NCBI GenBank assembly: GCA_963744145.1
Contig: CAVUSO010000001.1
Coordinates: 6,016,001-6,080,000, forward strand
DNA from: an uncultured cyanobacterium
Lineage (GTDB): Bacteria > Cyanobacteriota > Cyanobacteriia > Cyanobacteriales > CAWUOF01
DNA length: 64,000 nt
Reading direction: 5' to 3'
Part shown: positions 1 to 64,000 of the stretch, piece by piece
Layout: the number at the start of each line of letters is the position of its first letter
Numbering within the stretch: position 1 is the first letter of the stretch
The notes under the pieces: model-generated
Told to the model about the DNA's origin: nothing
Seen by the model: only the letters and a program-made list of their open reading frames with translations
Database searches by the model: none
Position numbers and translations under genes: made by a program

Positions 1-1083
1 AATCCGGTAACTGCTAGGATTTCCGGTACTGTGACCCAAATCTTGGTGGATGACAATCAGACAGTCTCTCAAGGGGCACTCTTGGTAAAGCTTGATCCCA
101 ACGATTATCAGGTAAGTTTGCAGCAAGCTCAAGCAGCATTAGAAGCTTCGGTTCGACAAGCAGACGTGGCGAAAACTAATATTGGTGTAGGAGCAACTAA
201 TGCTCAAGGACAAACAACTACTGCTCAGGGAAACATTGATGCAGCAGCAGCAGTTATAGCAACGAATCAGGCTGCCCTAGCAGAAGCCCAAGCAGGGGTG
301 CCAGTGGTGCAAGCACAGTTAGCTGGGGTGGAAGCTAATCTTACCAAAGCGCAGTTGGACTATCAACGATATGCAGAACTTGTTGAGGAAGGAGCAGTGT
401 CACGGCAACAGTATGATTCAGCCAAAGCCACCTATGAGGCATTGATCGCCCAACGAGATGCCATGAAGGAACAGGTTAATCAAGCCCGGGCGAGGGTAGC
501 CCAAGCACAAGAAAACCTGACTAATGCCCAAGCAAAGCTGGAATCTTCCAAAGGTGGCTTACAGCAAGCAGACGCGACCAACCAGCAGACATTAGCCAGC
601 CAGCAGCAGTATAAAGTAGCTCTCGCCGCGATCGCCCAAGCCCAAACTCAAGTAAAAAATGCTCAACTACAGTTGAGCTATACCATCATCACTGCACCAG
701 TAGCTGGCATAATTGGCAACAAAACGGTAGAAATTGGTCAACGCGTACAACCGGGTCAAACTCTACTGTCTGTGGTTCAGGAACAGCCCTGGGTCGTTGC
801 CAACTTTAAGGAAACGCAATTAGAGAAGATGCAGCCCAATCAAGAAGTTGAGATTAAGCTCGACGCATTCCCTCAACACATATTTAAAGGCAAGGTAAAT
901 AGTATGGCTCCAGCTTCAGGGGCAAAATTTGCCCTACTGCCACCTGATAATTCTACAGGCAATTTCACTAAAATTGTCCAGCGTATCCCGATCAAAATTG
1001 TGTTTGAGCCTGAGAGCATCAAGGGCTATGAGGCGCGTATTACACCTGGTATGTCAGCAATTGTAACGGTCGAGACACGTTAA
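1..1083 (+). CDS. emrA: HlyD/EmrA-family membrane fusion protein (5'-truncated by window)
   Basis: The frame is open from base 1 (NPVTARISGTV...). It has lipoyl-like halves (V..G..LV.LD; I.AP..G.I), a long Ala/Gln coiled coil and the EmrA-type C-terminus FALLPPDNSTGNFTKIVQRIPIKI. It lies directly upstream of a DHA2 transporter. Confidence 0.9.
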   Translation, partial: NPVTARISGTVTQILVDDNQTVSQGALLVKLDPNDYQVSLQQAQAALEASVRQADVAKTNIGVGATNAQGQTTTAQGNIDAAAAVIATNQAALAEAQAGVPVVQAQLAGVEANLTKAQLDYQRYAELVEEGAVSRQQYDSAKATYEALIAQRDAMKEQVNQARARVAQAQENLTNAQAKLESSKGGLQQADATNQQTLASQQQYKVALAAIAQAQTQVKNAQLQLSYTIITAPVAGIIGNKTVEIGQRVQPGQTLLSVVQEQPWVVANFKETQLEKMQPNQEVEIKLDAFPQHIFKGKVNSMAPASGAKFALLPPDNSTGNFTKIVQRIPIKIVFEPESIKGYEARITPGMSAIVTVETR

Positions 1084-1108
1084 CAAATCATCATTCTCTC
1101 CCATACCT

Positions 1109-2695
1109 GTGACTACTACAAATTTAACCCATCGATCCACTACTAAGCTATCACCCCAATTAAGTACCAAAGACTGGATTGGTGTACTATCTACGCTCTT
1201 AGGAGCATTCATGGCAGTGCTGGATATCCAGATTACGAATGCCTCCTTGAATGATATTACTGGAGCTTTAGGTGCCACCATTGATGAAGGGTCTTGGATC
1301 TCTACAGGCTATCTGGTCGCTGAGATTATAGTGATTCCTCTGACTGGATGGCTATCCCAGATATTTTCTGTGCGACGCTACTTGCTGGTAAATGCGATCT
1401 TGTTTCTGCTGTTCTCTGTTGCTTGTGCCTGGGCTAGCAGTTTGCCAATCATGATTTTATTCCGGGCTGGCCAGGGATTTACCGGTGGAGTGCTGATTCC
1501 AATGGCATTTACGGTTATTTTGACTACTCTACCACCTGCAAAACAGCCGATCGGTTTAGCACTGTTTGCAATTACAGCAACTTTTGCCCCTTCAATTGGT
1601 CCGACAGTCGGAGGTTGGCTAACTGATAACTATAGCTGGCAATATATTTTTTATCTAAATGTGATTCCTGGATTGGCTTTGATTGCAGGCGTTTGGTATG
1701 CAATTCCATCCAAACCCATGCAACTAGAATTATTGAAACGTGGCGATTGGTGGGGCATTGCCACTATGGCGATCGGTCTGGCTTCGCTAGAGTTTTTTTT
1801 AGAGGAGGGCAATCGCAAGGATTGGCTTGGCTCTGAAGAGATCCAGCAAGCTGGGATCATTACTAGCTTGACTTTACCCCTCTTTATTTGGATTCAGTTT
1901 AGCCGGAAGCAACCCTTGCTCAATTTACGATTGCTAGGACAACGGAACTTTGGCATATCTATATTAGTTAATCTAGCAACTGGTTTGGGTCTCTACGGTT
2001 CTGTTTATATCTTGCCCCTATTCTTAGCCCAAATTGCAGGCTACAATGCCATGACCATTGGTGAAACCATCATGTGGGCAGGTATTCCTCAGTTGTTTAT
2101 TATTCCCTTCATGCCTCGGGTAATGCAGCGATTCGATCTACGCATCCTAATCGCTATGGGACTGATCTTGTTTGGGATTAGTTGTTTTATGAATTCATCA
2201 TTGACCTACGATACTGGACTGGATCAATTACGTTGGTCTCAGATTGTGCGAGCTTTAGGTCAACCGTTTGTTATTACTCCGCTTTCCAGTGTAGCTACTG
2301 CTGGGATTGAGCCTAAGCAAATTGGTTCTGCTTCTGCTGTATTTAACGTCTCTCGTAACTTGGGAGGTTCGCTCGGCATTGCTATTTTAGGCACCCTTCA
2401 ATCTGTCCGGGAACGCTTTCACTCCAATAGATTAGTTGAAGCAATTTCTTTGAGCAACCCAATTACTCGCGATCGCCTAGATCAACTCACCCAGTTTTTC
2501 CTAACTAAGAACGGCGATCCGGTTATGGCTCAAAATCAAGCCTATTCAATGCTCGACAAACTTACACGCCGAGAAGCTAATGTGATGGCATATAACGACT
2601 GCTTTTTCTTTATGGGCTGCGCTTTAGTTGCTGCGGCCCTATTAACATTATGCTTCAAGAAGGTGAAGCCAACCGGAGGAGCTGTTGGGCATTAA
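1109..2695 (+). CDS. emrB: DHA2-family (EmrB/QacA) 14-TM MFS efflux transporter
   Basis: Motifs LGAFMAVLDIQITN, WISTGYLVAEII and FRAGQGFTGG, many TM segments, and an operon with emrA. Confidence 0.9.
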   Translation: MTTTNLTHRSTTKLSPQLSTKDWIGVLSTLLGAFMAVLDIQITNASLNDITGALGATIDEGSWISTGYLVAEIIVIPLTGWLSQIFSVRRYLLVNAILFLLFSVACAWASSLPIMILFRAGQGFTGGVLIPMAFTVILTTLPPAKQPIGLALFAITATFAPSIGPTVGGWLTDNYSWQYIFYLNVIPGLALIAGVWYAIPSKPMQLELLKRGDWWGIATMAIGLASLEFFLEEGNRKDWLGSEEIQQAGIITSLTLPLFIWIQFSRKQPLLNLRLLGQRNFGISILVNLATGLGLYGSVYILPLFLAQIAGYNAMTIGETIMWAGIPQLFIIPFMPRVMQRFDLRILIAMGLILFGISCFMNSSLTYDTGLDQLRWSQIVRALGQPFVITPLSSVATAGIEPKQIGSASAVFNVSRNLGGSLGIAILGTLQSVRERFHSNRLVEAISLSNPITRDRLDQLTQFFLTKNGDPVMAQNQAYSMLDKLTRREANVMAYNDCFFFMGCALVAAALLTLCFKKVKPTGGAVGH

Positions 2696-2719
2696 ATTAA
2701 CCCTATGGCTTTGATAGAT

Positions 2720-2938
2720 TTAGGGACGTGGAATTAAATCATTAAGATCGATTCCTAACCCAATCAACCGCTCACACTCTGGACAGTCATAGGTAGTTGG
2801 CGGACGCTCCATCGGTGGTAACTGATTTCCACAAGTTAAACAAGTTTTTGTGAACCGAGGCATTACACTTCGAGTCGTCGTCAGTACCATAATCTGGGTA
2901 AGTATACCAAGCCCAATTAGAATAAGCGCAGTAATCAT
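2720..2938 (-). CDS. Small membrane-anchored zinc-ribbon/CxxC protein (~72 aa)
   Basis: The ATG at 2938 gives a hydrophobic helix (MITALILIGLGILTQIMVL), then CLTC...CPEC. The ORF track extends it to a GTG at 2995. Confidence 0.55.
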   Translation of the reverse strand: MITALILIGLGILTQIMVLTTTRSVMPRFTKTCLTCGNQLPPMERPPTTYDCPECERLIGLGIDLNDLIPRP

Positions 2939-3048
2939 ATATATTACCGGAAAGGTATTTCTTAAAATATTAATATAAAATAGAAGCCCGCGCACCTGTT
3001 GAGAAAATACTTAATCTAGTCTAAATTTTTATTAAGAGTATGGAATGC

Positions 3049-4446
3049 TCAAGAATTTGTCAATGGTAAGCAAACGGTAAATCGCGTTCTGCCAGGTTTC
3101 GACTCAAAGGTAATTGTGCCATGATGGCGATTCTCTACAATTCGCCTGGTGGTTTCTAGTCCTAGTCCAGATCCCTGACCAACAGGTTTAGTAGTAAAGA
3201 AAGGTTCAAAAATTCGGGTTTGAATTTCCGGAGGGATGCCACTGCCAGAGTCAATGATATCTACTCGAGCCAATTGACCGCAATGCTGAGTTGTAATTTC
3301 TAGCAACCCTTTTCCTGCCATAGCATCGATCGCATTATCAATTAAGTTTGTCCACACCTGGTTCAGTTCGCTGCCATAGGCAAATAACTTTGGTAACTGG
3401 AGATCGTAATGGCGTTGGATCTGGATACCATATTTAAGTTTGTGTGTCAATAACCTTAATGTATCTTCTAGTCCTTGATGTAGGTTCACCTCTTGTTGTA
3501 CGCCCTGATCCAAATAGGAGTAAGACTTCATAGCCTGCACTAAATCTGCAATCCGTTCGGCACCATGCAATCCATGTTTAATCATCGACATCACTTCAAA
3601 GGAGAGCGCTAGCCAGTGCAAACCCATTTCCCGCAATTCAGTGGGATCATCTCGCCATCGTTCCATCAGCTGATCTAAAGTGGCGATCGCTACGCCCCCT
3701 TCCGCTAAGGGTAGGGCTAGTTTCCATGCTTGTTCCACACCATAGTCTTCTAACCAGGTGAGTAATTCATCTTCCCGATCGCTTAAGGTCGCTGGATCGA
3801 GGCGATCGTTGAGAATAACATCATATCCCCGATCGCGCGTCTGTACCCATTGCTCTGTATGGGCTGCTTCAACTTGGCGTTGCCCATAAACCAGGTTGAT
3901 GCGCTGAAGTTCTTGATTAGCCGCAGGCATTTTTCGCAAAGCACGAACTAATGCCGCCGCAGGATTATTAAGTTCATGGGCTAGACCCGCAGCCAGGGTG
4001 CCTAGGGCAGCCATTTTCTCCCTACCACGAATAAATGATTCTAGTCGGCGTGTGCGATCTTGCATAATCCGAAAGACGATGCGCTCAAAATCTCGGCACT
4101 CATGTAGTAGAGTCAGAAAATCATCGCCGACAATTTCATAAAGTCTACAGTCCCTAATAGCCCGGAAAGTTACAAGCCAAGGCTCATCAGTAAGAACGGG
4201 AATTTCGCCAAAGAATGAGGGTGCTTCATGTTGTCCGATGGGAATGTCATTACCTCCACTGCGACGGGTAATACTCAGTTGACCTGCCATCAAGATCAGT
4301 ATGCCCCGGGGTGCATCACCTTCCTGGATGAGAATTTCTCCAGGACCCAGGGCGATCGCTTGAGAACGATCGCACAGCCACTCTAGTCGATGCAGTGGAA
4401 GTTGATTAAAGGGTTCCAGTTTGATTAAATCTTCTGTACAAAGCAT
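3049..4446 (-). CDS. Cyclic-nucleotide-binding-domain sensor histidine kinase
   Basis: N-terminal cNMP-like domain (LIQEGD...FFGEIPVL), H-box LAHELNNP, N-box ELNQVWTNLIDNAIDA, and G-boxes DSGSGIP, FEPFFTTK and GSGLGL. Confidence 0.9.
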   Translation of the reverse strand: MLCTEDLIKLEPFNQLPLHRLEWLCDRSQAIALGPGEILIQEGDAPRGILILMAGQLSITRRSGGNDIPIGQHEAPSFFGEIPVLTDEPWLVTFRAIRDCRLYEIVGDDFLTLLHECRDFERIVFRIMQDRTRRLESFIRGREKMAALGTLAAGLAHELNNPAAALVRALRKMPAANQELQRINLVYGQRQVEAAHTEQWVQTRDRGYDVILNDRLDPATLSDREDELLTWLEDYGVEQAWKLALPLAEGGVAIATLDQLMERWRDDPTELREMGLHWLALSFEVMSMIKHGLHGAERIADLVQAMKSYSYLDQGVQQEVNLHQGLEDTLRLLTHKLKYGIQIQRHYDLQLPKLFAYGSELNQVWTNLIDNAIDAMAGKGLLEITTQHCGQLARVDIIDSGSGIPPEIQTRIFEPFFTTKPVGQGSGLGLETTRRIVENRHHGTITFESKPGRTRFTVCLPLTNS

Positions 4447-4464
4447 TCAGATCGTCTCCTGATG

Positions 4465-6129
4465 CTAACTTTTAGCCAGATAGCGATGGATAAGTTGCAC
4501 TGCGATCGCGCCTTCACCTACGCTAGATGCGACTCGTTTGATGGAGCCAGCACGCACATCTCCAGCAGCAAAAATTCCTGGAACACTGCTTTCTAGCAAG
4601 AAAGGAGGGCGATCGAGTTTCCAGCCTCGTAGAACTTTTCCAGTTTGCATCAAATCAGATCCTGTCAAGATAAACCCCTGAGCATCTCGTTCAACGATAC
4701 CCTCTAGCCAATCAGTTTTAGGAATGGCTCCAATAAAGATAAAAAGTGATTGAGCTGGGACGGTTTCAGTTGTGCCTAGTCTGCCATCTGCAATCACAAT
4801 TGCTTCCAAGTGCTGCTCTCCCTTTACCTCAACCACACTACAACAAGTGCAAACCTGGATGTTTTCAGTGGCAGCAATCTGGTCAATCAAATACTGGGAC
4901 ATATTAGCAGAAAGGGATTCACCTCGCACCAGCATGATGACTTTCCGGGCATATTTGGCAAAGTGCATCGCAGCTTGTCCAGCGGAGTTAGCCCCGCCAA
5001 CGAGATAGACATCTTCATTACGACAGGAGATCGCTTCGGTGATCGCCGCACCGTAATAGATACCTGCCCCTGTAAGTTTCTCAGCTCCAGGTATATTTAA
5101 CCAACGGTAGGAAACACCTGTGGCCACAAGTAGAGCATGGCAATTCAGTTCGTTGCCATCTGCAAATTGTAAAATTCGGTATGGATCTTTAAGCCTCATC
5201 CCGATGACGGTTTGAGGGGTCAAAATCTCTACTCCAAAACGTCTAGCCTGAGTGACTGCTCGTCTAGCTAAATCACTACCACTTAAGCCCACGGGAAACC
5301 CTAAATAGTTTTCAATGCGGGAACTAGAACCAGCTTGTCCTCCTGGTGCTTCGCGCTCAATTAAAACTGTGCTTAAGCCCTCAGAGGCACCATAGACAGC
5401 AGCAGCCAGTCCAGCTGGACCACCCCCGACAATCGCTAGGTCATAAAATGGTTGCTCTGCATGAGTTTTCAAGCCAATCTTTTCGGCGATCGCCATGTTA
5501 GATGGTTGAAGGAGACGGAAACCATCGGGAAATAAAACTAGGGGCAACTTTTGTTGATCGTCAGTTTCCACATCCTCCAGCAGTTTTCCGGCTTCTGGCT
5601 CCAATTCCAGATCTAACCACTCATAGGGAATTTGATTCCGTGCCAAAAAGTTTTTGATCTGATGGGAGGAGGGAGACCAGCGATGCCCTACTACCCGAAT
5701 CCCCTCAAAAGATGGACGGAAATTGGCTAACCAATCTTCCAGTAAGTCATCTAAAACTGGATAAAGCCGTTCTTCAGGTGGGTCCCAAGGTTTAAGCAGG
5801 TAGTAATCTAGTCGGGCACTATTGATCGACTGAATCGCTGTATCCGTATCAGCATAAGCAGTAAGTAACACCCGTTTTGCTAGGGGAAAAAGCTCTTTTG
5901 CTTGTTCAATGAACTCCACCCCACCCATCGAAGGCATCCGTTGATCGACCAGAAATAGGGCAACAGGTTCATTTCGCAATTTTAGTTTCTGCAATACATC
6001 CAAAGCGACAATACCAGACTCAGCTCTGACAATGCGAAAGCGATCGCCATATTGATACCGCAAATCCTGGGAGACCGCTTGCAAAACGTCTGGATCATCA
6101 TCAACTGTAAGGACGACAGGTTTAGCCAT
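4465..6129 (-). CDS. Response-regulator receiver / glutaredoxin-fold / thioredoxin-reductase-like FAD oxidoreductase fusion
   Basis: REC domain (VDDD, DQRMP, LLTAY, KPW), then FAD motif GGGPAG, NAD(P)H motif GGANSAG and C-terminal GIFAAGDVR. Confidence 0.9.
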   Translation of the reverse strand: MAKPVVLTVDDDPDVLQAVSQDLRYQYGDRFRIVRAESGIVALDVLQKLKLRNEPVALFLVDQRMPSMGGVEFIEQAKELFPLAKRVLLTAYADTDTAIQSINSARLDYYLLKPWDPPEERLYPVLDDLLEDWLANFRPSFEGIRVVGHRWSPSSHQIKNFLARNQIPYEWLDLELEPEAGKLLEDVETDDQQKLPLVLFPDGFRLLQPSNMAIAEKIGLKTHAEQPFYDLAIVGGGPAGLAAAVYGASEGLSTVLIEREAPGGQAGSSSRIENYLGFPVGLSGSDLARRAVTQARRFGVEILTPQTVIGMRLKDPYRILQFADGNELNCHALLVATGVSYRWLNIPGAEKLTGAGIYYGAAITEAISCRNEDVYLVGGANSAGQAAMHFAKYARKVIMLVRGESLSANMSQYLIDQIAATENIQVCTCCSVVEVKGEQHLEAIVIADGRLGTTETVPAQSLFIFIGAIPKTDWLEGIVERDAQGFILTGSDLMQTGKVLRGWKLDRPPFLLESSVPGIFAAGDVRAGSIKRVASSVGEGAIAVQLIHRYLAKS

Positions 6130-6345
6130 TAAATTTACCCGTTATTTCTAATAAAATAGACTCGTTACAATAGCTAGGAATTAACCAATGGTTCTGCAAC
6201 TTACTCCTACAAAAAAAAGAACCTGATCTACTCTTGTAGCTTTATCCTCTTGATTTTCCGAGGTTTTCGGACTATATTTTCGGGATTCTGCTGATTTTTT
6301 TCTGGAGATTTTTTGGTGGTTTTTCGAGGTGATTCGCTACAATAT

Positions 6346-7566
6346 TTAATTGCTCCCAGCTACTGGTATCTGAGATGCTTCAGTTAAATTAGTATGTCTC
6401 CAACCCTGATTAAACCCTCTATTTTCATACCAAATTTCGTGAATTTGCCCATCTGTACCTCGGTAAACTATATGCTGACTTCCCAATACATAACCAAAAG
6501 GATTTCCTGCTGCTGCTGGTGCTTTGGCTGACTGAGTTAAATTATCATAACGCCACTTACTATTAAACAGACTATGATCAAACCATAATTCATTAATATT
6601 GCCATCGGCACTAAGATAAACCAGATGTAAACTTCTCAACGAATAAGCACTTGGTTGTCCGATCGCTAAAGGTGCTTTAGTTTCTGTGGTTAAATCAGTA
6701 TGACGCCACTTTTGACTAAACCCTTGAGTATTAAACCAAAGTTCATGGATATGATGATCTATTCCTCGGTAAATTACGTGCAGATTTTCTAACACATATC
6801 CAATTGGTTCTGATGCTGCTAATGGTGCTTGAGCTTCTGCTGTAATATTCGAGTGTTGCCATTTATTTCGATCGAACCAAACTTCATGAATCTGATGATC
6901 TACAGCTCGATAGACAACGTGCAAAGTCCCTAAGGAATATCCCGATGGATTACCTACTGCTAAAGGTGCTTTAGCTTCCTCAGTAATATTTTCATGTTTC
7001 CATTGATTCCCTTCAAACCAGATTTCGTGGATATGATCATCTATTCCCCGATAAATAACGTGCAAACTATTCAGGACATAACCAACAGGTTCCCCTTTAC
7101 TCAAGGGTGCTTGAGCTGCTTGGGTTAAATCAACATGAATCCATTTACCATGATCAAACCAGATTTCGTGAATGTGATGATCTATGCCTTGGTAAACTAT
7201 GTGCAAACTACCGAGGGAATAACCATAAGGATTCCCAATGATTGGTGGAGCGTTACTTTCCTGGGTCAAATCAGCTTGTTTCCACTTCCCACCATCAAAC
7301 CAAATTTCGTGGATGTGACTATCTGGACCTCGATAAAGGACGTGCTGACTTCCGAGAGAATAACCCAATGGATCTCCCAGAACTGGCTCAGGATTGACCA
7401 CTGAAACGCGATCGCGATGATCTTGACTTAACCAACTAGGATGAGACCCACTCAATGCAGCTAATGTAACTTTCGTTACTGCCAACGGTGGGAATAAGCC
7501 CATATAAATAACCAGAAGCGTAGCAGTACAAGATTGACCTAATCTAGCCAGAAGCAGTTTATTCAT
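6346..7566 (-). CDS. Secreted seven-repeat beta-propeller, fucose-binding/PLL-like lectin
   Basis: The probable start is ATG 7566 (MNKLLLARLG..., signal-like hydrophobic stretch). It is followed by seven ~47-51 aa repeats of G.P.GY.L.S.H..YRG.D.HIHE.WF....W.H..LT. Confidence 0.7.
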   Translation of the reverse strand: MNKLLLARLGQSCTATLLVIYMGLFPPLAVTKVTLAALSGSHPSWLSQDHRDRVSVVNPEPVLGDPLGYSLGSQHVLYRGPDSHIHEIWFDGGKWKQADLTQESNAPPIIGNPYGYSLGSLHIVYQGIDHHIHEIWFDHGKWIHVDLTQAAQAPLSKGEPVGYVLNSLHVIYRGIDDHIHEIWFEGNQWKHENITEEAKAPLAVGNPSGYSLGTLHVVYRAVDHQIHEVWFDRNKWQHSNITAEAQAPLAASEPIGYVLENLHVIYRGIDHHIHELWFNTQGFSQKWRHTDLTTETKAPLAIGQPSAYSLRSLHLVYLSADGNINELWFDHSLFNSKWRYDNLTQSAKAPAAAGNPFGYVLGSQHIVYRGTDGQIHEIWYENRGFNQGWRHTNLTEASQIPVAGSN

Positions 7567-7745
7567 AAATATGTTAAAAGTCTTTCTGAGTAAAGGGATG
7601 AGTACCAGATCAGAGCAGGCGATCGGCAAAAAAAGATTGGCATCTTTCCGATCTTAATATCTTCTTTACAAGACAATTTGCGGGATCGGGCTAACCTTAA
7701 GTCAATTATCATTTACGAAAAATACACAATTCCCCAAGAAATCTT

Positions 7746-9173
7746 ATGACACAGCAGAGCTTTGGTGTAATTGGGCTAGCCGTTATGGGCGAAAATCTAG
7801 CACTAAATGTGGAGCGCAATGGTTTTCCCATCTCAGTCTATAACCGCTCAAGTGATAAAACTGAAGCCTTTATGGCAACAAGGGCCCAGGGCAAAAATGC
7901 TAAAGGAACCTATTCGATCGAAGAATTTGTCCAATCCCTGGAACGTCCCCGCAAAATTTTGATTATGGTGAAAGCGGGGGCTCCAGTTGATGCGGTGATT
8001 GAACAATTAAAACCTTTGCTCGATGAGGGTGACATTATCATTGATGGGGGTAATTCTCTCTATGAAGATACTGCCCGTCGGACTCGTGCTTTAGAATCTG
8101 CTAAGTTCAGATTTATCGGGATGGGTGTTAGTGGTGGTGAAGAAGGGGCTCTCTATGGACCCAGTTTAATGCCCGGAGGAACCAAAAGTTCCTATGAATA
8201 TTTAGCACCAATTCTGACCAAGATTGCGGCTCAGGTTGATGATGGTCCCTGTGTGACTTATATTGGCCCTGAAGGTGCGGGTCATTATGTGAAGATGGTC
8301 CATAATGGGATTGAGTATGGTGATATGCAACTAATTGCAGAAGCTTATGACCTACTCAAAAATGCCCTGGGATTGGATCATAATCAGTTACATGAAGTAT
8401 TTGCAGAATGGAATCAAACGGAGGAACTCAATTCCTATTTGATTGAAATTACGGCTGATATCTTTAAGGTGATTGATCCAGATACGGGTAAACCCATTGT
8501 TGATCTGATTCTGGATGCGGCTGGACAAAAAGGGACTGGTCGCTGGACGGTGCAAAGTGCTTTAGAATTGGGTGTGTCGATTCCGACTATTATTGCCGCA
8601 GTAAATGGTCGGATCATTTCTAGTTACAAACAAGAGCGAGTAGCTGCGTCTAAGCTTTTAACTGGTCCGAGTGGTCAGTATCAAGGGGATAGTAAAGCTT
8701 TTATCAATATGATTCGGGATGCGCTCTATTGCTCGAAAATTTGTTCCTACGCTCAAGGAATGGCTCTATTAAGCACAGCATCCAATGTCTATCACTATGA
8801 TCTGAATCTGAGCGAAATTTCCCGGATTTGGAAAGGTGGTTGTATTATTCGCGCTGGATTTTTGAATAAAATCAAACACGCTTTTAATGAGAATCCAGCT
8901 TTACCGAATTTATTGTTAGCTCCCGAGTTTAAACAGACCATCTTAGATCGTCAAGATGCTTGGAGAGAAGTATTAGCTCAAGCAGCTAAATTGGGAATTC
9001 CTGTTCCAGCATTCAGTGCTTCCCTCGATTATTTTGACAGCTATCGTCGCGATCGCTTACCTCAAAATCTCACTCAAGCACAACGTGATTATTTTGGGGC
9101 TCATACCTATGAGCGGATTGATAAACCTGGTTCTTTCCATACAGAATGGATTGCTAGCAGTCACGAAACTTGA
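7746..9173 (+). CDS. gnd: 6-phosphogluconate dehydrogenase, NADP-dependent
   Basis: [49 protein letters not shown]. Confidence 0.98.
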
Positions 9174-9429
9174 TCCAATTCCACACCTCAAGGATATCAA
9201 GCTAAAAAGTCTCTAGAAACCCTTAGTTATACTAAGAGTTAAATCATTTAATCACCCGTTTCTTCTGAGAATACGGGTTTTTTTAATCTCAATAACTCTT
9301 GTTAATCACTAATTTGCAAAGATTTTTAAGGATGCGGTGAACCTGGTATAATTCGTTACCACGATGGCGAAGTTCAAATATATTTGATGTAGTATAATGG
9401 GGTATTTCTCCGTTGACTAATTTGGTCTA

Positions 9430-10866
9430 TTACTGTGCTTTCCAAACCCCATGAAATCCGATCGGAATAACACTAGGTAAACCTAACTTGCAAACAGGTT
9501 CATCATCTAGTCGATCGCGATCAAAAATCCAAACTTCACTAGCATCTCGATTACCATTATAAACCACAGTCAACACCCAACTTTGACTAGGATTTAAACG
9601 ATCGATCACATAAATTGGTTCGACTGGATAATAATTTTCTCCAAATTTAGCAATAGTCAGAGTCTGAGTTTGGGTATCAAAACGAGCGATCGTATTATAT
9701 AACTCATGAGTAGCATCAACCTCGGTCGTATGTACACACAAATAAGTAGAGCGAGCATATTGCCCTATTTCTAACTGCGACACAACGGGAAATTCACAAG
9801 AATAATCTAAGATTTCCTCAATTCTGATTACTTTTGAGTTTTGTACATCTAAACATACTTGCCATAACGTAGCCAAAGCCTTAGTATGAGTTTGTCCAGT
9901 AGCGATCTCTTGTAAACGTTGATTAATGGCAAAATCTTCATAACGCACTACATCCACAATCACATTACCATTTGGTGCCACATAACCATTACTAAAATGC
10001 CATTGAAACCAAGGTTCTGTTTCTATTTGACTAACTAATGATAGACTTTCTTGATCAAAGATTAAAATCCTTGTTCCTAGACTTGGTTTCCATTCTAAAC
10101 AATGGCTATAAGAACCTAATCCAGCTAGGAGTGGTAGTATATTTAACTGGATGGGGGATATAAAAAATACTAAATATGGTCCAGCTAAAACGAAATCGTG
10201 ACAGAGGGGAATTCCTTTTAGGGAAAAAGCTGATTGTTGGACAATTTTACCATCAGGATTACTTTGATAAAGATGGAGTTGACTATTGCTGTTTTTAATA
10301 GTCATCCCAAAATTAAATATTTTGCCAGTAACTGGATCGCGTTTATAATGAGCAGAATAGGAAAAGTTATTCTTTAATCCCCCTAAATCATCTTCTCCCC
10401 AAGTCGTCAAAGTTTGTAAATCTAAAGCATAAGGTTTACCACCTTCCCATAATGCTAACAATTTATTTGGTAAAGCCATCACAGAAGTATTAGCGGAATT
10501 TTTGGGTGGTTTACCCCAGCGTTCCCAAATACTTGGCGCAATCATGCCATAATTACTATAGAGATATTTTCCCGCTTTCGATTCCTTGAGATAACCCTCG
10601 GTTTCCACATAACGATAGATTCCAGTTACTCCTTCATCGGTAAAATGGAGAGCCAGAATTGCCCCATCTCCATCAAACCAATGTCCCACAGAAGTTGTTC
10701 CTCTGGTTAAACGTCCCGGTCCATTCCGATAAAGAGTTCCCCGTAATCCCAAGGGAATTATACCGCTAATAATTTCTATAGGAGTCAGGGGAAACTCGGA
10801 CGCAGATTGGGATATAGCTTTTGACCAAGCTTTTCGATGGGAGGGTTGAGTTTGGGTTGGTGACAT
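9430..10866 (-). CDS. Carotenoid cleavage oxygenase (RPE65/CCD family)
   Basis: GTLYRNGPG, HWFDGDG, SAHYKRDP, HDF, FQWHF, EFP and terminal GFHG. The four Fe-ligand histidines are recognisable. Confidence 0.9.
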   Translation of the reverse strand: MSPTQTQPSHRKAWSKAISQSASEFPLTPIEIISGIIPLGLRGTLYRNGPGRLTRGTTSVGHWFDGDGAILALHFTDEGVTGIYRYVETEGYLKESKAGKYLYSNYGMIAPSIWERWGKPPKNSANTSVMALPNKLLALWEGGKPYALDLQTLTTWGEDDLGGLKNNFSYSAHYKRDPVTGKIFNFGMTIKNSNSQLHLYQSNPDGKIVQQSAFSLKGIPLCHDFVLAGPYLVFFISPIQLNILPLLAGLGSYSHCLEWKPSLGTRILIFDQESLSLVSQIETEPWFQWHFSNGYVAPNGNVIVDVVRYEDFAINQRLQEIATGQTHTKALATLWQVCLDVQNSKVIRIEEILDYSCEFPVVSQLEIGQYARSTYLCVHTTEVDATHELYNTIARFDTQTQTLTIAKFGENYYPVEPIYVIDRLNPSQSWVLTVVYNGNRDASEVWIFDRDRLDDEPVCKLGLPSVIPIGFHGVWKAQ

Positions 10867-11010
10867 ATATTGATTTAGATGTGCAAATTAGACATCAGCT
10901 ATTTTTAGCTATTTTTGGCTGGAATAGAGATTTTCAATGTGATCTAGTTCACAAATTTTAGTTATCGACCTATGTTAACTTAGTATCTACAGATAAAAAA
11001 AAACAACTAT

Positions 11011-11064
11011 TAGCACTACCCCATGCTAGTTCAGCCTAATTATAATATAGCATACTTAATGCTA
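11011..11064. promoter_or_regulatory. Two TAGCA-N7/8-TGCTA palindromes (candidate operators)
   Basis: TAGCActaccccaTGCTA at 11011-11028 and TAGCAtacttaaTGCTA at 11048-11064, between the divergent CCD and HTH genes. Confidence 0.35.
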
Positions 11065-11127
11065 CTTTAAATTAGTTGACGACTTGGACAACAGTACAAT
11101 TGTAATAGTATCATCAAACGGTTAATC

Positions 11128-11547
11128 ATGAACTCTGGTTACAACACTTATCAAATGATTACTGAAATATTTAGAGTAACAATGGAACGCTATCGGATAT
11201 CTGCTAAACAGCTATCAAAAGTGTCAGGAGTTAGTGAAAATCATATATCTGAGTTTCGTCGTCATAAAACTGGAATTTCGACGGAAGTATTAGGAAAACT
11301 ACTAGATGCAATGGAAGAAATCCAACCAGGATCTCGGGCTTACTTTTGTTCTAGATTAGCAAATGGGAATGATGCAGAAATTACTAACCAAAAGTCTGCT
11401 CCAAAAGAATTAGAGTCTCTGTGGGAAATTCAAAATCTAGTTGATGGATTATCAGATAACCAATTAGCATTACTCCTGATGGTGATTGCAACAAGAATCA
11501 AAGCTAATGCTTTAGCAAGTGTTAAAGGAATGGAGCGCATTGGTTAA
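11128..11547 (+). CDS. XRE/Cro-like helix-turn-helix protein
   Basis: ISAKQLSKVSGVSENHISEFRRHK matches an XRE-type HTH and is followed by a short helical C-terminal domain. Confidence 0.75.
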   Translation: MNSGYNTYQMITEIFRVTMERYRISAKQLSKVSGVSENHISEFRRHKTGISTEVLGKLLDAMEEIQPGSRAYFCSRLANGNDAEITNQKSAPKELESLWEIQNLVDGLSDNQLALLLMVIATRIKANALASVKGMERIG

Positions 11548-11709
11548 TCATTGCCCGATTATCTTTATTGGTGATCAACCCAATTAATTAGGATGGGATT
11601 AAATTTCGCTAATTTTTAATCAATAGCAATTTTTATCCGGCTAAATTTTGATCAAAAAAGACTTTAGCGTAAACTATAATCATCAGCAGAAGCTTAACCA
11701 ATATTAACC

Positions 11710-13812
11710 ATGACCAATCGCTTAATCCAATCCCAAAGCTTATACCTTCGCAAACACGCGGAAAATCCAATTGATTGGTGGTTCTGGTGTGAGGAAGCTT
11801 TAGAAACTGCACATCAACAGAATAAACCGATTTTCCTGTCGATCGGCTATTCTAGCTGTCATTGGTGTACCGTGATGGAAGGAGAAGCATTTTCTGATCG
11901 GGCGATCGCTGAATATATGAATGCTAATTTTATCCCGATTAAAGTAGATCGGGAAGAACGTCCAGATTTAGATAGTATTTATATGCAAGCGTTGCAAATG
12001 ATGACTGGACAAGGTGGATGGCCATTAAATATTTTTCTGACTCCGGAAGATCGAGTACCATTTTATGGTGGTACTTACTTTCCGATCGAACCCCGCTACA
12101 ATCGTCCCGGTTTTTTACAAGTGCTCCAAGCAATTCGTCGTTATTACGACCAAGAAAAAATTAAACTCCAAGAATTCAAAGTCGAAATTATTAGCTCCCT
12201 CCAACAAGCAGCATTATTAGGAATAACTGAATCAACCCATCAGGAGATCAAAATTGAGCAATGGAAACGTGGGTTAGAAGTAAATATAGGTGCGATCGCA
12301 GTTGAAGAGGGTGGACCGAATTTTCCCATGATTCCTTACGCGGAAGTAAGTTTAAGAGCAAGTCGATTTCTTCCTGGTAGTCGTTGGGGAGAAAAACCCT
12401 TTAAATATGATCCTCAACAAGTCAGTAAAAAACGAGGTTTAGCTTTAGCTTTAGGGGGAATTTATGATCATGTTGCGGGTGGATTTCATCGCTATACAGT
12501 TGATGAGAATTGGACTGTACCCCATTTTGAAAAAATGCTCTATGATAATGGTCAAATTCTCGAATATTTGGCAAATTTATGGAGTACAGGATACCATGAA
12601 CCAGCTTTGGAGCGTGCAGTATTAGGAACAGTTCAATGGTTAAAAAGAGAAATGACTTCTCCTCAAGGTTTCTTTTATGCTGCTCAAGATGCTGATAGTT
12701 TCACTCAACCAACAGCCAAGGAACCGGAAGAAGGAGCTTTTTATGTCTGGAGCTATCAAGAATTAGCCCAAATTCTCAATGATGCAGAATTGACTGAACT
12801 CCAAGCTCAATTTACAGTTACTCCTCATGGTAATTTTGAAAATTTTAATGTTTTGCAGCGGTTACATCCTGGTAAACTGAGTGAGAATCTAGAAGCTATT
12901 CTCGCTCAACTTTTTCAAGTTCGCTATGGGACAGCTCCACAGGATTTATTAACATTTCCTCCAGCTTATAATAGTCAAGAAGCTAAAACTAGGTCATGGT
13001 TAGGGAGAATTCCGACCGTGACAGATCCAAAAATGATTGTAGCTTGGAATAGTTTGATGATTTCTGGTTTAGCTAGAGCTTATAGTGTTTTTGGTAATCG
13101 GGAATATTTAGAATTAGCAGTGAATGCAGCTAACTTTATTTTAGCTAATCAATGGCAAGAAAAACGATTTCATCGACTCAATTATGACGGTCATCCTGCG
13201 GTGTTAGCTCAATCCGAAGATTATGCTTTATTTATGAAAGCTTTGTTAGATTTACAGCAAGCATCCTTAGTCAATAGCGATCAGTCAATTTCTGGAATCC
13301 ACGCTAGTTTTTGGTTAGAAAAAGCGATCGCAATCCAAGCCGAATTCGATCAATTACTATGGAATCAGGAATTAGGTGGATACTATAATAATGAAGATAG
13401 TCAAGATTTATTAGTCAGAGAACGTAGTTATATCGATCATGCTACTCCTGCACCTAATGGAGTCGCGATCGCTAATTTAATTCGATTAGCAATCTTAACT
13501 AATGATCTCAAATATCTAGACCAAGCTCAACAAGGACTACAAGCTTTTAGCAGTATCATCAATCGTTCTCCCCAAGCTTGTCCAAGTCTATTTACAGCTC
13601 TAGATTGGTATCATCATCATTATCTCGTCCAGACTTCAAGTGATGCGATCGCTCAACTAAGTCGTAACTATTTACCCACAGCTATTTTAGCTTTAGAAAC
13701 TAACTTACCTAAAGATACAGTTGGATTAGTCTGTCAAGGATTAACTTGTCAAGAACCAGCTCTGAGTTATGAGCAATTATGGGAACAAGTGCAAAAAATC
13801 AGTAACCTGTAG
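11710..13812 (+). CDS. YyaL/SPATA20-family thioredoxin-domain protein (DUF255 plus alpha/alpha barrel)
   Basis: MTNRLIQSQSLYLRKHAENP, IGYSSCHWCTVM, KVDREERPDLD, GGWPLN, VPHFEKMLYDNGQ. Confidence 0.92.
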   Translation: MTNRLIQSQSLYLRKHAENPIDWWFWCEEALETAHQQNKPIFLSIGYSSCHWCTVMEGEAFSDRAIAEYMNANFIPIKVDREERPDLDSIYMQALQMMTGQGGWPLNIFLTPEDRVPFYGGTYFPIEPRYNRPGFLQVLQAIRRYYDQEKIKLQEFKVEIISSLQQAALLGITESTHQEIKIEQWKRGLEVNIGAIAVEEGGPNFPMIPYAEVSLRASRFLPGSRWGEKPFKYDPQQVSKKRGLALALGGIYDHVAGGFHRYTVDENWTVPHFEKMLYDNGQILEYLANLWSTGYHEPALERAVLGTVQWLKREMTSPQGFFYAAQDADSFTQPTAKEPEEGAFYVWSYQELAQILNDAELTELQAQFTVTPHGNFENFNVLQRLHPGKLSENLEAILAQLFQVRYGTAPQDLLTFPPAYNSQEAKTRSWLGRIPTVTDPKMIVAWNSLMISGLARAYSVFGNREYLELAVNAANFILANQWQEKRFHRLNYDGHPAVLAQSEDYALFMKALLDLQQASLVNSDQSISGIHASFWLEKAIAIQAEFDQLLWNQELGGYYNNEDSQDLLVRERSYIDHATPAPNGVAIANLIRLAILTNDLKYLDQAQQGLQAFSSIINRSPQACPSLFTALDWYHHHYLVQTSSDAIAQLSRNYLPTAILALETNLPKDTVGLVCQGLTCQEPALSYEQLWEQVQKISNL

Positions 13813-14247
13813 GGGCGAAGCATTCGGGCGATAATTCACCACTTAAATCCATTAATTTTATATCCGAATGCTTCGCCCGGTTCTTCGTCGGGATCTCCAA
13901 AAAAAAATCTTAACTGAATGTATTTTAATATCTAATGGGAACAAGTGCAAAAAATCAGTAACCTGTAGGGGCGAAGCATTCGGGCGATAATTCACCACTT
14001 AAATTCATTAATTTTATATCCGAATGCTTCGCCCGGTTCTTCGTCGGGATCTCCAAAAAAAAAATCTTAACTGAATGTATTTTAATATCTAATGGGAACA
14101 AGTGCAAAAAATCAGTAACCTGTAGGGGCGAAGCATTCGGGCGATAATTCACCACTTAAATCCATTAATTTTATATCCGAATGCTTCGCCCGGTTCTTCG
14201 TCGGGATCTCCAAAAAAAAATCTTAACTGAATGTATTTTAATATCTA
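13779..14247. repeat. Tandem triplication of a 156/157/156-bp unit
   Basis: Units start at 13779, 13935 and 14092 (ATGGGAACAAGTGC...AATATCTA). Copy 2 differs by one C>T change and an A10 run instead of A9. Confidence 0.97.
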
Positions 14248-14346
14248 GTTGATCTGTTGATTGCATAGATGGCGAGGGCAAAGCATTTCGGTAATATTAT
14301 TCTTCGTTTAAGCAATCATTTATTCGCCGAAATGCTTTGCCCCTAC
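13809..14346. mobile_element. Composite GTAG-type REP/MITE element (hairpin pairs bounded by GTAG...CTAC), left part triplicated
   Basis: GTAGGGGCGAAGCATTCGG...CCGAATGCTTCGCCC occurs three times, then GGGCAAAGCATTTCGG...CCGAAATGCTTTGCCCCTAC. Bases 14221-14346 are a diverged inverted copy of 26797-26922. Confidence 0.8.
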
Positions 14347-14400
14347 GGTTAACTTTTTTGTTGTGGGACAGACATCTTTTCTGTTCAATAAATTGATCAA

Positions 14401-16278
14401 CTACTCCTTAATTTTTTGACTTGGGATAATTTTTTCCAAACCAATTAAAGCTTCCATCACTGATTTAACTACTGGTGCTGCTACAGTTGCTCCAGCTCCA
14501 CCTTGAGGTTCATCGACTACAGCTAAAACGACATAACGAGGAGAATTGATGGGAAAAATGCCCACAAAACTGGTAATTTTAGCATAGTCAGAATAACCAC
14601 CCGTATCATTATTAGCTTTTTGAGCGGTTCCGGTTTTACCAGCAATCCGATAACCAGGAATTTGAGCTGGTTTCCCAGTACCTTCGGTTACCACCTTTTC
14701 CATCATTTCTAATACAGCTTGAGTATTTTTCTGGGAAAAAACTTGTCTTGGTGCTGGTAAATTAGGTTGCCAATAAAGTTGTCCCTCGCTGTCAAACAGA
14801 CCCTGAACAACATGGGGTGTTACCAATTTGCCTCCATTAGCTAGAGTAGCATGGAGTTGAGCCATCTGGATTGGCGTTAAAGCAACACCTTGACCAAAAG
14901 CAGTAGTCGCAGCATCAATATGTGATCCTTGATATTGCTCACGAGATTTGAGCTGACTTGGAGCTTCAAAGGGTAAATCAATCCCAGATGTTTGTCCGAG
15001 TCCTAATCTTTCTAACCAATCATGGTAAATTTCTGGTTTCAAGGTTTGCACAATATGCACCATTCCCACATTGCTCGAATATTTGATAATATCCGTCACA
15101 CTTAAGGGTCCATGACCTCCAGCATAATCAAAATCATAGTTTTGAATTGGCCAACCATCAATATAGATTTGACCCTCATCGTTAAATACACTATCAGGTT
15201 TAATCTTTCCTGCTTCTAGTGCGATCGCGACATTGATCGGTTTAAAGGTCGAACCCGGTTCATAAGTATCCGATAGAGCCCAATTTTTAAAGTTCTCGGC
15301 ATTTTTGACTTGGAAATAGTAATTTGGATCGTAGGTAGGTTCACAAACTAAAGATAATAACGAACCATCTTTCGCATCCATGACAATAACTGTGCCACGT
15401 TTGGCATGAAACAGTTGCATTTGCTGTTTTAAGGCGTTACGTGCTGCACGTTGTAAGCGATGATCAATAGTAAGTTGTAAACGCAGATCGTCTAAATGCA
15501 GAAACCCTCCGGGCATTTGATCTGGTATCCAAGCACCCAGACTACTGAGGGTAAAACTAATTTCGGGTACTGCTCTTTCTAGGATATTTTGTTGGCTATA
15601 TTCTAAACCGGCTTGACCTTTTCGATCTAAATTCACATAACCCACAACTTCTGCACCGATCTCTTGATGAGGATAGATCCGTTGTTGTTCGGGTACTAGT
15701 TCTAATCCATCTAAATAGAGATTAGCAATTCGATTAGCCAGATTTTCTGGTAAAGAAAATTCGATTCTAATTCCACTATCCCTAGTTTGAAATTGTTTGA
15801 CTAAGTCGGTCACGGTCAGACCTAAAATTGGCCCGATTTGGCTAGCGATCGCTTCTGGTGTTTTCTTAAATAGTTTCGGGTGGGCATATAATGTATAAAC
15901 TTGTTGGTCGATCGCTAAAGCATTGCCATTGCGGTCTATAATTGGTCGGCGAGGTACAAAGGGACGCATGGTAGTTTGCTGCTGACTTTTAGCCAGTTCT
16001 CGCAATTCCCGACCCTGAAGTATTTGTAATCGAAATAAATTGAGACACAGTCCCAATACTCCGACCAATAATATTCCTCCCACTAAGGCTAATCTGAATC
16101 TTGATGCTTGAGCATTAATATTGATGGTTTTTAAGCGCCGATCGCGTGAGGATACCTGGGAAGGTGGAGATCGCTTAATTTGGGGATGACTAGCAGGATT
16201 TCCCCGAGGAGATTTGGGGGGAAGGGGTCGAGAACGACGACGGAAACGGTCAAAGGTTGAACCTTTGGTCATAATCAA
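14401..16278 (-). CDS. ftsI: Class B penicillin-binding protein (FtsI/PBP3-like)
   Basis: N-terminal TM, RRPIIDRNG, SxxK (GSTFKP), SxN (SSNVG) and KTG (GKTGTAQK). It lies downstream of an ftsL-like gene. Confidence 0.85.
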   Translation of the reverse strand: MIMTKGSTFDRFRRRSRPLPPKSPRGNPASHPQIKRSPPSQVSSRDRRLKTININAQASRFRLALVGGILLVGVLGLCLNLFRLQILQGRELRELAKSQQQTTMRPFVPRRPIIDRNGNALAIDQQVYTLYAHPKLFKKTPEAIASQIGPILGLTVTDLVKQFQTRDSGIRIEFSLPENLANRIANLYLDGLELVPEQQRIYPHQEIGAEVVGYVNLDRKGQAGLEYSQQNILERAVPEISFTLSSLGAWIPDQMPGGFLHLDDLRLQLTIDHRLQRAARNALKQQMQLFHAKRGTVIVMDAKDGSLLSLVCEPTYDPNYYFQVKNAENFKNWALSDTYEPGSTFKPINVAIALEAGKIKPDSVFNDEGQIYIDGWPIQNYDFDYAGGHGPLSVTDIIKYSSNVGMVHIVQTLKPEIYHDWLERLGLGQTSGIDLPFEAPSQLKSREQYQGSHIDAATTAFGQGVALTPIQMAQLHATLANGGKLVTPHVVQGLFDSEGQLYWQPNLPAPRQVFSQKNTQAVLEMMEKVVTEGTGKPAQIPGYRIAGKTGTAQKANNDTGGYSDYAKITSFVGIFPINSPRYVVLAVVDEPQGGAGATVAAPVVKSVMEALIGLEKIIPSQKIKE

Positions 16279-16283
16279 TCTCC

Positions 16284-16802
16284 TTAGTATCCCAAAGGTG
16301 TAGCAGGATTAATCGCTCTATGATTGGTTTGGCGATCGGGATTGGGTGGGACTGGACGCGGGGGAGCTGGAGCTAAAAAGACCAAATGGTCAGGTTTTTG
16401 CGGTACTAACCCGGAATGAGGATTTTCGGCTTCTTGGGCCATTTGTTTTTTCAGTAGTTCACTTGCAGTGCTTAATTGTCGCTCTTGTCGTTGGAGGCTT
16501 TCTAATTTCTGGTATTCTTGGCTCCATAACCTTTGGGAATATACAGTCCAGCTATACATGGTCAGGGTCACCACTATGACCAGAAAGGTAATTCCAGAGG
16601 TAGGTTGTTCGATTTTTTGTAGCGATCGCAACCACCACGGCATAATTTGCGGTGATGGCATGATTTTGAGATTTTGTTGGTTTTTTGACTGATTTGGTCT
16701 GCTAGTACGATTTTTAGCGTTGATCGATGTGATTTTGGTTGAACTTGAGGAGCCACTTTGAGGTTTTCTAGTCCCGGGAGAAGTGTTAAGAGCAACTGAC
16801 AT
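16284..16802 (-). CDS. FtsL-like bitopic coiled-coil cell-division protein
   Basis: A single TM helix followed by a coiled coil, immediately upstream of ftsI. Likely start is ATG 16802. Confidence 0.6.
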   Translation of the reverse strand: MSVALNTSPGTRKPQSGSSSSTKITSINAKNRTSRPNQSKNQQNLKIMPSPQIMPWWLRSLQKIEQPTSGITFLVIVVTLTMYSWTVYSQRLWSQEYQKLESLQRQERQLSTASELLKKQMAQEAENPHSGLVPQKPDHLVFLAPAPPRPVPPNPDRQTNHRAINPATPLGY

Positions 16803-16894
16803 AAATTTCACAGATAAAGGTATTTAGCCTAATTTCCAGACAGCAAGATTTATTTTTTGTCTAGAGGATCGGCCATTTTATTCCCATCCTAACA

Positions 16895-19000
16895 TTAGGG
16901 ATTTGGTTGATTGTAATAATTTACAGGGATTTCAATGATAAATTCCGTGCCCTTTTGTGGTGTTGAGTTACAGATTAATTTTCCTTGATGTTGATTGACG
17001 ATGGTTTGATAGCTAACTGTTAAGCCCAATCCACTCCCGCTCCCAATCCCTTTAGTCGTAAAAAAAGGATCGAAAATTTTTGATTGAATTTCCTGATTAA
17101 TTCCCGGACCGTTATCCGCGATCGCAATTCTTACCCAATCCCTATTTGGTTCGAGCCCTGGGATCATCTCAGTACGGATCGTTAAGGTTTTTGGCTCAAT
17201 CGGGTAATTTTTGAGAGCTTCGATCGCGTTGAGCAGGATATTCATAAATACTTGATTAAGCTGACTGGGGTAACATTCCACTGGAGGTAATTTTGCATAA
17301 TTCCGAATTATCTGAATATTTTTTTTAATTGTCCCTTCCAAAATTAGCAAGGTACTTTCTAATCCGGTATGAATATCAACCGATTTATGTTCAGCTTCAT
17401 CTAAGCGAGAAAAATTTCGTAGTGCTAAAACAATCTCACGAATGCGCTCTGCACCTGTATTCATTGATTTTAAGATTAAAGGCAGATCGCGGAGTAAAAA
17501 ATCTATTTCTACTTCTTGGGAAATACTAACTAATTCCGGTTGGGGCTGAGGATAGTAGGTTTGATATCCTACGAGTAACCGGATTAAATCATTCACATAG
17601 CGTTCAATATAAGGGATATTGCCATAAATAAAGCTGACTGGATTGTTAATTTCGTGAGCAACTCCAGCTACGAGTTGTCCTAAGCTGGAGAGTTTTTCAC
17701 TTTGGATTAACTGTGCTTGAGTTAGTTGTAATTCCCGGAGTGTTTTTGCGAGGTATTCTGCTTGAGCTGCACTAGCAGCAGCTTGTTTTTGGGTTTGAGC
17801 GTATAATTTTGCTTGTTGAATGGAAATTGCTAGTTGATCTGCTACTGCTTCAGCTAGTTCTTGATCGTTTTTTGACCAGTAGCGAACGTGAGAACATTGA
17901 TTCAGATAAAGAATAGCATGGAGTTGTTCATTTGCTTGAACTGGGAGGACTAAAGAAGAACGGATTTGCGCTTTTTGATATTCTGGTTGATTTGGACCAA
18001 TGCGCGGATCTTGGGTAATATCAGAAATAATTACTGGTTGACGATTTTCGATTACCCATTCAGTAATTGGTCCGTGAGGATCAAAATCATTGATGGTGGA
18101 AGGAAAAGGTTCTTGATATACTTCAAATAGGTGCTGACGACGAAAAACTTCTGATAATTCATTGACTTCTTCGACTAAATGCACTAAACATCTGTCTACT
18201 TGTAAAGCTTGTAAGAGTTGGGCGATCGCTTGGGTTAAGATCGTTTCTAGATCGAAACTTTGGCGAGTTTGATTGGTAATTTGATTGACTAGTTTTTCTT
18301 TGGCTGCTTGTTTTTGGGTTTGTTCATATAATTGTGCTTGATGGATCGCGATTTCTAATTGTTGTGCGATCGATTGCATAAATTCTATTTCCCCACTAGA
18401 CCATTCCCTAGCATGGTTAGATAAGCAAGATATAAATCCAATTTGATCCGGTTGAGCTTTGACTGGTACTAATAAATAAGCTGGTGCTTCTAACCGGGAT
18501 AAATTTCCCAAGCATTCCCAAAGTTGCGGATTGACTCTCTCTAAGTTTTGCAGATTTTCCCCATCTTGATGATCAACACTATTTTTAATTACTAATTCTC
18601 CTTGCGCGATCGCTGGTGCGACACTCCCAAATAGGGCTAATGGATAATATTTTGGTTGAGCTGGGTGCCCATGATTCCAATTTTCTTGATCGCTGTTAAT
18701 TGGGGGATGATTTGGTATTGCTAAATCCTTTAATTCGATTACGTTTAAAAGTGGATTCTTATGGATAACCTCATCGGCAATTTGGACTCGATTTGTATCC
18801 GCAAAATACCAAAAAAAACTGCATCGATCTAAATTTAATAAGCTGGCTGTTTCTGCGACAGCTGTTTTGATCACAACTTTTAACTCTAATGAGTTCCGAA
18901 TGCGGTCAACTATTTTCCGCAATAACGAGCTTTGATAGGTTGAATTTTGATTGAGTGACAATTTTGATGCTAAGGTGTCAATGGGTAATATTTTTGGCAT
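16895..19000 (-). CDS. GAF-GAF sensor histidine kinase
   Basis: Two GAF domains (IRNSLEL...DRC; TRQSFDL...DRC), H-box VAHEINNP and HATPase motifs. Confidence 0.9.
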   Translation of the reverse strand: MPKILPIDTLASKLSLNQNSTYQSSLLRKIVDRIRNSLELKVVIKTAVAETASLLNLDRCSFFWYFADTNRVQIADEVIHKNPLLNVIELKDLAIPNHPPINSDQENWNHGHPAQPKYYPLALFGSVAPAIAQGELVIKNSVDHQDGENLQNLERVNPQLWECLGNLSRLEAPAYLLVPVKAQPDQIGFISCLSNHAREWSSGEIEFMQSIAQQLEIAIHQAQLYEQTQKQAAKEKLVNQITNQTRQSFDLETILTQAIAQLLQALQVDRCLVHLVEEVNELSEVFRRQHLFEVYQEPFPSTINDFDPHGPITEWVIENRQPVIISDITQDPRIGPNQPEYQKAQIRSSLVLPVQANEQLHAILYLNQCSHVRYWSKNDQELAEAVADQLAISIQQAKLYAQTQKQAAASAAQAEYLAKTLRELQLTQAQLIQSEKLSSLGQLVAGVAHEINNPVSFIYGNIPYIERYVNDLIRLLVGYQTYYPQPQPELVSISQEVEIDFLLRDLPLILKSMNTGAERIREIVLALRNFSRLDEAEHKSVDIHTGLESTLLILEGTIKKNIQIIRNYAKLPPVECYPSQLNQVFMNILLNAIEALKNYPIEPKTLTIRTEMIPGLEPNRDWVRIAIADNGPGINQEIQSKIFDPFFTTKGIGSGSGLGLTVSYQTIVNQHQGKLICNSTPQKGTEFIIEIPVNYYNQPNP

Positions 19001-19302
19001 AATAGAAAAAAGAGCAATACTGAGTAAACTTGAACCATAATTTTAATTACTCGTGTTGTCAACGAACTTCCACCTGTACTATTTTTCTACCTCCTGTAGA
19101 GCAAATATGTTCTAACCAAGAGTTGCTGATTGCAATAAATTTCAATGATTAATCAGACTTTTGATTTGGATGAAAATTTTTCTAAATGTATTTAGACAAC
19201 ACTTAGATGCAATTAAAGCATAAAACTATTGGCATTTTTTGTATCTTATCATACCGTTTCCTGTTAAATTAATTGTGCTCTGAGCATCGGGATTAAATCG
19301 AC

Positions 19303-21087
19303 TTAAGGAACAAATGCTAATACACCAACCGGAGAACCCGAACCACCGGAGAGACGAAGAACTCCGATCGCTAAGGTAATTTCCTGAGTAGGTAGCTGAT
19401 CTAAATTAGTTAAATTTTCCAAAACAATACGAGGTTTTGCCAATACTAAACGATTGCTGATAAAAGTTAAATCTTGTCCTCCATCTATCCCATGAGTATC
19501 AATTCCTATCCCAGCGATTTGGCGTTCTTGGAGCAGAAATTCTGTGCTATAATTTTCTATCCCTGGAAAATGTAATCCCCCTAATTTATCCTGATTAAAG
19601 AATGTACTTTGATCAGTCCATTTATCTTGCCATCCGGTATAAATTAACACTAAACTTCCCCTAGGAATTAACCCATAATTCTGCTCCCAATTCATAATAT
19701 CAGCGATCGTAAGGAGATAATCAGGATTGGCGGCTGATTGCTGTCTAATATCAATGACGATCGCTGGTAAAATCAATGAATCGGCAGCATATTCTTCGAT
19801 TCCTATTCCTGTACTATGAAAACTTTTTGGTGCATTAATATGAGTAGCACTATGTTCTCCTATGGTAAATTGCTGCAAATAATAACCATCTTTTTCTAAT
19901 TTTGCTATCGTGGTAAATTCTACGGGTGGATCTCCTGCCCATTGGGGAATATTTGGGGTAATTATATGGCTTAAATGAATTACTTTTGAATAGCTAATCA
20001 TTTTTTGTTTGGGAGGAGAACAAGTTAATTTGGCTAAGGTAGCTGACATTACTTCTTTCGTTTGACCAGTAACAGTAAATACTAAAGCTTCTCGATAAAT
20101 ACGTTGAGCAGCGTGAGATTGAGAAAGAGCAGCACCACTAGAAACAGTAACAGCAGCATGAGCGCACCGGACGGCTAATTCAATTGTCCAAGCTCTCAAT
20201 TCTAGCTGGTCTGTCAATTTCATATTGGTGTTTTTTTGCGCTTGTCGAATTGCCTGTTTACAGCGAATATATTCATCTTTGAAAGATTGTACTGCTCCAT
20301 CAATAAAAGATAAAGATTTCTGAGTCGCTGTTATTTCTAAAATATTAATACTAGCTAAAATACATCCTAAAGTCAAAGCAGTTGATTGTAAAACTTTCCT
20401 TTGATCATTTTGATGAATCCACCCTATAGGTTGAATTGTAACTACTTCTTCTTGTGATAAAAACCAGTTGTTAAAAGTAGCAGTAACCGTATTAGTTGAG
20501 GTCATCGCAGCCAATAACATTGGCTCACTAAAGTTGAGTATTCCTCCTGAATTTTGAGTGGTTTGAGTAAATGGTACTAACCCAAATATCGCCTGACCAT
20601 CGGGTAAATATGCACCAACAATAAATTTATGAAATAAACCCCAACCGGTTAACCATGGCACAATTCCATCTAGATAATAACCTCCATCTACAGGTACAGC
20701 TTTTACAGCTACTTTTCCCTGATGTCGCAGTTGGGAAAAACCAATAGCTATCAATATTTCACCTTTATTCATGCGCGGCAAATATTCAGACTGAAGTGCA
20801 GAATTTGTGCTTTCTAGCAAAATATTCGCTGCACTCCGATGTTGGATTTGTAAGAAAGCTAAAGCTCCTGAGTATTTGGCTAATAATTCTGTAAAACTTT
20901 GCCAAGGATCATTAACACCTAAACCACCTAATGCTTCAGGAATTTGCACAGCTAATAAGCCTAATTTACCCAGTCCTTCCAGAGCAGATTTTAAGCTGTC
21001 TGAGTTAAGATCAATTTCATTCGCTAAGGGAGCCACCGATTTTTGTAGATAAGATTCGCAGATCTCTAATAAATGTGATATTGGCAT
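19303..21087 (-). CDS. Acyl-CoA-dehydrogenase-like flavoprotein fused to a cyclase/kynurenine-formamidase-family domain
   Basis: The N-part is ACAD-like (GGYYLDGIVPWLTG, HAAQRIYREA). The C-part is cyclase-like (HLSH...WAGDP, GEHSATHINAP, GIGIDTHGID, ENLTNL, GGSGSP). Confidence 0.8.
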   Translation of the reverse strand: MPISHLLEICESYLQKSVAPLANEIDLNSDSLKSALEGLGKLGLLAVQIPEALGGLGVNDPWQSFTELLAKYSGALAFLQIQHRSAANILLESTNSALQSEYLPRMNKGEILIAIGFSQLRHQGKVAVKAVPVDGGYYLDGIVPWLTGWGLFHKFIVGAYLPDGQAIFGLVPFTQTTQNSGGILNFSEPMLLAAMTSTNTVTATFNNWFLSQEEVVTIQPIGWIHQNDQRKVLQSTALTLGCILASINILEITATQKSLSFIDGAVQSFKDEYIRCKQAIRQAQKNTNMKLTDQLELRAWTIELAVRCAHAAVTVSSGAALSQSHAAQRIYREALVFTVTGQTKEVMSATLAKLTCSPPKQKMISYSKVIHLSHIITPNIPQWAGDPPVEFTTIAKLEKDGYYLQQFTIGEHSATHINAPKSFHSTGIGIEEYAADSLILPAIVIDIRQQSAANPDYLLTIADIMNWEQNYGLIPRGSLVLIYTGWQDKWTDQSTFFNQDKLGGLHFPGIENYSTEFLLQERQIAGIGIDTHGIDGGQDLTFISNRLVLAKPRIVLENLTNLDQLPTQEITLAIGVLRLSGGSGSPVGVLAFVP

Positions 21088-21409
21088 ATTTGCATACAGA
21101 ATACTTTACATAGATTATGATATACTTAATTTTGCCAATCATCCCGAAATTCAAATTATCAAAAACTGATCCTAATTCATAATGAAGGTATACTTCAATA
21201 CTTCGGTTAAATAAGAATTAGATATACTGAATTTATCTTTACCGATTAAATACTAAAATAGTTAGAATCAACTGAACAAGGATGATTAATTAAATTATGA
21301 ATCCGATCGCAAACTTGTGATTATATCAAATAATAGAGTAATTGTCTATAGGTAATCGTACTATAGTCGCTCCAATATTCAAAAATATCTAATCCAGGAG
21401 ACATAAGTT

Positions 21410-24400
21410 ATGACAATGATCAGCAATTTATCCGGTTACAAAATAACAGAGAAAATCTATCAGGGTACGCGCACTCTTGTCTATCGTGGTCTACGAAACA
21501 ATGATCAACAGCCTGTTGTGATCAAATTATTACGAAATAAATATCCCGACTTTCATGAACTCCTCCAGTTTCGCAATCAATATACAATTGGCAAAAATCT
21601 TCACTTTTCTAATATTATTCAGCATCTAACTTTAGAAATATATCACAATAACTATGCCTTAGTTATGGAAGACTTTGGTGGAGTTTCCCTATCTGCTTAT
21701 GTCCAGAACACAACCCCTCAAAGCCAAATTTATAAATCTTTATCCTTAGCCGAATTTCTGAACATTGCCATTCAAATTACCGATAGTCTTCACTATCTCT
21801 ACCAAAACCTGGTGATTCACAAAGATATCAACCCCACGAATATTCTGATTAACCCAGATACGAAACAAGTTAAATTAATTGACTTTAGTATTTCTTCCCT
21901 GCTGCCACGAGAAACTCAAGAAATCCAAAATCCCAATGTCTTAGAGGGAACATTAGCTTATATTTCTCCAGAACAAACTGGGAGAATGAATCGAGGGATT
22001 GACTATCGCAGTGACTTCTATTCTCTAGGAGTTACCTGCTATCAATTATTAACAGGAAAATTACCATTTAGCTCAGAAGATGCCATGGAATTGGTGCATT
22101 GTCATTTAGCTAAACACCCAATTCCCATTGATCAAATTAATTCAGAAATCCCCTTAAGCTTATCAGAAATAGTTAGCAAACTCATGGCAAAGAATGCAGA
22201 AGACCGTTATCAAACCGCCTTGGGAATCAAGCATGATTTAAAGATTTGTTTAGCACAATTGCAAACAACAGGTCAAATCGAAATATTTAAACTAGGAGAG
22301 CGAGAATCTTAGCGATCGCTTCCTGATCCCCGAAAAACTCTATGGTCGGGAGCCAGAAGTTAACCAACTATTAACAGCCTTTAAAAGAGTGAGTACGGTT
22401 AGTACAGAAATGATGTTAGTTGCAGGGTTCTCAGGGATTGGGAAAACTGCGGTGGTAAATGAGGTACATAAACCCATTGCTAGACAGCGAGGTTACTTCA
22501 TTAAAGGTAAATACGACCAGTTTCAACGTGATATTCCCTTTTCTGGTTTTGTGCAAGCTTTCCGAGATTTAATCGGACAATTGCTAGCAGAATCGGATAC
22601 TCAATTAGAAGTTTGGAAAACTCAGATTCTCACCGCATTGGGAGATAATGGACAAGTTTTGATTGAGGTGATTCCTGAATTAGAAAATATTATTGGTAAA
22701 CAGCCACTAGCTACAGAACTATCAGGAACTGCTGCTCAAAATCGCTTTAATCTCCTATTTCAAAAATTTGTGGAGGTTTTTACCACACCAGAGCATCCCT
22801 TAGTGATATTTTTGGATGATTTGCAGTGGGCTGATTCGGCATCGTTGAAACTATTGCAACTATTAATGCAGGATACAGGGAGTTTATTAGTGTTAGGTGC
22901 CTATCGAGATAATGAAGTTTCGAGCGTGCATCCATTTATATTGACAGTAGATGAAATTGTTAAAACTGGAGTAGTGGTTCATACAATTTACCTCCAACCT
23001 TTAGAGCTAAAGGATATGAATCAGTTAGTAGCAGATACCCTTAATTGTCAATCATCTCTCGCCCAACCTTTAACAGAATTGATGTATAGAAAAACCAAGG
23101 GCAATCCATTTTTTGCAACGCGATTTCTTAAGGTACTCCATGAAGATGGGCAAATTACTTTTAATTCGGATATTTGTCATTGGCAGTGTGATATTGCCAA
23201 AGTTCAAGCTTTGACTATTACAGATGATATTGTACAGTTTATGGCACTTCAACTACAGAAGTTACCCCAAGAAACTCAGAATGTTCTTAAACTAGCTGCT
23301 TGTATTGGGGCACAGTTTGATTTGCAGACTTTGGCAATCATCAGCGAAAGTTCATTAGAGATGACAGCTACAGCATTGTGGATCGCTCTCCAAGAGGGTT
23401 TAATTGTTCCGAATACGGAAAACTATAAATTCTTTATCGAATCCGATCGGGGGTTGACTGGTGATTTAGTAGCTAATGCAGCTTATCGATTTTTGCACGA
23501 TCGCATTCAACAAGCCGCCTACTTACTAATTCCGCTAGACCAGAAACAGCTGACTCATAATCGAATTGGAAACTTGCTCCTCGATAATTTATCACAGGTA
23601 GATCAAGGACAGCTTTTTTTTGAAATTGTCGGTCATCTTAATATTGGCAGTTCCTTCCTGGTTGACCCATCTAAACGTGAAGAACTAGCCCAGTTAAATT
23701 TAACCGCAGGAAATAAAGCTAGAAACTCTACCGCTTATGAATCTGCTGCTAATTACTTTGCTAATGGTATTAATTTATTAGCTCCAGATTATTGGAAAAA
23801 ACAGTATCAACTAGCACTGAAATTATTTCTAGGAAGGGCAGAAGTTGAAACTATTGTGGGTCATTTTGAATCAGCATCTAATTTAATTGAAACAACTCTG
23901 AAGGAAACAGATAACTTACTCGATCAATGTGCAGCTTATGAGCTAAAGATCCGGATGAATATTCTCTGTGGAGAACATGAGACAGCAATCGATATAGCCT
24001 TAGTTGCGCTCAACCTATTAGATATTACCCTAGAATCCGAACCTCCTATCAGTATTGATTTCGATCAACTATTGAACCTACCGGATATCGGTGATCCTAC
24101 CAAGCTCAAAGGAATAGAAATTCTAGCTTCGGTCCTTGGTGCTGCCTATCAGGCCCAACCCGAACTAATGTTGCCTATAACCATTACCATGCTTAAACTA
24201 TGTATTCAGTATGGCAATTCGCCAATTGCTGCCACGGTCTATGCTTTCTATGGTTTCTTGCTTTGTGGGTTTATGGGCAATATTGAATTGGGTTACCAAT
24301 TTGGTCTGCTTTCTCTCAAAATCCTTGATAAATACAATGCTCATTGCTTCAAAAGTAATGTATATCATCACTTCTATGCACATATATGTGCTTGGAAAGA

Positions 24401-26753
24401 GCCAGTTTCCGCTACTATTGATGGTTTGCTAGAGGCTGTTCAAAGCGGATTAGAAACCGGAGATATAGAGTATGCTATGTACACCTTAAAAGATTACTGT
24501 AATTATTATTTTCTCACGGGTGCATTTCTTGATGATGTAGATGCAATATACGAAAAATATAAAAATCTAAGCCGCAGCATGGAGGTAGTATATCATGATC
24601 TGGTAATCTGGCAACAAATAGGGTTAAACCTAAAGAATTTCCATGAGAGAGATATCTTGATTAGCCTGCCAAATCTTAGTGATAAAGATACCTTTCAGTA
24701 CCTGCAAGAAAAACACCACAATATGGCTTTGTTTGGTGCTTACTTTGGTAAATGTCAGCTTTATTACTTTAAAGGTGATTATGCAGAAGCTGTTGAAAAT
24801 GGTAACAATGCTAACAATTATATCAACTTTGTAGTTGGTAAAATATATCCTACGTTTAATAATTTTTATTTATCTCTGGCATTATTAGGACTTGCCCAAA
24901 CGTTAGAACCAGAGCAGCGATTGGTAGCTCTCAATCAAGTTGAAGAGAATCAAGCTCAATTACAAAGATGGGCTAATCATGCCCCAAGTAATTTTCTACA
25001 CAAATTTTATTTAGTCAAAGCTGAGATTTGCCGAGTTCTGGGAGATAAAAGCGAAGCGATCGACTTCTATGATCTGGCAATTTCAGGAGCCAAAGAAAAC
25101 AGCTATATCCAAGAAGAAGCATTAGCTAATGAACTTGCTGCTAAATTCTACCTCAACTGGGGTAAAGAAAAAGTTGCCGCAGGTTATATGCAAGAAGCAT
25201 ACTATTGTTATGCTTCCTGGGGGGCTAAAGCCAAAGCTATTGATTTAGAAAAACGTTATCCCCAACTCCTTGCACCGATTCTACAACAACCTGACGCTAC
25301 TGACTTTTTCAAGAAAACATTTGCCTTCGGAAAGATTACTTCTCAACAAACCTCTACCAGTGTCAGTGAAGCACTAGACTTGGCAACTTTACTGAAAGCA
25401 TCTCAAGCAATTTCTGAAGAAATTGAACTCAATAAACTTCTGATTACCTTATTGAAAATCGTCATTGTCAATGCTGGGGCGAGTAAATGTGTTTTGCTCC
25501 TTAAACAAGATAGTTCGTTAAAAGTGGTAGCTCTGGTAGCCGAGACACAGTCACCGCAACTATTACCATCAATTCCCCTAGAATCAAGTCTAGATGTGCC
25601 AATTAGTTTGGTGAATAAGGTTAAACGAAATTTGGCACCTGTGTTATTAGCAGATGCGCGGATAAATTCTCAGTTTACGGCTGATAGTTACATCCAAAAA
25701 AAACAGCCTAAAAGCGTTTTTTGCAGCCCAATTTTGTATCAAGGACAATTAATTGGAGTTTTATATCTAGAAAATAATCTGATTGTGGATGCTTTTACAA
25801 GCGATCGCGTGGAAGTTCTGAATTTAATTTGCGCTCAAGCTGCTATTTCCTTAGAAAATGCTCGTCTGTATCAACAGTCTCAAAAGAAGACTCAAGAACT
25901 TGAACAAGCTCTCCAAGAACTCCAAAAGACCCAAATTCAATTGATTCAAGGAGAAAAAATGTCGGCATTAGGAAATTTAGTAGCGGGGGTTGCCCACGAA
26001 ATCAATAATCCCCTAGGTTTCCTTGGCGGTAATATTCAACCTGCCTTAGATTATATCAATAGTCTTTTTGGATTGCTCGATCTATTTCAAGCGAAATATC
26101 CTCAATTACATCCAGAAATTCAAGCCGAAATGGAAAATATCGATCTTAATTACATTCGGGAAGATTTACCAAAATTAGTTAGCTCGATGCGGGAAGGAGT
26201 GAACCGAATTAAAGAGATCAGCACTAGCTTAAGAACCTTCTCTCGTGGGGATACTAACCATCCGGTTGCCTGCAATATTCACGATGGGATTGATAGTACC
26301 ATTATGATCCTGAAACATCGCCTGAAGGCTAAGGAGAATCGCCCCGAAATCAAAGTGGTTAAAGACTATGGAAATTTACCTCAAATCAAATGTTATGTTG
26401 GACAGTTAAATCAGGTATTTATGAATTTACTCAGTAATGCTATTGATGCCCTAGAAGACTCAAATCAAGGGCATAAATATGCAGAAATTGCCAATCAAAT
26501 CACTGTAAAAACCGAGTTATCAACCGAACAAAAACAGGTAATAGTTAGGATTCAAGATAATGGAATTGGGATGAATGTCGAGGTACAGTCCCAGATTTTT
26601 GAGCATTTATTTACAACCAAAGAAGTCGGAAAAGGGACAGGATTGGGATTGGCGATCGCGCGGCAAATTATCGTCGAAAAACATCAAGGTAGCATTAGTG
26701 TTAATTCAGAAATTGGTGTAGGGACAGAATTTATAATATCCCTGCCCATTTAA
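21410..26753 (+). CDS. Ser/Thr kinase-AAA ATPase-GAF-histidine kinase (HstK-like, ~1780 aa), with an apparent +1 frameshift at 22305-22306
   Basis: Kinase motifs (VIHKDINPTN, LIDFS, YISPEQTGRMNR), Walker A GFSGIGKT, LDDLQWAD, GAF and H-box VAHEINNP. Removing one A at 22305-22306 restores GERDLSDRFLIPEKLYGRE and joins ORFs 21410-22312 and 22389-26753. Confidence 0.88.
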
Positions 26754-26787
26754 TAGTAAATAACCTGCATCTACATAGAAGATACTG

Positions 26788-27176
26788 CAATCCGGTGTAG
26801 GGGCAAAGCATTTCGGCGCATAAATGATAGCTTAAGTGAAGAATAATATTACCGAAATGCTTTGCCCTTGTCATCTATGCAGCCAACAGATCAACTATAT
26901 ATTAAAATCCATTCAGTTAAGATTTTTGGGGATATCTCGGCTTTAAAAGGGTGAAGCATTCGGATCTAAATTAACGGACCTTCGACTTCCAATACGGTTC
27001 GTTTAAGGATATTTTGGGAGATATCGACGCAGAAGAAGGGTGAAGCATTCGGGTCTAATGCTACTCCCCTTCGACTACGCCCTTCGGCTACGCTCAGGGT
27101 AAACTCAGGGTAAAACTTCAGTGTTTAATTGTCGCCCGAATGCTTCACCCCTACAGTTAACTGAACCGGATTGGAA
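26788..27176. mobile_element. Nested REP/MITE/small-dispersed-repeat composite
   Basis: GTAG-REP hairpin at 26797-26868. A 14-bp inverted pair with one mismatch, TTCCAATACGGTTC (26987-27000) and GAACCGGATTGGAA (27163-27176), encloses a second REP hairpin ending CTAC at 27154. That hairpin contains a self-nested 24-bp repeat at 27067-27114. Confidence 0.8.
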
Positions 27177-27217
27177 TATACTGCATCTTATCCCAATTTA
27201 ATATGAAGCAATAATCA

Positions 27218-28735
27218 ATGTCAATCCATCATTATCCCGATCGCCCATTAGGAAAAATCGTCATCATTGGAGCTGGAATTGGTGGTTTAACCGCAGGAGC
27301 ACTATTAGCACATCGGGGTTATAGCGTTTTAATTTTAGATCAAGCTTTAGTTCCGGGAGGATGCGCTTCAACTTTTACGAGAAAAGGATTTACCTTTGAT
27401 GTGGGTGCTACTCAAGTTGCTGGATTAGAACCAGGTGGAATTCATCATCGAATTTTTTCAGAGTTAGACATTATACCACCATTAGCAACAATTTGTAATC
27501 CAGCTTGTGCTGTATATTTACCTGGTGAAACTAAACCAATTAATGTTTGGCATCATCCCCAACAATGGCAAATAGAAAGACAGCAACAGTTTCCTGGGAG
27601 TGAACCTTTTTGGGAATTACTAGGAAAATTATTTACAGCAAGTTGGCAGTTTCAAAGTCGCGATCCGATCTTACCACCTCGAAATTTATGGGATTTAGAG
27701 CAATTAATTAAAGCGGTACGTCCGGATACTTTAATTACCTTACCCTTTACTTTTTTAACTGTTGGTGATACTTTACGAGGTTATGGATTAAATCAAGATT
27801 TACGATTAAAGACTTTTTTAGATTTACAATTAAAACTGTATTCCCAAGTAAATGCAGATGAGACCGCGTTACTTTATGCAGCAACAGCTTTGGGAATTTC
27901 CCAAGCACCCCAGGGATTATACCATCTTCAGGGTAGTATGCAGGTATTGAGCGATCGCTTAAGAACTAGCTTAGAGCGAGATGGGGGAAAACTCCTGATG
28001 CGTCATACCGTAGAAAGGATTCAAACTAAGAATGGTAAAGCGACAGGTGTAGTAATTCGCAATCAAAAAACTGATGAAATTTGGACAGAATCAGCCGACC
28101 ATATTATTGCTAACGTCACTGTCCAAAATTTGGTGAAATTATTAGGAGAACAAACACCAAGCGGTTATCGAAAACGGGTAGAACAATTACCATCAGCATC
28201 AGGATCTTTTGTCCTATATTTAGGAGTTGATCACCAAGCAATTCCTCCTGACTGTCCACCACATTTGCAATTTCTTTATGATTACGATCGCGAAATTGGC
28301 GAAAATAACTCTTTATTTGTTTCTGTCAGTCATCCGGTCGATGGTCGCGCTCCAGCAGGAAAAGCAACTATTACCGCATCTTCCTTTACCGATGTGAAAA
28401 AATGGTGGGATGGGATAGATTATCAAGAGATGAAACGTCAATATACCAAGGATGCGATCGCTAGACTTGGACAATATTTTGATCTCAAACCAGAGAACAT
28501 TGTTTATACTGAAGCTGCTACACCACGGACTTATGCTCATTTTACCGGTCGGGATTTGGGTGTGGTCGGGGGGATTGGTCAACGAGTATCCACCTTTGGA
28601 CCATTTGGTTTTGCGAATCGTACTCCAGTTAAATCTTTATGGTTAGTGGGTGACTCAACCCATCCGGGGGAAGGGACCGCAGGGGTGAGCTATTCTGCTT
28701 TGACTGTAGTTCGACAAATTGGTGCAGATTTTTAA
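27218..28735 (+). CDS. crtD: Carotenoid C-3',4' desaturase (myxoxanthophyll pathway)
   Basis: CrtI-like FAD protein: IGAGIGGLTAGALLA, FTFDVGATQVAGLEPGGIH, FLDLQLKLYSQ, VGDSTHPGEGTAGVSYSA. Confidence 0.88.
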   Translation: MSIHHYPDRPLGKIVIIGAGIGGLTAGALLAHRGYSVLILDQALVPGGCASTFTRKGFTFDVGATQVAGLEPGGIHHRIFSELDIIPPLATICNPACAVYLPGETKPINVWHHPQQWQIERQQQFPGSEPFWELLGKLFTASWQFQSRDPILPPRNLWDLEQLIKAVRPDTLITLPFTFLTVGDTLRGYGLNQDLRLKTFLDLQLKLYSQVNADETALLYAATALGISQAPQGLYHLQGSMQVLSDRLRTSLERDGGKLLMRHTVERIQTKNGKATGVVIRNQKTDEIWTESADHIIANVTVQNLVKLLGEQTPSGYRKRVEQLPSASGSFVLYLGVDHQAIPPDCPPHLQFLYDYDREIGENNSLFVSVSHPVDGRAPAGKATITASSFTDVKKWWDGIDYQEMKRQYTKDAIARLGQYFDLKPENIVYTEAATPRTYAHFTGRDLGVVGGIGQRVSTFGPFGFANRTPVKSLWLVGDSTHPGEGTAGVSYSALTVVRQIGADF

Positions 28736-28804
28736 CAATTTTAGTGTAAGTTTTGAAAGGGAATTCCCTCATAACTCACCACCACTTCGCACCCGAATTT
28801 GACC

Positions 28805-30625
28805 ATGACCCCATCCCTAACTAGCCCGATCATTGAAGTTATTGTTCAGCAGTATCAAAAAGATGGTGCTAATGAATCAGTTGTGACCTTAGTCCGTCAA
28901 ATTCGGAGACAACTAGCAGAATTTTGGTTAGCAACACCCGATGAAATTTTGTCAACCACCTATTTAGAGGATGTGGGTAAAGCTCATCACATATTAGCCA
29001 ATAGTGGCATTAAAGACGAACCATTAACTGAAAGTGAAAAAGCTTTTGTCCAGGATTTAATTGCCCATATTTCCCAAGGATTTAGTGCTACCAATGCACT
29101 TCAATATTTGCTAGCAGGTTGGCTATATTGTCGGGCAGATCAACTCCCATTGCAATATCAAGGAGCAGGAATTCCCAAATGGTTAATTGATGATTTATTA
29201 AGATTCATGATCCAATGGCCTGCTTATTTTCAAGAGTTAGGAGAAGTGGAGAAATATTATCTCTATATGAAAAAATTAGTAGATTTTCTCCATGATAATA
29301 TTTTTCGTAATTTTAATTCGCGAAATTGGCAAGAAATTGCTTTAACTTTTAGTAATAATGTGAATTTTGTGCCGCTTTATTTTAGCACGCAAAATTTAAA
29401 AGATATCTATACTAAACGTTCTGATATCATGGAATTTGCCTTAAGAGGTGTAGGTAATAAAATCGATTATTCTTTTCCGGAACGACCTCAAGATAGAAAA
29501 AAGATTCGGTTAGGGATTCTCAAAATTACTTATGCTCCTGGTCCAGAGACTTTTGCCGCTATTTCCGTATTTGAATATTTAGATCGAAATAAATTTGAAA
29601 TCATTTTATATATTCTTAATCCCACCAACTATCCCCTGGAAAAATATGCTTATAGTTGTGCCGATCGGGTGGTTATTTTAAAAAATAAAGACCTACCTGA
29701 ACAAGTCCAAATGATTCGGAACGATAATGTGGATATTTTATTTATTGGTTCAATTTTGAGTAATGCAATTCATCGAATTTTGTTAATATCCCTACATCGA
29801 TTAGCAAGAGTTCAGTTAACTTTTTTTGCTTCTCCAGTCACCACAGGAATCAGAAATATTGATTATTTTATTTCGGGAAAGTTATCGGAACCATTAGAAA
29901 ATTACGCTGACCATTATCGAGAAAAATTAATCAATTTAGATGGGACAGGTTTTTGTTTTTCTTATCCAATTACCCATCCACCGACAGTGATACCTACTCG
30001 TCACAGCTTGGGTATACCCGAAGACTCAGTTATGTTTATTTCGGGTGCAAATCTTTATAAGATCATCCCCGAAGTTCGAGAAACTTGGGCAAAAATCATC
30101 GCTACAGTTCCCAATTCAGTTTTGGTATTACTTCCTTTTGGTCCGAGTTGGAGTAACTCTTATCCAGAAATACCCTTTACTCAGAAAATGCAGGAAATTT
30201 TTCATAAATACGGTATTGCTAGTAGTCAGTTATTCATCTTAAAATCTTTACCAAGTCGGGTAGAATTAAAAGAACTGTTTAAACAAGGTGATGTGTATTT
30301 GAATGCTTATCCTTATGGAGGGTCAACTTCCATTATCGATCCCCTAGAAGTGGGATTACCAACTGTAGTTCAGGATGGTAATTCTTTGCGATCGCGTATG
30401 GGTGCAGCATTATTACGAGATTTAAAAATAGAGGAATTAATTGCAGATACTGAGGAGGAATATATTCAGTTAAGTATATCACTAGGGAAAGATCGGGGAT
30501 TACGTCAACATTATCGAGAAATAATTTTGCAGAAGATGCAGAATAAACCTAGATTTTTGGATAGTCAATATTATTCTGGACAGATGGGAGAAGTCTTGGA
30601 ACAGTTGTTTCTAAGACATAGTTAA
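28805..30625 (+). CDS. GT41 glycosyltransferase without TPRs (helical N-domain, HMW1C/OGT-like), 606 aa
   Basis: KIRLGIL, RLARVQ...SPVTTG..IDYFISG, SGANLYKIIPE, DVYLNAYPYGGSTS.IDPL..GLPTV, RSRMGAALL. Confidence 0.85.
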   Translation: MTPSLTSPIIEVIVQQYQKDGANESVVTLVRQIRRQLAEFWLATPDEILSTTYLEDVGKAHHILANSGIKDEPLTESEKAFVQDLIAHISQGFSATNALQYLLAGWLYCRADQLPLQYQGAGIPKWLIDDLLRFMIQWPAYFQELGEVEKYYLYMKKLVDFLHDNIFRNFNSRNWQEIALTFSNNVNFVPLYFSTQNLKDIYTKRSDIMEFALRGVGNKIDYSFPERPQDRKKIRLGILKITYAPGPETFAAISVFEYLDRNKFEIILYILNPTNYPLEKYAYSCADRVVILKNKDLPEQVQMIRNDNVDILFIGSILSNAIHRILLISLHRLARVQLTFFASPVTTGIRNIDYFISGKLSEPLENYADHYREKLINLDGTGFCFSYPITHPPTVIPTRHSLGIPEDSVMFISGANLYKIIPEVRETWAKIIATVPNSVLVLLPFGPSWSNSYPEIPFTQKMQEIFHKYGIASSQLFILKSLPSRVELKELFKQGDVYLNAYPYGGSTSIIDPLEVGLPTVVQDGNSLRSRMGAALLRDLKIEELIADTEEEYIQLSISLGKDRGLRQHYREIILQKMQNKPRFLDSQYYSGQMGEVLEQLFLRHS

Positions 30626-30661
30626 GGTGGTGAGAAAAATAGAGGAAAAATTGGAGAGAAT

Positions 30662-32875
30662 ATGTCTAATTTATGGATCGGATACGCGGAAGCAATTAAT
30701 CTGCACCAACAAGGAAAATTTGCAGCAGCAGAACAGAAATATCAACAGGTTTTAGCTCAAGAGCAAAATAACTCTTATATTTGGCATAATCTTGGTACTC
30801 TTTATTATGAAATGAAGCAATATGAAAAAGCATTAAATATTTTGACCCACTGTTTACAGTTAAACAAGTCCCAATATCTCTCCTATTATACTTTGGGATT
30901 AATTCTAGAAAAAACTAATCAGCTCCATGCTGCAATTTCTGCTTATCAGCAAACGATCGCACTTCATCCCCAGTTTATTTCCGCTTATACTAATTTGGGT
31001 AGAATCTTCACAGATGTGGGTAATCTGGATGAAGCGATCGGCTGTTATCAAAAAGCATTAGGTTTAAAAAATAATGACCCGGATCTCCTCTATGGTTTAG
31101 GAAATGCGTTTGCTCAGAAAGGGAAAGATTATGAAATTCAAGCATCTTTTTATCTGGGATTTTCCTTCTACCGAAAAGGTAAATATAAACTAGCGATTCA
31201 GCAATATCAAAAATTTTTAGCAATTTCCGACAAAAAACTCCATATTAGTAATATCAAAAGAGTTTATATATTTTTACTGAAATGTTTTCAGGAATTAAAT
31301 CAAGCAGAAGGACAAATCGAAGTTTATCAAAAATTAAAAACTTTGTCTGAGCAGGAAGGAGAATTAACCTGGATCTATGAAGAATTAATGGTAAATTTAC
31401 ATAGGTGTGGACGTACTACAGAAGCGATCGCAATTGCGACTGAAGCAGCACAATTATTTCCCAATCAATTATTTTTTAAACGTCAAAAGCATCTCTTAGT
31501 ACCAATTATCTATGATAGTCCTGAAGAAATTTGTTATTACCGACATCGTTTTACCAGAGGATTAGCAAATTTAATTGCAGAAATACCCATCACCTCTAAG
31601 GACTTGAAGATATTGGAAGCGATCGGAATCTGCACCAACTTTTATTTGCAATATCAAGGTAGAAATGATCGGGATTTGCAAATGCAGTATGGTCAATTTA
31701 TCCATAGAATTATGACTGCAAATTATCCAGAATTTACCCAAATTTTACCGATACCTCCTTGGACAGAAGATGGAAGAATTAGAGTTGGGTATATTTCTGC
31801 TTATATGAAAATTCATTCCGTTGCTAAAACATCTTTGGGCTGGATTAAATATTGCGATCGCCAGAAATTTCAAGTATATTGCTATCATCTCGGTCAAAAT
31901 TATGATGGAGTTACTGCTCAGTTCCAAGCTCACAGTGATATATTTCGACATTTACCTCATGGTGGGGACTTAAATCCAACTTTTATCCAAAATGTTGGTA
32001 AACAAATTATTGCCGATCGCTTACATATTTTAGTATTTCTTGATATTGGGATGCAACCTTATATGACCCTATTTGCGGGGTTACGTCTAGCTCCCCTTCA
32101 ATGTGCTACCTGGGGACATCCCGTTACCTCGGGTTTCCCAACAATTGATTATTTCTTATCAGGAGACTTAATGGAAATAGAAACAGCTGCATCTCATTAT
32201 TCAGAAAAATTAGTGCGTTTACCAAAAATTGGTATTCCTTTTGCTAAACCACCCGTCCCTTTAGTCCCTAAATCTCGTGCTGATTTTCAACTTCAAGACG
32301 ATCGCATCATTTATTTAACTTGTCAATCACTGTTTAAATATCTACCTCAGTATGATTATATTTTGCCAGAAATTGCTAAAAGAGTTCCCCAAGCTCAGTT
32401 TATCTTTATCAGACAAAAAAATGCTTTTCATGTGATCAATAAATTTTGGCAACGTTTGCAAATTTCCTTTGCAGTTTATGGATTGAATATTGATGACTAT
32501 TGTACTATTGTTTCCCAACTCCATCTCGATGATTATTTGCACTTAAATTTAGTTGCTGATGTATTTTTAGATACTTTTGAATGGTCTGGATGTAATTCAA
32601 CTTTTGAAGCGATCGCTTGTAATTTACCTGTAGTTACTTGTCCCGGTGAATTTATGCGTGGAAGACATTCTTATGCAATTTTACAAATGTTAGGTGTTAC
32701 TGATACCATTGCTAAGGATGAAACTGAATATATTGAAATTGCGGTCAAATTAGGCTTAGATCAAGCATGGAGAGAACAGATTGTCAAACGGATTAGTCAG
32801 CGTCATCAATATGTTTATGATGAGCAAACCTGTGTCACTGCTTTGGAACAATTTTATGAAAGTATAGTTGTCTAA
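30662..32875 (+). CDS. TPR-containing GT41 O-GlcNAc-transferase/SPINDLY-like protein
   Basis: N-terminal TPRs (WHNLG, AYTNLG), RIRVGYIS...HSV, RLAPLQCATWGHPVTSG, QSLFKYLP, DVFLDTFEWSGCNST. Confidence 0.88.
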   Translation: MSNLWIGYAEAINLHQQGKFAAAEQKYQQVLAQEQNNSYIWHNLGTLYYEMKQYEKALNILTHCLQLNKSQYLSYYTLGLILEKTNQLHAAISAYQQTIALHPQFISAYTNLGRIFTDVGNLDEAIGCYQKALGLKNNDPDLLYGLGNAFAQKGKDYEIQASFYLGFSFYRKGKYKLAIQQYQKFLAISDKKLHISNIKRVYIFLLKCFQELNQAEGQIEVYQKLKTLSEQEGELTWIYEELMVNLHRCGRTTEAIAIATEAAQLFPNQLFFKRQKHLLVPIIYDSPEEICYYRHRFTRGLANLIAEIPITSKDLKILEAIGICTNFYLQYQGRNDRDLQMQYGQFIHRIMTANYPEFTQILPIPPWTEDGRIRVGYISAYMKIHSVAKTSLGWIKYCDRQKFQVYCYHLGQNYDGVTAQFQAHSDIFRHLPHGGDLNPTFIQNVGKQIIADRLHILVFLDIGMQPYMTLFAGLRLAPLQCATWGHPVTSGFPTIDYFLSGDLMEIETAASHYSEKLVRLPKIGIPFAKPPVPLVPKSRADFQLQDDRIIYLTCQSLFKYLPQYDYILPEIAKRVPQAQFIFIRQKNAFHVINKFWQRLQISFAVYGLNIDDYCTIVSQLHLDDYLHLNLVADVFLDTFEWSGCNSTFEAIACNLPVVTCPGEFMRGRHSYAILQMLGVTDTIAKDETEYIEIAVKLGLDQAWREQIVKRISQRHQYVYDEQTCVTALEQFYESIVV

Positions 32876-32985
32876 TACCAATAACACATAAAATTGCATT
32901 TAATCTCAGATTGATCTGTTAGACCAGGGTAGGTTTATCATATTGATCTGTTAGTGACAGAATTGATTGGTGAACCTACCCCTAC
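32873..32985. repeat. Intergenic REP-like hairpin ending in CTAC, with a TAATACCAAT end
   Basis: GGGTAGGTTTATCA (32927-32940) pairs with TGGTGAACCTACCC(CTAC) (32968-32985). ATTGATCTGTTAG is repeated at 32910 and 32942. Confidence 0.55.
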
Positions 32986-33052
32986 CAATTTTATCCTCTA
33001 TTTGCAATCTAGCTTATCCTAGAAATCTAATCTCCTATCCTCACTAAGTAAG

Positions 33053-35374
33053 ATGTCAAATCAAAACCCATTAGATCAAGAAGCAATTAATCTTCATCAT
33101 CAAGGTAATTTTACCGCAGCTGAACAAAAATATCAGGAAATTCTCCAGCAAGAACCAAATAATGCAGAAATTTGGCATAATCTGGGAGTATTATACTATC
33201 AAAATGGACGCTATGCTGAAGCATTAAATATTTCCTCTAAATGCTTGAAGCTTGCTCCGGAAATAGCTCTGTATTATTATCAATTAGGATTAATCCTAGA
33301 AAAAATTGGTTCGGTTACAGTCGTAATTCGTGCTTATCAGCAAGCGATCGCACTTAATCCCCAGTTAATTGATGCTTATATTAACATGGGTAGAGTTTTT
33401 CTAGAAGCTGGTAATCTGTTTAAAGTAGAATGGATTTATCGTCAGCTAATCGCACAGAATATCCCAAGAGTTGAATTATATAAACGGATGGGAAAAATCT
33501 TGAGGGTACGTCATCAATTTAATGAAGCGATCGAGATGTATCAAAAAGCATTACAATTAACCCCCAATGACCCAAATCTCCACCATCAATTACAAGCTGT
33601 AGTTGAGCTGAAAACCAAAACTGAGCAACTTCGGATCTTAGGGAAACAAGGATTAGAACTATATCAGCAAAAACAATATCAAGAGACAATTAAGATCTAT
33701 CAAGAACTGCTTAATCTGCACCTAGATAGATTAAATACTGGAGAAATAAAAGAAATTTATCAAATCCTCTATCAGTGCTATCTAAATCTAAAAAAATATC
33801 AAGAAATTAGTGAAATTTGCCAAAAATTAACTAAACTATGTACTACTACCACGGAACTATATCAAGGATATTTTAGCTATATCGATGCTTTACATAAGTG
33901 TGGGAGGACAGAAGATGCGATCGCAATTGCTAAAGAAGCATTCCAATTACTCCCAAATTATCCTTATTTTCAACGTCAACAATACTTAATGTTACCGATC
34001 CTCTATGATCACCCAACCCAAATTGATTTTTATCGACAAAGATTTACCCAAGGATTAGATAAATTAATTCAGGAAATCAACCTTACCACTCCGGAAGCAA
34101 AAAAACAAGCTTTACTAGGAATAAATTTAGAAACCAACTTTTTTCTTGCTTATCAAGGAAAAAATGATTTAGATTTACAAACCCGGTATGGAGAATTTTG
34201 GAATAAAATTGTCGCTGCTAATTATCCAGAACTAACTAAACCAATCCCTCTCCCGACCATCGGAACAGATGAAAAAATTCGGGTTGGATATATCTCTATG
34301 TCTACTCACAGACATACGGTGGGAAGACTATTTTTAGGTTGGGTACATTATCATAATCGTCAAAAATTTGAAATTTCTTGCTATCACCTCAGTAAAACCT
34401 GCGATGATATTACCACTGCTTATCAACGCTGTGTAGATAAATTTTATCCTCTCCCCCATCCAGGTATAATCACTGAAGATTATATCATTAACGTTACTCA
34501 AAAAATTATTAGCGATCGGCTCCATATCTTAGTTTTTCTAGATGTGGGAATGCAACCATATATGAATATATTTTCCGGTTTTCGTCTAGCACCAATTCAA
34601 TGTGTAACTTGGGGACATCCCATTACATCAGGTAGTCCTACCATGGATTATTTTCTCTCCAGTGATTTAATGGAACCAGAGGATGGACAACAACACTATT
34701 CCGAAAAATTAATTCGTTTACCTAAAATCGGGATTTCCTATCCTCAACCAATAATTCCACCCCAAACTATGTTTCGTCGTGATTTCCAACTCCGAGAAGA
34801 TAGTGTAATTTATCTCAGTTGTCAATCACTGTTTAAATACTTACCTCAATATGACTGGGTTTTTGTCGAAATAGCTCGTCAAGTAACGCGATCGCAATTT
34901 GTTTTCTTAGCGCACGAACGTCCCCATATTACCCAACAATTTTATCAACGTCTCCAATCTACCTTCGCTCAATCTAACCTAGATATCAGAGAACATTGTG
35001 TAATTTTACCTCGACAAGAACTAGATGTTTATTTTAATCTAAACTTAGTCGCTGATGTTTTTCTTGATACCTTTAGTTGGTCAGGAGGAATGACCACCTT
35101 AGAAGCGATCGCTTGTCATCTCCCGATCGTCACTTGTCCAGGAGAATTTATGCGTAGTCGTCATGCTTATGGGATCTTAACATCCCTAGGAGTAACTGAA
35201 ACGATCGCTCACAATGAAGTCGAATATATCGAAATTGCTGTCAAATTAGCTTTAAATCCAGAATGGAGAAAAAATATTGTCCAACAAATGATTCAAAATC
35301 ATTCGTCTCTTTACGACGATCGAACCTGCATTACTGCACTAGAATCATTTTATCAGAGTGTAGTTACCAATTAA
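33053..35374 (+). CDS. TPR-containing GT41 O-GlcNAc-transferase/SPINDLY-like protein (paralog of 30662-32875)
   Basis: EAINLHHQGNFTAAEQKYQ start shared with the paralog, TPRs, KIRVGYIS...HTVGR, RLAPIQCVTWGHPITSG, QSLFKYLP, DVFLDTFSWSGGMTT. Confidence 0.88.
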   Translation: MSNQNPLDQEAINLHHQGNFTAAEQKYQEILQQEPNNAEIWHNLGVLYYQNGRYAEALNISSKCLKLAPEIALYYYQLGLILEKIGSVTVVIRAYQQAIALNPQLIDAYINMGRVFLEAGNLFKVEWIYRQLIAQNIPRVELYKRMGKILRVRHQFNEAIEMYQKALQLTPNDPNLHHQLQAVVELKTKTEQLRILGKQGLELYQQKQYQETIKIYQELLNLHLDRLNTGEIKEIYQILYQCYLNLKKYQEISEICQKLTKLCTTTTELYQGYFSYIDALHKCGRTEDAIAIAKEAFQLLPNYPYFQRQQYLMLPILYDHPTQIDFYRQRFTQGLDKLIQEINLTTPEAKKQALLGINLETNFFLAYQGKNDLDLQTRYGEFWNKIVAANYPELTKPIPLPTIGTDEKIRVGYISMSTHRHTVGRLFLGWVHYHNRQKFEISCYHLSKTCDDITTAYQRCVDKFYPLPHPGIITEDYIINVTQKIISDRLHILVFLDVGMQPYMNIFSGFRLAPIQCVTWGHPITSGSPTMDYFLSSDLMEPEDGQQHYSEKLIRLPKIGISYPQPIIPPQTMFRRDFQLREDSVIYLSCQSLFKYLPQYDWVFVEIARQVTRSQFVFLAHERPHITQQFYQRLQSTFAQSNLDIREHCVILPRQELDVYFNLNLVADVFLDTFSWSGGMTTLEAIACHLPIVTCPGEFMRSRHAYGILTSLGVTETIAHNEVEYIEIAVKLALNPEWRKNIVQQMIQNHSSLYDDRTCITALESFYQSVVTN

Positions 35375-35394
35375 TTTTTTCTTCCCTCCAACCT

Positions 35395-37215
35395 ATGCAA
35401 ACAGCACTAATTAGACAAATTATCGAAACTATTCTCCTCCAATATCAAAAAAACCCAGAAAATCAACCAATTATTATCATCATCCGTCACACTAGACAAA
35501 AACTGGCTGAATTTTGGCTCAATTTACCCACAGAACAATTACAGAATACCTATGAAAATGAATTGGGTAAAGCGCATAAAATGCTGTCTGATAGTCAGCT
35601 CAAATATGCACCATTGACTGAACAAGAACAAAATTTTCTACAAGAAATAATCAGTGAAATTAAATCAGGATTTCCCAAAGCAAAGATTATTCAATATCTC
35701 CTAGCTGTTTCCCTATATCGACGTGCTGATCACTTACCTTTCCCATATCAAAGTCTGCATATTCCAGCTTGGTTTTTTAATAATTACCTCCAATTTATGT
35801 TAGATTTACCTTTAGTTTTTCAGACCAAAGGTGAAGTAGAAAACTATTATCAATATCTCCAAGGTTTTGTTGATTATATTCATCAAAATATTTTTACTAA
35901 CCCAGATGATCAAGTTTGGAATTATGTCGCTTGGTTTTTCACTCAAACTACCCAATTTACCCCAATTCAATTTAGTAATAGTAACTTAAGAGATATTTAT
36001 ACTAAACGAGCTAATATTCAAGAATATGTGTTAAAATCTAGTGGTCATAAAATTGATTATACTTTTCCCAAACGTCCGGTAAATCGTAAAAAAATTCGGT
36101 TTGGTATTCTGAAAGTTGATTTTGAACCACACCCAGAAACTTTTATTACCTTTCCGATGTTTGAACATTTAGATCGCGATCAATTTGAAATTATTTTATA
36201 TGTGATCTATGTGACTGGACACCCCTTAGAAAAGTATGCTCTCAGTCGAGCAGATCGGTTAGTTAAATTACCTCGAGAACTACCCAACCGAGTTCAGACA
36301 ATCCGAAACGATGACTTAGATATTTTGATGATCGCGACTCTGGTTACCAATGCTACTAATAATATCTCTTTTCTAGCTCTCCATCGACTAGCACGTATCC
36401 AAATCACCTCCATTGCTTCTCCCGTAACTACAGGAATGCGTTATATCGACTATTATATTTCTGGTAAACTATCTGAACCACTGTCCGAAGCTCAACAACA
36501 CTATCGGGAAAAATTAATTACTCTAGATGGTACAGGATTTTGCTTTTCCTATATAGCAGATCCCCCTCCTACGATCACCTGCGATCGCCAAAAATTAGGA
36601 ATATCAGATCACACAATTGTCTTTATTTCTGCTGCTAATTTTTATAAAATTATTCCGGAAGTTAGAGAAACCTGGGCAAAAATTATTAGTCAAGTTCCTA
36701 ATTCTATGCTATTACTACTACCTTTTGGTTCTAGTTGGTGTCAAGGTGACATTAGCATGACTTTTCAGCAGACAATGCGCTTAGTTTTTGACCAATATCA
36801 TCTTCCTGATCATACCTTAAAAATCTTAAATACCCTACCCAGTCGTACTGATGTTAAAGAAATTTTAAAACTAGGAGATATTTATCTAAATTCTTATCCA
36901 TATACAGGAAGTACATCCTTAATTGATCCTTTAGAAGAAGGACTACCAACCGTGATCATGGATGGTAACTCCTTACGTTCTAAAATGGGTTCAGCTCTAC
37001 TTCGGGATTTACAAATACCCGAATTAATTACTGTAAATGAAACAGATTATATTCAGTTAAGTATAGCCCTAGCTACTCAACCAGACTTACGTCAAAAGTG
37101 CCGCGATCGGATTAAGGAAAAAATGTCAAACACTCCCAAATTTTTAGATAGTCAATCCTATAGTAATCAAATCGCGGTTCTATTAGCAAGTCTCTGCTCT
37201 ACTATGCCAGAATAA
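35395..37215 (+). CDS. GT41 glycosyltransferase without TPRs (paralog of 28805-30625), 606 aa
   Basis: ATG 35395 avoids overlap with the upstream gene. Motifs RQKLAEFWL, SPVTTGMRYIDYYISG, SAANFYKIIPEVRETW and DIYLNSYPYTGSTS. Confidence 0.85.
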   Translation: MQTALIRQIIETILLQYQKNPENQPIIIIIRHTRQKLAEFWLNLPTEQLQNTYENELGKAHKMLSDSQLKYAPLTEQEQNFLQEIISEIKSGFPKAKIIQYLLAVSLYRRADHLPFPYQSLHIPAWFFNNYLQFMLDLPLVFQTKGEVENYYQYLQGFVDYIHQNIFTNPDDQVWNYVAWFFTQTTQFTPIQFSNSNLRDIYTKRANIQEYVLKSSGHKIDYTFPKRPVNRKKIRFGILKVDFEPHPETFITFPMFEHLDRDQFEIILYVIYVTGHPLEKYALSRADRLVKLPRELPNRVQTIRNDDLDILMIATLVTNATNNISFLALHRLARIQITSIASPVTTGMRYIDYYISGKLSEPLSEAQQHYREKLITLDGTGFCFSYIADPPPTITCDRQKLGISDHTIVFISAANFYKIIPEVRETWAKIISQVPNSMLLLLPFGSSWCQGDISMTFQQTMRLVFDQYHLPDHTLKILNTLPSRTDVKEILKLGDIYLNSYPYTGSTSLIDPLEEGLPTVIMDGNSLRSKMGSALLRDLQIPELITVNETDYIQLSIALATQPDLRQKCRDRIKEKMSNTPKFLDSQSYSNQIAVLLASLCSTMPE

Positions 37216-37221
37216 CCAAAT

Positions 37222-39465
37222 TTATCGTTTCGGAATTGGTGGAGAAGAAGTATCTGGAGTAAGTAACTGTTTCCAAGCTTTAATTTGGCCGATCGCTGTA
37301 ATATAAGCAGAGGTATTAGCTGGAATTTGTTCGGCGATCGAGATTGCACCAGAAACATCCGCAGTCGAGCGTTGCTGTGCCTGTGCTAACATTAGTTGGC
37401 TCCAGTCATTCATAGCAGATTCTACTTGAGAACGGATCGGACTTGAACTGCTAATCCCATCAGCTTTGCGAATTGCTGCGGATAGAGATTCAGGAGTTCC
37501 TTGAGCTGCTAAACGACGGGCTTCATCAAAAGTTTGCTGTGATTGAATTTGCGATCGCCAACTATTGATATCTGTTTGGGATTGATCAGAAATTGGTTGA
37601 ACTGGGGGTACTTGTTCATTATGATTAACCACCTCTGCTAAATTATTTTGATTAGTCGCAGGTCGAACTTGATCTGGGGAGGGACTATTTTGTACCTGTT
37701 GTAACTGTTGTAACTGACCCTTCCATCCTTGAATTTTTTCCTGAGCTTCCTGATACAGAGCGCGTCCAGGACGAATTTGATTAGCTTCATCGATCGCTGC
37801 TACCAAAGAAGAAGCATCATGAAAACTCGCTAATTGATCAGCTCGATCTAAACTTGGTCGATCTTCCTGAAGTTCAATTTTTTGTCTCCAAGTCTGAATT
37901 TTCCCCTGAGCTTCCTGATACAGAGCGCGACCTGCTCGAATTTGATTAGCTTCTTCAATTGCTGCAGATAGAGCTGCAATATCACCAAAATTCGCTAACT
38001 GCTCTGCTCGATCTAAATTGGGACGATCCTGGATGGTTTCAATTTGCTGATTCCAATTGCTAATTTCCCGATCGCGATCTTTAGCTTTGGGAGTATTATC
38101 CGATACCATTTGCGCTCTAGTAATCGCTGCGGTTAAATCATTGAGCGTTCCCTTTTGAGCAAAGAGACGAGCTTGATCTAAATTCCCCACATCGGCAATT
38201 TCCCTTCTCCACTGAGCAATTAATGTTTGTGCTTTGTCATATAGAGGTCGTTTCGCGTCAACTTTTTGAGCTTGGGTAATCGCATTTTCCAAACTAAACA
38301 CCGTCCCCAAGGAAGCTACTGATTCAGCTCTGGCTAACTCACTAAAGTCCTCCGATTCTTCCTTTAATTTAGCACTAGCAGGAATTTGTCTAGCGATCGC
38401 CATAGCTTCTTGCCAATCATTTTTATCTAAAGCTGCTTGAGCTAAATCCAACAACTGACGACCAAATTCTTTAATTTGTTTTTGAGCTGCTGCATGGGTT
38501 TTACTTTTTGGATCAATTTGTTCGGCAATTTTGATCGCTTCTAAAATATTTTTCACCCCACCCCGTTCAGCGATCGCCCGAGCTTTATCTAAATTACTCC
38601 CATCCGCTCTAGCTGCTTCAATCTGCTGACTCAGTTCCTTGTATTTAGTTTTCGCCCAATATTCATTTCCCGAATCAAGCAGACGAACTGCGATTCTAAA
38701 TGCTTCAGTCCAATCTCCCTGCTCGATCGAATTTTGACTTTCTTGATAATTTTTTTCAGCTTTTGACCAAATTAAATCCCAATTTTTCACCCGGTCTTGG
38801 ATCAATTCCAAGAGATGATTTTTTCCATCTTGATCAGAGATATCCGTGGGAATTTGGTGAGCAATTTTGATCGCTTCCTCTAATTTTCCTCTTTGAAACT
38901 CATGATCCGCTAGTTCTAACAGATCCTGAGACCATTGTTTAATCTCAGCATTAATTGATGAACGTAACGGGTGATCAGGTGCAACTTCATTTACCAAGGC
39001 GATCGCTTCTAACAGATCATTTGCTGTCTGTTTATTGGCCGCAACTTGGGCACAATAAAGACGTAAAGAGGCCGAAGCTGTGGGCCAGAAAATCCCTGGA
39101 CAGTTTGGTAATGCTGGTAATTTTAACAATAGCGCCGTTGCGGTCACTCCCATTCCCGTTGGAATCAGTAACATCAGGCTCCACCAAAACAACTGCATTG
39201 GCCAACCCCAGCGACCACCTTGTTTCCGTCCGCGTTCGACCTCATCTTTTCTGGTTTTATCTGCTGGTTCTCCTAGCAGACGAGTATTCCGATGTGCGCC
39301 CAAACCCAAATACCATTTAGCTAAATTAGCTTGAGCAATTTTCGGACTTGGTCCAGATGAATCTACCGGAAATTTCTTAATCTCTCCCGGTTTGGCCGAA
39401 CTTGGATCGGGCCACGACTCTGCCATCTCTTGATTTCTGGTCATTCCCCACCCCACAAAAGTCAC
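37222..39465 (-). CDS. Cyanobacterial membrane-anchored helical-repeat protein (often mis-annotated 'chromosome segregation ATPase')
   Basis: One TM, then LPALPNCPGIFWPTASASLRLYCAQ and ~51-aa repeats (DRP.LDRA.QLA...AAI.EANQIR.GRALYQEAQ.KIQ.W). No Walker A motif seen. Confidence 0.7.
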   Translation of the reverse strand: MTFVGWGMTRNQEMAESWPDPSSAKPGEIKKFPVDSSGPSPKIAQANLAKWYLGLGAHRNTRLLGEPADKTRKDEVERGRKQGGRWGWPMQLFWWSLMLLIPTGMGVTATALLLKLPALPNCPGIFWPTASASLRLYCAQVAANKQTANDLLEAIALVNEVAPDHPLRSSINAEIKQWSQDLLELADHEFQRGKLEEAIKIAHQIPTDISDQDGKNHLLELIQDRVKNWDLIWSKAEKNYQESQNSIEQGDWTEAFRIAVRLLDSGNEYWAKTKYKELSQQIEAARADGSNLDKARAIAERGGVKNILEAIKIAEQIDPKSKTHAAAQKQIKEFGRQLLDLAQAALDKNDWQEAMAIARQIPASAKLKEESEDFSELARAESVASLGTVFSLENAITQAQKVDAKRPLYDKAQTLIAQWRREIADVGNLDQARLFAQKGTLNDLTAAITRAQMVSDNTPKAKDRDREISNWNQQIETIQDRPNLDRAEQLANFGDIAALSAAIEEANQIRAGRALYQEAQGKIQTWRQKIELQEDRPSLDRADQLASFHDASSLVAAIDEANQIRPGRALYQEAQEKIQGWKGQLQQLQQVQNSPSPDQVRPATNQNNLAEVVNHNEQVPPVQPISDQSQTDINSWRSQIQSQQTFDEARRLAAQGTPESLSAAIRKADGISSSSPIRSQVESAMNDWSQLMLAQAQQRSTADVSGAISIAEQIPANTSAYITAIGQIKAWKQLLTPDTSSPPIPKR

Positions 39466-39633
39466 ACCTTTATTTCGGCTGCTTTCTCGGTCTGCCTATT
39501 GGCTGTTGACACAGCTATGGTTTGACAATACCCTTAAATAATGCAGTTCTTGTTATCGTATCTTTCAAATTCAAAAAATCCAAATCCGGAGTTTAAAGTT
39601 TTGGTAAATTAGACAAGAAAGCCAAAATAAATA

Positions 39634-39697
39634 GGACAGGCAAGATGCCTGTCCCACCAGAATAAATAACTTTTGTGGGACAGGCATCTTGCCTGTC
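39634..39697. repeat. Inverted pair of palindromic REP-like units GGACAGGCAAGATGCCTGTCCCAC
   Basis: Copy at 39634-39657 and its reverse complement at 39675-39697, directly downstream of hslO. A degenerate copy lies at 14363-14386. Confidence 0.8.
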
Positions 39698-39710
39698 AAG
39701 CCTATTTTTG

Positions 39711-40607
39711 CTAAGATTCCGCTCGCAAACAGCCAATTAACTCAGCTAAATCGTTGCTAGTGGCTTGATATACTTCACCACAAAAATCGCAAGTGGCCTT
39801 AGCACCATCATCTTTTTCAATCATATCCTGTAATTCTGCTTCCCCTAACATTTTTAATGCTCCTAAAAACCGATCTCCATTACAACCACAATGAAAACGC
39901 ACTAACTGATTTTCGGGCAGAATTTCTAACCCCATATCTCCTAGCAATAGGTTAAAAATTTCTGGTAGGGTTTTGCCCGATTGCAGCAAAGGCGTAAAAC
40001 CAGCTAATCCAGCGACACGGGATTCTAAGGTTTGGACTAATGCTTCGTCGTGAGCAGCTTTTGGCATGACTTGCAATAGCAATCCTCCTGATGCTTTGAC
40101 ACCATCAGGTTCCACAAATACTCCTAACATCACAGCAGAAGGTGTTTGTTCAGAATTAACCAGAAAATGGGCAATATCTTCGCCAATTTCGCCCGAGACG
40201 ATGTTAACTGTACTTGAGTATGGATAACCATACCCCACATCGCGGACTACATAAAGATAACCATTTTGACCAACTGCCCGACCTACATCTAGTTTACCGT
40301 TGGGTTTGGGTGGTAGTTCCACCTTGGGATGATCGACATAGCCCCTGACAGTTCCATCTAAACCGGCATCAACCAGAATTCCTCCCATCGGTCCATCCCC
40401 TTTGATCCGAATATTCACTCTCGATCCGGTTCGTTTCATACTAGAAGCTAGTAATAATCCCGCAGTCATAGTCCGCCCTAGGGCTGCACTAGCCACGTAT
40501 GAGAGTTGATGACGCCGTCTTGCTTCCTCGGTCAGGCGGGTAGTAATAATGCCAACGGTGCGAATTCCACCATCAGCCGCAGTGGCGCGAATGAGCTGGT
40601 CTGCCAT
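39711..40607 (-). CDS. hslO: Hsp33 redox-regulated chaperone
   Basis: MADQLIRATAADGGIR, SGEIGED, SEQTPS and zinc centre CGC...CDFC. Confidence 0.95.
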   Translation of the reverse strand: MADQLIRATAADGGIRTVGIITTRLTEEARRRHQLSYVASAALGRTMTAGLLLASSMKRTGSRVNIRIKGDGPMGGILVDAGLDGTVRGYVDHPKVELPPKPNGKLDVGRAVGQNGYLYVVRDVGYGYPYSSTVNIVSGEIGEDIAHFLVNSEQTPSAVMLGVFVEPDGVKASGGLLLQVMPKAAHDEALVQTLESRVAGLAGFTPLLQSGKTLPEIFNLLLGDMGLEILPENQLVRFHCGCNGDRFLGALKMLGEAELQDMIEKDDGAKATCDFCGEVYQATSNDLAELIGCLRAES

Positions 40608-40730
40608 GAAAAAACCTGCTTTTTTTGATCTATTTTAATTGACACTCCGAATCAGTAATTAGGCAGACCTAGAATTAGTTACGATCTGCCATACTAGAGA
40701 AAATTAGCCCAGGCGATCGCTGTTTTAACT

Positions 40731-41117
40731 ATGTTTGGAAATTTTCAACAAAGTCATCTCCGGATCGAAGTCAATGCTCGAGCAGTCGATCTGAAAAATA
40801 GTCTTGTCCGTCCTGCTCAACTGCAAAAATGGCTGTGGCCACAACGCTTTTCCCCTGGTTTGCCTGAAGAATTCTCCCCAGGATTAACTTTTACCAGTTG
40901 GATTGGTCCGATCGCGATCGCCCATCACGTCGATGTGGTGAATGCTAATAGTTTACGACTGTTATTAAGTCAGGGTATTGATGGGTTTCACGAATGGTAT
41001 TGGGGCGATGGTTGGGTCCAGTCCCGACTCGAAGGAATTTCTGTACTTCCACTTAATTTAGGTCAGACTGTAAGTTTGTTTAATTTACGGCAATTTCTAG
41101 CCGGACCAAGTTCTTGA
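40731..41117 (+). CDS. Conserved cyanobacterial hypothetical protein (possibly SRPBCC-like)
   Basis: A clean 128-aa ORF divergent from hslO, containing LLSQGIDGFHEWYWGDGWVQSRLEGIS. Confidence 0.7.
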   Translation: MFGNFQQSHLRIEVNARAVDLKNSLVRPAQLQKWLWPQRFSPGLPEEFSPGLTFTSWIGPIAIAHHVDVVNANSLRLLLSQGIDGFHEWYWGDGWVQSRLEGISVLPLNLGQTVSLFNLRQFLAGPSS

Positions 41118-41121
41118 TTAA

Positions 41122-41547
41122 CTATTTTGGCTTGACTACTAATACCGAACAAGGCGCATCTGTCACTACTTGACTACTTACTGACCCTTGCAAGATCCGG
41201 GTTAAACCTGTTAATCCTCTGCTACCCATCACAATTAAATCGACGTGATAGATGTTAGCTAATCGGATGATTTCTTCGGCTGGATCGCCACTAACTATTT
41301 CTAAGGTACTGGGACAAGGTAATTGGGCTTGATAAGCTTCTAATTGTTTTTCGATGTGCCGATAGGGAATTTCTTCGGCATAATTCTGAGGTCGATCTAC
41401 AGCTAGGTGTGCTTCATCTCCGATCGCATTAATCACATGGGAAAGAATTATTTTTGTTTCCACCTGGACCCGCAAATCTATCAGAGTATTCATCACTTCT
41501 TCTGCTAGTTCCGAGCCATCGATCGCCACCAAAATTGTTTTGAACAC
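41122..41547 (-). CDS. Universal stress protein (UspA family)
   Basis: FKTILVAIDGS and DLIVMGSRG...GSVS..V...APCSVLVVK. Confidence 0.93.
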   Translation of the reverse strand: MFKTILVAIDGSELAEEVMNTLIDLRVQVETKIILSHVINAIGDEAHLAVDRPQNYAEEIPYRHIEKQLEAYQAQLPCPSTLEIVSGDPAEEIIRLANIYHVDLIVMGSRGLTGLTRILQGSVSSQVVTDAPCSVLVVKPK

Positions 41548-41599
41548 TATTAAATTCTCCTCATTTCTACCTGGGAGTTACCAATTTCTAATTGCCCTC

Positions 41600-42918
41600 T
41601 CAAAATTTCCCCCCTCCATCTGTTTCTAGTTGGGTTCGTAGTCGGACTGATGCAGCATGGGAAGGAAGTCCCTCAGCTTGGGCTAAAATCTCGATCGCAT
41701 GGGCGACTTTTTGCAGGGCTGTGGGGGAATATTGGATTAAGCTCGAGTGTTTCATAAAGGTTTCTACTCCTAGAGCCGAAGCATAACGAGCTGTTCCCGA
41801 TGTGGGCAAGGTATGGTTTGGTCCAGCAATATAGTCTCCGACCGCTTCTGGGGTGGAGTACCCGAAAAATATTGCCCCAGCATGACGAATCTGTTCTAGC
41901 AAAGCCCAAGGATCGGCTACTTCTAGCTCTAAATGTTCTGGAGCAAATCCATTAGACAACTCTGTCGCTGTTGCTAGCGAATCCACTACTACTATTAATC
42001 CATAATGGGCGATCGCTTTTTCTGTTAAGGTCCGACGTGGATGATCAACTAACTGGGTTTCGATCTCTGCTACTACCTTCAGAGCGATCGAGTTATCCGT
42101 TGTCAGTAAAATTGCTGCTGCCATCGGATCATGTTCAGCTTGGGCTAACAAATCCGCAGCTAAATATACAGGACTAGCGTTGCTATCGGCAATTATTAAT
42201 ACTTCTGACGGACCAGCTAAGGAATCTATATTTACTGTCCCATAAACGAGTTTTTTAGCCAGGGTCACGTAAATATTCCCCGGACCTGTAATCACATCGA
42301 CTTTGGGGATAGTCTCGGTTCCATAGGCTAACGCACCGATCGCCTCAGCCCCCCTACCCGATAGATTTCCTGGATGCCGGCTTCCTGGGCCGCTACTAAT
42401 ACGGCTGGATTAATCGTTTTTCCTGGTCCCGGTGGTGTGACAATGACCACTCTCGGCACCCCAGCTACTTGAGCTGGGATTGCATTCATCAATACTGTGC
42501 TGGGATAAGCTGCTCTACCTCCAGGTATATACAGCCCTGCTCGCTCTACGGGTGTATAGCGTTTTCCCAATACGATTTCATCTTCTCCAAATTGCACCCA
42601 GTTTTTGGGCACTCTTTGGCGATGAAATGCTTCGATGTTTTTTCGGGCTAGCTGGATCGCGTCTAATAAATCTTTGGACACCTGTTGATAGGCTGCATCT
42701 AATTCTGACCCACTGACCCGCAATTCATTGACACTTAAATCTTGCTGGTCAAATTCAGATGTATAATGCAATATCGCCCGGTCGCCTTGACGTTTCACTG
42801 CCTGAAGCACTTCTCGAACAGTTGCTTCTTTGTGAACAACATAGTCGTCATGGGTGCGATCGCAGATTCGACGCAATTCTATTTCTGCTTCAGCCCGCTG
42901 AGTAATTATTCGCAGCAT
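41600..42918 (-). CDS. hisD: Histidinol dehydrogenase, with an apparent -1 frameshift in the C6 run at 42349-42354
   Basis: [22 protein letters not shown], then [26 protein letters not shown] and [13 protein letters not shown]. One extra G on the minus strand restores [15 protein letters not shown] and a 439-aa protein. Confidence 0.93.
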
Positions 42919-43267
42919 GGAGTCGGAATGCCAATTTTAGGAATGTGTCCCGTCAAATAGCCTATATGCTAATCTATTTATTAGGTAATTGGGTATGGAT
43001 TTTTGCTATTCGCTGGCGAGACTATAGTTGTAATTATTCTAGCCTCCCATTGATTATGGTAATCTCAATTTAGATTTCTGGCTTGAGCATTTCCACTGCA
43101 ATTATGGCCGATCCCGATCACTGTCCTACGTTAAGCATATTGACTTTGATCTTTTTTATAGCTTAACTTGAATTTCTGTTGACTAGCACGATTTCATCGA
43201 AATAAGTGTTATGATACTTCATCTGGTTATTTATTAACGTTGTTCTTTAGCAGCACCCTGATTAACT

Positions 43268-43585
43268 GTGGCCAATATTAAATCCGCGATTAAACGCGTC
43301 CAAATTGCTGAACGCAACCGTTTGCGTAACAAATCTTACAAATCTGCTGTCAAAACTCTCATGAAAAAATATTTGACAGCCCTCGCTACTTATGCAGCTA
43401 ATCCTAGCCCAGAAGCACTCTCTACCGTGAATACCCAAATGGCTGAGGCTTACCGCAAAATCGATAAAGCTGTCAAATCTGGGGTTCTCCATAGCAATAA
43501 TGGCGCTCGGAAAAAATCCCGTTTGGCTAAGGCTCTCAACCGGGTCATATCTGGCCCATCGACACCAGCAGAAATAGCTTCCTAA
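43268..43585 (+). CDS. rpsT: 30S ribosomal protein S20
   Basis: [26 protein letters not shown]...[22 protein letters not shown]. Confidence 0.98.
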
Positions 43586-43629
43586 CAGCTAATTCCAGTG
43601 TTACCAGCTCAAATTATCGATAACCATCC

Positions 43630-44427
43630 ATGCAGTTGATTGACACCCACGTCCATATCAACTTTAAAGTGTTTGAAGCCGAGCTAGCAGCAGTGCGATC
43701 GCGTTGGCAAGCAGCAGGAGTTGTCCATCTGGTGCATTCCTGCGTCGAGCCAGGGGATTTTGTCAGTATGCAAAATTTAGCTGACCAATTCCCAGAGCTA
43801 TCCTTAGCAGTGGGGTTACATCCCCTGGATGCCCACAAATGGACAGATGATTTGGCGGACCAAATCCTCACTCTAGCTAACTCAGATCAGCGTGTGGTCG
43901 CGATCGGAGAAACCGGGTTAGACTTTTATAAAGCTGATAATCCAGAGCTACAAAGCCGGGTATTTACAGCTCAGTTAGCGATCGCCAGTCAGCTCAACAA
44001 ACCAGTAATTATCCATTGTCGTGATGCTGCCGCACCAATGGCTGCCTTAATCACGCAATGGAGTCAGGAACATGGAGCCATCACTGGGGTAATGCACTGT
44101 TGGGGAGGTACGCCAGCTGAAACTCAATGGTTTTTAGATTTGGGATTTTATATTAGTTTCAGTGGCACAGTCACGTTTAAAAACGCCGACCAAATTCGAG
44201 CCTCAGCCGCTATAGTGCCCACTGAGCGACTGCTAATTGAAACCGATTGCCCTTTCTTAGCGCCTACCCCCAAACGTGGTCAGCGCAACGAGCCGGCTTA
44301 TGTTAGTTATGTGGCTGAACAACTAGCTAAGGTCCGTGGAGTTTCCCTTTCCTCCCTAGCAGCCCAAACCACAGAAAATGCTTGCCGACTATTTCAGATT
44401 TCGGTTCCCACCGGATCGGTAAACTAA
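43630..44427 (+). CDS. tatD: TatD-family hydrolase
   Basis: [42 protein letters not shown]. Confidence 0.95.
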
Positions 44428-44617
44428 GGTAAAGTGAGAATTGGCTGAAAAAAGACTAAAATCATAGTATAATAATGGTGGTGTGATATATTGTTCAATT
44501 TATTATTCCCTCAGCCGACGGAGATCTTAAAACCGCCCCGCCAGAGAAAATTGTTGGCATCCTCAAGACCTTGGGCCTGTGTTAAAATCAAAAATTCCCA
44601 TAAATTTGGTAAATCTC

Positions 44618-44648
44618 TTGACAAACTTGTTGGTAGTTGCTATATGCT
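44618..44648 (+). promoter_or_regulatory. Candidate sigma70-type promoter of rpoB
   Basis: A perfect TTGACA at 44618-44623, with TATATG (17-nt spacer) or TATGCT (19-nt spacer) downstream. Confidence 0.35.
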
Positions 44649-44868
44649 AATCAATAATAATTAGTAGCCATTAGAGATTAGCTATTCTTGTACTGATTAA
44701 ACATACTTGACCAACAGGCAACCATAAATGCGTCTTTCGGGTACGACCAGCTTCATCCACGGCTCCGAAAAGGGTTCTCCAACTTCAGAACCCGAATTTT
44801 GCCATCTGATTTATTTGTACATATAAGATTTTGCCCCATCGAACGGGATATTTTTTTTGAGGAGAAGC

Positions 44869-47800
44869 ATGACCACAGCAATCACCAACCACTTTACCTT
44901 ACCGGATTTGGTTGAGATCCAACGTTCGAGTTTTCGTTGGTTTTTAGAAGCAGGATTAATCGAAGAACTAAACTCATTTAGTCCAATCACTGATTATACA
45001 GGCAAACTAGAACTACACTTTTTGGGCAAAGACTACAAACTCAAACGTCCTAAGTATGATGTAGACGAAGCCAAACGACGGGACGCTACCTACGCAGTGC
45101 AAATGTACGTTCCAACCCGTTTAATCAATAAAGATACCGGAGAAATCAAAGAACAAGAAGTATTTATTGGTGATCTCCCATTAATGACAGATCGAGGCAC
45201 ATTCATTATTAATGGAGCCGAGCGAGTCATTGTCAATCAAATCGTGCGATCGCCCGGAGTATATTACAAATCAGAAATCGACAAAAACGGACGTTCGGAC
45301 CTATAACGCTAGTCTGATTCCGAACCGAGGAGCATGGCTAAAATTTGAGACCGACAAAAACGATTTGGTTTGGGTCAGAATCGATAAAACGCGGAAACTC
45401 TCAGCTCAGGTTTTGCTGAAAGCATTGGGATTAGCAGATAATGAAATCTTCGATGCTCTGCGTCATCCAGAATACTTCCAAAAAACGATCGAAAAAGAAG
45501 GGCAATTTACCGAAGAAGAAGCCCTAATGGAACTATATCGGAAACTGCGACCAGGAGAACCCCCGACCGTATCCGGAGGAGAACAACTATTAAATTCGCG
45601 CTTTTTTGATCCCAAACGCTACGACTTAGGACGAGTTGGTCGATATAAACTGAACAAAAAACTCAGTCTGAGTGTATCTGATCTAGTCAGAGTGCTAACC
45701 CCACAAGATATTCTGGCAGCAGTAGACTACCTGATCAACCTGGAATTTGACATCGGGAAAACCGACGACATTGACCACTTAGGAAACAGAAGAGTTCGGT
45801 CAGTAGGGGAATTATTACAGAACCAAGTAAGAGTTGGCTTAAACCGTCTGGAAAGAATTATCCGGGAACGGATGACAGTATCTGACTCAGAAACCTTAAC
45901 TCCAGCTTCCTTAGTCAACCCGAAACCACTAGTTGCTGCGATCAAAGAATTCTTTGGTTCGAGTCAACTATCTCAGTTTATGGATCAAACCAATCCCCTC
46001 GCGGAATTGACCCATAAACGACGACTCAGCGCATTAGGACCAGGAGGTCTAACCCGTGAACGAGCTGGATTTGCAGTGCGTGACATTCACCCATCTCACT
46101 ACGGTCGGATTTGTCCCATTGAAACTCCAGAAGGACCAAATGCGGGATTAATTGGCTCTCTCGCTACCCATGCGCGAGTAAATGCGTATGGATTTATTGA
46201 AACCCCCTTCTACCCAGTCAAAAACGGGCGGGTATTAAGAGATCAACCCCCAGTTTACATGACTGCTGATGAAGAAGATGACCTCCGAGTAGCACCAGGA
46301 GATATTCGGGTAGACGCAAACGGAGATATTCAGGGAGAGTTAGTACCAGTCAGACATCGTCAGGACTTTACTACCACTACCCCAGATCAGGTGCAATATG
46401 TAGCTGTATCCCCAATTCAAATCGTTTCGGTGGCTACATCTCTGATTCCTTTCCTAGAACATGACGATGCTAACCGAGCTCTAATGGGTTCAAATATGCA
46501 ACGTCAAGCTGTCCCCTTGCTACGTCCAGAACGACCACTCGTAGGAACCGGATTAGAAGCACAAGCTGCAAGAGACTCAGGGATGGTCATTGTTAGTCGT
46601 ACTGATGGGGAAGTTACCTTTGTTGATGCTACCCGGATTCGGGTACGTCCGACTCACCCAACAGGTAATTTATCGATCGCCCCAAAGGTTAGTGGTGCAC
46701 TCGCTAAAAGTCCTGCCGCTATTATCACTAGTGCTGCTGCTGGTGGGACGGTAGCTGGGGCGATCGATGCGGTGACGGCGGCAGGTGGCCCTGTGGCAGT
46801 GACTGGTGATGTGGTGACTGATGGTGATGTGATAGCTGCGGGTGGGGCGATCGCTCTAGCGGATGGCGATCTAGCTGCTGGTGGAGCGATCGCCACAACA
46901 GATAGCACAGTTGCTGTATCTGGTACGGTGACGGTTGGGGGCACAGTGGTAGCAGATGAAACAGTGGTAGTAGATGGTCCAGTCGGTAAGGTTATTGCTG
47001 ATACTGTCAAGGCGATCGCAAGTCCCATTGCTACTCCGATCGTACCTGGTCCCATTGTTGGATTACCTATTGCTACACCGCGAATACACGAAATTGAATA
47101 TCAAATCAGCAAATATCAACGTTCCAACCAAGACACCTGTCTCAACCAACGTCCAATTGTCCGGGTCGGGGATAAAGTCGTAGCGGGACAAGTAATGGCA
47201 GATGGTTCAGCCACAGAAGGTGGAGAACTAGCACTAGGTCAAAATATTCTTGTCGCCTATATGCCTTGGGAAGGATATAACTATGAAGACGCGATCCTAA
47301 TCAGCGAACGTCTAGTTTATGACGATATCTATACCAGTATCCACATCGAGAAATACGAAATCGAAGCCCGACAAACCAAACTTGGTCCAGAAGAAATTAC
47401 CCGTGAAATTCCCAATGTGGGGGAAGATGCTTTACGCCAATTGGATGAAAATGGGATTATTCGGATTGGAGCTTGGGTAGAAGCAAGTGATATTTTGGTG
47501 GGGAAAGTAACACCAAAAGGGGAATCAGATCAACCACCAGAAGAAAAACTGCTCCGGGCAATATTTGGAGAAAAAGCACGAGATGTGCGTGATAATTCTC
47601 TCCGAGTGCCGAATGGGGAAAAAGGACGGGTGGTAGATGTGCGTGTGTTCACCCGTGAACAAGGGGATGAACTACCACCAGGAGCCAATATGGTGGTGCG
47701 GGTATATGTAGCCCAAAAACGCAAAATTCAAGTCGGCGATAAAATGGCTGGAAGACATGGAAATAAGGGGATCATCTCCCGGATCTTACCAGCAGAAGAT

Positions 47801-48589
47801 ATGCCCTATTTACCAGATGGAACACCAGTAGATTTAGTATTAAATCCTTTAGGGGTGCCGAGTCGGATGAATGTGGGACAAATCTTTGAATGTCTCTTAG
47901 GATGGGCTGGAGAAAATTTAGACCTACGGTTTAAAGTGGTTCCTTTTGATGAAATGCACGGAGAAGAAAAATCCCGTGAAACCGTTCATGCCAAATTAGA
48001 ACAAGCTGCTGAGGAAACTGGAAAAGATTGGTTATTTCACATTAATAATGCTGGGAAAACCTTGATCTATGACGGTCGAACTGGGGAAGCTTTTGACAGA
48101 CCAGTGACAGTTGGTAAAGCATATATGCTGAAATTAGTTCACTTGGTCGATGATAAGATTCACGCTCGGTCAACTGGACCATATTCCTTGGTGACTCAAC
48201 AACCATTAGGTGGAAAAGCCCAACAAGGTGGTCAACGCTTTGGAGAAATGGAAGTATGGGCACTAGAAGCATTTGGTGCAGCTTATACCCTCCAAGAATT
48301 GTTGACAGTAAAATCAGATGATATGCAAGGACGGAATGAAGCACTCAATGCGATCGTCAAAGGTAAAGCCATTCCCCGTCCAGGAACTCCCGAATCGTTC
48401 AAGGTGTTAATGCGGGAATTACAGTCTCTGTGTTTGGATATAGCTGTGCATAAAGTAGAAACTCAAGATGATGGCACTAGTCGTGATGTTGAGGTGGATT
48501 TAATGGCAGAAATTGCGAATCGTCGAACTCCCATGAAACCAGTTTATGAATCTCTATCTCGGGATGAAATTGATGAAGTGGATGAATAG
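44869..48589 (+). CDS. rpoB: RNA polymerase beta subunit, with an apparent +1 frameshift at 45294-45295 and a ~140-aa insertion
   Basis: The ATG at 44869 follows GAGGAG. Motifs [44 protein letters not shown] and [12 protein letters not shown]. Deleting one T restores DKNGRRTYNA and gives 1239 aa. Confidence 0.97.
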
Positions 48590-48740
48590 TTTTGGGATCA
48601 GTGCGATCGCCAGTTTTCCGGCTGTTCTGGCTCGGTCAAATTAGCCAGTAGTGATTGATTTAATCGGCTCCGCTCGGAATAGAAATTGGTTCTATTCTGG
48701 GCGATCGCAATCGGTAAATGCCAAACATAGAGGTAAAAAA

Positions 48741-50609
48741 GTGGCAAAACTTGAACAACGTTTTGATTATGTAAAAATCGGATTAGCTAGCCCAGATCGG
48801 ATTCGTCAGTGGGGAGAAAGAACCTTACCGAATGGGATAATTGTGGGAGAAGTAACTAAACCAGAAACAATTAACTATCGCACCCTGAAACCAGAAATGG
48901 ATGGGTTATTTTGCGAACGGATCTTTGGTCCAGCAAAAGATTGGGAATGTCATTGTGGGAAATATAAACGAGTAAGACATCGCGGAATAGTCTGTGAACG
49001 TTGTGGAGTAGAAGTAACCGAGTCCCGGGTAAGAAGACATCGGATGGGATTTATTAAACTAGCAGCACCAGTTGCTCATGTGTGGTATTTGAAAGGAATA
49101 CCAAGTTACATGGCAATTTTGTTAGATATGCCATTGCGAGATGTAGAACAAATAGTTTATTTCAATGCTTATGTAGTTTTAAATCCGGGTAATTTTAGTG
49201 AACTCAGCTATAAACAATTGCTGACCGAAGACCAATGGATGGAAATTGAAGAGCAGATTTATAGCGATGATTCGGAACTAGAAGGAATTGAAGTCGGAAT
49301 TGGAGCTGAAGCATTACAACGATTATTACAGGATCTAAATTTAGAAGAACAAGCAGAAACACTCCGGGAAGATATTGGTCACGCGAAGGGACAAAAAAGA
49401 GCGAAGTTAATCAAACGTTTACGAGTAATTGATAACTTTATTGCGACTGGTTCTAAACCAGACTGGATGGTACTGAGTTATATTCCGGTGATTCCTCCAG
49501 ATTTACGTCCTATGGTGCAATTGGATGGGGGTAGATTTGCGACTTCCGACTTAAATGATCTTTATCGTCGAGTGATTAACCGCAATAATCGTTTAGCTCG
49601 TTTACAAGAAATTCTGGCACCAGAAATTATTATTCGCAACGAGAAACGGATGTTGCAAGAATCGGTAGACGCATTAATTGATAACGGACGTCGCGGTCGG
49701 ACTGTGGTAGGAGCAAATAACCGACCATTAAAATCTTTGTCCGATATTATTGAAGGGAAACAGGGTCGTTTTCGCCAAAACTTGTTAGGAAAACGGGTAG
49801 ATTATTCTGGACGTTCGGTGATTGTAGTTGGACCGAAATTGCAAATTCACCAGTGTGGATTACCCAGAGAAATGGCAATTGAACTGTTTCAACCATTTGT
49901 GATCAATCGGTTAATTAGAGCGGGATTAGTGAATAATATTAAAGCCGCGAAAAAATTAATCCAACGCAATGATGCAAGTGTTTGGGATGTGTTAGAGGAG
50001 GTAATTGAGGGTCATCCAGTTCTCTTAAACCGCGCTCCGACATTACACCGATTGGGGATACAAGCATTTGAACCAATTTTAGTAGAAGGACGCGCTATTC
50101 AATTACATCCTTTAGTTTGTCCTGCTTTTAATGCGGACTTTGATGGTGACCAAATGGCGGTCCATGTACCCCTGTCGATCGAATCTCAAGCTGAAGCACG
50201 AATGTTAATGTTAGCTTCTAATAATATTCTCTCTCCAGCTACGGGTAGACCAATTGTAACTCCCAGTCAAGATATGGTATTGGGTTGTTATTATTTAACT
50301 GCGGAAAATCCGAAACAGAAAGTCAGCGATCGCTATTTTGCTAATTTAGATGATGCGATTATCGCTTACGATCGGGGACAGATCGATTTACACGCATATA
50401 TCTGGGTGCGTTATGAAGGTAAAGTGGAAACAGAAGAACCAGATAATGAACCAATCCAAGTGGAAAATCTCCCAGATGGAATAGTCAGAAAAACCTATAA
50501 ATTTCGACGAGTAAAAGAAGATGAAACTGGAAAGATCATTTCTCAATTAGTACGAACAACCGCAGGACGGATTATTTTTAATAAGACAATTCAAGAAACC
50601 TTGAAATAA
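48741..50609 (+). CDS. rpoC1: RNA polymerase gamma subunit
   Basis: GTG start at 48741 after AGAGG. Zinc finger CHC...CERC and catalytic NADFDGD. Confidence 0.97.
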
Positions 50610-50614
50610 GGTAA

Positions 50615-50670
50615 GTAGTTGGACTTTAGTCCTCTTCTGACTAAGAACGAGGACTACTAGTCTTTCTATC
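50615..50670. repeat. Degenerate GTAG-type REP hairpin (GGACTTTAGTCC) between rpoC1 and rpoC2
   Basis: GTAGTTGGACTTTAGTCCTC...GAGGACTACTAGTC. Confidence 0.5.
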
Positions 50671-50755
50671 ATCAAAAAACCGCAACTGACCGACCCAATA
50701 AAAACTTGAAAGTCTAATTACCAACTTAACTACCAACTAACCCGAAATAATTACT

Positions 50756-53700
50756 ATGTCAGAACAAAAAATAGTTTTTCGCAATCGCACAGTAGATAAA
50801 GGTCAACTCAAGAAACTAATTTCTTGGGCATTTATAAATTATGGCACAGCACGAACTTCACAAATTGCTGATAAATTAAAAAATTTGGGTTTTCGTTATG
50901 CGACCAAAGCTGGGGTATCAATTAGCGTAGATGACTTAATGGTCCCCCCAGTTAAAAAAGATATGTTACTCAATGCAGAAGAAGAAATTCGAGCTACAGA
51001 AAGTCGGTATACAAGAGGAGAAATTACCGAAGTAGAACGCTTTCAAAAAGTAATTGATACTTGGAATAGTACCAGTGAAGCTTTAAAAGATGAAGTAGTA
51101 CGTCATTTTAAAGCAACTGATGTCTTAAATTCCGTTTATATGATGGCATTTAGTGGAGCAAGAGGAAATCTATCCCAGGTGCGTCAGTTAGTAGGAATGC
51201 GGGGGTTAATGGCTGATCCCCAAGGGGAAATTATTGACTTACCTATTAAAACCAATTTCCGGGAAGGGTTAACAGTTACTGAATACATTATTTCTTCTTA
51301 TGGAGCGCGGAAAGGGTTAGTTGATACTGCATTAAGAACAGCAGATTCGGGTTATTTAACCAGAAGGTTAGTTGATGTTTCCCAAGATGTGATTGTCCGG
51401 GAAATTGATTGTGGTACAGAACGGGGAATTCCTTTACAAAGTATGACAGATGGCGATCGCGTTTTGATTCCCTTACGCGATCGGTTAATGGGTCGAGTTG
51501 CAGCGGAAGATATTATTCACCCCAAAACTAAAGAATGTTTAGTACCCCGGAATAGTCCGATTACGGATGAAATGTCCCAGACTATTCAAGCAGTAGGGAT
51601 ACAAGAAGTATTTGTTCGTTCACCTCTAACTTGTGAAGCAGCACGTTCGGTTTGTCAGCGTTGCTATGGTTGGAGTTTAGCTCATGCGAAAATGGTGGAT
51701 ATGGGTGAAGCAGTAGGAATTATTGCAGCTCAAAGTATTGGGGAACCCGGTACTCAGTTAACCATGCGGACTTTCCACACTGGGGGGGTATTTACTGGAG
51801 AAGTTGCTCGTCAAGATCGGGCGAAATTTGATGGTCAAATTCAGTTTGAAAAAGACTTGCGATCGCGTTCTTTCCGAACTCGTCACGGAGAAGAAGCATT
51901 AATTGCAGAAAGTAATGCGGATTTAGTGTTAGTATCACAGACTGGAGAAAAAGAGACATTTTCGATTTCCCAAGGTTCAATTTTGTTTGTTCAAGATCGA
52001 GAGCAAATTAAAGCAGGACAAATTATTGCAGAAGTTCCTCTTGCAGCTCGGGGGGTACGTCGTTCTACAGAAAAAGCTACCAAAGATGTATCCTCAGATT
52101 TAGCTGGGGAAGTATTATTTGCGGATTTAATCCCAGAAGAAAAAACCGATCGTCAAGGAAATACCACTCGGACAGCTCAACGGGGTGGATTAATTTGGAT
52201 TTTGTCTGGAGAAGTTTATAATTTACCACCAGGAGCAGAACCGGTAGTTTCTAATGGTCAACAGGTAAAAAGTGGAGATGTTTTAGCAGAAACTAAGTTA
52301 ATTACAGAACATGGGGGAGTAGTTCGGATTCCGGAAACCGATGGAAATGTACCCCGCGAGATTGAAATTATTACTGCTAGTGTACTGCTCGATCAAGCCA
52401 CAGTGCAAACTCAAAATCAGCAAGGACGCGATCAGTATTTAATTGCTGCAAATAATCTGCAATTTGCTCTGAAAGCAACTCCTGGAACTAAGGTGCAAAA
52501 TCATCAAGTAGTTGCAGAATTAATTGATGATACTTATCGCACTAATACAGGTGGGATTATTAAATATGCTGGGGTGGAAGTAGCGAAAAAAGGGAAAGCT
52601 AAACAAGGATATGAAGTAGTCAAGGGTGGCACTTTATTGTGGATTCCGGAAGAAGCTCATGAAGTGAATAAGGATATATCTTTGTTGTTGGTTGAAGATG
52701 GTCAGTATGTGGAAGCAGGTACAGAAGTAGTTAAGGATATCTTTTGCCAAAATAATGGTGTGGTTGAGGTAACTCAAAAAAATGATATCTTACGCGAAAT
52801 TGTGATCAAACCTGGGGAATTACATATTATTGATCATCCCGATGAAGCGATCGGGAAGGATGGTACTTTAGCACCAGCAGGTAATGAGGTAATTCCGGGG
52901 GTAGTATTTAATGATTTGCGTTATATTGAATATGTGGAAACCCCAGAAGGTCCAGCATTATTATTGCGATCGGTGATTGAATTTCCTGTTCCTGATGAAC
53001 CAACCGTTCCTAGTCAAGAATCGATTAATGAAGCAGGACGTGATATTCGGTTACGTTCAGTTCAACGGATACCTTATAAAGATGGGGAACGAGTAAAATC
53101 GGTTGATGGATTGGAGTTATTACGCACTCAGCTCATTTTAGAAATTGGTAAAGATGCACCTCAATTAGCAGCAGATATTGAGTTAGTACCTGATATTAAT
53201 AATGCTGATATCTATCGATTGCAATTGGTAATCTTGGAATCGCTGATTATTCGTCGAGAGTTGACTGCTGATCCTTTACAAGGTAATACTAATACTCGCT
53301 TGTTAGTAGAAAATGGAGATAAAATTGAGCCTAATGCAGTGGTAGCTCGGACAGAAATTCAGTGTAAAGACGCAGGAGAAATTCGGGGGGTGCGATCGGG
53401 TACAGAACCAATTCGACGGATTTTGCTGATGCGTGATGTTGATTTAGTTACCATCGATTGTCCTGGTACTCCCACTGTCCGTCCGGGTGATTTAGTAGTA
53501 GCAAATACGGAAATTGCTCCAGGATTTCGGTTGGAAGAATCTGGTCAGGTGGTGAATGTCACTATTCACAATCAGGAGAATTCTGACCATAAACCGAGTG
53601 CCAAAATTCGGCTCCGAATTGCTCGACCTTATCGCGTTTCTCCTGGTGCGATTCTTCATGTTGATGATGGTGGATTAGTCCAACGTGGTGATAATTTAGT

Positions 53701-54802
53701 GCTGTTGGTATTTGAACGAGCCAAAACTGGAGATATTATTCAAGGGTTACCTCGGATTGAAGAGTTATTAGAAGCACGTAAACCCAAAGAAGCTTGTGTG
53801 TTAGCTAAACATCCTGGTACTGCACAGGTGGTTTATGCTGATGATGAATCAGTCGAAATTAAAGTCATTGAAGCTGATGGTACGATCGCGGATTATCCCA
53901 TTGGTCCGGGTCAAAATGCGATCGTCTCTGATACTCAGGTAGTAGAAACTGCTGAACCCCTATCGGATGGACCTGCTAATCCCCATGAAATTTTAGAAGT
54001 TTTCTTTCTTCACGATCGGGAGTCGATGGGTACTTATGAAGCTGCTTTAGATAGTTTTCAACGGGTCCAGACTTTTTTGGTGAATGAAGTTCAGTCGGTT
54101 TATCAATCCCAAGGAATTGATATTTCTGATAAACACATTGAGGTCATTGTACGTCAGATGACTTCTAAAGTCCGGGTGGATGATGGTGGTGATACAACCA
54201 TGCTCCCAGGAGAGTTGGTAGAATTGCGTCAAATTGAACAAGTAAATGAAGCAATGGCAATTACCGGAGGTGCCCCAGCTGAGTATACTCCGGTTTTGTT
54301 AGGGATTACTAAAGCTTCCTTGAATACTGATAGTTTTATTTCTGCAGCTAGTTTCCAAGAGACTACTCGGGTGTTGACTGAAGCTGCGATCGAAGGTAAA
54401 TCTGACTGGTTACGTGGTTTGAAGGAAAACGTAATTATCGGTCGTTTGATTCCAGCTGGGACTGGGTTTAATGCTTATGAAGAACCGGGTAGTCTTGATC
54501 CTGACATTACTGGTGAAAGTACCTTATTTGATGAGGACGATGATTATAAAGATCTGGTAGTAGATGATCGTTCTGCTCGTACTTATGGTGCTTTTGCTGA
54601 AGGTGGACTTGCACCAGGGATGGTGGTTCGCAATGAGGATGATGATGAGGATGATGATTTAGATCACGGTTTGACTGTTTTAAGCGAACCCGCGATCGGT
54701 GTCTCTAGTTTGGATGATGATCCTTTACTTGATGACGAAGATGAGGAGGATTTTGAAGAAGATGATCTTATTGATGAAGAAGATGATTTTTATGATGCCT
54801 AG
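50756..54802 (+). CDS. rpoC2: RNA polymerase beta' subunit (cyanobacterial RpoC2 with large SI3 insertion and acidic tail)
   Basis: [74 protein letters not shown]. Confidence 0.98.
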
Positions 54803-54826
54803 TTAAGGAGGGATCGACAAAGAGCT

Positions 54827-54896
54827 GGGCGAAGCATTCGGATCTAAATGTTACCGATTTAAGTAATAAATTATCGCCCGAATGCTTCGCCCCTAC
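54827..54896. repeat. GTAG-type REP hairpin between convergent genes (likely also a terminator)
   Basis: GGGCGAAGCATTCGG (54827-54841) pairs with CCGAATGCTTCGCCC-CTAC (54878-54896). It belongs to the same family as 13809. Confidence 0.85.
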
Positions 54897-54905
54897 AATT
54901 AATTA

Positions 54906-55793
54906 TTAAATTTCAGCTACGGCTCTTTCAATTAAGCGACGAGCTAAAGTTTGTGTGCCTGTATGTTCGTAGTAATTTGTTGATACATCTAGGAAAGCTC
55001 CTAAGTAGTCTAACTTATCTCCACTAAAATCAATAAAACCTTGTAATTGACTAACTATTTTTTCAGGAGTTAAATCATGGTCACCAACTAGACTACCCAT
55101 CCAGCCTGTCACTGAGTTAAAACTTTCGCCTATAAAGCTTAGTTTACTATCAGAATTATGACCAGGTATTTCGTCTTTGATGGCTTGGAAAGTTGAGTTT
55201 TGTTCTAACTCGTTGGGACTAGTCTGACTAATCCATGATAATGCTCTGTCCAGGAAGCTCGCACCAAGCGGGATCAAGCCATCAAAGCAAACCAATGCTG
55301 TCATGCGAATGGACGACTCACCACTATATTCACCCAAAGCTGCCAGAAAATCCCCAATACTGTCTCCGGGAATACCATTAATTTGGCAGAAAGCGGTTAT
55401 TTCAGCCACTAATTTCAGGACTAAATCGATAGTTTGGGCTTTTTCTGCTTTGGGGGTAACTGTGTTTAAAAAACCCAGTAGGGGAATCTTCTCTCCCACT
55501 TTGTTGGCCAAAACTGCTGCACCAAGTGCTTTATCTGTAGCATCAACAGTTTGATAGAGCCACATTGCTCGTTGGTATCCTTGAGACTTATCATTATATA
55601 GCCAAATCGCACGTTCCCCGATTTGCTGAATTAAATCTTCATCAGTTTCCCCAGTCACAGTTTTAATCGTATTGACAAAACCAACTGTGTTTTGCCACTC
55701 ACCAGGAGCAATAAAATCGAGGGCCTTCAAAGCAGAAACAGTTAAGTTATTGGTTGGCAATTCATCCACCAACTGCTGAATTGGTTTGCTCAT
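54906..55793 (-). CDS. Conserved hypothetical helical protein
   Basis: A 295-aa ORF with an AGGAG RBS. Contains FCQINGIPGDSIGDF and NYYEHTGTQTLARRLIERA. Confidence 0.8.
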   Translation of the reverse strand: MSKPIQQLVDELPTNNLTVSALKALDFIAPGEWQNTVGFVNTIKTVTGETDEDLIQQIGERAIWLYNDKSQGYQRAMWLYQTVDATDKALGAAVLANKVGEKIPLLGFLNTVTPKAEKAQTIDLVLKLVAEITAFCQINGIPGDSIGDFLAALGEYSGESSIRMTALVCFDGLIPLGASFLDRALSWISQTSPNELEQNSTFQAIKDEIPGHNSDSKLSFIGESFNSVTGWMGSLVGDHDLTPEKIVSQLQGFIDFSGDKLDYLGAFLDVSTNYYEHTGTQTLARRLIERAVAEI

Positions 55794-55830
55794 ATAATCT
55801 CCTGTGTCGATTTAACTAATTTTCCTCGCT

Positions 55831-55970
55831 TATACCAATTTAATGTGAAGTTGCACGGTCTAGATCCCCCTCGCATCCCCCTGATTAAGGGGGACTTTAA
55901 ATTCTGGCTCCCCCTTATTAAGGGGGTTGGGGAGATCAATTCTATGCAGCTTGATCAAGAATTGGTATTA
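55831..55970. mobile_element. MITE-like element with imperfect TIRs and CCCCCT-(N)-TTAAGGGGG palindromes
   Basis: Ends TACCAATT(n10)TTGCA...TGCAG(n10)AATTGGTA. Internal CCCCCTGATTAAGGGGG and CCCCCTTATTAAGGGGG. Confidence 0.7.
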
Positions 55971-56181
55971 GTGGTAAGGAATTAAAAGATATTTTATCAT
56001 TTAAGTAATTAAACAAAAATCGAGTTTCTTGGCCAAATTCTCGGTTGATCTCCGATATCTAGATAGAAACCCGATTTATAGCTGGATAATTTTGCTTTTT
56101 TTTAATATTTCTCGATACTAGCTGCAATCACGTTAAGACTAACTTTAACTATTAATTTTTTAGCTCTAATAGAGAAAAGTT

Positions 56182-56269
56182 GACGCCCCATCATCCCGCG
56201 CTTTTTTCAACTGAGAACAAAGCAAGAGACGGAGGTCGCCCACTAAGATAGAGGGTGATTGGAGTGGGG
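56182..56269 (-). terminator. Structured 3' region of nblA (long G-U-rich hairpin, terminator or RNA element)
   Basis: On the minus strand, GGCGACCUCCGUCUCUUGCUUU...AAAGCGCGGGAUGAUGGGGCGUC forms a long stem with several G-U pairs, followed by AACUUUUCUC. Confidence 0.5.
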
Positions 56270-56280
56270 AAAATTTACCT

Positions 56281-56478
56281 TTATTCAAGGCTAGGTCCTG
56301 ACTCTAAGCCCCACTTATGTTTTAAGAAATCTTGATACATTGTTTCCCTCAAAATCATTTGAGTGTAAATCTGCTTGAGGAAGTGCTGGGCTTGTTCTAA
56401 AGTCATCCGGTCTACTTGGCTTTCAAAGGACCGAATATTGAACTGTTTTTCGAGGGGAAGGTCCATAGGTTGGTTCAT
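56281..56478 (-). CDS. nblA: Phycobilisome degradation protein NblA
   Basis: LPLEKQFNIRSFESQVDRMTLEQAQHFL...QMILRE...LKHKWGL, with a GAGG RBS. Confidence 0.95.
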   Translation of the reverse strand: MNQPMDLPLEKQFNIRSFESQVDRMTLEQAQHFLKQIYTQMILRETMYQDFLKHKWGLESGPSLE

Positions 56479-56586
56479 AACTACCTCTAATTTATTATTC
56501 CAGTAGGAATGTTTGCCATCAGGTTACGCGATTTGCAATTCTGATTACTTTTAGGATGCCCTTGAATTTCCTTCGCGTTTCCTTTC

Positions 56587-56605
56587 TGTTACAGATTATA
56601 ACAAT
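56587..56605 (-). promoter_or_regulatory. Candidate nblA promoter (-10 TATAAT) overlapping an HLR1-like repeat
   Basis: The minus strand reads TTGTTATAATCTGTAACA. The plus strand GTTACAGA-TT-ATAACAAT resembles the (G/T)TTACA(T/A)(T/A) direct repeat bound by RpaB. Confidence 0.45.
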
Positions 56606-56762
56606 GGTTTGACAAAATTACCACTATGGTAATTAGGATTGTTTTCAAAACTTGACAAAGCAAGTTCCAGAGGGTCATAACCAAGTTGTATCAATTTGCA
56701 ATCCGTCAAAATGCTCAAAGTGAACCAAATTTTGGCGATCGGCCCAACCCCGAAAATGGACA

Positions 56763-56796
56763 AATCCCGCGATCGGTACTAGCGATCGCGGGATTT
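56763..56796. terminator. Hairpin downstream of the DUF4168-like gene
   Basis: AATCCCGCGATCG-gtactag-CGATCGCGGGATT is a perfect inverted repeat. Confidence 0.55.
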
Positions 56797-56853
56797 CTCA
56801 GGGTTTGATTTGGGCCAAGCTAATGCTTAATCAGATCGAATCAGGCCCAATGG

Positions 56854-57360
56854 TTAAGGGTGTTGTTGCAAATTGAGCAAAGCATTGTTGATCTTTTGTT
56901 TTAGATCTGAGTTTGTGGCCATGGCCGCCGTAATCTGGTTAAATTGTTCAACGCTCAAGCCATTACTTTTGATAATATTCGTAGACTGATTGCAGAAATT
57001 TTTAGCAGTATTACGGACATCATCAGTCGTGGTGAGTTGGTTCAAGCTTGCTGTTGTACAGAAAGTTTCTGGAATATCACTACCAATTTTTTTTTTAATA
57101 GTGTTGTATGCCTCTTGACGAAAATGTTCTATCTGCAAAATTGCCTTTGCATAACTGTTGATCTGTTGATCGGTGATCTGTTGGTCGGTAATAGAATCTA
57201 CAGCATAGACTAAAGAATTAAACTCTAATTTAGCAAAATGTCCCGACCAATTAGGGACAAGGCCCAAAAACAACTCGATCCCAACCAGGATACTGACTAT
57301 TAACCATCGCGATCGGAGCCAGTTGAGGGAAAAGCCAGAGTAAGAGAGAATCATAATCAT
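56854..57360 (-). CDS. Exported DUF4168-like protein
   Basis: N-terminal hydrophobic segment, then INSYAKAILQIE..RQ...C...FCNQS..II.SNGLSVEQFNQIT. Confidence 0.7.
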   Translation of the reverse strand: MIMILSYSGFSLNWLRSRWLIVSILVGIELFLGLVPNWSGHFAKLEFNSLVYAVDSITDQQITDQQINSYAKAILQIEHFRQEAYNTIKKKIGSDIPETFCTTASLNQLTTTDDVRNTAKNFCNQSTNIIKSNGLSVEQFNQITAAMATNSDLKQKINNALLNLQQHP

Positions 57361-57646
57361 CAGATCTAAAGTAAAAAAACCCAGACGACACAGGGCTTAA
57401 ATATGGGGAGCCCTTTTTTCAAGGAGAAGTTCCTTTTAATCTTTAACTTTAATGCTTTTTTTTGAGACTAGCCATTGGGCGATCGGCCAATTTTTATAAT
57501 GGTATTACCTCAGTTTACACCCAAGCTCAACTAGGCAAATTTATTTAACTTCAGTTTTCTAATTTTATCATCATTCCTTTTCGAGTCTGAATCAACCCCA
57601 TAAACCTTAAATTTATCAAAATGTGCTGATTACTTTGAGTCAAAAA

Positions 57647-58606
57647 TTAGGCTTTTCCTATATAGTAGAAACCAGGACGATCCCAAAAGTTTGATGATCG
57701 TTTCTGCACTTGTCCCTCTTCAGTATTTTGGAATAAAACAGTGAAAGCACCTGCACCCATCCCAGCTTGGGGCCACATCCGGTAGCAAGGAATAGCCGAC
57801 AAGTGTGATTGATAGTTAATTAAATCAGGAATTATCACAGGTACAAACTGGGGAAATTTGGTCAGAAACCATTCTCCCACTTCTTCATTTTCTTCTGGTG
57901 AATAAGTACAAGTCATATAAGCTAGATATCCTTGTGGAGCGACGATTTGGGCGGAATTTCCTAAAATTCTTTTTTGTCGATTGGCATTTTTATTAATATT
58001 TATTGGATGGAAACAGCCTACTGCTTTTTCACCTTTTGCTAATAAAGATTGACCCGAACAAGGTGCATCGACTATGACTAGGTTAGCAGTTTTATTAATT
58101 AATTCTGCTACATATTTGACATCCATACTGAAAACATAAGCTGGACTAATTTGGCAACGTTTTAAATTAGAAATTAACATCCCGATGCGTTTACCAATGA
58201 CTTCGTTGCTGACCAGTAATTCCGGGGCTAAAGCTCGATAAGCAAAGATACTTTTTCCTCCTGGAGCGGCACAGAGATCGCAAATTAAATGTACAGGAGT
58301 TGAGATTGTTAATAAGGTTGAAGCGGCAAAGACAGAAGAGAAATCCAGACAATAAAAATGGCCGATGACATGGCCAGGATGCTGGCCTGGTCTTGACCCA
58401 ATTTCAAGACGATCTACAAAAGTAGGTTGCCAGGGTAAGGAAGATAATACTGGTAGGGAAAAATTGGTTGGTTTTTGCTGACACCAGAGGATACTAGGTG
58501 CAAATAGACTAGGTTGAACCAAAGCATGAACAAATTTTTCTTGTTCCGTTGAGTCACTAAATAGTCGTTGACTTAATTTAAGTAATAGTTTGGTCGGTTT
58601 TTCCAT
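57647..58606 (-). CDS. RsmB/NOP (RsmF-like) RNA m5C methyltransferase
   Basis: DLCAAPGGKS, VDAPCSG, YMTCTYSPEENE. Confidence 0.9.
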   Translation of the reverse strand: MEKPTKLLLKLSQRLFSDSTEQEKFVHALVQPSLFAPSILWCQQKPTNFSLPVLSSLPWQPTFVDRLEIGSRPGQHPGHVIGHFYCLDFSSVFAASTLLTISTPVHLICDLCAAPGGKSIFAYRALAPELLVSNEVIGKRIGMLISNLKRCQISPAYVFSMDVKYVAELINKTANLVIVDAPCSGQSLLAKGEKAVGCFHPININKNANRQKRILGNSAQIVAPQGYLAYMTCTYSPEENEEVGEWFLTKFPQFVPVIIPDLINYQSHLSAIPCYRMWPQAGMGAGAFTVLFQNTEEGQVQKRSSNFWDRPGFYYIGKA

Positions 58607-58830
58607 TCCTTAATTATCTGTGCTAATCGGCGATCGCCAGCTTGATGAGGACATATTTTTTTGTGGTTGGGAAAATTAAGGCAAGTAGAAAAAGGTGTGG
58701 ATCTAGTCTTGGCGATCGCCTAAAATAGTGGAAACAACATAGACAACTAACCAGGGATAGAATAGCATGGTAAGCATGACTCATTTCAACTTCTTAAGGA
58801 TCAGTTGACAAAGGCAAAAAAGTAAAATTT

Positions 58831-59673
58831 ATGGAATGGGCCAAATACATCCAAGAGCCTAAATATCTGGTATTAGGCATTGCTACTGGTTTAATTGCAC
58901 TTCATCTTACCTTAATTGGAAGAACCAATAACCTGGATCTGCTGGGGAGCAGTATGCTTTTTTGGGGAGCAGTTGCTTTTCTGGTATCAGACAAACAAGA
59001 GCAACTCCGTTGGGAAAGCGGAGTTTTCTCCAGTTTTTTTGGTGCGACATTGATCACTTTTATCCTATTGAGAAGTCTCTCTATTAATGGGTATGATATT
59101 TTCCTGCGGTTTTTACCTTTTCTTGCCGCTTTCAGTGTTGCTTTAATGGCGTCTGGGTGGAAAGGATTAAAGCAATATTGGCAAGAGTTAGCAATTCTGT
59201 GCTTTCTGATGATTCCGCCAGGATTACCCGCAATTTTTATTGATGTCGCCCAAATAACAGCTAAATTTACTGGTTTTATCCTCTGGTATTTAGGCTTTCA
59301 CGTAATTCGAGAAGGTCTGAGTCTCAAACTACCTAATGGAACAGTAGTAGTCGAGGAAGGTTGTTCAGGTGTCAGTGTCATTTTGCAACTTTTGGGACTA
59401 TCAATCATTTTATTATTTATGTTTCCCGAACTCAAATTAAACAAAAAAATCATTGCACCAATTGTGGCAATTTTTTTAGCGTTTATCGTTAACTCCATCC
59501 GAGTTGCACTCTTAGCTGTTTTGGTCGCTTATTCTAATAAAGAATCTTTTGAATATTGGCACAAAGGAACTGGTTCTCTGATTTTTTCCATGATTGCTGT
59601 GGCCATATTTGGATTATTTTGCCAATTTGTGCTACTGCGGGATGATGATGTAGGTAAGCAGAATCTGACTTAA
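58831..59673 (+). CDS. crtA: Cyanoexosortase A (exosortase family)
   Basis: Multi-TM protein with V.EGCSG (catalytic Cys), N.IRV (Arg) and FEYWH.G.GS (His). Confidence 0.85.
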   Translation: MEWAKYIQEPKYLVLGIATGLIALHLTLIGRTNNLDLLGSSMLFWGAVAFLVSDKQEQLRWESGVFSSFFGATLITFILLRSLSINGYDIFLRFLPFLAAFSVALMASGWKGLKQYWQELAILCFLMIPPGLPAIFIDVAQITAKFTGFILWYLGFHVIREGLSLKLPNGTVVVEEGCSGVSVILQLLGLSIILLFMFPELKLNKKIIAPIVAIFLAFIVNSIRVALLAVLVAYSNKESFEYWHKGTGSLIFSMIAVAIFGLFCQFVLLRDDDVGKQNLT

Positions 59674-59711
59674 GAAAAACGAAACTATTTGTGCTATAAT
59701 TTATTTTAATC

Positions 59712-60416
59712 ATGGTTGTGGTAAAAAATACTGCTAACAAAATGACCAATTGGCAACGTGTGAGGATCGGGCTGCTGACTGTAACCTTGATTGCTGTCCT
59801 TTTTATTTTGGGAAAATTAACTTTTTATCCTCCGGTTGATAATTTTACTTTTACTCCATTTCAATTTCCCAAAACCGTTCCCTTATCGACCTGGGAGCAG
59901 ATCGATAGTGTACCTTTAAAATCGAAAGATTATCCAGATGTTTTGACCAGTTGGCAATATAAATATCAAAAAAATCTTGATGCTAATTCGTGGAAATTGG
60001 ATATAGATATGCGTTATTTAGTTAACACTGATGGTAAAGTCGAAAAATGGATGCAGGAAATTGCAGGAATGAAGTTTTCTGCGGCGAAATTAAGCTATGG
60101 TAATCAAGCCGGAGTAGGTAGCTATGGACTATTAGAGTATCAAGAAAGAGCCTATTTGAGTTCTTGTATCAACCCCAGGGGATTGAGTACATTTGAACTT
60201 GACCAATTTCGCCAAAATCGGAATCTCTACGATCTGCAATTTAGTCGGATATTAGCTTGGATTTTGGGTCGAGAAAGCTTAAAAGATAACCGTTGTTTAT
60301 GGTCTCAGCTTTCTTTACCTTTAGAAAAAACTGATCTTAATAAAGCTTATAAAATCTTAGCAGCAGTATGGAGTGATTGGTATCAGTGGTGGCAACCACG
60401 TTTTCCACCTTCTTAA
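59712..60416 (+). CDS. Cyanoexosortase A system-associated protein
   Basis: N-terminal TM, FQFPKTVPL, AYLSSCINPRG, RCLWSQLS and WYQWWQPRFP. It is adjacent to the exosortase. Confidence 0.8.
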   Translation: MVVVKNTANKMTNWQRVRIGLLTVTLIAVLFILGKLTFYPPVDNFTFTPFQFPKTVPLSTWEQIDSVPLKSKDYPDVLTSWQYKYQKNLDANSWKLDIDMRYLVNTDGKVEKWMQEIAGMKFSAAKLSYGNQAGVGSYGLLEYQERAYLSSCINPRGLSTFELDQFRQNRNLYDLQFSRILAWILGRESLKDNRCLWSQLSLPLEKTDLNKAYKILAAVWSDWYQWWQPRFPPS

Positions 60417-60491
60417 TCTGCAAAAACTACAGACAAAATCGGAAAATTTTTGTACTATTACTATTGACAACAATATCAAAAATCATAATTT

Positions 60492-61178
60492 ATGAATGGC
60501 ATGGAAGAAAACCAGGGACAGTCTATCTATAGACTACGTTGGGTCGGCTACGGTTTAGTCTTGTTTGCTCTATTTGACGTTATTCAAATTTTGATCCCAC
60601 CAAATTTCATGGACCCGGTGTGGGAATTACAAACAATTGGAGCTTTAGTGGAACGAGTTCCTGTTCCTTTGATTGGACTCTTGTTAATTTTTTTTGGAGA
60701 AGATTTCGATCGCACTAGAATCGAAGATTTTTTGTTGAAATTCGGGAGATGGTTTTTGCTAATTTTGGCACTAATCTTCCTGGGATTAGTACCCCTAGGG
60801 ATTGTTGATACAATCCGAATTAATGCCAAAAATAATGACCAAATTACCAGCTTAGAGCAAAAACAGCTCAACCAGCTAAGTGGTGTCGAAACCCAAGTCA
60901 ATAAGGGGACAAATGAAGAGATTAAAAGTCTGGGAGCAGACCTAAACCGGATCGGGATAGCAGTAGATAGTCAAAAACCTGATGAACTAAGAAGCAAAAT
61001 TCTCGAAAGACTAAATACTGCTAAAACTCAAGTACCACAACAAGCAAAGACAACGCGTTCAAATCAGCGTCTGCTCTTACTGAAAAATTCAGTAAAATGG
61101 AACATTGGTGCTTTGGTTTCTAGTGTCCTCTACTTTATTCTCTGGAAAAGTACAAATTGGACAAACAAACTTGGCTAA
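60492..61178 (+). CDS. hpsJ: HpsJ-family membrane protein
   Basis: LRWVGYGL, IPPNFMDPVWELQTIGALVERVPVPLIG and LLKNSVKWNIGAL, with a coiled-coil loop. Confidence 0.75.
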   Translation: MNGMEENQGQSIYRLRWVGYGLVLFALFDVIQILIPPNFMDPVWELQTIGALVERVPVPLIGLLLIFFGEDFDRTRIEDFLLKFGRWFLLILALIFLGLVPLGIVDTIRINAKNNDQITSLEQKQLNQLSGVETQVNKGTNEEIKSLGADLNRIGIAVDSQKPDELRSKILERLNTAKTQVPQQAKTTRSNQRLLLLKNSVKWNIGALVSSVLYFILWKSTNWTNKLG

Positions 61179-61539
61179 GAGTCTCAAGTAGAAAACCAGA
61201 CAATTTTGGGGACGGTCATTGGCCCAATAATTACTCTGGTTCTGATACCTTCTGAGCAATTTGGGGAAAGCTTGATTGTAAGTAAGGAGTAAGTCAATAT
61301 TTCTTCTTATTTTAAAAAAAACTTGCCGCTCTTGGTGCCAAGTAAGGAATAATCAGTTTAATCTTAAATTAGCTGTACTCCATCAGTCAGAGAATGCCAT
61401 CGATGAGGTGCCCTCAACTTAGGCAGATTATTGATCAGGAATAGCATGAACCTGAATGTTGGGACTGTATCCATGGGAATTACTACAGCACTTAAGTTGA
61501 TAACTGATCAAAGTCTTTTTGTAAAATCACAGTTTTCTT

Positions 61540-62913
61540 ATGTCAGACTCTCGTCCTCCGGTTCCACCCCCTCCTGGATCTCGTGGAGTTCCCCCTGCAC
61601 CACCGCCTGGGCGACCTCCTGCTAATGGTGCTATTCCAGGAACGGGGCAAAGAATGCCCGCGCCCACTATGCCCCCACCACCAGGTACAGGGGTTCCCCG
61701 TAATCCGACTGCACCACCACCAATGCCCGGAAGACCGCCTGCTGGCTCGACAGCTCCCACTAATCCGACGACACCAACACCTCAATCTAGTGCCCCAAAA
61801 GCACCTCAACCGACAGCACCAGTCATGGTTAGTGGTAATGGACCAAGTCCAGGACAACCAACTTTAGCTCAAATTGTCCGTAAAGCTTTTGATGATGGTA
61901 TTTCTGATATCCACGTTGGTGTAGGGGAAGCTCCTCGATTTCGCAAACGGGGTGACATGATCAACACCGATTTTCCCGAAACAGATTATCCCAGTTTTAT
62001 GAGTTGGTTGCGGGAGGTAATGAGTGACGAAGAAATTAATCACTTTGAGGATCATCTAGACTTTGACGGTGTTACCCAATACGAATTCTCACGGGCACGG
62101 ATTAATGTGTTCGGTTCGATGAAGGGTCCGGCAATGGTCATGCGTTTGATTCCGAATAATATTTTAAGTATGGAGCAGTTAAAACTGCCGGAGGTATTCA
62201 GAGACATCTGTCATTATCATAAAGGTCTGGTTTTGGTGACAGGACCAACGGGATCTGGTAAGTCTACTACAATGGCTGCCATGATTGACTTCATTAACAA
62301 AAATATGCCCAAACATATTATTACTATTGAAGACCCGATTGAGTTTGTGCATACCAGCCGACAGTCTTTGATTAAACACCGAGAAGTTGGACAGCATACC
62401 AGAAAATTTGATAATGCTTTGAAAGCTGCACTACGGGAAGATCCAGATTTGATTCTGGTCGGGGAAATGCGGGATAAGGAAACCGTGAATACTGCGCTTA
62501 AAGCTGCCCAAACTGGTCACTTGGTGATGGGAACTTTGCACACTAATAGCGCGGTGAAAACGATTGAGCGGATTCTAAACCTTTATTCGGCTGAAGAACA
62601 GCAATCGATGAAGGTTGCGATCTCTGAATCTTTGATGGCGATCGTTGCTCAGGGTTTGTGCAAAACAACGGATGGTAAGCGGGCTGCCTATCACGATATC
62701 TTGATTAGTACCGATGCGATCAAGGAATATATTTTGCGTGGGCAGTATGAGGAAATTACTCAAATCATGCAAAGATCCAGTTTTGATGGGATGCAAACCA
62801 TGAACCAAGCTCTCTATAATCTTTATAGTGAAGGTCGCATTACCGAAGAAGAAGCTTTGGAAAAATCTCCTACTCCCAACGAAATGGCTCAGATGTTGCG
62901 TGGTCGAGTCTAA
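61540..62913 (+). CDS. pilT: Type IV pilus retraction ATPase PilT (PilT2-like) with a Pro-rich N-terminal extension
   Basis: SDIHVGVG, Walker A GPTGSGKSTT, ITIEDPIEF, ALREDPDLILVGEMRD and His box TGHLVMGTLHT. The first ~105 aa are Pro-rich. Confidence 0.92.
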   Translation: MSDSRPPVPPPPGSRGVPPAPPPGRPPANGAIPGTGQRMPAPTMPPPPGTGVPRNPTAPPPMPGRPPAGSTAPTNPTTPTPQSSAPKAPQPTAPVMVSGNGPSPGQPTLAQIVRKAFDDGISDIHVGVGEAPRFRKRGDMINTDFPETDYPSFMSWLREVMSDEEINHFEDHLDFDGVTQYEFSRARINVFGSMKGPAMVMRLIPNNILSMEQLKLPEVFRDICHYHKGLVLVTGPTGSGKSTTMAAMIDFINKNMPKHIITIEDPIEFVHTSRQSLIKHREVGQHTRKFDNALKAALREDPDLILVGEMRDKETVNTALKAAQTGHLVMGTLHTNSAVKTIERILNLYSAEEQQSMKVAISESLMAIVAQGLCKTTDGKRAAYHDILISTDAIKEYILRGQYEEITQIMQRSSFDGMQTMNQALYNLYSEGRITEEEALEKSPTPNEMAQMLRGRV

Positions 62914-62998
62914 ATAATATCTTTCCCAACTTATTCTGGAAATGTTATGATCGAGGCTTGCCCTCGTTTTTTTTTCCTATTATTAATTTTGCCAGTAT

Positions 62999-64000
62999 AT
63001 GATTCAGACTAATTCTGTTGAGGTCGGCCCCATTACACTTTTTACCGAAAAAATAGGTAACTCTTTAACAAAACGTCCAATTAGGGTTTTACAAATTAAT
63101 TTAGGTAAAAGATGTAATCTTGTTTGTAATCATTGTCATGTGGAAGCTTCACCAAAACGAACTGAAGAATTAACCCCAGAAATTTGCCACCAATTAATTG
63201 AGTTAATTAACAAATTTCCCCAAATTAAAACCGTGGATCTTACTGGTGGTGCGCCAGAAATGTTATCTGGGTTTAAACCATTAGTAGCAGCAGCAAGATT
63301 AGCAGGTAAAGAGGTAATAGTTCGATCTAATTTGACTATTTATTTTGAACCTGGATTTGAGGATATTCCGGAATATTGTCAGCAAAATCAGGTCAGAATT
63401 GTTGCGTCGCTACCTTGTTATCTGCAAGATAATGTTGATCAAATGCGAGGGAATGGTGTTTATGATGCTTCGATTCGGGCTCTACAATATCTCAATCATC
63501 TTGGTTATGGAAGAAGTGCTAATTTAATTTTAGATTTGGTGTATAACCCCCCACTTCCTAATTCAGAAAAATTTACTCTTCCCCCTGAACAAGGTAGACT
63601 AGAAAGAGATTATAAAGTGTTCTTGCAGGAACATTTTGATATTTTATTTAATCACTTATTTACTATTACTAATTTACCAATTGGTCGGACTAAGTTTAGT
63701 CTAGAGCGTAGACAATTATATGAGTCTTATTTACGTTTTTTAGAAGATAATTTTAATTCCAGTACCATTAGTTATTTAATGTGTCGAGAGCAACTTTCGA
63801 TCGATTATTTAGGTAATGTTTATGATTGTGATTTTAATCAGATGGTGGGGTTGGGTGCAAAAAGTGTTAATGGTGAACTCCTGACGGTTGCGAAATTGTT
63901 AGCTACGGAAAGTTTAGATTTAATTAAGGAAGTGCAGACTGCTCCTTTTTGCTATGGTTGTACTGCTGGTTGTGGTTCTAGCTGTGGTGGTGCTTTGGTT
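62999..64000 (+). CDS. arsS: Arsenosugar-biosynthesis-type radical SAM protein (3'-truncated, missed by the ORF track)
   Basis: The frame is open from ATG 62999 to the window end: LQINLGKRCNLVCNHCHVEASP (CxxxCxxC), VDLTGGAPE, VASLPCY, YDCDFNQM and CYGCTAGCGSSCGGAL. Confidence 0.85.
   Translation, partial: MIQTNSVEVGPITLFTEKIGNSLTKRPIRVLQINLGKRCNLVCNHCHVEASPKRTEELTPEICHQLIELINKFPQIKTVDLTGGAPEMLSGFKPLVAAARLAGKEVIVRSNLTIYFEPGFEDIPEYCQQNQVRIVASLPCYLQDNVDQMRGNGVYDASIRALQYLNHLGYGRSANLILDLVYNPPLPNSEKFTLPPEQGRLERDYKVFLQEHFDILFNHLFTITNLPIGRTKFSLERRQLYESYLRFLEDNFNSSTISYLMCREQLSIDYLGNVYDCDFNQMVGLGAKSVNGELLTVAKLLATESLDLIKEVQTAPFCYGCTAGCGSSCGGALV

What the first reader, a model, noticed from the sequence alone, without database searches (positions are those of the whole stretch)
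46649..47089. ~140-aa low-complexity, repeat-built insertion inside RNA polymerase beta
Seen: 147 in-frame codons lie between the conserved RIRVR and [17 protein letters not shown]. They are rich in A/G/V/T/D/I/P, have no F/W/Y/C/M/Q, and contain internal repeats (AAGGAIA twice, [22 protein letters not shown] twice). The DNA has three perfect HIP1 sites (46847, 46886, 47012) plus several near-matches. Known: the equivalent loop is only about 10 residues in typical RpoB (around E. coli beta 736-747), and corrected RpoB here is 1239 aa versus roughly 1100 in most cyanobacteria. There are no intein termini. Inference: this is a lineage-specific surface appendage on RNAP, possibly grown by HIP1-associated duplications. 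It could be a disordered tether or a small beta-solenoid for factor binding or modification.
Basis: partly seen in the sequence, partly recalled or inferred. Interest (0 to 1): 0.72.

Follow-up and report, generated by a model that had tools for sequence, protein, structure and literature searches.

The report
Insertion hot spot in cyanobacterial RpoB
This cyanobacterium's RNA polymerase beta subunit carries a real 142-residue repeat-built addition in a small loop that is fixed in other cyanobacterial orders but expands again and again in this one. The addition is likely a tolerated surface appendage, and it may be a decayed relative of a predicted helical module that appears to have moved between families into the same loop.

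Summary
Confirmed: 147 in-frame codons (net +142 over the 5-residue minimal loop) lie in the hairpin of RpoB's sandwich-barrel hybrid domain (beta-bD1, E. coli about 736-748). An outside contig matches the left junction; the right is unverified. HIP1-driven growth is unsupported: 2526 of 2806 Ala-Ile-Ala tripeptides genome-wide are HIP1, codon use is native, and the repeats have diverged at silent sites. The sequence is private and folds poorly in prediction.

The site is the finding. The loop is minimal in all other-order genomes read but 5-57 residues in most loci read from this order; 6 of 382 genomes exceed 100. Four of those six, in four families, carry one homologous 210-260-residue predicted helical bundle. 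It is AT-rich, HIP1-free and absent from close kin, and its carriers are not a clade, so it likely moved horizontally. The window's insert resembles that module weakly at its ends (post hoc P about 0.002-0.01).

Best reading: a tolerated, non-catalytic appendage at an order-specific hot spot. I found no description of the site or module, but could not open Lane and Darst 2010.

The parts
44869..48589 (+). rpoB, 1239 aa once the extra base at 45294 is discounted
   Evidence: X1 contig lacks the base
46568..46648 (+). First half of the host beta-bD1 sandwich-barrel hybrid motif (SBHM/HABAS), ending RIRVR
   Evidence: pLDDT 72-96; best structural match an RpoB chain, Z 9.2, rmsd 2.6, 75 aligned
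46649..47089 (+). The 147-codon loop (net +142 residues)
46649..46732 (+). N-terminal stalk of the insert; faint likeness to the start of the helical module, not significant alone
   Evidence: 42 of 500 N-part shuffles score as high; pLDDT under 50
46733..46981 (+). A/G/V/T/D repeat core: AAGG four times, 6- and 13-residue units; low-confidence beta-hairpins predicted
46835..46855 (+). AAGGAIA copy 1, containing HIP1 at 46847
46874..46894 (+). AAGGAIA copy 2, containing HIP1 at 46886; 3 of 7 codons differ silently from copy 1
46982..47020 (+). Predicted C-terminal helix containing HIP1 at 47012; aligns with the last helix of the helical module
   Evidence: helix 139-151 of the model; alignment
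47021..47089 (+). Pro-rich C-terminal stalk (PIATP twice), weakly like the family-f38 type of helical-module stalk
   Evidence: 4 of 500 C-part shuffles score as high
47090..47209 (+). Second half of the host SBHM, starting EIEY
   Evidence: pLDDT 71-96

Best explanation
The insert is a real in-frame addition in the hairpin between the two halves of RpoB's small barrel (SBHM) domain, and it is likely translated and carried as a tolerated surface appendage with no part in catalysis. Shown: its position; that the site is a hot spot in this one order; that the sequence is private; that it has native codon use; that its repeats are significant in protein but diverged at silent sites. Inferred: (1) the loop ends sit side by side at the tip of the domain, so added chain projects outward and costs little, which is the same spot where SBHM domains of other proteins carry long inserts; (2) the core grew by old, local 6- and 13-codon duplications under weak constraint, and HIP1 sites accumulated in it as they do everywhere in this genome; (3) being hydrophobic, it probably collapses into a loosely packed beta-rich globule on two Pro-rich stalks instead of staying an extended tether; (4) it persists because it is harmless, not because RNA polymerase needs it.
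For: Position and fold: the host SBHM folds well around the insert. Its structural neighbours include HlyD, EmrA and Thermotoga NusG chains, whose matched ranges span long inserted stretches.

Hot spot: 80 of 80 re-searched genomes from other orders have the 327-nt minimal span. All other-order rows listed span 327-333 nt. Loops in this order run 5-57 residues with outliers of 122-262.

Fast turnover: G212 has 81 more residues than its congener G256 at 91-99% flanking DNA identity. The family sister G001 has 20 residues. Solved RNAPs of Synechocystis (8gzg) and Anabaena (8h3v) carry +7 and +19 residues here.

Native and old: GC3 0.36 equals upstream rpoB (0.36), with CAI 0.64 against 0.65. Silent identity on repeat diagonals is 12 of 29 against 9.1 expected.

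Private.
Against: GRAVY is +0.78, whereas all short loops read are polar (-0.17 or lower); only the helical module approaches it. Repeats kept in protein but not at silent sites could mean selection on a fold. The ends resemble the helical module more than shuffles do, which argues against wholly local origin. With one genome there is no dN/dS, and no RNA or peptide data were available.
Confidence: 0.52

Rival explanations
1. The insert is a decayed member of the 210-260-residue helical module found in the same loop in four other families. It would have kept the stalks and last helix, while the middle was deleted and refilled by low-complexity duplication. This differs from the best reading in origin, not necessarily in present function.
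For: Flank-anchored profile test: 117.8 bits against 107.7 +/- 3.0 for shuffles, reached by 1 of 500. 9 of 1000 natural segments of equal length scored as high. 15 control loops gave z from -1.6 to 1.7. The predicted helix lies at the same distance from EIEY as the module's last helix. Both are hydrophobic. The window's family lies in the same unresolved group as family f38 in the RpoB tree (support 91). This genome's low GC3 is like that of the modules.
Against: The test was designed after I saw the likeness. Unanchored tests found little: hhalign probability 0.1, BLASTP nothing, local scores not significant and profile P 0.02. The signal falls to z 0.7 without the f38-type members. True members score z 7.5-13. 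The first version of the test was inflated by conserved junction residues.
Confidence: 0.3
2. The insert is a selected, folded beta-solenoid or beta-roll that binds a factor or shields a surface of RNA polymerase, for example from a phage protein. The variability of the loop across the order would then reflect diversifying selection.
For: Hydrophobic V-x-G/V-x-V periodicity and predicted hairpins. Repeats are kept in protein while silent sites differ. Weak match to choice-of-anchor A (E 0.13, below cut-off). At least three classes of insert recur patchily at this one loop.
Against: pLDDT is under 66 throughout the insert. No Pfam or PHROG family. Likeness to the genome's 48 haemagglutinin-like proteins is no better than shuffles (P 0.17-0.45). 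The loop is minimal in 16 of 17 matched f38 genomes and in the other orders, so no common need is evident. No paper on a cyanophage protein binding this surface turned up (listing only).
Confidence: 0.13
3. The insert grew recently by HIP1-mediated recombination or slippage.
For: 3 HIP1 sites in 441 nt against 1.02 per kb genome-wide; two lie in the duplicated AAGGAIA unit.
Against: 2526 of 2806 AIA tripeptides in the genome's long ORFs are HIP1, so three of three is expected. Repeat borders do not fall at the HIP1 sites. Silent sites have diverged. The other long inserts at this loop contain no CGATCG. Passages of PMC5861425 treat HIP1 as a genome-wide feature with no gene-level function.
Confidence: 0.04
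4. The segment is an assembly artefact, or is removed from the RNA or protein (intron or intein).
For: The assembly has indel errors nearby (45294, 42348). The right junction is uncovered in X1. The RNA folds somewhat better than shuffles (z -2.6).
Against: An X1 contig bridges the left junction and 337 nt with no difference. The frame is open through both junctions while the other plus frames hold 11-12 stops. There is no second copy in the genome, no Rfam match and no intein family or termini. The folding score is expected from five palindromic HIP1-like sites.
Confidence: 0.04

Closest known systems
Lineage-specific insertions of bacterial RNAP beta: E. coli beta-i4/SI1 (225-343), beta-i9 (938-1042), beta-i11; BEAN insertions (PMC2939025, passages; PMC11515920, parts 1-2 of 6 plus passages)
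   Same: In-frame addition over 40-50 residues in a surface loop of RpoB, limited to some lineages. Beta-i4 was called a dispensable region.
   Different: The site is inside beta-bD1 (E. coli 715-790), which is not among the five sites listed in PMC11515920; that paper classes cyanobacterial beta as type 1, lacking such inserts. Known inserts are folded domains shared by whole phyla. This one is low-complexity and private to one genome, at a site that varies within genera.
Inserts in the hairpin of SBHM/lipoyl-like domains: cyanobacterial SI3 in beta', periplasmic adaptors HlyD/EmrA, Thermotoga NusG
   Same: Same host fold; matched ranges in HlyD, EmrA and NusG span long inserted stretches. 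That these lie at the equivalent hairpin is recalled, not tested residue by residue.
   Different: SI3 is a conserved run of nine SBHMs in the trigger loop with a shown function (PMC10120043, PMC11561172, passages). Here the host is the core beta SBHM and the cargo is not an SBHM.
Variable regions of green-algal plastid RpoB (PMC1931444, passages) and the expanded Chlamydomonas PEP core (bioRxiv 10.64898/2026.06.23.732312, passages)
   Same: Large size variation at internal RpoB sites (11 sites, one of 7-803 codons) in a cyanobacteria-derived enzyme; neutral expansion was proposed for it.
   Different: Organelle genomes, not free-living cells. I could not establish whether any of those sites is this loop, because the figure was not available.
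Inteins in RNA polymerase subunits (such as She_RPB2, named in PMC1931444)
   Same: Patchy, site-specific, horizontally spread in-frame insert in an essential gene. This describes the helical module at this loop.
   Different: No Cys/Ser start, His-Asn end or Hint family in the window's insert or the module. The module is predicted all-helical, and the site is a variable surface loop.

Membership tests
Lineage-specific insertion of RNAP beta | In-frame addition over about 40-50 residues between regions shared by all bacteria | tested here: met
   net +142 residues with conserved flanks
Lineage-specific insertion of RNAP beta | Restricted to a lineage | tested here: met
   absent from the family sister and not found elsewhere
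Lineage-specific insertion of RNAP beta | Present in the mature protein | not testable with these tools
   no RNA holder listed; no peptide data
BEAN/BBM2 or HABAS/SBHM inserted domain | BEAN or SBHM sequence or fold in the cargo | tested here: inconclusive
   no Pfam or PDB sequence match; the insert model is too weak for fold search, and matches cover only the host
Intein | Cys/Ser/Ala start, His-Asn end before Cys/Ser/Thr, Hint domain | tested here: not met
   termini P...H/E, no Cys, one Asn near the start; no family hit
Group I/II intron or other curated RNA element | Match to an intron covariance model | tested here: not met
   no match in L001 at E up to 1
Small mobile repeat (MITE or SDR type) | Further copies in the genome | tested here: not met
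   best other blastn hit 29 nt, E 0.064
Helical beta-bD1 module (G028, G039, G040, G066; defined here) | Same insertion site | tested here: met
Helical beta-bD1 module (G028, G039, G040, G066; defined here) | Sequence homology | tested here: inconclusive
   unanchored tests not significant; anchored test 1 of 500 shuffles, post hoc
Helical beta-bD1 module (G028, G039, G040, G066; defined here) | 210-260-residue bundle of long helices | tested here: not met
   147 residues, two short predicted helices and a Gly/Val repeat core
Beta-helix repeat (haemagglutinin, choice-of-anchor A) | Regular repeat giving a confident solenoid or a family match | tested here: inconclusive
   E 0.13 below cut-off; no better than shuffles; low-confidence hairpins only

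The most novel reading that the evidence does not exclude
The beta-bD1 hairpin of RNA polymerase is an exchangeable cassette site in one large cyanobacterial order. Foreign protein modules, above all a 220-residue helical bundle of unknown family, spread between families by recombination in the conserved flanks without carrying the rest of rpoB, like an intein that never splices out. They act as variable shields or docking arms in a conflict, and then decay into repeats; the window's insert is such a module caught in decay.
Probability: 0.2. Interest if true: 0.78.

Novelty: new variant of a known kind. Interest (0 to 1): 0.5.

Why it matters
Alone, a private low-complexity loop in RpoB is a curiosity. 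The survey shows more: a site in an essential enzyme that is fixed in other cyanobacterial orders accepts 5 to 262 residues in this one, including a folded module with foreign base composition whose carriers are not a clade. That adds a site and a cargo to the published map, which treats cyanobacterial beta as insert-free. It also gives natural with/without pairs (G040 and G004; G066 and G254; G212 and G256) for asking directly whether polymerase inserts are adaptive or neutral, and it marks a likely permissive site for tagging cyanobacterial RNA polymerase.

Tried and rejected
Relatives of the insert. None in the protein database (only the 7992 and 7994 best candidates were scored), metagenome contigs, viral contigs, phages, Pfam, PHROG or PDB. 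The one genome hit, L074, is a chance match to a GDVVTD tandem repeat (53, 57). The Atlas could not be searched for this sequence, which leaves language-model look-alikes open.

Donors in its own genome. Haemagglutinin repeats were rejected (P 0.17-0.45). An inverted Pro/Thr linker read from the 133-codon antisense ORF was not supported (9 of 150 shuffles as high).

Expression. No RNA holder listed. X1 has no cover at 46986-47150.

Fold. Searches of both models matched only the host barrel. Neither cargo was folded alone, so their folds are untested.

Helical module donor. None among 1.84 billion representatives (two weak unrelated hits), viral contigs, plasmids, metagenome contigs or the Atlas. 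L078 and L080 are spurious. Tape-measure hits are weak (E 0.005-0.18).

Literature. Eight searches found no description of inserts at this loop. Lane and Darst 2010 and Iyer 2003 were not held, and they may list an insert here in other phyla. The one supplement file of PMC11515920 gave no hits for three terms; its figures could not be seen. No complex prediction was run.

Full report
Observation. The repeats exceed residue shuffles (AAGGAIA twice: 2 of 1000). The 7.7-Mb, 4-contig genome has one copy of this DNA. One public run, X1, holds the organism. Its contig 46441-46985 has no difference, so it bridges the left junction; 46986-47150 is uncovered, and X1 may be the source sample. X1 contigs also remove the frameshifts in rpoB (45294) and hisD (42348), so these are very likely assembly errors, and RpoB is 1239 aa.

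Site. The flanks are the two halves of a sandwich-barrel hybrid motif. The model has pLDDT 71-96 there, and the best structural matches are RpoB chains and biotinyl/lipoyl-type domains (Z 9.2, rmsd 2.6, 75 aligned). This is beta-bD1, E. coli 715-790, in PMC11515920 (parts 1-2 of 6 and passages read). That paper lists five sites of lineage-specific insertion in beta, none inside this domain, and classes cyanobacterial beta as lacking them; it left out inserts under 50 residues. By alignment the loop is 5 residues at minimum, about 12 in E. coli, and 12 and 24 in the solved Synechocystis and Anabaena enzymes.

Survey. In the order, 382 of 401 genomes matched. The 69 other genomes with split matches were checked by coordinates (63, plus G327) or by reading loci; G190 and G327 are cut by contig ends and stay undetermined. 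Six of 382 have loops over 100 residues: the window, G212 (122), and G040, G028, G066 and G039 (212, 219, 228, 262). The other loci read run 5-57. This is a lower bound, since single-match genomes were assumed short and only 150 rows were listed. In other orders 270 of 275 genomes matched. Every such row listed spans 327-333 nt, and 80 of the 94 split-match genomes were re-searched and all gave 327 nt; 14 were not re-checked. The family sister G001 has a 20-residue polar loop. G212 carries 81 more residues than its congener G256 at 91-99% flanking DNA identity. So the loop is fixed elsewhere and labile in this order.

HIP1. Three sites in 441 nt is above the genome's 1.02 per kb, but 2526 of 2806 AIA tripeptides in 2637 long ORFs are written as HIP1. 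GC3 (0.36) and CAI (0.64) match upstream rpoB (0.36, 0.65), so the GC peak comes from the amino acids. On the six best repeat diagonals 12 of 29 identical residues share a codon, against 9.1 expected (z 1.2). The insert is long resident and its duplications are old. Nothing ties them to HIP1. That relaxed constraint let HIP1 sites arise and create AIA is possible but untested.

Structure of the insert. With no homologues the model is weak: pLDDT about 30-65, hairpins at model residues 76-96 and 115-135, and helices at 62-71 and 139-151. GRAVY is +0.78, whereas every short loop read is -0.17 or lower, so it is not an ordinary polar tether. Searches for a family or donor failed.

The helical module. 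The four longest inserts are homologous (pairwise z 55, 10, 10 and 6; two of six pairs not significant). Six database hits, all RpoB, carry it. It is predicted to be a bundle of long helices (mean pLDDT 76.6, pTM 0.73) with no identified family or fold. It occurs in 1 of 13 genomes of genus g3 and 1 of 2 of g5, and in 1 of 17 matched genomes of family f38, the other 16 having the minimal loop. In a quick RpoB tree without the loop, carriers group with their own kin; G040 is sister to insert-free G004. Holding the four together is rejected (p-AU 1e-14; 16 rows). Their GC3 is 0.24-0.31 against 0.47-0.68 in upstream rpoB. It is below every nearby host ORF in three hosts but typical in G066. They use CGATCG at 0 of 19 compatible sites against 7.8 expected. 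Flanks are host-like up to the junctions. Horizontal gain of the module alone is the best reading. Ancient gain with many losses and AT drift is the rival, weakened by the canonical minimal loops in close kin.

Is the window's insert a decayed module? Unanchored comparisons give little. An end-anchored test gave P 0.007. A flank-anchored profile, after fixing conserved junction residues that inflated, gave z 3.4 (1 of 500 shuffles; 9 of 1000 natural segments), while 15 control loops gave z of 1.7 or less. The signal lies mostly in the last 40 residues, depends on the f38-type members (z 0.7 without them), and is far below true members (z 7.5-13). These tests were designed after I saw the likeness. 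I give it about 0.3.

Mechanism. Most likely (0.52) this is a translated, tolerated appendage projecting from the SBHM hairpin, grown by old local duplication, loosely folded and not needed for catalysis. Position, lability, privacy and native codon use are shown. Translation, surface exposure in the whole enzyme, folding state and dispensability are inferred. Rivals are descent from the helical module (0.3), a selected binding or shielding fold (0.13), HIP1-driven growth (0.04) and artefact or splicing (0.04).

Novelty. It works like a lineage-specific RNAP insertion and meets the testable criteria for one. It is not an intein, intron or MITE, and whether it has a BEAN or SBHM fold is inconclusive. 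Eight literature searches did not find this site or module described; Lane and Darst 2010 could not be read, so novelty of the site across all bacteria is not settled. Earlier scan notes record other RpoB inserts at other sites, none here. Verdict: new variant of a known kind, interest 0.5, most of it from the hot spot and the mobile-looking module and little from the low-complexity segment itself.

Noticed in passing
L034:1817-2467, L035:1842-2627, L040:2276-2959, L041:1765-2397; P0005-P0010: Homologous 210-260-residue predicted helical bundle inserted in the same RpoB loop in four families; AT-rich, HIP1-free, absent from close kin, no donor found. Deserves its own study.
   Followed up: yes
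L049, L050, L055-L058, L060, L061, L063, L065, L067: A second, small shared insert at the same loop (35-57 residues, motif roughly F-x-I-R-[DE]-Y-D...K-Y-G) in some genera of families f19, f28, f32 and f36; patchy, with host-like GC3.
   Followed up: partly
L054:1354-1920 (G212) against L059 and L066: Recent 81-residue polar expansion with short tandem repeats inside an existing 41-residue loop, between genomes 91-99% identical in flanking DNA.
   Followed up: partly
window 45294 and 42346-42348: Frameshifts in rpoB and hisD are absent from X1 contigs, so broken genes in this assembly should be treated as possible sequencing errors.
   Followed up: yes
genome G000, long ORFs: 90% of Ala-Ile-Ala tripeptides are encoded as HIP1, a strong coupling that makes HIP1 counts in coding DNA misleading.
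   Followed up: yes
window 46654-47055, minus strand: A 133-codon Ala/Thr/Pro-rich antisense ORF overlaps the insert; probably a by-product of GNN codons (P 0.06 against own-genome linkers).
   Followed up: yes
genome G000, e.g. C1:6959517-6998242: 48 ORFs carry the haemagglutinin-type secretion motif, many in tandem clusters.
   Followed up: no
G474:C388:476-820 and G534 (C1 and C3): Second rpoB-like copies in two genomes of other orders (57% identical to the query in G474; equal scores in G534); contamination or duplication.
   Followed up: no
L074:2683-3177: An Acidimicrobiia ORF after polA with at least ten tandem GDVV[TS]D units in an acidic N-terminal region.
   Followed up: no
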